This document shows positions 1 through 28,698 of a DNA stretch of 28,698 bases, one piece after another. The DNA is from Colwellia polaris. Its GTDB lineage: Archaea; Nanohalarchaeota; Nanosalinia; Nanosalinales; Nanosalinaceae. The position numbers were made by a program, and so were the translations under genes. Below the pieces are notes generated by a model. The model did no database searches, was not told the origin of the DNA, and saw only the letters and a program-made list of their open reading frames with translations. The stretch lies in NCBI GenBank assembly GCA_047617785.1, contig JBLGBK010000010.1:1-28698 (forward strand). The letters are read 5' to 3'. The first letter of the stretch is position 1. The number at the start of each line of letters is the position of its first letter.

Positions 1-1
1 G

Positions 2-427
2 ATCGACGAGGAATCCAAAGAAGTCATCATCACAGACCGAGAATATCCGGAAGCAATCCTTACAGTCAAGGACTTTCTCAGACACTTCAACGACAAATAC
101 AACGTACAGGAAACAGTACTTGTCAACTTGATCGGACTGGAAGTTGACGAAGAGAAAGCAGCTGTACACAACAAGATTGAGACACAGCTAAGAGGATCTC
201 TTGGCCGCAAACTTGACAGACCTGAAGAACTTAGTCTCCACGTCAAGAAATCAGAGAAAGATGGCAAGAAACATCGACATGAGATTGTAGCCAAGCTTTA
301 CAGCGAATTTGGAATAACTACCTCAAATGTAGAAGAGTGGGAGCTGCTTGATGCAGTTGACACCGCTCTAGACGAGCTCAACACACAGATCCGGAAGAAG
401 AAGGAAAAGCAAGAGGAGAAACGTTAA
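2..427 (+). CDS. CBS-domain protein with C-terminal HPF/RaiA (S30AE)-like domain; 5' end outside window; putative ribosome hibernation factor
   Basis: Frame is open from base 2: IDEESKEVIITDREYPEAILTVKDFLRHF looks like a CBS C-terminal strand/helix. It continues into the 128..427 ORF with an HPF-like pattern (LSLHVKK...HEIVAKL...EEWELLDAVDTALDELNTQIRKKKEK). The ORF-track TTG at 128 is internal. Confidence 0.7.
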   Translation: MDEESKEVIITDREYPEAILTVKDFLRHFNDKYNVQETVLVNLIGLEVDEEKAAVHNKIETQLRGSLGRKLDRPEELSLHVKKSEKDGKKHRHEIVAKLYSEFGITTSNVEEWELLDAVDTALDELNTQIRKKKEKQEEKR

Positions 428-431
428 CGGG

Positions 432-797
432 TTAACCTCTATTCCCTAATTCTTCTTTCTCCATTTTATCTAATTTTTTATCCTGCGACACTCCAAATTT
501 GCTGATTAAGTTCTCAAATGACATCACTGTCCATATCATGTACACAAAGACAAATATCAGAGCTAGGTACAGTGGGAAGCGTGCTATGGCGTTTCCAAAC
601 CATAAAATATTGTACATTCCCCAGTACAGGACATAGATATTCAATACAAGTATTACAAGCATCAGTCTTCTTGAGAACTCCTTAACAATTTCCTGATCAG
701 TACGGCTATAAGCGCTGAAAACTAGTAGAAGACTGATTAATCCAATTGTAAAAGTTATAGAAGTACTTGTTGCAAGCATTAAAACGTCCTGTGGCAT
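432..797 (-). CDS. hypothetical membrane protein (~3 TM)
   Basis: 121-aa ORF with three hydrophobic segments and a charged tail; ATG start; downstream of the DUF389 gene. Confidence 0.7.
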   Translation of the reverse strand: MPQDVLMLATSTSITFTIGLISLLLVFSAYSRTDQEIVKEFSRRLMLVILVLNIYVLYWGMYNILWFGNAIARFPLYLALIFVFVYMIWTVMSFENLISKFGVSQDKKLDKMEKEELGNRG

Positions 798-832
798 ATA
801 GCCATGTTAATCAGCAGCTCGCTTAAATATGT

Positions 833-1996
833 TTAACCTGATTTAGCAAGTTCCACAACTCTAACCTTCTTTTCACCGTTAAAATTGCTTTCAAACTCGG
901 CGATATCATGATCTCCAGCAACTACAACAAGTATCTCATCTCTACGCACATCCGTCATAACTAGGTCCTCTCCGAAGTATTCCTCAGCTGTTTCAGTAAC
1001 CTGGTACTCAGAAATATATCCCTGATAACCTGTGTAAGTTGTATAGCCGATCTGGAAAGCGAATAAGGTAATCAGTATCATCGCTAGTGGTACAACAAAA
1101 TGAATTTTCTCCGCCTCCTTCTTCTTGTAATATGTAGACGGATGAAAACCAAGTAAACGGAATGTAAAGTAGCCTGATACAATTAATGCCAGTATATTTA
1201 TTACGGCTACTGTTGCTGCATTAGCCGCAAAACCAAAGTTAAGCATCTTTAAACCTATACCAACTGATGCAAGAGGCGGAACCAATGCAACAGCAACTGC
1301 AACTCCCGCAACCTGATCGCGCAGACCAGTTGTAAATGTTAAAGCTGCTGCTGATCCTACAAGAAGAGAAAGCAAAGTGCTGACAAGCCCTGGAGATACG
1401 ACTAGCTCCAGTGTCGAGTTAATCTGCACAGGGAACAATACAACGGCTAAAAATGCTACTATTACTGATATAAGAGCGCTTTCTGCGCCGTAGCGTAGAG
1501 AACTCTTCATCATAGTGCGATCTCCAACTACAAGAGAGAAAGCCCCGGAAACAAAAGGTGAAAGCATCGGTGCAAGCATCATAGCGCCGACAACCACAAT
1601 TATATTATCAAGAGCTAGCCCATAAGCTGCTATCGCAGAAGAAAGACCTACAAGCCCCCACTCAGATTTACTGAACTCTGCGGACTCCTGCGCCTTGCTG
1701 TATATTTCCTCCTGGGAAAGAGATTCTGCAGAACCTTTAGTTTTCTGACCTTTCTCGATAAGGCTCTCCTGCTCCATTACACGTATAGATAGATCGCCTG
1801 AAGCGATGGATTTGATTCCTTTCAATTCTTCAGTTATATCATCTAGTTCATCAGAATCTGCTGTTAGTGAGAACTCTATGGATTTCTCATCGTTCATTTC
1901 AGCTTTCTTAGAGCTGATATCATTACTGTGGTTGTCTAGTACCTCCTTCACTTTCTTCTTCTGATCAAATGGAGCAGTTACCTGTAGGTGGCGCAT
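833..1996 (-). CDS. TIGR00341 / DUF389 family membrane protein
   Basis: Motifs LSSAIAAYGLALDN..VVVGAMMLAP and VAGVAVAVALVPPL; N-terminal MRHLQVT ferredoxin-like soluble region; multiple TM segments. Confidence 0.85.
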   Translation of the reverse strand: MRHLQVTAPFDQKKKVKEVLDNHSNDISSKKAEMNDEKSIEFSLTADSDELDDITEELKGIKSIASGDLSIRVMEQESLIEKGQKTKGSAESLSQEEIYSKAQESAEFSKSEWGLVGLSSAIAAYGLALDNIIVVVGAMMLAPMLSPFVSGAFSLVVGDRTMMKSSLRYGAESALISVIVAFLAVVLFPVQINSTLELVVSPGLVSTLLSLLVGSAAALTFTTGLRDQVAGVAVAVALVPPLASVGIGLKMLNFGFAANAATVAVINILALIVSGYFTFRLLGFHPSTYYKKKEAEKIHFVVPLAMILITLFAFQIGYTTYTGYQGYISEYQVTETAEEYFGEDLVMTDVRRDEILVVVAGDHDIAEFESNFNGEKKVRVVELAKSG

Positions 1997-2058
1997 TCTC
2001 TAATGAACAAATGAGTGAAACCCGGATAAAAATAGAACGGAAAAAATTGAGATACCTG

Positions 2059-3852
2059 TTATACTGTTACATTCAGGACGCCCGACTCGTAAGCTGATAG
2101 AATCCGTCCAGCAAGATCTGACTGTTTGGTAATTGAGACTTCTCCTTTCTTACCGACAGTCGCTGCGAACAAGAACTCATCGTCACTATAAACATCCAAT
2201 TCCTGGCCGCTGAACTCTTTTCCAACGTCAATAACTACCGAGTTTCCACGTTCCTCGATATCACACCTGATTTCATCCTTGAAGGTGTTTCCGCGTGGCT
2301 CCACTGTAATGCTGAGACCGAGTTCATCTTCTAGAGCATCAATATTTTCTCCGCCAGCACCTATAATATGGGAGATATCTTCTTCATCAACTAGAAGCTT
2401 CACATGGTTATCTGAGATAAACTCGATTTCCGGATTGTTAACTCTGCCTTTAAGCTCATGCTTTAGTTGTTCACGCGCCAGTTCTTGTGCTCGTGACTCT
2501 TCCTTGGCTTCATCTACTGGCACAACTACTGTTTCCTCTCCGTATGTGTAGATCTCATACTCTGGCTTCTTCGAATCGAAGTCTCTGATCTCGATTACCG
2601 GTCGTGCAAGATCCTCTTCTGTCATCCCCGAAGGAACCTTGACACGCAGGCTTACATCGTATACTTTAGCAATATCTGCGTTTTGAATATGAATTACAGT
2701 ATCCACTACCTGTGGGATCATTCCAAGCTCAACTCGACCGATTAATCTCTGTACTGCGTCGACTGCCTGACTTGCGTGTACAATACCGATCATCCCTACT
2801 CCAGCCATACGCATATCGCTGTATACCTCGAAGTCAGAAGTCTTTCTCACTTCGTCAAATACTGTATAGTCTGGACGTGCGAGAAGCAGGAAGTCGCCGG
2901 TATTCTCCATAGAGTCCTCGAGGTCCTTGTACTGGGTTATTCCCGGACCAACGTCAAGGTCTCGTGGCTTCTCCATTGTCTTGACGACCTCTCCTTCACC
3001 TTCGTAGTATTCTGCCAGTGCCTGAGCGAATGTTGACTTTCCATGTCCGGGGGCTCCTGCGACGAGGATTCCTTCTGCCTCTGTCTTCAATCGAGTCATG
3101 AGTTCTTCGCTCATATCGTAGTCTTCAAGCCCTACTTTCGCTACAGGACGTACAGCAGTGATCTCTGCAGCTTCTGAAAAAGGAGGCCGAGTGATTGCAA
3201 TTCGGTATCTTCCTATCTGCAATACTGTTGCACCTTCTTTCTGCATCTCGATGAGTCCTTCATCGCTCATCTCGGCCTTTTCAATAGTCTCTGAAATCAA
3301 GCTTTCAATATCTTTTTTGCTTAATATTTCGCTTCGGATTTCCTGTAGCTCGAACTGCCCAGGCAGTCCTCTTTTGGCTTTCGGTACTGCACCCTGTTTG
3401 AGGTGGATGCTCATAGTTTCGTCATCGAAGTATTCTGTAAGTGAGAATTCTGTGACGCGTTCTTTCTCAAATAAGCGGTGTTTGATGCCTTTGGCATCTG
3501 CTACGCGTGCTTGTACAATATCTCCCGTGTAAAGCGTTGCGCCTTTTTCCTCTGCGATATCTCGGATTAGTGCGTCGATTCGGCCGTTGTTTGCTAGTCG
3601 GATTTCTTCTTCAGTTGGTTTACGGCCTGTAAACAGTATATTGAGGCTTTTTTCTTCTGCAAGCCTTCGAACTTTCTTTATTTCCTGTAGTCCTTTGTAC
3701 CCTGTTTCCTGTCCTTTGTTGGCTTGGTTCTCCAGTTCATCGACAACGAATTCCGGTATTATTACCTCTGCTTCTATCTCCCCCTGCTCCATCAGGTCTG
3801 AAAGTTTGCCGTCGATGAGAATTGAGGTGTCGGGTACAATTTTTTCTGTCAT
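2059..3852 (-). CDS. PINA-type PIN-domain P-loop ATPase with C-terminal KH domain (PINc/VapC family ATPase)
   Basis: N-terminal PIN (IVPDTSILIDG...VVDELE), Walker A GAPGHGKST, Walker B TVFDEVR, GRVELGMIPQVVDTV, and KH-like IIGAGGENI. Confidence 0.92.
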   Translation of the reverse strand: MTEKIVPDTSILIDGKLSDLMEQGEIEAEVIIPEFVVDELENQANKGQETGYKGLQEIKKVRRLAEEKSLNILFTGRKPTEEEIRLANNGRIDALIRDIAEEKGATLYTGDIVQARVADAKGIKHRLFEKERVTEFSLTEYFDDETMSIHLKQGAVPKAKRGLPGQFELQEIRSEILSKKDIESLISETIEKAEMSDEGLIEMQKEGATVLQIGRYRIAITRPPFSEAAEITAVRPVAKVGLEDYDMSEELMTRLKTEAEGILVAGAPGHGKSTFAQALAEYYEGEGEVVKTMEKPRDLDVGPGITQYKDLEDSMENTGDFLLLARPDYTVFDEVRKTSDFEVYSDMRMAGVGMIGIVHASQAVDAVQRLIGRVELGMIPQVVDTVIHIQNADIAKVYDVSLRVKVPSGMTEEDLARPVIEIRDFDSKKPEYEIYTYGEETVVVPVDEAKEESRAQELAREQLKHELKGRVNNPEIEFISDNHVKLLVDEEDISHIIGAGGENIDALEDELGLSITVEPRGNTFKDEIRCDIEERGNSVVIDVGKEFSGQELDVYSDDEFLFAATVGKKGEVSITKQSDLAGRILSAYESGVLNVTV

Positions 3853-3915
3853 TTTTTGTCTTCTATGGATGTTCTTTAGAGGTCAAGTTTTGAAAAACCG
3901 ACTGTTGCGTAGCCA

Positions 3916-4845
3916 TTAATCCGGGGTCATATATTCGTCTGCAAGAGAGCTGTCATCAAGGTATTCTGCGACCATATCCTCGTTTCCGGGTATGAAGTAC
4001 TGTTCTCCAGACATACCTGCTTCATCTAGATGAGTTATTACTTGAGCCTTCATCTCGGATGTAGCGTCCATACGCTGGTACTGGTTGCCTATCATATTGT
4101 AGGCGGCATTTCCGAAGGGTGTTAGTTCTCTATCACTTGGCTTACCTCTCATTAAAGCTATCCTGTCTTCATCTTCAGAAGGCATCCAGTCGTCCTTCCA
4201 GTTGTATAAGTTTCTACGTTTTATACTGGTTTCTTCTGCTATCTGTGGCAGGGATTTATTGGTTTCAGCCATCATTATGAAGCCGTACAGTTTTTCTCCC
4301 TGGTTTTCTCCTCTCTTGCTGAGACTGCTGAAAATGTTTCCTAGAACTTCTTCAGCTTCTTCATCGTCTTTACCATCTCCTATCTTGTTCATGAATCGGT
4401 AGGCTTCGTCTGTAAAGAATTCTCCTTCAGTTGTGATGTATTCTTCTCCGTTTTCTTCATAAGTGAGCCCTGCTTGTCGAAAGTCGTCGTACCATTGTTT
4501 GATTGTTCTAGGATCTGCACCGGTAATCAAGCCGGGAGGGACATCTCTTTCTACGGCTTTCAGCGCTCTTAATTCGTTATGGCCGTCATGTCTTCGTCCA
4601 CTGTTATTTCTTACAGCGCCATAGACGTTGTCCATTATTTCGGCGTCTATATCTCGAGCTACATTTTGTATAGTTGCTTCATGAGAGGGAATATCTATAT
4701 TATCAAGTTCTAGGTCGCCTTCAATGCTTATTTCACCTTCAAAATTGTTTCTGTCTGTTTGGAAGGTTCCGCCTTTGAATAGCCTGTCAAATCGTCCATT
4801 AATAGCGTCGATAAAGTTTTGGGCTCTGTCGGCAGATTCTCTCAT
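3916..4845 (-). CDS. acidic hypothetical protein with two putative (winged) HTH segments
   Basis: 309-aa ORF; DPRTIKQWYDDFRQAGL...ITTEG and KSLPQIAEETSIKRRNLYNWK...ELTPFG resemble wHTH recognition helices and wings. TATA-like TTATTTAA lies ~25-30 nt upstream (leaderless). Confidence 0.6.
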   Translation of the reverse strand: MRESADRAQNFIDAINGRFDRLFKGGTFQTDRNNFEGEISIEGDLELDNIDIPSHEATIQNVARDIDAEIMDNVYGAVRNNSGRRHDGHNELRALKAVERDVPPGLITGADPRTIKQWYDDFRQAGLTYEENGEEYITTEGEFFTDEAYRFMNKIGDGKDDEEAEEVLGNIFSSLSKRGENQGEKLYGFIMMAETNKSLPQIAEETSIKRRNLYNWKDDWMPSEDEDRIALMRGKPSDRELTPFGNAAYNMIGNQYQRMDATSEMKAQVITHLDEAGMSGEQYFIPGNEDMVAEYLDDSSLADEYMTPD

Positions 4846-4878
4846 ATCTAGGTGTGACGAGAGGGAGTATTAAATAAC

Positions 4879-4894
4879 TGCCGACATGTTGTGA
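4879..4894. promoter_or_regulatory. NrdR-box-like site (distal; next to promoter of divergent gene)
   Basis: TGCCGACATGTTGTGA. The reverse complement of 4881-4893 (CACAACATGTCGG) matches 4980-4992 (CACAACATGTAGG) at 12/13 positions. Confidence 0.55.
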
Positions 4895-4934
4895 CTAAGG
4901 AATAAACATTCTGGCTGTGTACACTTGTTCAACA

Positions 4935-4950
4935 CGGAAGAGTATATAAG
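4935..4950 (+). promoter_or_regulatory. archaeal BRE/TATA promoter of nrdR-nrdJ
   Basis: Purine-rich CGGAAGAG followed by TATATAAG (4943-4950), ~30 nt upstream of the first proximal NrdR box. Confidence 0.6.
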
Positions 4951-4978
4951 GGACGGGTTCCAATCAATTGGACAGAAA

Positions 4979-5026
4979 GCACAACATGTAGGGGGAGGGG
5001 GAACAGGTTCTCCCTATATATGCGGT
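4979..5026. promoter_or_regulatory. tandem NrdR boxes
   Basis: GCACAACATGTAGGGG (4979-4994) and TCCCTATATATGCGGT (5011-5026) resemble the consensus acaCwAtATaTwGtg. They are 32 bp apart, the canonical three-turn spacing, and lie directly upstream of nrdR-nrdJ. Confidence 0.75.
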
Positions 5027-5070
5027 ATAGTGCAATTGAAGATTTCAAAGAACAGAGGTAGTTATATCCA

Positions 5071-5514
5071 ATGAAATGCATCTACTGCGGACACGGAAAA
5101 ACCAAAGTCGTCGACACCAGAGATACAGCTCAGAAAACACGTCGACGAAGAGAATGCAAGAAATGCGGCCGCAGATTCACAACTTACGAAACAGCAGAAA
5201 CTTTCGACATACAAGTCGAGAAAAAAGACGGCGAAACAGAAGAATTCAAAGAAGAAAAAATCCGAGAAGGAATTGAAAAAGCCGTCAAAAACACACCAGT
5301 AACCGAAGACGGAATTGAAGAAATTGTCGAAGAAGTCAAGGAAGGAATTCGAGGACGAAAAAAAGTAACTGCTGACGAAATCGGAGAACTGGTGAAAGAA
5401 GCGCTTGTAGAACGAAACGAAGTTGCATACATCCGATTTGCCTCTGTCTACGAATCCTACGACGATATAGAAAGCTTTCAGAAAGAAGTCGAGGAACTGA
5501 AGAACAAAGCATAG
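5071..5514 (+). CDS. nrdR: transcriptional repressor NrdR (Zn ribbon + ATP cone)
   Basis: MKCIYCG..TKVVDTR...[17 protein letters not shown]; ATP cone VEKKDG..EEF; [10 protein letters not shown]; adjacent to an RNR gene. Confidence 0.96.
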
Positions 5515-5549
5515 ACGCGAAAATCATAATTTCAACAGGTTGTATTACG

Positions 5550-8513
5550 ATGAAAAACGACATTCAACAAAAGGCAGACTTCAAACTGCCTGTCAAACGT
5601 TCAACTGGTGAAACAGTTGAGGAAAGACTCACAGAAAATGCCTACGAACGAATTCTACCGGCGCGATACCTACTCAAAGACCAAGACGGTAATGTAACAG
5701 AAACACCGGAAGAAATGTTCGAAAGAGTCGCAAAAAACGTTGCACAGCCAGACAAAGAATACGACGATGTGGATTTCGAAGACTCTTGGCAAGAGTTCAA
5801 AGACCTGATGTCCCATCAGAAGTTCATGCCTAACTCTCCAACACTGATGAATGCTGGAGCAGAACTGCAGCAGCTATCTGCTTGTTTTGTTGTTCACCCT
5901 GAAGACGATATGGATTCGATCTTCAATACTGTTCACGACGCTGCAAAAATCTTCCAGAGTGGAGGAGGAATGGGATATCCTTTCCACCTACTAAGACCAA
6001 AGGGAGACATCGTCTCAAGTACAGGAGGAGTAAGCTCTGGACCGATGAGCTTCCAGCAGGTCTTCGACACTATGTGCGGAACGATTAAGCAGGGAGGAAA
6101 GAGAAGAGGAGCACAGATGGGAATTATGAGAGTGGACCATCCTGACATCCTTCGCTTCATCACAGCAAAGAGAAAGGAAGGCAATCTCTCCAACTTCAAC
6201 ATCTCAGTAGGACTGACAGATGACTTCATGGAAGCAGTCAAAAACGACGAGGAATACACACTGATCAACCCTCGAACCGATGAACCGTTCGAAGTCGCAG
6301 AAATGACTGCACAGTTCTACAACAACGATGAAGAATGGCATCCGGAAGCCGCTGGATCAGACCAGGGCAAGGACGACAACTTCTGGAGAGATCATGCATC
6401 AACCTTCGGAGAAGAGATCGAAGAGTTCGACATCAATCTTCAACCTGGCGAAGAGATGACAATCCCCGCCCGATTCATCTGGGAATGCCTCGTAGACGGT
6501 GCGTGGAGAAACGGAGAACCAGGACTCTTCATGTACGACGAAACCAACGAAATGCATAGCTTCGACACAGAAAAACACCCAGAACACAGTATCGAAGCAA
6601 CAAACCCTTGTGGAGAACAGCCACTTGAAAACTACGAAGCCTGCAACCTTGGACACATCAACCTCTCACTCCTTGTAGAAGATCACGAAGATGGAACAGC
6701 ACTAAGCTTCCCAGAATGGAAACAGGCACACCAAAGCGACTACAACTTCAAAGACGAACAGGAACTGCAGGAAGCAGTAGAAGAATACCTGCAGGAAGCA
6801 CTCGACATGGAAGAGTTTGAATACGTCGCCAAGACAGGATTCAGATTCCTCGACAACGTAGTCACCATGTCCGACTTCCCACTGGAAGAGATCGAAGACA
6901 CAGTTACAGATCTCAGAAAGGTAGGACTAGGATTGATGGGATACGCACAGATGCTCATCCAGCTCGGAGTACGCTACGGAAGCGACGAATCAATAGCAAT
7001 CGCAGAAGAAATCCAGAGAATCATCACACGCTTCTCCATAGAAGAAAGTAACCGACTCGCTGAAGTACGAGGAGAGTTCCCAGAATGGGAGAAATCCAAG
7101 TGGGCAAACCCAACAGAGTACGCAGAATGGTTCGAACAGTACACAGGAGGCCTAGAACCTGAAGAATTCGAAGATGGTCTCAAGATGAGAAACCACAACA
7201 CAGTAACCATCGCACCAACCGGAACAACCTCCATGATTGGAAACACCTCCGGAGGATGCGAACCAATCTACAATCTTGCCTACTTCAAGAACGTCGCAAA
7301 GGACATCCAAGGAGAAGACATGCTCGTCGAATTCGACGATTACTTCATCAAAGCACTGGAAGCAAACGATGTAGACGTAGAAGAAGTCAAGAGAGCAGCC
7401 CAGGAGAAGATGGAGAACAACGAATGGGACGGAGTAGAATCCATTCCTGACGATGTTATCCCTGCCGACGTGAAGGAAATCTTCGCAACGGCAGATCAAG
7501 TAAGCCCTGATGAACACGTTGACATCCAGGCAGCATTCCAGAAATACAACCATAGCGGGATCAGTAAGACCTGCAACTTCCCTAACGAAGCAAGCAAAGA
7601 AGATGTCCGCGACGCATACATGAGAGCTTACGACAAAGGAGTCAAAGGCATGACAGTCTACAGAGACGGAACAAGAGACACACAGGTCATGCAGACCAAC
7701 AAGGAGAACACCTTGACTGATATGGACAAGGTTGACATGCTTTCCGAAGTCATCGAAGAGTTTGGCGGAGCAGAAAGCCTGCTTCAATCCAACGAATTCG
7801 AAGAAGTAGTAGGAGACACAGACCTTGAAGTACAGGAAGAACACGAAGAAATCCAAAGTAAAGAAGAACTTGAACAGGAAGTCACACAGGAAGGTATCCA
7901 AGCCGACTCGCAGGACGCAGGACAGCACACATCCATGGGTGACAACCAGAAAGGAATCAAAGAACGACCAAAGGTAGCACAAGGAACCACACAGGAAATA
8001 GAAACAGCCTACGGAGACCTGTTCGTAACCATCAATAACTCCGAGAACAACGGACCGTTCGAAGTATTCGCCAACCTCGGGAAATCAGGAGGTTACACAC
8101 AATCCTTCACACAGGCACTCGGTCGAATGACATCACTCGCACTACGCTCAGGTGCATCAGGGGAAGACGTCATCAAACAACTGGACGACATCCGAAGCCC
8201 ACAGATTGCATGGGACCAAGGAACACAGATCCACTCCGTACCTGACGCAATCGCAGAAGCAATGAAGCGGCACATGAAAGTAGAGAAAGGAAGCCAGCAG
8301 ACAGTCGACCAGTACGACGCACCAGCAGACACACAAACCAGCGTCGACGCACAGACACAACCAAAAACCCAAGAAGAACAAACCGCAGACAGGCAAGACG
8401 CAGCACAGATCATAGCCAACGGCGACAACCCAGAATGCCCTGAATGCGGAGGCATGCTAGTCCTCCAAGAGGGATGTAACAAGTGCCCTGAATGCGGATA
8501 CTCGAAATGTTAG
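5550..8513 (+). CDS. nrdJ: adenosylcobalamin-dependent (class II) ribonucleotide reductase with C-terminal TSCPD domain and Zn-ribbon/Cys tail
   Basis: [38 protein letters not shown] (thiyl Cys), [24 protein letters not shown]; TSCPD region IHSVPDAIA; tail [19 protein letters not shown]. No ATP cone and no intein seen. Confidence 0.95.
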
Positions 8514-8545
8514 GAGGAAACTCCTAATCTACTTTTTCCTTTCTT
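8510..8545 (+). terminator. hairpin + pyrimidine tract terminator after nrdJ
   Basis: TTAGGAG-GAAA-CTCCTAA (8510-8527) overlaps the stop codon and is followed by TCTACTTTTTCCTTTCTT. Confidence 0.65.
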
Positions 8546-8679
8546 ATTGAGAGTTTAACTTCATTCTTTTTCTCTATTCTATAAATTTATCAGTTGGAAC
8601 CTTGTTTCAGAATACGAGATATCTATTTCTGCTCTTAGAAGTTTCATGATTTTTCGCGCTTTATTTTGAATGTAGGTAG

Positions 8680-9198
8680 TTAGTTCAATGCTGATCTCTT
8701 TTTAAATGGTACATCTAGTGTTATTGGCCCGCTTCCAAAATGAAGTTGTCCTTCAATCTCTAAGTGAGACTTTTCTCCTTTCAATTTGTTTGAAAGAACA
8801 TCTACACCACCTATTGCGAATCCGGTTATATCTGCGTTTACTCTATCTCTTATTTGTCTTTTTCCTTTGGCTGGAATTACAGTGCTTTCTTGCATGCTGC
8901 CTTCAGTTATTTTTTCTCCATTAATATACGCTTTATAACTGATTCTGTCCAAGTTCGCAGGATAGGGGTTAGGATTCTCTACAGGTATCTTAAACACAAA
9001 TATTAGCCCTTGGGCTCCAATATCAATGTCTTCTAAACTAGGTTCTCCTACTTCCAAAGGTTGAATGACTCCTGAGGCGAACTGTCCGGTTATTCCTGTT
9101 ATATTCAGTAGTTGAGGCAATTTAGGCACCATTATAAAGCTAAAAATGATTATAGCTCCGCTAATCGCTATAAGTCGACCTAATCTCTTTTTGTTAAT
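8680..9198 (-). CDS. LEA type 2 (LEA_2/WHy) family protein with N-terminal membrane anchor; probable ATT start
   Basis: VENPNPYP..LDRISYKAYING...G...IPAKG...IEGQLHF..G..LDVPF fits LEA_2. The frame extends upstream of the 9132 ATG to ATT at 9198, adding NKKRLGRLIAISGAIIIFSFI, with AGGAG 7 nt before the ATT. Confidence 0.8.
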   Translation of the reverse strand: MNKKRLGRLIAISGAIIIFSFIMVPKLPQLLNITGITGQFASGVIQPLEVGEPSLEDIDIGAQGLIFVFKIPVENPNPYPANLDRISYKAYINGEKITEGSMQESTVIPAKGKRQIRDRVNADITGFAIGGVDVLSNKLKGEKSHLEIEGQLHFGSGPITLDVPFKKRSALN

Positions 9199-9402
9199 TT
9201 AATCTCTCCTCTAAATCTCTATAACTGGTAAAAATTAAATAACTGGCTTTTAAATATACTTTTCGAACTTGTGCTGCTAACTTGCTTGCGTAAAAAATTC
9301 TTCTTTTCTTCATTTCATTTCTCTCATGTCTATTAGTCTGGCGATTAGTCATGTTAGTTTTTCCACCCGAAAGTAGTTCTCTGTTTAGAAAAGTCGTGAA
9401 AA

Positions 9403-10155
9403 TTAATGGTAAAGCTCTTCAACTGCGTCATCTACGAGTCCTTCAGTTTTCTCTTGGGAAAGAGCAGGTAGCTCCGTTACTTCTATATCTTTGCTCTGTA
9501 ACACCCAGTTAAAGATCTCATAAGCTATACTGTAGCCTTCTTCTTCACTCCATTCTCCTCCACGGTCGAGAAGGTTACTTTCCTCTCTCGTCTTCTCCAG
9601 TTCTTGACTTAGTTTTTCAACATCAGGATTAACTACTCCAAGTTGCCGATGATTAGGATTTCTCCCATAGCCTTTGACTTCATCTACTTCTGCAGCTGCG
9701 TTGGTTGAATGACCTTCAAAAAGTACGTTGTCATACATCGAGCCTCTTAGCCTTTTTCTTAGTTCCTCATCTGTGTGATGATCGTAGAAGTCTATGTGAG
9801 CTCGCTCATGCACTGTCGTGTTCTTCAGGGCAGCTTCCCAGCCATTTTTTGAGTCATCGGCGTAAAGAAAGATGAAGTCACGATCCACGTCGTCAAACCA
9901 GGAACCGTAAGCGAAGCCATGAACATGGAAGTTCAAACCTGTCTCCACATCCCAGCGCTCATCCACTTTCTTCGGATCAGCAAGGCCGAAAACTACCTCT
10001 ACATCCGAACTCATCCCTAGAACCATTTCAGCATCGTTTAGCGCCTCTTCAATAGCTTCCTTATACTTTGAAACATTTTCAGGTTTCTTTAGAAGTCCTT
10101 CATAATGTGAAGAAAGGTAGTCGTCCTCTTCTGGATCGTAGGTTTGGAATTTCAC
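9403..10155 (-). CDS. putative Zn-dependent peptidase (DUF2268-like)
   Basis: HExxH motif (TVHERAH), downstream FEGHS third ligand, and EGYSIAYEI; this matches the DUF2268 layout. GTG start. Confidence 0.65.
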   Translation of the reverse strand: MKFQTYDPEEDDYLSSHYEGLLKKPENVSKYKEAIEEALNDAEMVLGMSSDVEVVFGLADPKKVDERWDVETGLNFHVHGFAYGSWFDDVDRDFIFLYADDSKNGWEAALKNTTVHERAHIDFYDHHTDEELRKRLRGSMYDNVLFEGHSTNAAAEVDEVKGYGRNPNHRQLGVVNPDVEKLSQELEKTREESNLLDRGGEWSEEEGYSIAYEIFNWVLQSKDIEVTELPALSQEKTEGLVDDAVEELYH

Positions 10156-10308
10156 GAGAAAAACTGTCGGAAATTAAACTTTAGTAAGTATCCGTGATGT
10201 TCGTCAAGCAAAAACTCTTCCTTTCCTGCTATAATCGAAACAATAATTCTTATCTTAGCCTCTATCTTTGTTTAGAAGTCTTAAAGTTTTTCCTGCATAG
10301 GTAACAAC

Positions 10309-11058
10309 ATGAGAGAACGCAGTCCCGATGTTGAAGAACTGTATTCTGAAGCACGAAAGACAGATAGGTTGCATGTAGATAACTGGCGAGATGATGAGTT
10401 AGAGTGGAGTGAGAACTCTGAAGCGTATGAGGCTTCCAACTTTTTTGTCTGGGATGTTGAGCCCGGAAGGTTTAATCATTCTACTGAAGTGCCTGAGGAG
10501 ATAGTAGTCCTTCCAGATACTTATGAAGGATTCGTTGAGGGGGCTGGTTTCCTTGTGAGAACTCCGCTTTACGATGATCAGGATCTAGAAGATGCTAAAG
10601 AAGTTCTTGGGGAAGAAAATATTGTTGGAAAAGGTGGTGGCGGTTTCAGAGGAGTTGAGGATCTTGATACTCCGAAAGATGTAATGCAGCTACACCAGCT
10701 TGCTGACAGATTAGGTATTGATGTTTACACGCCTTCAGAATGGGATTATGGGCTTCCGCATCCTGAAGAATCAGGCAACCAAGTTATTGATGACTGGCGT
10801 CAAACTGCGTTCCAGGGTGTAGAAAACTTTGTTGACAATTATACTACAGATGCCACTGGTAGATGGAGTCGTGAAGTAATCGATGAGTTTACAGATAACG
10901 GAAAGAGAACAGCATTCATAACATACGCAAGCCGTGATGGCAACTACACTGAAGAAGACATGGAGTATATCAACGAGACAAATGAGGGCGGGTTATCCTA
11001 CCACACTCCTTTTACGATGAACCAGATCTTAGGAGGAAATGTACTTGAAGCAGACTAA
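10309..11058 (+). CDS. acidic hypothetical protein
   Basis: 249-aa ORF, ATG start with CTTAAA TATA-like box ~25 nt upstream, strongly acidic composition; no family recognised. Confidence 0.7.
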   Translation: MRERSPDVEELYSEARKTDRLHVDNWRDDELEWSENSEAYEASNFFVWDVEPGRFNHSTEVPEEIVVLPDTYEGFVEGAGFLVRTPLYDDQDLEDAKEVLGEENIVGKGGGGFRGVEDLDTPKDVMQLHQLADRLGIDVYTPSEWDYGLPHPEESGNQVIDDWRQTAFQGVENFVDNYTTDATGRWSREVIDEFTDNGKRTAFITYASRDGNYTEEDMEYINETNEGGLSYHTPFTMNQILGGNVLEAD

Positions 11059-11101
11059 AAAGAAAAAATAATTGAAGAGAGATTATAGTTTCAGGTATTT
11101 T

Positions 11102-11707
11102 TTATCGATCTTCTCCTAGAATGAGTTCTCCTTTGATGAATCCTTCGAGTGCTCTCTTGGAGTCTGCTTTAGATAGACCTGCTTCAGAAGCTATTGCTTC
11201 TATGAGTTCTGCTTTGTTCATAGGGCTTTCTTTCTGGTAGAGTCCTGTTCGTGCACTTCTCTTCGAGATCTCTGTTCCTTTTATTTCAAGGGTGTCTCCT
11301 TTTCTTTCTGCTGCGATAGCTACATCGGGGTATCCGTCCCCGTCAAGGTCTCCTAGATCAAGTCCGTTTACAGTTTTGGAAAGTTCTGCTCCTGCCTTGA
11401 ACTTTGGATCCTTTTTCTCAGCTTTGACAGCTGAAACTATTGTACCTTGGTTTGTTGAGATTAGCTCCGTCTCCGTTAAATCTCCTAGTCCGTCTCCGTC
11501 GCTATCGGAATCGCTGAAATTCCAAGTGTAGACTGCGAGCGCTACTTTCCCTTGTCTGATGGTGTTTTCAGGACATGTTTCTGGACCACATTTCTCTTGG
11601 TATAGCGGATTGCTGGCTTCAGCTCCTCGATCCTGATAAATTGGATTCGCAAGAACTGCTGTGCTCAAAGCCAGAGCGAGCGTCATAAATATTACGATTT
11701 TTTTCAT
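11102..11707 (-). CDS. secreted mosaic protein carrying HU fragments and FG-GAP, TSP3-like and NPxY motifs
   Basis: Signal peptide MKKIVIFMTLALALSTAVLA. Internal segments PKFKAGAELSKTVN, ISKRSARTG and MNKAELIEAIASEAGLSKADSKRALEGFI (HU-like), LGDLDGDGYPDVAIA (FG-GAP) and DSDSDGDGLGD. Confidence 0.75.
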   Translation of the reverse strand: MKKIVIFMTLALALSTAVLANPIYQDRGAEASNPLYQEKCGPETCPENTIRQGKVALAVYTWNFSDSDSDGDGLGDLTETELISTNQGTIVSAVKAEKKDPKFKAGAELSKTVNGLDLGDLDGDGYPDVAIAAERKGDTLEIKGTEISKRSARTGLYQKESPMNKAELIEAIASEAGLSKADSKRALEGFIKGELILGEDR

Positions 11708-11834
11708 GGCAAGGTTTACAATTGTTGCTACGCCTATAAGTAGTTATCTGTTTTTCTTTAATCTCTATTCTTGGCGGAATATTGTCTCTTGTTTACCTCA
11801 CAGTGATAAAAACTACTACAGATCTTCTGTTTTC

Positions 11835-12545
11835 ATGTCTTCAGAAAATAGTTTCGAAGCCCTTCCGGAACTTCCTACAGAGATGTGGGTTCCCGAGCTG
11901 CGAGATTTTGACATGCCTGAGTGGGGTAACGTAGAAGGTACTCTTTCCGGCCGTATCCGCAAAATGAATTTAGATGATGTTATTGAGGAGTACGTGTCCG
12001 AGGACGATATAGTAGTTGAAGTCGGATCCTCTAAAGGCTATACCAGTGTTGAAATAGCGAATATAACTGACGCACAGGTTCTAGGAGCAGATGTTCCAGA
12101 AGCATTTTCCAGAGGTACAGCAAATAATAGATACGGCAAGGGACCTGAGCCAGATTACGTTTCGGGTATAGCACCTTTCCTACCCATAAAAGATGAAAGT
12201 GTCGACGGAATTGTAGCTCTGAACTCTGTCAGCTATTTATGTAGAAATATCGGCTCGCTTGCCACAGATTACGAGGAGGGCGCATCCGAACAACAGCTTG
12301 AGAAATTGGAAGAGCTTCACAGCCAGAGTATGGCAAAGAACCTTCTAGATGACTTTGATCGGATAACTGGAGAAAGCGGCTACGTTATTCTAGGAGAACA
12401 GACCGACAGTAGCTACTTGGTTCTGGAGAAAGATGACAAAGAATGGAAAACTACAGATTATGGTTCATTCCCAGAACATGATGGCGAATCTCTTCACACG
12501 CGTTATCGCTCATGGATTCTTGACGAGAACGTAGAACATATATAA
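11835..12545 (+). CDS. class I SAM-dependent methyltransferase
   Basis: VVEVGSSKGYTS (motif I), VLGADV, LPIKDESVDGIVALNSV, GYVILGE. ATG 11835 is preferred over the ORF-track start at 11661, which overlaps the divergent gene. Confidence 0.75.
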   Translation: MSSENSFEALPELPTEMWVPELRDFDMPEWGNVEGTLSGRIRKMNLDDVIEEYVSEDDIVVEVGSSKGYTSVEIANITDAQVLGADVPEAFSRGTANNRYGKGPEPDYVSGIAPFLPIKDESVDGIVALNSVSYLCRNIGSLATDYEEGASEQQLEKLEELHSQSMAKNLLDDFDRITGESGYVILGEQTDSSYLVLEKDDKEWKTTDYGSFPEHDGESLHTRYRSWILDENVEHI

Positions 12546-12573
12546 CCCAATACAAACACTCTTTTCAGATTTT

Positions 12574-13185
12574 TTAGACTTCTGTGTTGAGCTTTGATGC
12601 TCTGTCATTGTATTCTGTGTTCAGTAGCTGGTAGATCGGCGGTTCTGTTTCGTATAGCCCAAGATCGTTTGTTTCTACATTTTCTCTGGCTTCTTCTTCG
12701 TTATCTATTAGCCAGTCAAACTGTCTATCAAGCTTCTGATACGCTCTTACAACTGCGTCGGAGTATTCGATTAAAGTTCCGGCTATGCTCAGTTTTTCTT
12801 CTTGTACCTCTAGTTCATCGTCGTAGACATCGGCAAATATGACTGCTTCTTTCCAGGAATCTATACTGTCGTATCTGCCGTCTTCTGTATCTTCAAGCCA
12901 GTCTTCAAGATCGAAGTATCCCTTTTTACTTCCCTTTGAGACGGTTGCTCGCATCTCAGAGTACTCTATAAGAGAGTCCAAAGCATCAAGTTCATCGAAA
13001 ACAGATTCAAGAAGCGAGGATACTTGATTAAAAGTTCTTTCTGCATCTTTACCTTGATCGGAGTCTTCTAAATTATCAATAGCTTCTCTATAATTTTCTT
13101 CTTGTTGTTCTAGAGTTACGGCTAGACCTGATAACTGGTCTATATGATCTAGAAATTCCTCGCTGATGTGGCTTTTCCTGCTCAC
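12574..13185 (-). CDS. acidic helical/coiled-coil hypothetical protein
   Basis: 203-aa ORF, GTG start, heptad-like acidic helices; TATA-like TTTAAG ~25 nt upstream. Confidence 0.65.
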   Translation of the reverse strand: MSRKSHISEEFLDHIDQLSGLAVTLEQQEENYREAIDNLEDSDQGKDAERTFNQVSSLLESVFDELDALDSLIEYSEMRATVSKGSKKGYFDLEDWLEDTEDGRYDSIDSWKEAVIFADVYDDELEVQEEKLSIAGTLIEYSDAVVRAYQKLDRQFDWLIDNEEEARENVETNDLGLYETEPPIYQLLNTEYNDRASKLNTEV

Positions 13186-13375
13186 CTGTCTGTATTGGAG
13201 ACCAAAACTTAAACTCTTAGTGATTGTATCTTTAGGATAAGAAAATTAATCCCTGCAACAATCTATCTAAGTATCTCTACACGGATATCTATTTCCGGTT
13301 CTTTTGAGGAGAGATTTTTGGTATTGCTACAAAAAATAGAATCTTTTAATTGTTGCTATGTTATAGTTACACATA

Positions 13376-13924
13376 ATGTCCGAATATGATTTCTCCAACG
13401 TTGATCCAGAAGCATTTGACTGGCTTGATTATGCAGAGGAATTCTTCAAGCACGATGGCGATTTTGACTACGGACGTGTTCGCACTATACCTGCGAGAAA
13501 TGGCAAATCCTATGTAAATATTGAAGACGAGTTCAGGCAGCTTGAGGAAATGTATGAGGCTGCTCCTGATAAAGTAGCAGAGCCACTGATGACTTTAGAA
13601 AAGAATGGCGAAGTTCGGGGTTTCTACATAGAACGAGTTGAAGGAGAACATATTACCGATTACTTTAGCGAGGGAAAAGGAGATATAGAAAGGCATCTAG
13701 AGATTTTAGATAAGGTAGAAGAGTTCGTCAATACTATGGGCGAAGAAGGTCTAGTGCACGGCGATTTATCGAACAATATTCTCTATGACGGGGAGCGCAT
13801 CAAAGTTATTGATCCGGTCGGTCAGCCCGAGGAACAAGAAGACTTTGAGATTTTCCGGGAACTAGACGAAGGCTCTTTACAAGTACTGGAGAACCGATCA
13901 CCGTATCTATGGAGCCAGAGTTGA
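13376..13924 (+). CDS. atypical protein-kinase-like protein (RIO/Bud32/APH superfamily)
   Basis: EFRQLEEMY (helix C), VAEPL, YIERVEG (hinge), GLVHGDLSNNIL (catalytic loop), IKVIDP (Mg-binding). Confidence 0.7.
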   Translation: MSEYDFSNVDPEAFDWLDYAEEFFKHDGDFDYGRVRTIPARNGKSYVNIEDEFRQLEEMYEAAPDKVAEPLMTLEKNGEVRGFYIERVEGEHITDYFSEGKGDIERHLEILDKVEEFVNTMGEEGLVHGDLSNNILYDGERIKVIDPVGQPEEQEDFEIFRELDEGSLQVLENRSPYLWSQS

Positions 13925-13959
13925 TTATCTTTAAATCTCAGTTCTAACGAAATTTTAAT

Positions 13960-14448
13960 GTGGATATTTCTGAAAAGGTTGATAGAATAAGAGAAAGCTT
14001 GGATAAGAGAAGCTATACTCAGAAAATAGGTTTTCTAGGATTTATAGCGGGTTTAATTTTGTTCTTTAATCATTCTCACTTTATTGGCTTTGGTAGAGGG
14101 CTAGTGTATTCAATATTTACTGGAGTTGCAACAGGTTATACAGTGGAGAGAGTTGGCAAAAAAGGGGTTCTGACGCCGGTTATATTGACGCTCGTATATC
14201 TGTTCTTCATGTTGTCTAGCGGTTGCCTGATGTATATGCCTACTTATGTCCCGCAGGAAAACATGTTTACGGGAGAGATTCGATCAGGTTCTTGGGAAGG
14301 TATCCGGCTTGAGTTCTGTGATAAAGATGAGCTTCCATGGTACTACACTGAACTCGATCCTGAAAACAAGGAAAAGGTTTGCAGCACGAATAAATGGAAT
14401 GGCTCTATTTTCTGCAAAGAATATGCAACTAATGTTTCTGGTACGTAG
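13960..14448 (+). CDS. membrane protein (3 TM) with Cys-containing extracellular C-terminus
   Basis: Three hydrophobic segments, then ENMFTGE..C....PWYY...C...C. GTG start; TTTAAA ~25 nt upstream. Confidence 0.65.
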   Translation: MDISEKVDRIRESLDKRSYTQKIGFLGFIAGLILFFNHSHFIGFGRGLVYSIFTGVATGYTVERVGKKGVLTPVILTLVYLFFMLSSGCLMYMPTYVPQENMFTGEIRSGSWEGIRLEFCDKDELPWYYTELDPENKEKVCSTNKWNGSIFCKEYATNVSGT

Positions 14449-14517
14449 AAGCAACTATTGTTCTGTCCTCCAATATTAGTAGTTATTTAACAGTAACATT
14501 AGCTATTTTGGGTTGTT

Positions 14518-15747
14518 ATGTCGAAAGCCATAAATTTTGATGAGACTGAATCCCTTGAAGAATTAGGCGAAAAACTAGAAGACCTGCGTGTAAGAAGAAA
14601 TGATCTTAACCAAGAAGCAAGAGAAGAGCTAAAGCCTTTGGAAGATGTTATACGTTATGGCGTAGAAGGTTTAGAAGGACAACACTACCTTGACCCCAAT
14701 CACCTAATTGAAGCAGCAGCAAAAGCAGCTTTGCCTGAAGAAAAAATTGAAGATAATAACTATACTTGGGAAGACTGGGATACAGAAAAGAAAAAAATAT
14801 TTAACGGCCCTCAAGCACCAAAAAACGGAATAAGAACATTGAATTCAAGCATCCAGAGAGATCAGAGTCCTGTAGACCGAAGTTTAAACAGGCCGGTAGA
14901 TCAGATAATAGAAGATCTTCCACAAACATGGGCGGAAGCAGATGAAATGTTCTCAAATCCGCCTGAAGAATACGAAGTAGACGAGTTCTTCGAGAACACA
15001 CGCGAACTACTAGATAAGGCCGATTTCAGACCTTACAAACAAATGGTCTATGATGCTATGGCAGATGGCGAGATAACAGAACAAGATTTCAACAGCCTTA
15101 TAGAATGGAATAGCGAAATTGAAGATGCTATTGAAAGTATCAAGGACTTAGGGACTGCAGTTCTAGATATTAAACATGGAGGTGTTGAAGAAATCAATGA
15201 AGCTCCTTCAGGTAGAGTAACACTTCCTGAGGCACCTGAAGATTTCGCAGCAAACTTCACAAATGGAATGATTAACGCATACGACGGAATCCTCACCATG
15301 TATGAAAACGCCGTAGAAGCAAAACAAACATCTGCAGCTAGCCAAGAAGAGAGTTTGCCAGTCAAGGAATACAGACAGCAAATTAAAGTAGACGATGAAG
15401 TCCTTCCGGAAGAAGCATCAATGTACGAGCAGCAGCTTTTCGATGCAGGTGCACGTTATAACCATGAATCAGAAGGCGGTGAAGTTGATGTTGACATGAT
15501 GCACAAGATTGTCCGAGATGTACGCGGCCTGGATGTTTCTGATGATCTAACTCCTTCCTACGAGGATAAGCAGGCTGAAGCATACGCAGACCTGAAAGGA
15601 GCAGTTGAAGCTATCGTAGAAGATTCTAGCATGACTATAGGAAATGGTGCCGGTAACAGAAAGTCACTAAACCAGCTTGTAGCAGGAATCAGATACACAG
15701 AAGGAAACGATGCCGTCTACGAAGACGAACACGTTATAGAAAGGTAA
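14518..15747 (+). CDS. acidic hypothetical protein
   Basis: 409-aa ORF, helical and highly acidic; TATTTAA ~30 nt upstream; no family recognised. Confidence 0.75.
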   Translation: MSKAINFDETESLEELGEKLEDLRVRRNDLNQEAREELKPLEDVIRYGVEGLEGQHYLDPNHLIEAAAKAALPEEKIEDNNYTWEDWDTEKKKIFNGPQAPKNGIRTLNSSIQRDQSPVDRSLNRPVDQIIEDLPQTWAEADEMFSNPPEEYEVDEFFENTRELLDKADFRPYKQMVYDAMADGEITEQDFNSLIEWNSEIEDAIESIKDLGTAVLDIKHGGVEEINEAPSGRVTLPEAPEDFAANFTNGMINAYDGILTMYENAVEAKQTSAASQEESLPVKEYRQQIKVDDEVLPEEASMYEQQLFDAGARYNHESEGGEVDVDMMHKIVRDVRGLDVSDDLTPSYEDKQAEAYADLKGAVEAIVEDSSMTIGNGAGNRKSLNQLVAGIRYTEGNDAVYEDEHVIER

Positions 15748-15755
15748 AAAATAGC

Positions 15756-15787
15756 TTAGAGAGAGGATTTTTCTCCTCTCTTTCTAA
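15756..15787. terminator. hairpin between convergent genes
   Basis: GAGAGGA-TTTTTC-TCCTCTC (15761-15780), extendable by TTAGA/TCTAA. Confidence 0.5.
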
Positions 15788-16099
15788 ATCATTCCTCCTA
15801 CATAGTCTATCCCAAAACTCATTATTGCGCCTGCTAGCCAGGCTATCATGGCGATTACAAGTGCAACAAGTCAGTTTTCATCGTATATTTTGGCTGCGTA
15901 CGCCACGAAAAGTATAGGTGCAATAAGCGGAAGCGGGATTAGAGATAGTATCATCCCTACGCCTGCCAGATGTATCGCCTGAGTTAATTTTACATCTTTA
16001 GAAGGTGGTAAAAGGAATTTTGCGGATGTGTGAAGTACTGCTACTCTAATGGCAAATATAAGTAATAGGACTGGTATGTACTACAGTTCCTATCTCCAT
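15784..16099 (-). pseudogene. disrupted small multi-TM membrane protein gene
   Basis: ATG 16099 (MEIGTV), a frameshift near 16080, then YIPVLLLIFAIRVAVLHTSAKFLL...LSLIPLPLIAPILFVAYAAKIYDEN*LVALVIAMIAWLAGAIMSFGIDYVGGMI*. The in-frame TGA at 15873-15871 sits where Trp fits. Confidence 0.65.
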
Positions 16100-16136
16100 T
16101 TATGGCCTTCTTACTTTTACTAAGAGTTATATTTCT

Positions 16137-16366
16137 ATGAAGGATGATAATGAGGGTTCATTTTCTGTTTTAATGCTTATATTAGGTTGGATATTGTAGC
16201 AATAAGTCTTAGTGGATTATAGATGCAGTCTCAGGATATGCAGATGGGCGGATAATTTTCTGGGTTTCTGTTAATAATGAGTTTCCTGGATATCAGTTTC
16301 TTCTCGCGGGTGATGAAGAGGGGAGTGTTCAACTACTTTGATGAAAGAGAGAGCGAGGTTCGATGA
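16137..16366 (+). pseudogene. possible decayed small 2-TM membrane protein gene
   Basis: MKDDNEGSFSVLMLILGWI, then after a frameshift VAISLSGL*MQSQDMQMGG*FSGFLLIMSFLDISFFSRVMKRGVFNYFDERESEVR*. Protein-like hydrophobic pattern but three lesions. Confidence 0.3.
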
Positions 16367-16419
16367 TTGTCGAACATTATATAAGGTCTTTATAACTGGT
16401 ACGGTCCTATAATTTTGTT

Positions 16420-16959
16420 ATGAAGAAACTAGTACTTACTTTGACGGTATTACTTTCGGTAGGACTTTCTACAGCAGTTGTAGGAGGTCCAAACCCTGAT
16501 GATGGGGGAATGGCAATCACATCTGGCGGAAGTGCAGAAGCAACTACGTCTGTAAACAAAAATGGTACTGAATATACATCCTATTTCTCAGTGACCAATG
16601 TAACACAGACAAATGACACTGGCGTAACTAATTCCAGCTTCGACGGTGATACGGTAACGTTCACTGGAGTTTACCAGACGCCTACACCTTGCTACGAACT
16701 AAATCATGAGGTAGAGAGAAACGGCAACAGCTACAACTTTGACGTCACGCCCTCAGAGACAGGAAATGGTACATGTGCACAGGTAGTAACTTATCACAAG
16801 TATGACGCAAACTTCACAGCGGATCATGCATACAAACTGAACGTAACTCATGACGGCGAGGATGTAGAAGTCATTAGTCATCCCGGTCTTGAAGATAGAG
16901 GTCAGAGAGGGTTCTTTGCACAGTTGTTAGGTGCTTTAATCTCGCTTATTGTGAGTTAA
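16420..16959 (+). CDS. secreted/surface glycoprotein with PrcB-C-like domain and C-terminal amphipathic anchor
   Basis: Signal peptide; TPTPCY...CAQVVT motif; seven N-x-S/T sequons; tail RGFFAQLLGALISLIVS. Confidence 0.65.
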   Translation: MKKLVLTLTVLLSVGLSTAVVGGPNPDDGGMAITSGGSAEATTSVNKNGTEYTSYFSVTNVTQTNDTGVTNSSFDGDTVTFTGVYQTPTPCYELNHEVERNGNSYNFDVTPSETGNGTCAQVVTYHKYDANFTADHAYKLNVTHDGEDVEVISHPGLEDRGQRGFFAQLLGALISLIVS

Positions 16960-17128
16960 GACTGCTTTAATTTTAGATTTCCTTTTTTCTTTTTCTTAGA
17001 AGTAGGAAAACTTCAGAGGTCTTGATCATTTAGGATCAAGTTAGAGAAAAACGAACCGAAAAAGAGAACGAATACTGGCCGGGACAAAGGCCTTTTCTCA
17101 GGCATAGCCAGTTTTTTACAGATCTTTT

Positions 17129-18325
17129 CTAGTTAGATGAGACTATCTCGATAACATCTAAATGCTCAAGCTTGTGATCGCCGCTGATCTGACGATTTTC
17201 TCGGCAATCAATGGCATGAATAAATCCTTCTCCGAGATCGCTGTGAATGGTGTATGCAAAGTCTTCAGCATCTGAGCCTTCGGGCACAAGGAAGCAGTCA
17301 GGCAGGATGTTTCCGTGCTCGTCGCCAAGTCCGTCAGCTCCTCCAGGGAAGATAGCCATGACGCCTAGCTCTTCGAAAAGTGCATCTTCTAGTGCCTGCT
17401 GGACACCAGTACCGCCGTACTTCTGCATGAAATCGCCGATCTGCTCTAGACCTTTCTTCTTTTCCTCAGACAAATCGTTAGTTAAAATTTCAAAGTCTTC
17501 GTCGCCAGGATAGTAGTCTACTACGTCCTGCTCGGCTGCGTTCTTCAAAGCCTTTTCTGCGTGCGCACTTGCAGGCACAAAATCAAGGTGTTCATACTCT
17601 GGATCGTTAGTTATTTTTTCCCAGTTCTCCTGTGCTTTTTCTGTATCCATTTTGTTGGCTGAGATGATCATCGGCTTAGTCTCTTTTCTGATCGTCCGTG
17701 CCAGTTGTTTCTTATCGTCTTCATTCCAGGTATCAGGATCTAGTTCAAGTTCTTGCTGTAGTATAAGTTGTTTAATTTCGTTCTTGTTCGTCTGGAACGC
17801 GCTCATCTGTTCAGCTAGCTCTTCCTCAAGCTTTACGTCCTGTGGACCTTTCTTTGACTCATATCTTTCAATTCCTTTCTCCAGTACTTCGAAATACCAC
17901 ATATCTAGTTCTTCTTCAAGGAAGTCGATGTCCTCTCTCGGGTCGTGGCCTTCTGTTGGTTCTCCTTCAATATCTGTTTCTCCGGAGAAATCTACTATGT
18001 GAATTAGTACGTCTGCTTCGTTCAGGTCGGTTAGGAATTTGTTTCCCAGTCCTTTTCCCTCGTGTGCTCCGGGGATTAGTCCTGCGACGTCGACAAGTTT
18101 TACTGGTACGTGTCGTATTCCCTCGTGGCAGAATCCTACTCTTGGATCACATTCTTCGCCGAAGTCGGGTGCTGCGCATTCTACGCGTACGTATGCTTCT
18201 CCGACGCTTGGATCGATTGTTGTGAAAGGATAATTTCCTTCATCAACTGAGTTCATTGTTGCTGCGTTGAAGAATGTAGATTTGCCGACGGATGGTTTTC
18301 CGACTAAACCGATTTTGTAAGGCAT
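17129..18325 (-). CDS. ychF: OBG-family translation-associated GTPase/ATPase (archaeal YchF/Ygr210 type) with TGS domain
   Basis: GKPSVGKST, YPFTTI, DVAGL, GLGNKFL, NKMD; C-terminal LPDCFLV..GS..DFAYTIHSDL TGS region. Confidence 0.9.
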   Translation of the reverse strand: MPYKIGLVGKPSVGKSTFFNAATMNSVDEGNYPFTTIDPSVGEAYVRVECAAPDFGEECDPRVGFCHEGIRHVPVKLVDVAGLIPGAHEGKGLGNKFLTDLNEADVLIHIVDFSGETDIEGEPTEGHDPREDIDFLEEELDMWYFEVLEKGIERYESKKGPQDVKLEEELAEQMSAFQTNKNEIKQLILQQELELDPDTWNEDDKKQLARTIRKETKPMIISANKMDTEKAQENWEKITNDPEYEHLDFVPASAHAEKALKNAAEQDVVDYYPGDEDFEILTNDLSEEKKKGLEQIGDFMQKYGGTGVQQALEDALFEELGVMAIFPGGADGLGDEHGNILPDCFLVPEGSDAEDFAYTIHSDLGEGFIHAIDCRENRQISGDHKLEHLDVIEIVSSN

Positions 18326-18406
18326 AACTTATTCGGGAGGTCGAATTCTTAAAAATCGGATACTGGAACTCGGGAATCTTATAACATTCCAGCAGAAACC
18401 AGTTTT

Positions 18407-18781
18407 ATGAGAAAGCTAAAACTCCCAGGAAGAGATCAGACACGACCAAGACTGTCTGAAGACGACGTAGAGTTGATACAGTCTCTGGGGATAAACAATA
18501 TTAGAGAACAGGCTCGTGGGATGGTTGAAAGATATCTGAAAAGACCTCAGTCTGATAAAAAAGTCCCGACAGCTGGCAACCCGGTATACAAGGCGATGCA
18601 TGCATGTAACTGCTCTTCAAGAAGGGAGCTGTCCCGCGCCCATAAAATTCCTGCTAGCGGCCAGCTCTCAAAAAGGGATAAGGAATCAATTGTAAATCTT
18701 CTGACTCGGTGGATAGCTAGAGAGTACAATTTCTTCAAAGAAGAAAAAGAAGTGCAGCAGGGAGAGCTTGGAGACTTCTAG
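18407..18781 (+). CDS. DUF4186-like protein with C-terminal PIP-box-like motif
   Basis: VPTAGNPVYKAMHACNCSSRRELSRAHKIP...LS..DKESIVNLLTRWI resembles DUF4186 (TP..GHPVF.AQHAT..CCR..L..WH.IP). Ends in QGELGDF. Confidence 0.65.
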   Translation: MRKLKLPGRDQTRPRLSEDDVELIQSLGINNIREQARGMVERYLKRPQSDKKVPTAGNPVYKAMHACNCSSRRELSRAHKIPASGQLSKRDKESIVNLLTRWIAREYNFFKEEKEVQQGELGDF

Positions 18782-18782
18782 T

Positions 18783-20084
18783 CTAGAAAAAGTCTTCTTT
18801 CTCCAGATGCTCGACTACTTCTTCCTTACCAAGGTTTTCCTCTTCGCCAGAATCCATGTGCTTCATTGTAACTTCATCGTTCTCCAGATCCCGTTCTCCT
18901 ACGATTAAGACACGTTTTGCGTTCATGTCGTCAGCGTATCCGAGTTGGGAACCGAAGCCTCTTGCTGCCAAGTCTGTTTCCACAGATAGCCCTTTCTCTC
19001 TCAACTTGGTTGCATAATCGAGGGCAACATCTCTCACGGATTCACTGACTGATAGAACATAGACATCTGTCTCAACACTCTTGAGAGGGTACCGGTCCTC
19101 CTTCTTCAGCAGTTCGATTGTAGGAGAGTAACCGAACGCGAAACCAACTGCTGGCACTTCTCGATCTCCAAAGGCTCCAACCAGTTCATCGTAACGGCCT
19201 CCGCCGAACAGTGCTCGAAGTTCTCCTTCACTGTCGAAGGCTTCAAACACAAGGCCGGTGTAGTATGCTAGACCTCGTACAATCGAGAGATCAAAACGGC
19301 ACATATCAGCGACACCGTATGACTCAAGTGCTTCGCCTAGAGATTCCATTCGGTCAACTCTATCCTGAACTTCTTCCGGTGCTTTCTCCCGTAGTTCCTC
19401 AATGTTGTCTAATATAGGACCTGATATATCTGTTAGTTCATCTACCTGTTCTGCATCCGCACGTGAAAGGCCTCGTTCTTCTAGATCTTCCAAGAATTCT
19501 TCCTGTGTAAGTTTTTCCTTGTCATCTACGACTTTCATAGCTTCCTCTGTCTTCTCAATACCATGAGCTTCGAGGATTGATTCAAGTAGAGCTCGATCAT
19601 TTATAAGGAACTTTACACGGTCATCAAGATCCAATTTCTGGAAGATTGTAGCTGCAGCTGCTATGATCTCTGCGTCGGCTTCAACAGATTCAATCCCGAA
19701 GATATCGAAGTCTCCTTGAAGAAATTCGCGGTCACGACCTTTAGTAACGTCTTCGTATCTCCACCGCTTGGATGTGTTGTACCACTTGACCGGTTTCTTC
19801 AGATCTTTCCTCTTCTGGACAAGCCTTGCTCTTGTAGGTGTCTGCTCCGGCACCAGCGTGATATCGTTATCTCCTTTATCTGTGAACGCGTACATTTCAT
19901 CTGTTACTGAGTCCTCTTCTTTTTCTGTCCATAGTTCCTGCCTTTCGATGCTTGGCGGATCGATATGCCGGAATCCGAACTCTTCTGCTGTCTCTTCTAC
20001 GGTTTCAATCAGTTTTTTCAGAGTCGCAAAGTCTTCCGGGTACCGATCATAGGTTCCTTTCAGGCTTTCCAGGTTAATTGTCAT
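18783..20084 (-). CDS. hisS: histidine--tRNA ligase
   Basis: LKGTYD, RWRYE..KGRDREFLQ, IVRGLAYYTGLVFE, GGGRYDEL, PAVGFAFG; C-terminal anticodon-binding domain. Confidence 0.97.
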   Translation of the reverse strand: MTINLESLKGTYDRYPEDFATLKKLIETVEETAEEFGFRHIDPPSIERQELWTEKEEDSVTDEMYAFTDKGDNDITLVPEQTPTRARLVQKRKDLKKPVKWYNTSKRWRYEDVTKGRDREFLQGDFDIFGIESVEADAEIIAAAATIFQKLDLDDRVKFLINDRALLESILEAHGIEKTEEAMKVVDDKEKLTQEEFLEDLEERGLSRADAEQVDELTDISGPILDNIEELREKAPEEVQDRVDRMESLGEALESYGVADMCRFDLSIVRGLAYYTGLVFEAFDSEGELRALFGGGRYDELVGAFGDREVPAVGFAFGYSPTIELLKKEDRYPLKSVETDVYVLSVSESVRDVALDYATKLREKGLSVETDLAARGFGSQLGYADDMNAKRVLIVGERDLENDEVTMKHMDSGEEENLGKEEVVEHLEKEDFF

Positions 20085-20100
20085 AATTTTTAGCTACCTC

Positions 20101-20958
20101 TTATGCAGTGGTTTTCTCCAATTCTTTAAACGAGTTTTCCGGTTTTGTAGTCCATCGACGCAGATAACTGTCCGCAGTTCGCTCATAACTCAAATTGTTA
20201 TCCTCGGCTGTAGTCCCTGAACCAACTATGTAGACACCTCCAATCTCTGGAGTATCGCCTATCAGCTCTTCTTCCTCATCATAACTAATCTGATTCTCCT
20301 CGGCGTACTCCCGAAACGTTACTGTCTCAACGCCGTCCCAAACATAGTCCGCGATCGAACGCGAGATATCTTCGTAGTCCTGAGAAACCAGAACTTTATC
20401 GATACTGTCACCTCGTTGAAATTGTTCGGAAACCATTGCTGAGAGGCTGACGCCATCATCGATTGGCTCCCGCATCTCATAGTCGTCAACTCTTTCATTC
20501 AAGATTTCTGCAAGATTGATCTTCTTCCGGTTATCACTGCTGTTCTCTCCAAGGTAAACAGTCTCAACGTCGCCGCCCTCGTACTCTTGAAGTTCTACAG
20601 GTTGTTCCAGAAGTTCATCAACTGTCAAATCGTCCGGTGCATACACCTCATCAAAACCAGAATCAAATGTGTAATCTCGGTATCCCGTTACAGGTCCCTC
20701 CTGCGTCTCTACTTGGTCGAATCCATAACGTGGGCTTTTCCTACCTGTATCTATGAATTGGCCTACTTCCTGCCATCCTGGTTGGTTAACTTCATTTAAG
20801 AACTCTTGGCTGATGCTCTCTCTTTTGGCCTCTGCCTTTGATCGACCATTAAACCGATCTGCCAGAAACTCTGAGTCGTAGAATGTTTCATCCAGCGCTT
20901 CTCTGGCTGCTTTCTTGAAATTCCGGCCTTTCCATGGAACACCGATGAACACGTTCAC
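20101..20958 (-). CDS. acidic hypothetical protein
   Basis: 285-aa ORF, GTG start, co-oriented between the AbrB-like gene and hisS with 5- and 16-nt gaps. Confidence 0.7.
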   Translation of the reverse strand: MNVFIGVPWKGRNFKKAAREALDETFYDSEFLADRFNGRSKAEAKRESISQEFLNEVNQPGWQEVGQFIDTGRKSPRYGFDQVETQEGPVTGYRDYTFDSGFDEVYAPDDLTVDELLEQPVELQEYEGGDVETVYLGENSSDNRKKINLAEILNERVDDYEMREPIDDGVSLSAMVSEQFQRGDSIDKVLVSQDYEDISRSIADYVWDGVETVTFREYAEENQISYDEEEELIGDTPEIGGVYIVGSGTTAEDNNLSYERTADSYLRRWTTKPENSFKELEKTTA

Positions 20959-21304
20959 CCTGTTTATTCACTTAGAACCACCTCTACAGTTTTTCCATCG
21001 AACGAGAAACTCTCTACTGAAGAGAAGCTATCGATAAAATTATTGGCTTCTTCAAATCCAGAGACCTGTTTACTCCTAACTTCTACTTTCTCTACAGTTA
21101 TCTTGATTGAGTCGCCAGTTTCGAGACCTAGATTGTTTCTGATTCTTGAAGGAACTGTGATGCGGCCTTTAGAGTCCAGCTGCGCTGAACATGTGAACAC
21201 GTCCACCCTGTAATGGAGAGCTAGAATTGGATCTGTTTAGAAGATTTTGATTATTTTCTGAAACTTGTCGATTCTCCCTTTTCTGGGAGATGAAAACGTC
21301 CACC
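20946..21304. repeat. three copies of a quasi-palindromic TGAAcACGTyCACC element
   Basis: TGAACACGTTCACCCTGT (20946-20963) and TGAACACGTCCACCCTGT (21194-21211) are 17/18 identical; TGAAAACGTCCACC lies at 21291-21304. Confidence 0.6.
20964..21206 (-). CDS. AbrB/MazE/SpoVT family DNA-binding protein
   Basis: AQLDSKGRITVPSRIRNNLGLETGDSIKITVE is the swapped-hairpin signature. Confidence 0.85.
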   Translation of the reverse strand: MDVFTCSAQLDSKGRITVPSRIRNNLGLETGDSIKITVEKVEVRSKQVSGFEEANNFIDSFSSVESFSFDGKTVEVVLSE

Positions 21305-21528
21305 TTTCATTGAAACCACGATACCATTTACTGGCTGCTATATTTTTAAATCGGTTTGGGAAATAGGTGGGAATCCGTCATTTTTATCTTTTGACTGCTC
21401 GAATAATCGATAATATAACTAATGAGGCATGGCAGGAACGTGACGAACTATTGAAAGGCTATTTCTGGCTGATTAAAAAGGGTTATTTTCTTAACAAGGC
21501 GTAACTAAACTACTCTTGGTGTAGACGG

Positions 21529-21921
21529 TTGAAGACTGAAGAACTGGAACAGGTAGTAGAGAATAACGCAGGGATAACTTTCACAAACCTTAAAGAAAAG
21601 CTTGACGGAGCTAACGGCCAGATCCAGTACCACCTTAGAAGAGCTGATATCGAGAAGAAAGGCCGCGGATACGTGAAAAAGGGCTGCTGCCAGAAATGTG
21701 AGCTAAAACAGAAATGCACAGGTACATGTATGAGAACATATCTTCGGAATGACAAGAAGAAAACTATTCTACAGATGCTTGATGAAGATGAAAAAAAGCT
21801 TGATATAGCAGAAGAACTCTCCATTTCACCGGCAACTCTCTCATACCATATTAATCAGCTTGAAGAGGCAAACTTGCTAATTGAGAAAAAGGTAAATCCT
21901 GATATAGAGCCGCTGCTTTAA
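21529..21921 (+). CDS. double winged-HTH protein with central Cys cluster
   Basis: N-terminal VENNAGITFTNLKEKLDGANGQIQYHL and C-terminal DIAEELSISPATLSYHINQLEEANLL HTHs flank CCQKCELKQKCTGTC. TTG start. Confidence 0.75.
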   Translation: MKTEELEQVVENNAGITFTNLKEKLDGANGQIQYHLRRADIEKKGRGYVKKGCCQKCELKQKCTGTCMRTYLRNDKKKTILQMLDEDEKKLDIAEELSISPATLSYHINQLEEANLLIEKKVNPDIEPLL

Positions 21922-21987
21922 ACCCATCTAAAAAGCTTATTTAAAGATAAAGACAGGAAAACCTTTCTATAAGGTGTAAATACTAAA

Positions 21988-22149
21988 ATGGCACAGAAAT
22001 TTGAAGAAGCACAAGAACGTGTTTTCGAGGACGTATACATCTGCAGAAGATGCAACGCAAAGAACAAGACACAGAATCCAGAGAACACAACCTGCAGAAA
22101 GTGCGGTTACAAGCACTTGAGAGCAAAGAACAAGGACTTCGCAGGATAA
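21988..22149 (+). CDS. rpl40e: 50S ribosomal protein L40e
   Basis: Not in the ORF track (53 aa): MAQKFEEAQERVFEDVYICRRCNAKNKTQNPENTTCRKCGYKHLRAKNKDFAG. ICRRCNA.N...CRKCGY..LR signature; AGGTG Shine-Dalgarno-like site upstream. Confidence 0.93.
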   Translation: MAQKFEEAQERVFEDVYICRRCNAKNKTQNPENTTCRKCGYKHLRAKNKDFAG

Positions 22150-22207
22150 ACTCCTGTATCTCTACCCTTTCTAAATACTCTCTTTCATCAAAATAAATTT
22201 CAATTTT

Positions 22208-23410
22208 CTACTCGTAACGTAATGCTTCTGCTGGTTCAAGATCTGCAGCTCTACGTGCAGGAAGTACTCCTGATATAATCCCAAGTATTATTGAGAAAAA
22301 TAGTGCGCCTGCAAGGAGCTCTATACCTAGATATGGTCTTATAGTAAGTTGTGCAAACTGGGTGATTCCCATTGCTCCAAGCCAGGAGAATGATACACCT
22401 ACAATTATCCCTGTAATTCCGCCAAGGAAACCGATGACAGCTGATTCGAGAAGGAATACAAACATTATTTGGCGTCTTTGAGCTCCTATCGCCTTCATAA
22501 CTCCAATCTCTCGTGTACGCTGCGTAACCGAAGTATACATAGTGTTCATAATTCCGACCGCGCCGACAAATAAGGATATAGATGCAATACCTACTACTAC
22601 TCCACTTACTATGCTGAGGATGCTATTGAATGATTCTAGAAGATCTTCTGATGTTGAAACTGTGAAGTCTTCTTCGCCTTCTTCAACATTTCTCCGGTTT
22701 CTAAGGCTTCTTTCAACATCTTCCTTAACTTCAGATGCTTTAAAACCATCTTCCACCTGTGCAAATATCCAGTCAACTCCTTCAGGCCGATCAAGCAGTT
22801 CTCTTGTATGATCGATTTGTAGTATAAGCGCGGTATCAATAGAGGGGTCGCCTGTAGGTTCAAGTATTCCAACAACTCGGTGTTTCTCTCCATTAATATT
22901 GATGTTTGATCTTATCTCCGGATTTTCGGAAAAGACTTGATTAGCTACTTGGCTTCCTATTACAACGTTGGAAGTATCAGTTTCTCTTATCATTCTTCCT
23001 TCTCCTATTTCCATAGCCCAGCTCTCCATTACCAAGTCTTTGTTGTCGTTAGGGATACCTATTATGGGGAGAAAACCGGATTCATCGCCGTATTCTACGC
23101 CCGTATTCATGAATAGTGCGCCTTCAGCTTCAGAAACACCTCTTGCTGATCTTACAGCTATAAGATCTTGTTCGCCAAGGGCAGAGGAGCCTGATATCTG
23201 TCCCTGTGTCTGATCGCCTCCGGGATTGATGAACAACTTGTTTCCTCCTATGGATTCAAACTCTTTCTCAACAGAGGCTTCAAGTCCCTGACCTAGAGAT
23301 ACAAGCGATACAACCGCAGTAATACCGATGAAGATTCCGATAACTGTTAGAGCGGTACGCCTTTTTCTGCGGATAATATTCCTGAAGCTCATTTTAATGT
23401 AATCTATCAT
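22208..23410 (-). CDS. ABC transporter permease, MacB/FtsX (SalY) family
   Basis: RKRRTALTVIGIFIGI, large extracellular domain, ISLFVGAVGIMNTMYTSV.QRTREIGVMKAIGA, PARRAA.L.PAEALRYE. Confidence 0.92.
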   Translation of the reverse strand: MIDYIKMSFRNIIRRKRRTALTVIGIFIGITAVVSLVSLGQGLEASVEKEFESIGGNKLFINPGGDQTQGQISGSSALGEQDLIAVRSARGVSEAEGALFMNTGVEYGDESGFLPIIGIPNDNKDLVMESWAMEIGEGRMIRETDTSNVVIGSQVANQVFSENPEIRSNININGEKHRVVGILEPTGDPSIDTALILQIDHTRELLDRPEGVDWIFAQVEDGFKASEVKEDVERSLRNRRNVEEGEEDFTVSTSEDLLESFNSILSIVSGVVVGIASISLFVGAVGIMNTMYTSVTQRTREIGVMKAIGAQRRQIMFVFLLESAVIGFLGGITGIIVGVSFSWLGAMGITQFAQLTIRPYLGIELLAGALFFSIILGIISGVLPARRAADLEPAEALRYE

Positions 23411-24612
23411 TTGTCGTACCTCAATGCATCTACAGGATTCATTTTAGCTGCTTTTCGTGCAGGTAGAAGCCCTGAAAGTGTGCCTACTAGGAAGGCAAAT
23501 GTGAGTGAACCTATAACTAGTTGCGGACTCATTCCTGGCGTCATTTGTATGCCGACTCTTTGTGATATTATTTGACTTGCTGCAAGACTTATCAGCAATC
23601 CAAGTGCTGTTCCAAGTATTCCTCCGACTAATCCTATTATGCCTGATTCGTATATAAAGACGCGGAGTATCTGCCATTTTGTTGCGCCTACTGCTTTCAT
23701 AACTCCGATTTCTTGGGTTCTTTCAGTTACTGAGGTGTACATAGTGTTCGTTATACCTACTCCTCCGACTAGAAGCGAAATTGCTGCTAGACCTGCTAGG
23801 AATCCTCTTATCAGGCTGAGCTGGCTGGTAAATGAATCGATTATATCGGAAGCTGTATTGGTTGAGAAGTCTTCTTTTCCTTCTTCGACGTTTCTATGGT
23901 TTCTCAAGCTTTCCTGTATGTTTTCTTCTACTTCTGATGGTTCGTATCCTGGACCTATACGTGCTGCAATCCTGTCGTATTCATCTTCTCGACCGGTGAT
24001 GGCTCTTGCAGATTCAATATTCATCAGTATGACCTCGCCAACGTTTCCTGTCGCTTCCACTAATCCAACTGTTCTGTAATCTGTACCGTTAATTTTCAGT
24101 TTGGAACGTATAACTACGTCACGATCATATGTGGTGGTGGCGAGGTTTTCGGAGACCACAATGTTGTATCTATCAGCGCTTCTGAGAAATCTGCCTGCTG
24201 TAGGCTCAAAATTATTTGTCTCTTCAATTAGACTAAGTCCCTCGTCAGTTGGCACTCCTATAACTGTTACAAATTCTGACTGATCACCATACCTAACTCT
24301 CCGATTAAACTGTATAACTCCGGCAGCTTGATCTATTCCACGAGTATTTTCTATAACTTGTAAATCGGTTTCGTCAAGTGTTGCAGTACTAGAAGTAAAA
24401 CGAGATGATATGCTAGTTCCTCCAGGGAATACAAAGACTTTGTCTCCTCCAAGTTGCTGAAACTCCTGCTCAACACTGTTCTCAAGTCCTTGTCCTATGG
24501 ATAGAAGTGCGACTATTGCAAGGATTCCTACGAGGGTTCCAAGAATTGTGAGCCAGGAACGTTTCTTACGGTGCTGGATGTTCCTGGCTGCTAGCCGGAG
24601 GAAGTCAAACAT
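23407..24612 (-). CDS. ABC transporter permease, MacB/FtsX (SalY) family, second paralogue
   Basis: Same motifs (ISLLVGGVGITNTMYTSVTERTQEIGVMKAVGA; PARKAAKMNPVDALRY). Start placed at MFDFLRL (24612), just after the upstream gene's stop; ATGA overlap with the next gene. Confidence 0.92.
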   Translation of the reverse strand: MFDFLRLAARNIQHRKKRSWLTILGTLVGILAIVALLSIGQGLENSVEQEFQQLGGDKVFVFPGGTSISSRFTSSTATLDETDLQVIENTRGIDQAAGVIQFNRRVRYGDQSEFVTVIGVPTDEGLSLIEETNNFEPTAGRFLRSADRYNIVVSENLATTTYDRDVVIRSKLKINGTDYRTVGLVEATGNVGEVILMNIESARAITGREDEYDRIAARIGPGYEPSEVEENIQESLRNHRNVEEGKEDFSTNTASDIIDSFTSQLSLIRGFLAGLAAISLLVGGVGITNTMYTSVTERTQEIGVMKAVGATKWQILRVFIYESGIIGLVGGILGTALGLLISLAASQIISQRVGIQMTPGMSPQLVIGSLTFAFLVGTLSGLLPARKAAKMNPVDALRYDK

Positions 24613-24619
24613 ACGCTTC

Positions 24620-25804
24620 TTACCTTTTCTTTCTCCAGTAGTAGATTCCAGCGCCTGCAATGATCAATACTATTGCTATTGGAATTACAGGGTTTCTGGA
24701 AGAGGTGTTGTAAAGACTTCTTTCTTCCTCTGTCAGGACATCAACTTCAACATCTTTCGTAAATGTCTGTTCTTGACCGTTTTCTTGGTAAGTTACCTGA
24801 ACTGGCATTGTGACTGAGTCAACAGTGTCGTTTGTGTAAATTTCTGTTGAAGCTGTCTGGTAGTCGTCACTACTCATATCTCCGAGATAAACGCTGCTTC
24901 CGGAACGAATTGTGTAGTCTTCGCCGTCCAGTACTTCTATCTGTACGAACTTTGCAGTTCCTTCTCCACGGTTAACAAATCGGAAGTTAACTTCACCTGT
25001 TGAACCTGCGTTGATCGAACCATCATTATTGAGTCCGATATCGATATTTGGTCGTCCGCCAATAACTATTCCTGTGGAAGCTGAGCGACTGATCGATGCT
25101 CCTGCTTCATTCTCATAGCTTAGTGATATTGGAACGGTGTAAACCCCGTTTTCTGCTCCTTCATCAACGTTTAGTGTGTATGAAAGAGTCTTTGTCTGAT
25201 CCGGAGCCATGCTGCTGATTCTTTCGGTTGAAGTTCCAGATACAACTACTGGTGTCTGTTGACCAGGATTTAGACCGAGTTCGATGTTTCTGAAGTATGC
25301 GTTCGCTGTGTTCTCTAAAGTGACGTTCATATGTGTTGTAGTTCCTGAACCTACTGCTGTTGGGAACTCTACCTCTTGGATTACGAGGCCGTCGTCGTCA
25401 GCCTTAAGTTCTACAGGCAGTCGTGCGTTTGTCGTTGAGTCGCTTGTGTCTACTCTGATTTTGAGTTCTTCATCGCGCTGTACCGCGTTGGCATCTACAC
25501 GTACTTGCATACGGAACTCGTAACTGTCACCCTCCTCAAAACTGGCGATACGCCAGCTCTTCTTGTTGTCAGGATCAACTGAGAAAGGATATTCTTCCTC
25601 GAAACGTACTGTGACGTTCTCGAAGTCTTCGTTCATGTTGTTGGTTACTTTGAATCGTACATCGGCATACTGGCCGATCATAAGAGGTGAAGGTTCTGTT
25701 GTCATTTTCTGAACCTCGATGTTTTCGTTTGACTGTGCTGCTGCGCTTGATACGAATCCTGTTAGAAGGATTAAGATTGTAAGTGCTGTTGTTAGTTGTT
25801 TCAT
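24620..25804 (-). CDS. COG1361 S-layer-domain (Ig-fold) membrane-anchored protein associated with the ABC operon
   Basis: Signal peptide from MKQLTTALT (25804); repeated Ig-like modules (VTNN, LEN.A, FVNRG.G.A, VYLGDM..DDY); C-terminal TM followed by WRKKR. Confidence 0.82.
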   Translation of the reverse strand: MKQLTTALTILILLTGFVSSAAAQSNENIEVQKMTTEPSPLMIGQYADVRFKVTNNMNEDFENVTVRFEEEYPFSVDPDNKKSWRIASFEEGDSYEFRMQVRVDANAVQRDEELKIRVDTSDSTTNARLPVELKADDDGLVIQEVEFPTAVGSGTTTHMNVTLENTANAYFRNIELGLNPGQQTPVVVSGTSTERISSMAPDQTKTLSYTLNVDEGAENGVYTVPISLSYENEAGASISRSASTGIVIGGRPNIDIGLNNDGSINAGSTGEVNFRFVNRGEGTAKFVQIEVLDGEDYTIRSGSSVYLGDMSSDDYQTASTEIYTNDTVDSVTMPVQVTYQENGQEQTFTKDVEVDVLTEEERSLYNTSSRNPVIPIAIVLIIAGAGIYYWRKKR

Positions 25805-25814
25805 AGTATAAATT

Positions 25815-26531
25815 TTAGTCACCTTCAACTCGTGAAGTATATTCGTAGTTGTCTTCTTTCTCTTTACGTGTTGTAACGCCGTCTGTAATATCAACAATAT
25901 ATTCTGCGTACTGTGCATCGTGAGGATCGTGTGTAACCATGATGATAGTCTTTCCTTCATTATTCAACTCGGTGAGGAGATCCATGACTTTGTCACCGGT
26001 ATCGGTGTCTAGGTTTCCTGTTGGCTCGTCTGCCAGAATAATGTCTGGGTCGTTTACAAGTGCGCGTGCTATGGAGACTCTCTGCTGCTGCCCTCCAGAA
26101 AGCTCTGAAGGCATGTGATCAAGTCGGTCGCCTAAGCCCATACGCTCTAGAAGTTCCTTACTTCGTTGCATTCTTTCTTTACGGCTGCTACCTCGGAATA
26201 GCATAGGTAACGCGACGTTTTCCTGTGCCGTCATCGAAGAGATCAGGTTGAATTTTTGGAATACAAATCCTACCTTTTCACTTCTGAGAAGTGCGAGTTC
26301 ATCTCCTGAAAGATCTGAAAGATTGTTTTCATCAAGCTCTACCCTTCCACGAGTCGGAACATCAAGTGCCCCGACCATATTCATCAAAGTACTTTTTCCT
26401 GAGCCTGAAGGCCCCATGATAGCTACGAAATCACCGCTCTTAATCTCTAAATTGCTTCCGCGGAGAGCCTTTACAGTGTTCTCTCCCATCTGGTATTCCT
26501 TCACGACATCTTCAAGCTCTATGAGTGCCAT
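25815..26531 (-). CDS. ABC transporter ATP-binding protein (LolD/MacB/SalX family)
   Basis: [42 protein letters not shown]. Confidence 0.95.
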
Positions 26532-26574
26532 GTGTTCAAGTTAATTGTTTAGGAATCTTATGAAACCTTTGGAA

Positions 26575-26596
26575 AAATTCGGTTTTCATCGAATTT
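26575..26596. promoter_or_regulatory. putative operator of the GbsR-family regulator
   Basis: Inverted repeat AAATTCG-N8-CGAATTT between the divergent ABC operon and regulator, immediately upstream of TATA-like TTTTATAT (26601-26608). Confidence 0.6.
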
Positions 26597-26635
26597 ACCA
26601 TTTTATATTTCTAACCTGTACAATTAACCATAATA

Positions 26636-27154
26636 ATGGTGGAAGAACAAGATCCGAAAGAGATAGTAGTCGAAGCGATGAAAGATGTCGCACAAGTCTA
26701 CGGAATGAGAGAAAGCTACGCCCAGATATATGGAACGTTGTACTTCAAGACTGAAGCCATGATCATGGACGAACTAGTTGAAGAAACAGGACTCGCCAAG
26801 TCCACAATCTCAGACGCGCTAAACGAACTAGAAGAAATGTATCTAGTCCACAGCGAAAAACGAGAAGGACACGGCAAAACAAAATTCTACACGGCAGAAG
26901 AAGACCTGGAAAAAGTTATGAAGAAATTTATGGACAACCAGGCATCAAACGAAATAGAAATTATGCTGGATGCACTAGAAGAAGCAGAACAAAAATCCGA
27001 AGAAGGAACTACAGAACAGGAAAAAATCAAGAACCTGCAAGAATTCTACCAGAAAAGCAGACGATTGATGAAACTATTCAAAAAAATGCCTTCAGGCAAA
27101 ACACTCTCCAACGTAACATCTGCCCTCAAAAACACGTTGACAAGAGAAAACTAA
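26636..27154 (+). CDS. GbsR/MarR family transcriptional regulator (COG1510)
   Basis: YGMRESYAQIYGTLYF...MDELVEETGLAKSTISDALNELEE..LV...KFYTAEEDL; divergent from the ABC operon. Confidence 0.85.
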   Translation: MVEEQDPKEIVVEAMKDVAQVYGMRESYAQIYGTLYFKTEAMIMDELVEETGLAKSTISDALNELEEMYLVHSEKREGHGKTKFYTAEEDLEKVMKKFMDNQASNEIEIMLDALEEAEQKSEEGTTEQEKIKNLQEFYQKSRRLMKLFKKMPSGKTLSNVTSALKNTLTREN

Positions 27155-27201
27155 CCGTTTCATTTAAAGAAATAACCACCGACCACTTAAACATACCACT
27201 T

Positions 27202-27273
<72 letters not shown>

Positions 27274-27362
27274 CTTTCTGCTTTTTTCTACTTTCTAACG
27301 GAATAAGGTTCCGTAATCTGTTTAGTCTAGTTATTTAATTTTTGCTGTTGGAGTTAATTTTA

Positions 27363-27734
27363 ATGGCTGTATGGGAGCTAAAAGTGCGGGAAAAGTACTA
27401 CAACGCTATTATGGATGGAGAGAAAACTGTTGAAGCTCGTGCGCCAGAACTTGACGGAGAATTTAGATACGAAGAAATAGAGAAAGGGGACGTACTCGAA
27501 TTCTGTTACAATGATGACAAAGATCCATCTTCCTGCTTTGAAGCGAAAGATTTGACATATTACGAATCAATTGATGAGTTGCTCGAAGGCGAAGTATGGG
27601 ATGAAATTGTTCCAGAAGCGGAAGAAAAAGATGAAGTTATAGAGGAGTTTAGAGATTTGCCGGAAGATTACAATGAACGTATTGAAGAACATGGCATCTA
27701 CGCTATACATATAGGAAAGAGGCGTCCTTCATAG
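27363..27734 (+). CDS. ASCH domain-containing protein
   Basis: LKVREKYYNAIMDGEKTVEAR...IEKGDVLEF...Y.S..ELL...E.G.YAI; ATG at 27363. Confidence 0.85.
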   Translation: MAVWELKVREKYYNAIMDGEKTVEARAPELDGEFRYEEIEKGDVLEFCYNDDKDPSSCFEAKDLTYYESIDELLEGEVWDEIVPEAEEKDEVIEEFRDLPEDYNERIEEHGIYAIHIGKRRPS

Positions 27735-27814
27735 ATTCTCAAAATCTCTCTATTTTGAGCTAATTCTGTTGGACCGTTGGCCTATAACGTTCTTCAAAGA
27801 GTCCAGTAAATTAT

Positions 27815-28072
27815 CTATTTTACTTCATTAATCGTCCATTCTGCAGTTTCATTATTTTCTATTCGGGCTTCTGCTTGGTATTCTCTGTTAGCCTTCTTGT
27901 CGTTTACGTAGAAACCGTATTTTTTGACTCCTTCGTCAGAGATTTTGACCTCGGTTACTTCGCATTTCCATCTTGAGCCGTTGCTCGTCATATCAAGGCT
28001 TTTTGCAGTTTTCCTGCATACAGAAGTTATATCGCTGTGAAGTTCAGAGTCCATGTCTTTTCTAGCGTTCAT
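27815..28072 (-). CDS. small hypothetical protein
   Basis: 85-aa ORF, helix followed by a beta-meander pattern; TATA-like TTAAAAAA ~25 nt upstream. Confidence 0.55.
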   Translation of the reverse strand: MNARKDMDSELHSDITSVCRKTAKSLDMTSNGSRWKCEVTEVKISDEGVKKYGFYVNDKKANREYQAEARIENNETAEWTINEVK

Positions 28073-28263
28073 GATTGTTACTTGTCAGTGAATTTTTTAA
28101 CACTTTCCTAGACTTCGGCTTTGCACAACCCCACATTTCTGCACAAGAATACGCCTTTAAATCGTCGAATAGAAAAAGAGAAATAATGAAATAGCAAAGA
28201 AGACACGCCATAAACTATAACACTCTCGGATTGTTAATTAGCGCTTGAAAGGAGGTGAATAAT

Positions 28264-28473
28264 TTGAGTATAGGAGAAGCACTGTCCGGTCTTGTCGAAA
28301 ACGTAGTTGCCGGCGTAGTGATGCTGGTATTTGCCATTCTGTCATTCTTCGTAACCGTGTTTGTAATCGGTACCGGAGCAAACTTGGCAGGTTATACACC
28401 GGACGGCAACTTTGCAGTGCTTTCAGCTGCCATTCTGGTGGCTTCGACGATCCTGGCAGGATTGATGAAGTAA
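28264..28473 (+). CDS. small 2-TM archaeal membrane protein
   Basis: Two hydrophobic segments joined by GANLAGY. A perfect SD GGAGGTGA (28251-28258) lies 5 nt before TTG 28264, so the ORF-track GTG at 28255 is part of the SD. Confidence 0.7.
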   Translation: MSIGEALSGLVENVVAGVVMLVFAILSFFVTVFVIGTGANLAGYTPDGNFAVLSAAILVASTILAGLMK

Positions 28474-28521
28474 AATCTGCCAAATAAATCTCTTATTTAT
28501 TTTTACCATCTCAATTAAGAC

Positions 28522-28698
28522 ATGAAGGTTATTCCTGATGAAATAGATGTTAGAAATGCCTGGTTGATAGTCCTACTGGCTGTTTTATCCCTAGTAGGAA
28601 TGGTACTTCTTTCGGAAGTTATCTGGACTATCTTCTTTGCATCAGCTTTCGCCTACCTTATATTCCCAGTCAAAGAGAAAGTACTTAACTACGGTTTC
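28522..28698 (+). CDS. AI-2E/PerM family transporter, N-terminal part (3' end outside window)
   Basis: MKVIPDEIDVRNAWLIVLLAVLSLVGMVLLSEVIWTIFFASAFAYLIFPVKEKVLNYGF; IFFA..AYL..P motif. Confidence 0.7.
   Translation, partial: MKVIPDEIDVRNAWLIVLLAVLSLVGMVLLSEVIWTIFFASAFAYLIFPVKEKVLNYGF

What the first reader, a model, noticed from the sequence alone, without database searches (positions are those of the whole stretch)
11102..11707. Secreted 'patchwork' protein stitched from short fragments of unrelated protein families
Seen: after a signal peptide (aa 1-20), one uninterrupted frame strings together NPIYQ..NPLYQ (aa 21-37), YTWNFSD (aa 60-66), DSDSDGDGLGD (aa 66-76), PKFKAGAELSKTVN (aa 101-114), LGDLDGDGYPDVAIA (aa 118-132), ISKRSARTG (aa 147-155) and MNKAELIEAIASEAGLSKADSKRALEGFI (aa 163-191), separated by short beta-strand-like spacers. 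Established: these resemble a PKD-type WxFxD, a thrombospondin type-3 Ca-binding motif, an FG-GAP repeat and three parts of bacterial HU. None is a whole domain. Inference: a surface scaffold into which foreign peptide cassettes of ~7-30 aa were inserted in frame. That would point to an undescribed fragment-capture or shuffling process producing decoy, mimic or variable surface peptides in a host-dependent archaeon. No RT, integrase or transposase is in this window, so any mechanism would act in trans or is historical.
Basis: partly seen in the sequence, partly recalled or inferred. Interest (0 to 1): 0.9.

Follow-up and report, generated by a model that had tools for sequence, protein, structure and literature searches.

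The report
Exported mosaic protein with HU fragments
A small secreted protein of a salt-loving nano-archaeon is a conserved patchwork of calcium-binding loops and short pieces of a DNA-binding protein that haloarchaea (its likely hosts) export; relatives swap such pieces, but nothing found here shows an active fragment-capture machine.

Summary
The 201-aa ORF (11102-11707, minus strand) is real, single-copy and belongs to a Nanohaloarchaeota genome. It has 24 homologues, 23 covering 84-100% of it. It is under purifying selection: dN/dS 0.16-0.24 with saturated dS. Contigs from separate runs bridge its junctions.

The patchwork is partly real. Three pieces (aa 102-114, 136-155, 163-191) match the tandem-HU proteins of Halobacteria, most with Tat-like leaders, far better than shuffles do (0 of 300 each). 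They lie in reversed order. No whole HU gene was found in 70 genomes of the phylum.

The "TSP3" and "FG-GAP" bits are two calcium-loop units of FG-GAP type. The PKD label has no support.

Homologues keep this core but exchange the N-terminal, middle and tail pieces. Some of those pieces resemble bacterial EF-Tu or phage tail-tube proteins. Other secreted "motif-string" proteins occur in related genomes.

The pieces are old: GC content is native and no reverse transcriptase was found. The best reading is an exported calcium-binding binder that evolves by segment exchange. Its function is not shown.

The parts
11102..11707 (-). Whole ORF, 201 aa plus TAA stop (P0001). Single copy in the genome.
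   Evidence: Orthologues are intact in G032, G033 and G038. dN/dS is 0.16-0.24.
11648..11707 (-). aa 1-20, Sec-type signal peptide. Inferred, not predicted with a dedicated tool.
   Evidence: Sequence. Hydropathy reaches 2.62 over 12 residues. Conserved in the family.
11555..11647 (-). aa 21-51, family-specific N-region. Contains NPxF/YxDRGAEASNxLYQ and two Cys. Homologues carry a DCDD..C motif or inserts here.
   Evidence: Alignment. Cu-binding_MopE motif in 3 of 25 members, best E 0.001. No better than shuffles against halobacterial HU.
11423..11554 (-). aa 52-95, first FG-GAP-type unit: a strand, the calcium loop DSDSDGDG (invariant D66, D68, D72), then strands.
   Evidence: Invariant columns. 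FG-GAP_3 in 23 of 25 members. Collinear BLASTP matches to repeats of the giant FG-GAP proteins P0121 and P0124.
11366..11422 (-). aa 96-114, HU C-terminal piece (KFKAGAELSKTVN). It sits where an FG-GAP unit has its 'FG' strand.
   Evidence: 13/13 identical to the C-terminus of P0035, 41.8 bits, 0 of 300 shuffles. F103-S110 invariant in the family. dN/dS 0.03-0.15.
11309..11365 (-). aa 115-133, second calcium loop. This is the FG-GAP repeat core (GDLDGDGYPDVAI).
   Evidence: PF01839 scores 23.5 bits against 22.1. Matched in 25 of 25 members. G119, D120, D122, G123, D124 and D128 are invariant.
11237..11308 (-). aa 134-157, HU beta1-beta2 piece (KGD..ISKRSARTG) cut before the DNA-binding arm tip. 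A replaceable cassette within the family.
   Evidence: 34.6 bits, 0 of 300 shuffles. Replaced by an unrelated ..EDWRLPA.. piece in G032 and G038. The K[RK]x[AI]R motif is present in 20 of 25 members.
11135..11221 (-). aa 163-191, HU N-terminal helices alpha1-alpha2, starting at HU's own Met.
   Evidence: PF00216 scores 28.7 bits, profile positions 1-29 of 90. 24/28 identical to P0035 and P0039. hhalign E 2.7e-14. AF2 pLDDT 79-91 over aa 151-190.
11105..11134 (-). aa 192-201, tail stub (..GELILGEDR). In homologues it continues as a bacterial EF-Tu domain-3-like piece.
   Evidence: GE[IL][IL]L[GE]E in 13 of 25 members and MVMPG in 5 of 25. P0007 aa 206-230 align to EF-Tu chain 5w75_A residues 332-356. 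Not significant in P0001 itself.
11733..11740 (-). TATA-like CTTATAGG, 26-33 nt upstream of the ATG. A possible archaeal promoter of a near-leaderless mRNA (inference).
   Evidence: Read. Not tested.
11057..11071 (-). T-rich tract on the minus strand between the two convergent genes. A possible terminator (inference).
   Evidence: Read. Not tested.

Best explanation
P0001 is a functional, vertically inherited gene of a nanohaloarchaeon. It encodes a small Sec-exported protein of a lineage-restricted family.

Architecture. A signal peptide and a Cys-containing N-region are followed by two FG-GAP-type calcium-loop units and a C-terminal helical hairpin. Three short stretches are derived from the tandem-HU family of Halobacteria, most members of which carry Tat-like leaders. 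They lie in the order C-terminal helix, beta1-beta2, N-terminal helices. The first two sit at the strand position that precedes a calcium loop or the hairpin.

What it is not. The protein has no beta-ribbon arm tip and no complete HU fold, so it is not a DNA-bending HU.

Most likely function (inferred). It acts outside the cell as a calcium-stabilised binding or adaptor protein at the symbiont-host interface. The invariant HU-derived peptides would be functional surfaces and the HU helices a packing or oligomerisation handle.

How the family evolves (shown by comparison). Segments are exchanged on a conserved core: alternative N-inserts, middle pieces and tails, some EF-Tu-like or tail-tube-like. 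The pieces are ancient and ameliorated, not recently captured.
For: Real gene:
- ORF and translation.
- The same protein is seen on 13 contigs.
- Contigs from runs X15 and X16 bridge the junctions with at most 1 difference.

Lineage: the genome's EF-1alpha is 83-89% identical to named Nanohalobium, Nanosalina and Nanohaloarchaea proteins.

Family:
- 23 proteins cover 84-100% of the query at 48-69% identity. P0025 (121 aa, 47% identity) covers 62%.
- A profile of the family matches 6 of 50 genomes of the taxonomic family, counting G000.
- Flanks are shared between G032 and G033, and in part with G023.

Selection: dN/dS is 0.16-0.24 in 6 of 6 pairs, with dS 0.97-1.72. The HU-C piece has dN/dS 0.03-0.15.

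HU origin:
- Pfam scores above the cut-off, and hhalign gives E 2.7e-14.
- The three pieces score 83.8, 41.8 and 34.6 bits against a shuffle maximum of 30.3; 0 of 300 shuffles reach any of them.
- The relatives carry halobacterial names (Halorubrum, Halobellus, Haloplanus and others).
- 93 of 152 of them have a Tat-like RR motif.
- No HU match in the 70 genomes of the phylum spans more than 55 of the 90 profile positions without crossing a stop.

FG-GAP: matched in 25 of 25 members, and FG-GAP_3 in 23 of 25. There are collinear matches to repeats of giant FG-GAP proteins, E 1e-7 and 6e-6.

Segment exchange:
- 25 of 66 pairs of module states show all four combinations among 24 sequences.
- P0007 vs P0024: tail 35/39, core 64/119.
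- P0007 vs P0021: N-region 56/63, tail 2/8.

Age of the pieces: piece GC is 0.40-0.56 against a genome GC of 0.43.

Fold: AF2 gives pLDDT 67 and pTM 0.58, with its best-modelled region at about aa 120-190.
Against: - Function is not shown. There is no expression data, no binding data and no recognisable fold match: Foldseek finds 0 matches at E<=0.001.
- AF2 models the HU-C motif region (aa 99-113) with pLDDT below 50.
- A single FG-GAP_3 unit cannot form a propeller on its own.
- The reversed order of the HU pieces has no demonstrated structural rationale.
- My proposed homology of aa 21-95 to the halobacterial linker and second HU domain is no better than shuffles: 300 of 300 reach it.
- The EF-Tu likeness rests on one homologue (P0007, E 4.6e-4 with two stretches) and a sub-cut-off Pfam hit in P0270 (25 bits against 27). 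P0017, which looked EF-Tu-like by eye, gave no EF-Tu hit among 7 PDB matches.
- The host link is circumstantial. The actual host of this organism is unknown.
Confidence: 0.5

Rival explanations
1. Eroded relic. The protein is what remains of a multi-domain exported HU array (a tandem HU, duplicated) after deletions and replacement of helices by calcium loops. Only the most constrained HU islands survive. The arrangement has no special meaning and no cassette process exists.
For: - The order C, mid, N is a sub-sequence of two tandem-HU units in a row.
- blastp-short aligns aa 147-191 collinearly with halobacterial domain-1 arm through domain-2 helices across a gap of about 45 aa (43.5 bits).
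- The conserved islands coincide with the invariant columns of the halobacterial family.
- DPANN genomes are reduced. This one is 0.79 Mb.
Against: - aa 21-95 show no more than chance similarity to the halobacterial protein.
- Alternative unrelated pieces occupy the same positions in homologues, and identities are incongruent by segment.
- Related genomes hold 161-340 aa secreted ORFs that string together partial matches of about 15 to 87 residues to HU, EF-Tu D3, eCIS_core, CSD, SiaC and tail tube. These ORFs are too short to be eroded multi-domain proteins.
Confidence: 0.2
2. Host mimic or decoy. The retained peptides copy the exposed signature peptides of the tandem HU that the haloarchaeal host exports. 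The symbiont protein would compete for, or dock onto, that protein's partner: extracellular DNA matrix, envelope or receptor.
For: - Identity is 24/28, 13/13 and 9/9 to halobacterial proteins, against only E 0.02 to canonical bacterial HU chains in the PDB.
- The peptides are the most conserved columns in both families.
- Both proteins carry export signals.
- Nanohaloarchaeota are obligate symbionts of extreme halophiles (abstract seen).
Against: - No binding test was done.
- The family is patchy, in 6 of 50 genomes, so it is not essential to the symbiosis.
- The role of the halobacterial protein is itself unknown. Burroughs et al. read its N-terminus as a membrane anchor with HU inside the cell (passage seen).
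- Similar secreted HU mosaics exist in non-halophile-looking proteins (P0264, P0290) and in one named as from a Nitrospinaceae MAG (P0303).
Confidence: 0.15
3. Active fragment capture. A dedicated machine (RT, Cas1-like or other) inserts short foreign coding fragments in frame into a surface scaffold.
For: - All pieces are in sense and in frame.
- Piece sizes are 9-45 aa.
- The same vocabulary (HU arm, EF-Tu, tail tube, eCIS_core, CSD) recurs in different orders in different secreted ORFs.
Against: - The genome has no RVT_1 match at E<=0.01 and only a 15.3-bit Cas1-like match against a cut-off of 22.3. The genome is 96.55% complete.
- dS is saturated between orthologues while the peptides are conserved.
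- GC is native.
- Apart from the two similar calcium-loop stretches (11-19 nt, about 132 nt apart), only 10-16 nt repeats occur and none marks a piece border.
- The gene is single-copy with no donor copies in the genome.
- No relatives were found on IMG/VR viral contigs.
Confidence: 0.06
4. An ordinary FG-GAP surface protein whose HU-like and other bits are chance or low-complexity resemblance, or an assembly chimera or pseudogene.
For: - aa 56-160 align collinearly with FG-GAP/VCBS repeats of giant proteins.
- The 'FKAG' of the HU-C piece falls where FG-GAP has its FG.
- The copies in G023 (in-frame TGA) and G014 (two frames) look broken.
Against: - 0 of 300 shuffles reach any of the three HU scores.
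- A 13/13 identity cannot come from the weak FG consensus.
- Independent contigs span the junctions.
- Orthologues are intact in three single-contig genomes and under purifying selection.
Confidence: 0.03

Closest known systems
Tandem-HU proteins of Halobacteria, most with Tat-like leaders. NCBI names them 'HU family DNA-binding protein' (Halorubrum, Halobellus, Haloplanus and others). Burroughs et al. 2017 (PMC5499826) noted them as halobacterial HUs with N-terminal TM helices.
   Same: Near-identical signature peptides: N-terminal helices 24/28, ISKRSARTG 9/9, C-terminal KFKAGAELSK.VN 12-13/13. Both have an N-terminal export-type leader.
   Different: - The halobacterial proteins have two complete HU domains in normal order with the arm tip RNPQTG, and an RR (Tat-like) leader in 93 of 152.
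- P0001 has three sub-domain pieces in reversed order, no arm tip, a Sec-type leader and two calcium loops.
- Not a member.
FG-GAP / VCBS (FG-GAP_3) repeat proteins: integrin-alpha-type beta-propeller blades with calcium loops.
   Same: Two DxDxDGxxD-type loops with hydrophobic flanks, at a spacing that fits one FG-GAP_3 unit. Pfam scores above the cut-off. Collinear with repeats of giant proteins.
   Different: About two blades instead of the tandem arrays seen in the giant hits (8 to 39 matched stretches). The strand before the second loop is an HU C-terminal motif, and a helical HU hairpin follows.
Sec-signal tandem-HU mosaics P0264, P0266, P0268, P0270, P0290 and P0303, plus the nanohaloarchaeal motif-string ORFs in G010, G011 and G069. 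Undescribed, as far as my searches go.
   Same: A signal peptide plus HU pieces combined with EF-Tu-like, tail-tube-like, eCIS_core-like or CSD pieces.
   Different: Different scaffolds: whole HU domains with a replaced arm in P0270, and a partial tail-tube domain plus an HU arm in G011 and G069. No FG-GAP core. Not alignable with P0001 outside the shared pieces.
Mosaic surface-protein genes built by segmental recombination, such as antigenic-variation loci. This is an analogy recalled from general knowledge, with no call behind it.
   Same: A conserved frame with exchangeable segments and reticulate combinations among alleles.
   Different: Those systems recombine homologous cassettes from silent copies in the same genome. 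Here the genome holds a single copy with no donors, and the pieces derive from unrelated families.

Membership tests
HU/IHF (PF00216) | Complete domain of about 90 aa in the order alpha1-alpha2-beta1-beta2-beta3-alpha3 | tested here: not met
   Only profile positions 1-29 of 90 match. The other two pieces lie upstream in reversed order.
HU/IHF (PF00216) | Beta-ribbon arm with the RNPxTG tip that contacts DNA | tested here: not met
   After ..SARTG the sequence continues LYQKESP. The halobacterial relatives have RNPQTG there.
HU/IHF (PF00216) | Score above Pfam's gathering cut-off | tested here: met
   28.7 bits against 22.4. 24 of 25 family members match at E<=1.
HU/IHF (PF00216) | Obligate dimer | tested here: inconclusive
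   The homodimer job returned no verdict. It is not evidence either way.
Halobacterial exported tandem HU | Two HU domains joined by the NPGKGDEAS..C linker, with a Tat-type RR leader | tested here: not met
   P0001 has no RR motif. aa 21-95 are no better than shuffles against this family.
FG-GAP (PF01839 / PF13517) | Calcium-binding DxDxDGxxD loop between hydrophobic strands, scoring above the cut-off | tested here: met
   23.5 bits against 22.1 at aa 115-133. 25 of 25 members match. Loop residues are invariant.
FG-GAP (PF01839 / PF13517) | Tandem array of repeats able to close a beta-propeller | tested here: not met
   Two loops, that is one FG-GAP_3 unit. Oligomerisation was not tested beyond.
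Thrombospondin type 3 / TSP3_bac (PF18884) | Profile match | tested here: not met
   No match in P0001 at E<=10. 1 of 25 members matches at E 0.0043.
PKD domain | Profile match around WxFxD | tested here: not met
   No PKD family among the hits.
Bacterial EF-Tu domains 2/3 (PF03144 / PF03143) | Profile or sequence match of the tail or N-insert | tested here: inconclusive
   - No hit in P0001.
- Homologue P0007 against PDB EF-Tu: E 4.6e-4, two stretches.
- P0270: PF03143 at 25 bits against a cut-off of 27.
- P0017: no EF-Tu hit.
RiPP precursor HvfA (NF050188) | Score above the curated cut-off | tested here: not met
   13.7 bits against 95.
RT- or Cas1-driven diversification or capture systems | A reverse transcriptase or Cas1 encoded in the genome | tested here: not met
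   RVT_1 gives 0 matches. The Cas1-like match scores 15.3 bits against 22.3. The genome is 96.55% complete. Other enzyme types were not searched.

The most novel reading that the evidence does not exclude
Nanohaloarchaeota, and some other lineages, make a class of exported 'motif-string' proteins. These are short ORFs that display, on simple scaffolds, the signature peptides of unrelated abundant proteins: host-exported HU, bacterial EF-Tu, cold-shock domain, contractile-tail tube and eCIS core. The peptides are reassorted between genes by an undescribed sub-domain cassette exchange. The proteins would serve as mimics or decoys at the symbiont-host, or symbiont-virus, interface. P0001 would be the FG-GAP-scaffold member of this class.
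Probability: 0.2. Interest if true: 0.85.

Novelty: new variant of a known kind. Interest (0 to 1): 0.62.

Why it matters
Protein evolution is usually described as shuffling of whole domains. Here a conserved, selected, exported family is built from sub-domain pieces of 9-45 residues. These pieces keep near-identity to their source families while everything around them differs, and they reassort between homologues.

In an obligate symbiont, the strongest matches are to a protein family that the likely host clade exports. This gives a concrete, testable candidate for molecular mimicry or docking at a DPANN-host interface. It also draws attention to the unstudied tandem HU of Halobacteria, which appears to be exported.

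If the wider 'motif-string' pattern holds, it would be a new mode of generating secreted proteins.

Tried and rejected
- Homodimer prediction (aa 21-201, two copies, alignment A1): no support, score 0.00. This is no evidence either way.
- Foldseek of the AF2 model against the PDB: 0 matches at E<=0.001, best 0.13.
- ESM Atlas: no usable feature hit, and all structure rows have TM below 0.3.
- RNA evidence: no RNA holder is listed among the 17 runs.
It returned 4 and 18 loci. Only L034 is a family member; the rest match only the HU N-terminal piece or the FG-GAP part of the query.
- Viral contigs with P0001, P0264 and A1: no relative.
- My idea that aa 21-51 derive from the halobacterial linker and aa 52-95 from its second HU domain: rejected. 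300 of 300 shuffles score as high.
- EF-Tu-like bits seen by eye in P0017: not found by phmmer against the PDB.
- RiPP-precursor reading: HvfA scores 13.7 bits against 95.
- Repeats flanking the pieces: apart from the two similar calcium-loop stretches (11-19 nt), only 10-16 nt matches, none at a piece border.
- Other module-bearing genes in the same genome: none, apart from an ordinary cold-shock gene on C9.

Literature searches:
- Nanohaloarchaeota + FG-GAP: 0 papers.
- 'HU family DNA-binding protein' + Halorubrum: 0 papers.
- Extracellular DNA / haloarchaea / DNABII: 274 papers hold at least 2 of the 3 terms. The 10 listed have 0 occurrences of 'haloarchaea'.
- Nanohaloarchaeota + tail tube: 1 preprint, of which I saw only the listing and the start of the abstract.
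- Nanohaloarchaea + secreted + mosaic: 2 papers, irrelevant by title.
- Of PMC5499826 I saw passages only, through 'find'. Its supplements list the halobacterial HUs but were not available and may bear on the Tat-versus-anchor question.

Selections I made:
- Alignment A2 uses 30 of the 120 rows listed. I chose them for names or long contigs, not at random.
- The Tat count covers the 152 proteins with ids P0026-P0120 and P0264-P0327 that contain NKAEL or KFK.
- P0025, which is partial, was left out of the four-combination test.
Full report
**The object.** The window holds a 606-nt ORF on the minus strand (11102-11707) encoding 201 aa.
- It stands alone. A methyltransferase-like gene diverges upstream, and a 249-aa acidic ORF converges downstream.
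- The N-terminus (MKK, a 16-residue hydrophobic stretch, AVLA|NP) looks like a Sec signal. Its hydropathy is 2.62. No dedicated predictor was available.
- The genome (G000) is 787 kb in 22 contigs and 96.55% complete.
- Its EF-1alpha is 83-89% identical to proteins named Candidatus Nanohalobium, Nanosalina and Nanohaloarchaea.

**Is it real?** Yes.
- The same protein was seen on 13 contigs, and 17 sequencing runs hold the stretch.
- One contig in X1 spans all 1001 nt without a difference, though X1 may be the source of this DNA.
- Contigs of X16 (11166-11549) and X15 (11316-11900, one C>A at 11471) bridge the piece junctions.
- In X14 the assembly breaks into small unitigs at 11227-11323, which suggests local microdiversity.
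- Short contigs in X1 and X14 share only 11373-11404, the HU-C motif, and then diverge. They are probably co-occurring homologues.

**A conserved family.**
- Protein search found 23 proteins covering 84-100% of the query at 48-69% identity, plus one partial. They align collinearly.
- A profile of them matches 6 of 50 genomes of the taxonomic family, counting G000. Copies are full-length in the single-contig genomes G032, G033 and G038. G023 has an in-frame TGA at a contig end, and G014 has a copy split over two frames.
- G032 and G033 share both flanking genes. The window and G023 share the neighbouring RIO-like kinase gene.
- Among the four intact orthologues, Nei-Gojobori dN/dS is 0.16-0.24 in all 6 pairs, with dS 0.97-1.72. 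This is a selected protein-coding gene, and synonymous sites are saturated.

**The HU pieces.**
- Pfam finds Bac_DNA_binding at aa 163-191, profile positions 1-29 of 90, at 28.7 bits against a cut-off of 22.4.
- The closest relatives of this piece are not canonical bacterial HUs; PDB chains reach only E 0.02. They are a large family of 200-250 aa proteins with two HU domains, which NCBI names 'HU family DNA-binding protein' of Halorubrum, Halobellus, Haloplanus, Halolamina and others.
- Of 152 such proteins, 93 have an RR motif of Tat type in the first 45 residues. Two carry a precomputed TAT-signal Pfam hit.
- Burroughs et al. (PMC5499826, passage seen) mention halobacterial HUs with N-terminal TM helices and read them as membrane tethers. 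I read the leader as a Tat signal. Neither reading has been tested.
- Against these proteins P0001 has three separate matches:
  - aa 163-190, 24/28 identical, up to 83.8 bits.
  - aa 102-114, 13/13 identical to the C-terminus of P0035, 41.8 bits.
  - aa 136-155, ending in ISKRSARTG (9/9), 34.6 bits.
- The best score of each of 300 shuffles of P0001 averages 20.8 bits with a maximum of 30.3. None reaches any of the three.
- hhalign of the two family alignments gives E 2.7e-14 for the N-terminal helices.
- The order in P0001 is C-terminal piece, middle piece, N-terminal piece. This is the reverse of HU.
- The arm tip (RNPQTG in the halobacterial proteins) is missing.
- No genome of the phylum has a whole HU. 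PF00216 matches occur in 11 of 70 genomes, and none of the 13 matches spans more than 55 of the 90 profile positions without crossing a stop.
- The own genome has only this fragment.

**The calcium loops.**
- FG-GAP (PF01839) scores 23.5 bits against 22.1 at aa 115-133. It is found in 25 of 25 members, and FG-GAP_3, which spans loop to loop, in 23 of 25.
- An exhaustive phmmer search found 843 proteins at E<=0.001. Most of the best 150 are proteins of roughly 450 to 5,500 aa with 4 to 39 matched stretches to aa ~56-160.
- Pairwise BLASTP shows collinear alignments over both loops, E 6e-6 and 1e-7.
The HU-C motif sits exactly where such a unit has its FG strand.
- The invariant columns of the family are these loops plus F103-S110 of the HU-C motif.
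- PKD has no support.

**Variable pieces in homologues.**
- The core is shared, but three positions vary:
  - The N-region: a DCDD..C motif in 13 of 25, CCFDY in 7, a KPGRT piece in 3, a KPHS piece in 2.
  - The middle piece: K[RK]x[AI]R in 20 of 25, replaced by an ..EDW.. piece in 3 by my pattern. G032 and G038 belong to this group.
  - The tail: GE[IL][IL]L[GE]E in 13, extended with MVMPG in 5; an HU-alpha2-like tail in 6; ELELAVE in 2.
- P0007 matches bacterial EF-Tu chains in the PDB at E 4.6e-4, with two collinear stretches: aa 56-79 to residues 288-311, and aa 206-230 to residues 332-356 of 5w75_A.
- Phage_T4_gp19 matches 2 of 25 members, best E 0.0046. P0017 gave no EF-Tu hit.
- Module states are reticulate. 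25 of 66 feature pairs show all four combinations among 24 sequences.
- Identities are incongruent by segment:
  - P0007 vs P0024: 20/42 in the N-region, 64/119 in the core, 35/39 in the tail.
  - P0007 vs P0021: 56/63, 102/128 and 2/8.
  - P0007 vs P0002: 17/43, 110/129 and 15/17.
- This is the pattern expected from exchange of segments between alleles, or from repeated replacement.

**The wider pattern (outside the finding).** In related genomes other signal-peptide ORFs string together partial matches:
- G011, two ORFs: a tail-tube part (profile 18-102 of 134, E 9e-15, and 21-89 of 134, E 2.3e-9) plus an HU arm (53-77 and 54-77 of 90). The 297-aa ORF also has a SiaC piece.
- G010: an HU arm plus a partial cold-shock domain. 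That domain closely matches the C-terminal domain of the halobacterial Tat-HU-HU-CSD proteins P0284 and P0289.
- G069, two ORFs: the 340-aa ORF has tail tube (E 1.2e-18) plus an HU arm (53-76 of 90). The 161-aa ORF has an EF-Tu D3 C-terminal end (89-105 of 106, E 0.032), eCIS_core (64-78 of 79, E 0.0018) and an HU arm (51-72 of 90).
- G014: the copy ends with the EF-Tu-like piece joined directly to an HU arm.
- Sec-signal tandem-HU proteins of unknown source (P0264, P0266, P0268, P0270, P0290) and one named as from a Nitrospinaceae MAG (P0303) carry similar inserts. In P0270 the HU arm is replaced by an EF-Tu D3 piece (PF03143, 25 bits against 27).
- My searches found no description of this pattern.

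**Age and mechanism.**
- The pieces have the genome's GC: 0.40-0.56 against 0.43, with the highest values in the Gly/Asp-rich loops.
- Apart from the two similar calcium-loop stretches, they are not flanked by repeats longer than 10-16 nt.
- The genome has no RVT_1 match and only a sub-threshold Cas1-like match.
- No other copy or donor is present, and no relative lies on IMG/VR viral contigs.
- So nothing supports a recent or resident capture machine. The mosaic is old and maintained by selection on the peptides.

**Structure and function.**
- AF2 with the family alignment gives pLDDT 67.2 and pTM 0.58. It models strands at 55-63, 77-85, 117-120, 129-136 and 139-146, and helices at 165-176 and 180-199. 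The region around aa 120-190 is modelled best, and aa 99-113 fall below 50.
- Foldseek finds nothing significant.
- My reading is inferred. Two calcium-loop blades are capped by an HU-derived helical hairpin and exported. The protein would act as a calcium-stabilised binder, with the invariant HU-derived peptides as functional surfaces.
- It cannot bend DNA as HU does.
- Whether it mimics or docks to the host's exported HU is the most interesting open possibility.

**Verdict.** It over-counts the source families and is not supported on an active capture process. The finding is unusual enough to merit experimental follow-up.

Noticed in passing
L013:1183-2076 (-), L020:1330-2076 (-), L017:1177-1800 (+), L027:442-1464 (+), L028:1204-1689 (+): Other Sec-signal 'motif-string' ORFs in related nanohaloarchaeal genomes (G011, G010, G069). 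They combine partial tail tube (gp19), an HU arm only, a partial cold-shock domain, the C-terminal end of EF-Tu D3, the eCIS_core HExxH bit and a SiaC bit.
   Followed up: partly
Proteins P0264, P0266, P0267, P0268, P0270, P0290, P0303: Signal-peptide tandem-HU proteins from other, mostly unnamed, sources carry inserts. In P0270 an EF-Tu D3 piece stands in place of the HU arm, followed by tandem GHVTVLKRADHR repeats. P0264, P0266 and P0268 hold IGHVDHGK and KYSNIVLKRG motifs. P0290 has an eCIS_core bit. In P0303, named as from a Nitrospinaceae MAG, an EF-Tu-N-terminus-like stretch follows the signal peptide (this last label is by eye).
   Followed up: partly
Proteins P0284, P0289; alignment A2: Halobacteria have a large family of basic tandem-HU proteins with a Tat-like leader. 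Some are fused to a C-terminal cold-shock domain. My literature searches found no functional study.
   Followed up: partly
Phylum-wide search: No whole HU gene in the 70 Nanohaloarchaeota genomes searched. HU occurs only as fragments inside other ORFs, in 11 of 70 genomes. G056 and G057 have short open frames (111 and 81 aa) covering HU profile positions 2-56 and 4-56. I did not inspect them.
   Followed up: partly
G000:C2, ORF from 30534 (+), 4062 aa: A giant ORF with a signal-peptide-like start and 11 DGDG-type loops. It is weakly similar to aa 58-129 of P0001 (E 0.03) and may be a large surface protein of this organism.
   Followed up: no
window 11227-11323: In run X14 the assembly breaks into 31-72 nt unitigs here, one with 6 gap positions. 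This suggests population microdiversity in the FG-GAP/HU-mid part of the gene.
   Followed up: no
window 11074-11088 / 11756-11770 and 11095-11106 / 11805-11816: Two short AT-rich inverted-repeat pairs (15 nt at 87% and 12 nt at 92% complementarity) bracket the whole gene. They may be chance.
   Followed up: no
L011 (G023) and L012 (G014): Two orthologues look broken. G023 has an in-frame TGA before the first calcium loop, at a contig end. G014 lacks the first half and is split over two frames, and its tail joins the EF-Tu-like piece directly to an HU arm.
   Followed up: partly
window 5071-8513 (+), 8680-9132 (-), 13376-13924 (+): Neighbours include an NrdR-like repressor next to a ribonucleotide reductase with a TSCPD domain, a LEA_2 protein and a RIO-domain kinase. 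None has an evident link to the finding.
   Followed up: no

Follow-up and report, generated by a model that had tools for sequence, protein, structure and literature searches.

What kind of protein is encoded by the minus-strand open reading frame 11102-11707 of the window (the whole stretch of 28,698 nucleotides analysed here), whose family members NCBI names 'HU family DNA-binding protein' and JGI 'nucleoid DNA-binding protein'? The product, P0001 (the window protein), consists of 201 amino acids, with the stop codon TAA at 11102-11104. The first-pass annotation had recognized three pieces of a bacterial HU, in reverse order, inside a secreted archaeal protein and had expected the mis-annotation that is indeed found in both databases. 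The observation itself is confirmed, and the positions given for the pieces are exact: residues 101-114 (PKFKAGAELSKTVN) at 11366-11407, residues 147-155 (ISKRSARTG) at 11243-11269 and residues 163-191 at 11135-11221. The gene is laid out as follows.

11102-11707, minus strand: whole open reading frame (P0001), within the nanohaloarchaeal family alignment A1.
11648-11707, minus strand: Sec-type signal peptide, residues 1-20 MKKIVIFMTLALALSTAVLA, from by-eye reading and family conservation.
11522-11647, minus strand: leader, residues 21-62 (NPIYQ...NPLYQ, Cys pair C40/C45, strand GKVALAVYTW), from sequence and alignment.
11480-11521, minus strand: first Asp-rich Ca-binding-type loop, residues 63-76 NFSDSDSDGDGLGD, from the DxDxDG pattern.
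11366-11422, minus strand: HU C-terminal piece, residues 96-114 AEKKDPKFKAGAELSKTVN, equal to HU 72-90, from BLASTP.
11309-11365, minus strand: FG-GAP-type Ca-binding loop, residues 115-133 GLDLGDLDGDGYPDVAIAA, from Pfam PF01839.
11243-11302, minus strand: HU middle piece, residues 136-155 KGDTLEIKGTEISKRSARTG, about HU 38-60, from BLASTP.
11222-11242, minus strand: linker, residues 156-162 (LYQKESP), variable, pN/pS 0.50.
11135-11221, minus strand: HU N-terminal helix pair, residues 163-191 MNKAELIEAIASEAGLSKADSKRALEGFI, equal to HU 1-29 and starting from HU's own Met, from Pfam PF00216.
11105-11134, minus strand: tail, residues 192-201 (KGELILGEDR), probably the beginning of VTGEIILGEDRDMVMPGDNV, a word of EF-Tu domain 3, from BLASTP against EF-Tu.

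In the signal-peptide region, residues M1, L10, S15, T16, L19, A20 and P22 are near-invariant in the alignment of 25 sequences, and cleavage probably occurs after MKKIVIFMTLALALSTAVLA and before the Asn-Pro pair, as judged from sequence. The leader is modelled by AlphaFold2 with pLDDT values mostly below 50; an NPLY...NPLY motif resembling this leader recurs in P0124, a secreted protein with several HU units. For the mature window protein the net charge is -10. In a halophile, an acidic net charge is at most a hint on DNA binding.

BLASTP against 14 single HU proteins places residues 96-114 on HU 72-90, residues 124-155 on HU 26-60 (the middle piece proper on about 38-60) and residues 163-191 on HU 1-29. 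Most of the 25 family members share this order. The earlier view that the protein is neither a simple fusion nor a circular permutation is supported. In pairwise comparisons with the haloarchaeal tandem HU P0035, the N-terminal helices are matched with an E value of 6e-13, the C-terminus with 3e-5 (13/13 identical) and the segment comprising the end of helix 2, strands 1 and 2 and the arm base with 5e-5. Against the 90-residue Bacteroidota-type HU P0057 the corresponding values are 1e-13, 2e-5 and 1e-4. All three pieces are thus individually significant, and the resemblance extends beyond the N-terminal 29 residues. A shuffle control (39 proteins, 780 shuffles) returned 36 match regions, or 0.046 per protein, compared with two to three per real family member. 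Pfam alone finds only the N-terminal helices (PF00216 positions 1-29 of 90, E value 1.6e-6), for which hhalign gives a probability of 98.7, and the NCBIfam HU-beta model reaches 20.4 bits, where the cut-off is 157. What is found is therefore 29 of the 90 positions and a reversed order, and not a full-length PF00216 match in native order.

That Pfam by itself recognizes just 29 HU residues is the one point in favour of a resemblance that is fortuitous or produced by assembly or annotation. Such an explanation is refuted by exact words of 13/13 and 9/9 residues with shuffle-controlled pairwise E values of 3e-5 and 5e-5, by 25 conserved clusters that include complete genomes of cultivated organisms, by the presence of the same DNA in 17 sequencing runs (13 of which may be the window's own sample) and by synonymous variation at invariant residues. 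No RNA run containing this DNA is listed, compared with the 17 DNA runs. The family comprises about 25 clusters, of which the named members are Nanohaloarchaeota, among them complete genomes of named cultivated nanohaloarchaea. Its distribution is patchy: 6 of the 70 genomes examined from the phylum encode a member, and neither of the two other genomes of the genus (89% and 74% complete) does. One of six neighbours in the window, a RIO-like gene, is matched near an orthologue (locus L006), where the flanks span 1.5 kb only.

Direct reading of the window protein bears out the absence of the GFGxF core and of the RNPxTG arm tip. IKGTEIS occupies the place where the GFGxF strand core would stand, and ARTG is followed by LYQKESP, without the RNPxTG beta-ribbon arm or its intercalating proline. 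The relative P0017 alone keeps GFG, directly before ISKRSARTG, and one subclade of the family has the middle HU piece replaced in the alignment.

The AlphaFold2 model of the window protein has a mean pLDDT of 67 and does not appear to rebuild an HU fold. The HU helix pair is modelled with pLDDT 86-91 and aligns to residues 2-41 of PDB chain 1ihf_A with an rmsd of 1.3 over 40 residues. The HU C-terminal piece, including the invariant KFKAG stretch, has pLDDT values below 50, so that folding dependent on partners or Ca might escape the model. Foldseek against the PDB gave 0 matches at E <= 0.001, and VIA found 0 of 48,161 chains at Z >= 5 (best Z 3.1), with only the helix pair aligning to IHF. 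ESM Atlas provided no usable feature match, the resemblance to HU clusters being limited to the helix pair. When residues 50-201 were modelled as a homodimer from the family alignment, the result (score 0.01, mark 0.42) counted neither way.

These results bear on whether the three pieces could refold, as monomer or dimer, into an HU-like body and still bind nucleic acid extracellularly. Apart from the arm tip and the GFG turn, each part of the HU body is present once, the modelled helix pair matches that of IHF, constraint on the gene is strongest in the pieces and exported HU relatives occur in the same habitats. Against this, the AlphaFold2 model gives no HU fold and leaves the C-terminal piece disordered, Foldseek and VIA return no HU/IHF match beyond the helices, there is no DNA-bending arm, the mature protein is acidic and one subclade has exchanged the middle piece entirely. 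We consider such a permuted but functional HU very improbable.

PF01839 (FG-GAP) matches residues 115-133 with an E value of 5.1e-5 and 23.5 bits (cut-off 22.1), and G119, D120, D122, G123, D124 and D128 of this loop are invariant in the 25 sequences. Asp66, Asp68 and Asp72 of the first Asp-rich loop are invariant as well, and its DxDxDG pattern, which is like that of the FG-GAP loop, suggests that it may also bind Ca. The family profile matches hundreds of long multi-repeat proteins of the FG-GAP type at profile positions ~100-160. The window protein itself contains one repeat above the cut-off and one further DxDxDG loop; a seven-repeat beta-propeller is seen neither in the sequence (Pfam, alignment) nor in the AlphaFold2 model.

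All three HU pieces fit a single clade best, namely the Bacteroidota-type HU of the tandem-HU proteins of halophiles, which is the outcome that a common donor clade would give. The best halophile matches are 13/13 (C-terminal), 9/9 (middle) and 26/29 (N-terminal) identical. Among 95 halophile HU proteins, a panel that was collected by words shared with the query and hence favours exact matches to all three pieces, 67 match the C-terminal piece at 12/13 residues or better, 79 contain ISKRSARTG unchanged (9/9) and the N-terminal piece reaches 26/29. The highest values among 51 Bacteroidota HU genes are 11/13, 8/9 and 25/29, respectively. The Bacteroidota-type wording proposed in the earlier note is supported: of the 80 top-ranking genome loci for the matching 90-residue HU, nearly all are Bacteroidota by title. 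When five Bacteroidota genomes were searched with P0009, HU and EF-Tu genes were returned. In the same five genomes, two weak P0009 matches (E 0.03-0.06) to residues 154-195 lie in frames of 83-85 amino acids.

The premise that HU is cytoplasmic does not hold for these relatives: a simple RR pattern marks 56 of the 95 related halophile HU proteins as having a twin-arginine signal, and others are of the Sec type. Such exported tandem-HU proteins are the closest source for all three window pieces. They are annotated as 'HU family DNA-binding protein' in Halorubrum, Halorubellus, Halovenus and others, and they match the HU-HIG Pfam model PF18291, which is not among the matches of the window protein at E <= 10. 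Our literature search found no paper describing halophile tandem-HU proteins, and nothing on Tat- or Sec-signal HU in haloarchaea or on the window-protein family; in the article on Ca. Nanohalovita haloferacivicina (PMC10266531), an organism cultivated together with Haloferax and with an orthologue in its genome, the term 'DNA-binding' occurs 0 times.

Tandem and multi-HU proteins behind signal peptides suggest another origin than the one first proposed. A tandem ancestor of at least three HU copies behind a signal peptide may have lost a different part of each copy, with copy 1 keeping the C-terminus, copy 2 the strands and copy 3 the helices; the reverse order would then be a by-product, and separate insertions would be unnecessary. 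The multi-HU protein P0124 offers a precedent in its layout (HU 1-77, 34-50, 1-50 and 53-90, plus two consecutive arms, in the BLASTP map) and in its NPLY...NPLY leader, and in G034 the last unit keeps its arm after the helices (L097). The middle and N-terminal pieces overlap in HU numbering (26-60 and 1-29), which implies that more than one HU copy was involved. In hhalign, residues 29-114 align to HU 19-90 (probability 90) and residues 85-182 to HU 1-89 (probability 82), and taking residues 29-114 as one decayed copy would fit this origin as well as piecewise assembly. Outside the exact words, however, these alignments have near-zero column confidence, and residues 115-133 are FG-GAP-like and not HU helix 2. 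The claim of three separate insertions from one donor gene thus faces a live rival, although we regard decay of an HU array as possible rather than likely, since it leaves several observations on the relatives, described below, unexplained.

The pieces are old, and the codons are host-like, as had been supposed: the GC content of the gene is 44.7%, against 43.0% for the window. Compared with the five best of the 51 Bacteroidota HU genes, identical codons at identical residues number 2-7 of 11 in the C-terminal piece, 2-4 of 7-8 in the middle piece and 8-12 of 23-25 in the N-terminal piece. Synonymous sites are near saturation (pS 0.5-0.8 in the family), as expected of old pieces and not of a recent capture. 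The pN/pS ratio is 0.19 in both the C-terminal and N-terminal HU pieces and 0.11 in the EF-Tu piece, compared with 0.38 across the gene and 0.92 in residues 134-146; constraint is strongest in the HU and EF-Tu pieces. FKAGAELS is invariant in 25/25 family sequences, as is GDLDGDG, and their invariant residues are encoded by up to four different codons each.

The tail of the window protein may add a second bacterial component. Its match to EF-Tu P0271 (8/11 identical, E 0.012) is weak on its own, and relatives carry a longer version of the domain-3 word VTGEIILGEDRDMVMPGDNV, which P0007 contains in full; the orthologue P0022 is 12/12 identical to EF-Tu (E 8e-4). EF-Tu matches occur in 20 of 40 related proteins, compared with 22 regions in 800 shuffles. 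For the tail of P0017, 57 of 58 matched clusters are EF-Tu, the remaining one being P0017 itself, and all named ones are Bacteroidota. Both P0017 and P0007 contain EF-Tu words, including GEIILGEDRDMVMPG and IVPVAMDKGLRFA, followed by RGIDKKDIRR out of order. The relatives carry clear pieces of EF-Tu domain 3 (PF03143), none of them with the whole domain above the Pfam cut-off. The aEF-1alpha of the genome itself is normal and lacks the EF-Tu words, and the cold-shock gene is normal as well. A phylum-wide EF-Tu search is dominated by translational GTPases and is uninformative on the pieces. An EF-Tu scaffold was also considered, as residues 73-209 of P0002 can be drawn collinear with EF-Tu 215-358 by BLASTP, but it is ruled out by the comparison of the family profile with 48 EF-Tu sequences in hhalign (probability 0.2-0.3%, with or without the tail). 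The EF-Tu origin is thus limited to discrete words.

Several relatives differ from each other by whole modules. The sisters P0007 and P0021 (support 100/100) differ in their tails, and that of P0021 matches the distant P0008. P0122 contains the modules of the window family in a different order, P0121 has the module KFKAGAELSKTV three times without other HU parts, and the HU arm by itself, next to pieces of gp19 and SiaC, is found in other nanohaloarchaeal proteins whose N-termini resemble signal peptides (a gp19 match is absent from the window's own genome). The EF-Tu pieces with their partly wrong order, the sister tails, the lone arms in gp19-type proteins and the triple KFKAGAELSKTV are what array decay does not account for.

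The first-pass annotation had gone further and proposed repeated sampling of highly expressed foreign genes or transcripts, in its full form a recurrent or dedicated process with in-frame insertion into the gene of a secreted protein. HU and EF-Tu are abundant bacterial proteins. These two recognized donors both point to Bacteroidota, pieces are gained and lost between close relatives and all HU and EF-Tu pieces are in sense orientation, as such sampling would predict. Yet the pieces in the window are old, with synonymous sites near saturation, and no template copy, cassette or second copy of any piece (including a second PF00216 match) is found elsewhere in the 787-kb genome. The nine neighbouring genes that were scanned include no reverse transcriptase or the like, and no gene of related function. 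Moreover, only conserved families are recognizable from 10-30 residues, and the predominance of abundant housekeeping donors may thus be a detection bias. Dedicated sampling is, in our judgement, improbable.

The reading that we favour, with modest confidence, is that the window protein is a secreted mosaic of the Ca-binding type that was built by recombination, and that it is not a working HU or nucleoid protein. In this acidic protein, three sub-domain stretches of a Bacteroidota-type HU are set among Asp-rich loops of the FG-GAP kind, and the end would be formed by the first residues of an EF-Tu domain-3 stretch. The family may have been assembled, and may still be reshuffled, by recombination of short modules that came from bacterial DNA and from a reservoir of signal-peptide proteins of HU descent. 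A putative extracellular role is that of a Ca-dependent structural or adhesive protein, in which the HU helix pair could serve as an association handle and the invariant KFKAGAELSK, between the two Ca-type loops, as an exposed contact site. A broader reading, which we think unlikely, is that Nanohaloarchaeota, and perhaps other salt-lake members, build secreted proteins from short in-frame bacterial pieces as a means of gene innovation. The pieces would then be sense-oriented parts of abundant proteins (HU, EF-Tu and perhaps others) from Bacteroidota-type donors, captured by short-patch DNA integration or from transcripts and subsequently kept by purifying selection, and the peptides might act as extracellular mimics or interaction handles.

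Compared with known systems, the window protein shares with HU/IHF (DNABII, PF00216) a helix pair that follows HU 1-29 word for word and is modelled like residues 2-41 of IHF-alpha, together with the C-terminal word KFKAGAELSKTVN and the arm-base word ISKRSARTG, both of which are HU words. It differs in its signal peptide, acidity, Ca-type loops between the pieces, reversed order and lack of an HU fold in the model. The halophile tandem-HU proteins are closest in the wording of the pieces, have a signal peptide and in some cases (P0068) contain Asp-rich loops between the HU halves. In contrast to the window protein, which has no complete unit, they consist of two units in normal order of which the second is complete, including the arm; they lack an FG-GAP match, and EF-Tu words are found in 0 of 5 Sec-type examples. 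The HU-HIG clade of Bacteroidetes (Burroughs et al. 2017; PMC5499826) resembles the window protein as an HU derivative that diverges fast, is expanded in particular lineages and is linked to parts that do not bind DNA. It keeps an intact N-terminal HU domain, however, whereas the window protein has fragments only. FG-GAP/integrin-type Ca-binding proteins (PF01839) share the loop at residues 115-133, above the cut-off, and the DxDxDG loop at 63-76; unlike them, the window protein has one or two repeats and no seven-bladed propeller, and HU words fill the space between and after the loops.

Mosaic surface proteins arise by recombination of modules, and sub-domain segments are reused across folds. 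The window family resembles them in its short modules, in their differing orders among relatives and in the swaps between close relatives. It departs from them in that its modules, placed in a signal-peptide protein and kept under purifying selection, reproduce almost exactly parts of housekeeping proteins that are cytoplasmic and belong to another domain of life. Protein evolution is usually seen as the change, duplication or fusion of whole domains. Here, a conserved signal-peptide protein consists of scrambled pieces of 10-40 residues from two unrelated bacterial housekeeping proteins, and yet no other part of the gene is as strongly constrained. The HU annotation is misleading for the family and would wrongly imply a bacterial-type nucleoid protein in nanohaloarchaea. 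HU-type proteins of hypersaline archaea lie largely behind export signals, which points to an extracellular role. If the pieces were indeed captured one by one, organisms that have very small genomes and live on other cells would be gaining new genes in a way that is little known.

The three HU-like stretches reported in the first-pass annotation translate exactly as claimed and all lie inside a single minus-strand ORF, the product of which is referred to here as P0001.

Features of the P0001 gene, its product and its surroundings
5550–8513 (+): ribonucleotide reductase with a C-terminal TSCPD domain
8680–9132 (−): LEA_2 protein
11102–11707 (−): ORF with all three HU pieces, 201 aa (P0001)
P0001 residues 63–76: Asp-rich loop 1, NFSDSDSDGDGLGD
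P0001 residues 119–128: Asp-rich loop 2, GDLDGDGYPD, above the Pfam FG-GAP cut-off (23.5 versus 22.1 bits)
11292–11531 (+): antisense ORF opposite the P0001 gene, 79 aa
13376–13924 (+): RIO-type kinase

Read by eye, the N-terminus of P0001 is a Sec-type signal peptide, MKKIVIFMTLALALSTAVLA, followed by NP, and a Cys pair is present. A TTATA word ends 28 bases upstream of the ATG, which would be consistent with an archaeal promoter and a leader that is short or missing. The GC content of the gene is 44.7% (window 43.0%). Antisense ORFs comparable to that at 11292–11531 occur at two loci in other genomes (L002 and L004) and probably arise as a side effect of the sense gene's codon composition. 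The neighbouring genes are ordinary, and none of those listed has a functional link to the HU-piece protein.

The Pfam HU match is confined to residues 163–191 (model positions 1–29 of 90, E = 1.6e-6), and the NCBIfam HU models fall well short of their cut-offs (20.4 versus 157 bits). Nevertheless, the resemblance extends beyond these 29 residues and is more than chance, as seen by BLASTP, mapping and profile comparison. BLASTP against P0035, a haloarchaeal tandem HU from Halalkalirubrum salinum, yields three separate matches: the N-helices (E = 6e-13), KFKAGAELSKTVN (13/13 identical, E = 3e-5) and DGYPDVAIAAERKGDTLEIKGT---EISKRSARTG, which aligns to the end of HU helix 2, strands 1–2 and the arm base (E = 5e-5). 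Against the 90 aa HU P0057 the three pieces give E values of 1e-13, 2e-5 and 1e-4. A map against 14 single HUs places HU72–90 at residues 96–114, HU26–60 at 124–155 and HU1–29 at 163–191, a reversed order common to most family members; 36 matching regions were found in 780 shuffled proteins. Profile comparison agrees (probabilities 98.7, 90 and 82). The FG-GAP loop is the better reading for the first half of the HU26–60 stretch, which places the middle piece at about residues 136–155. In the relative P0017, GFG is retained immediately ahead of ISKRSARTG.

An AlphaFold2 model based on a 25-row family alignment has a mean pLDDT of 67, with values of 84–91 for residues 121–190 (the Ca loop, a hairpin and the two HU helices) and below 50 for residues 99–113 (the KFKAG stretch). 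Foldseek returned no match at E ≤ 0.001, and none of the 48,161 chains compared by VIA reached Z = 5; IHF-alpha was aligned by VIA to residues 162–201 only (r.m.s.d. 1.3, Z = 2.6). A rebuilt permuted HU fold was thus not seen with these two aligners, both of which are bound to sequence order. Judged from its sequence, the product very probably cannot act as HU because the arm and strand core are missing, the order is scrambled, the protein is acidic (net charge −10) and it carries an export signal.

Full-length relatives of P0001 form 24 further clusters (48–69% identity), with named members from Candidatus Nanosalina sp. VS9-1, Ca. Nanohalovita haloferacivicina and a Nanohaloarchaea MAG. The anticipated misannotation has indeed occurred, the labels being 'HU family DNA-binding protein' at NCBI and 'nucleoid DNA-binding protein' at JGI. 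The host genome (787 kb, 22 contigs, 96.6% complete; the window is contig C10) contains no PF00216 match other than the P0001 gene. By a family profile search, six of the phylum's 70 genomes carry the gene. Each belongs to the taxonomic family of the window, where five of 49 genomes besides the window genome have it; within the genus it is found in neither of the two other genomes (89% and 74% complete). In a separate family of the phylum, two genomes code for a roughly 80 aa HU-like protein (L089, G008:C48; L090, G007:C9) covering Pfam positions 2–56, with a short arm region and no signal peptide. It is a different and probably cytoplasmic HU relative.

Compared with the five best-matching Bacteroidota genes, codons at identical residues are shared at 2–7 of 11 (C piece), 2–4 of 7–8 (middle piece) and 8–12 of 23–25 positions (N piece). 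Among four orthologues pS is 0.5–0.8, and pN/pS is 0.19 for both HU-C and HU-N, 0.11 for the tail, 0.38 over the gene as a whole and 0.92 in residues 134–146. FKAGAELS is invariant in 25/25 sequences while using up to four codons per residue. Taken together, these sequence comparisons indicate that the pieces are old, as had been suspected, and are maintained by selection on the peptide.

The proposed Bacteroidota-type wording also holds: the best 80 genome loci for a 90 aa HU of the same wording (61–83% identity) are titled Crocinitomicaceae, Fluviicola, Flavobacteriales, Marinilabiliales and the like, apart from a few Chlorobi-type titles and one other. An even closer match is provided by 95 HU proteins of hypersaline origin (P0026–P0120), with at least 12/13 identities to the C piece in 67, 9/9 to the middle piece in 79 and up to 26/29 to the N piece, although this panel was assembled by way of words it has in common with the query, a selection biased towards exact matches; the maxima among 51 Bacteroidota HU genes are 11/13, 8/9 and 25/29. 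Tandem HUs account for many of the 95, with names from Halorubrum, Halorubellus, Halovenus, Halapricum and Haloarculaceae, and haloarchaeal 'HU family' proteins are mostly of this kind (for example P0026, P0053, P0091 and P0115). A simple RR pattern detects a twin-arginine signal directly ahead of the HU Met (MNKAEL) in 56 of the 95, and Sec-type signals are present in others. From these signals, the HU of these archaea appears to be exported; our literature searches found no paper on exported or signal-bearing HU in haloarchaea.

HU is not the only source of words. Several relatives run on beyond the last residues of P0001 (GELILGEDR) with ...GEIILGEDRDMVMPGDNV. When 49 residues of P0007 are searched against the PDB, 52 of the 54 sequences matched at E ≤ 10 are EF-Tu entries, every one at a single domain-3 site (best E = 8e-4). 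Compared with the EF-Tu of Fluviicola, P0007 also contains VDILGMGAEKL and a KAEIYVLK stretch near its N-terminus, the domain-3 word being at its end. Residues 212–294 of P0017, searched against 5.8 billion proteins, match 58 clusters, 57 of them EF-Tu (named ones from Fluviicola, Brumimicrobium, Cryomorphaceae, Flavobacteriales and Bacteroidia). Against Fluviicola EF-Tu (P0271) this protein shows GEIILGEDRDMVMPG, then IVPVAMDKGLRFA and then, out of order, RGIDKKDIRR (EF-Tu 279–290, 11/12 identical). EF-Tu matches occur in 20 of 40 related proteins versus 22 regions in 800 shuffles; the window genome's own aEF-1alpha contains none of these words. The match in P0001 itself is short (8/11, E = 0.012), that in its orthologue P0022 being 12/12. 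In the relative L097 (G034:C19), the EF-Tu word VTGEIILEE comes after the HU helices, and the HU arm GRNPQTGKEIKIPAK begins directly behind it, at the end of the contig; an EF-Tu hairpin occupies the place expected for HU strands 1–2. Capture of the pieces from abundant transcripts seems improbable to us, and a bias of detection in favour of conserved donors is a genuine concern for it.

Modules also appear to have been exchanged within the family. In a tree built from 24 members, all but the fragment P0025, the sisters P0007 and P0021 (support 100/100) have different tails, one an EF-Tu word and the other an HU helix-2 continuation, AFINATTKASDKR, identical to that of the distant P0008. Residues 147–155 vary between ISKRSARTG, IDKRSARTG, ISKRDARKG and IDKKDIRKG, the last being the EF-Tu word. 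P0122 (478 aa) has the family's modules in a different order, and in the multi-HU protein P0124 the HU parts, which include two consecutive arms, follow a signal peptide. Decay of a three-copy HU array, a possible but rather unlikely origin, would account for the HU order alone about as well as a mosaic, but leaves the EF-Tu pieces and swapped tails unexplained.

Other mosaics were observed. The lipoprotein-like P0121 (709 aa) has three repeats of one unit in which the HU C-terminal word KFKAGAELSKTV is flanked by a MopE-type metal-binding motif (PF11617, E = 3e-9) and a DxDGDG loop; no other HU parts are present. Other nanohaloarchaeal genomes encode proteins that begin with a signal-peptide-like stretch and contain, of HU, the arm alone, (S)ARKGRNPQTGKEIKIPAKKV (Pfam positions 51–77 of 90; L091 and L099 in G031:C2, L093 and L100 in G020, L096 in G030:C27). 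This arm adjoins a tail-tube domain of T4 gp19 (E between 1e-15 and 1e-18) and also a SiaC piece scoring 27.9 bits (cut-off 24.5); the CSD, eCIS-core and EF-Tu domain 3 matches beside it are weaker, all under cut-offs.

While we infer the function of P0001 in every respect, on balance we favour an extracellular Ca-binding mosaic. Its family would have been built, and then reshuffled, through recombination of short modules, and the HU and EF-Tu words may have been retained as structural or contact modules of the predicted extracellular protein.
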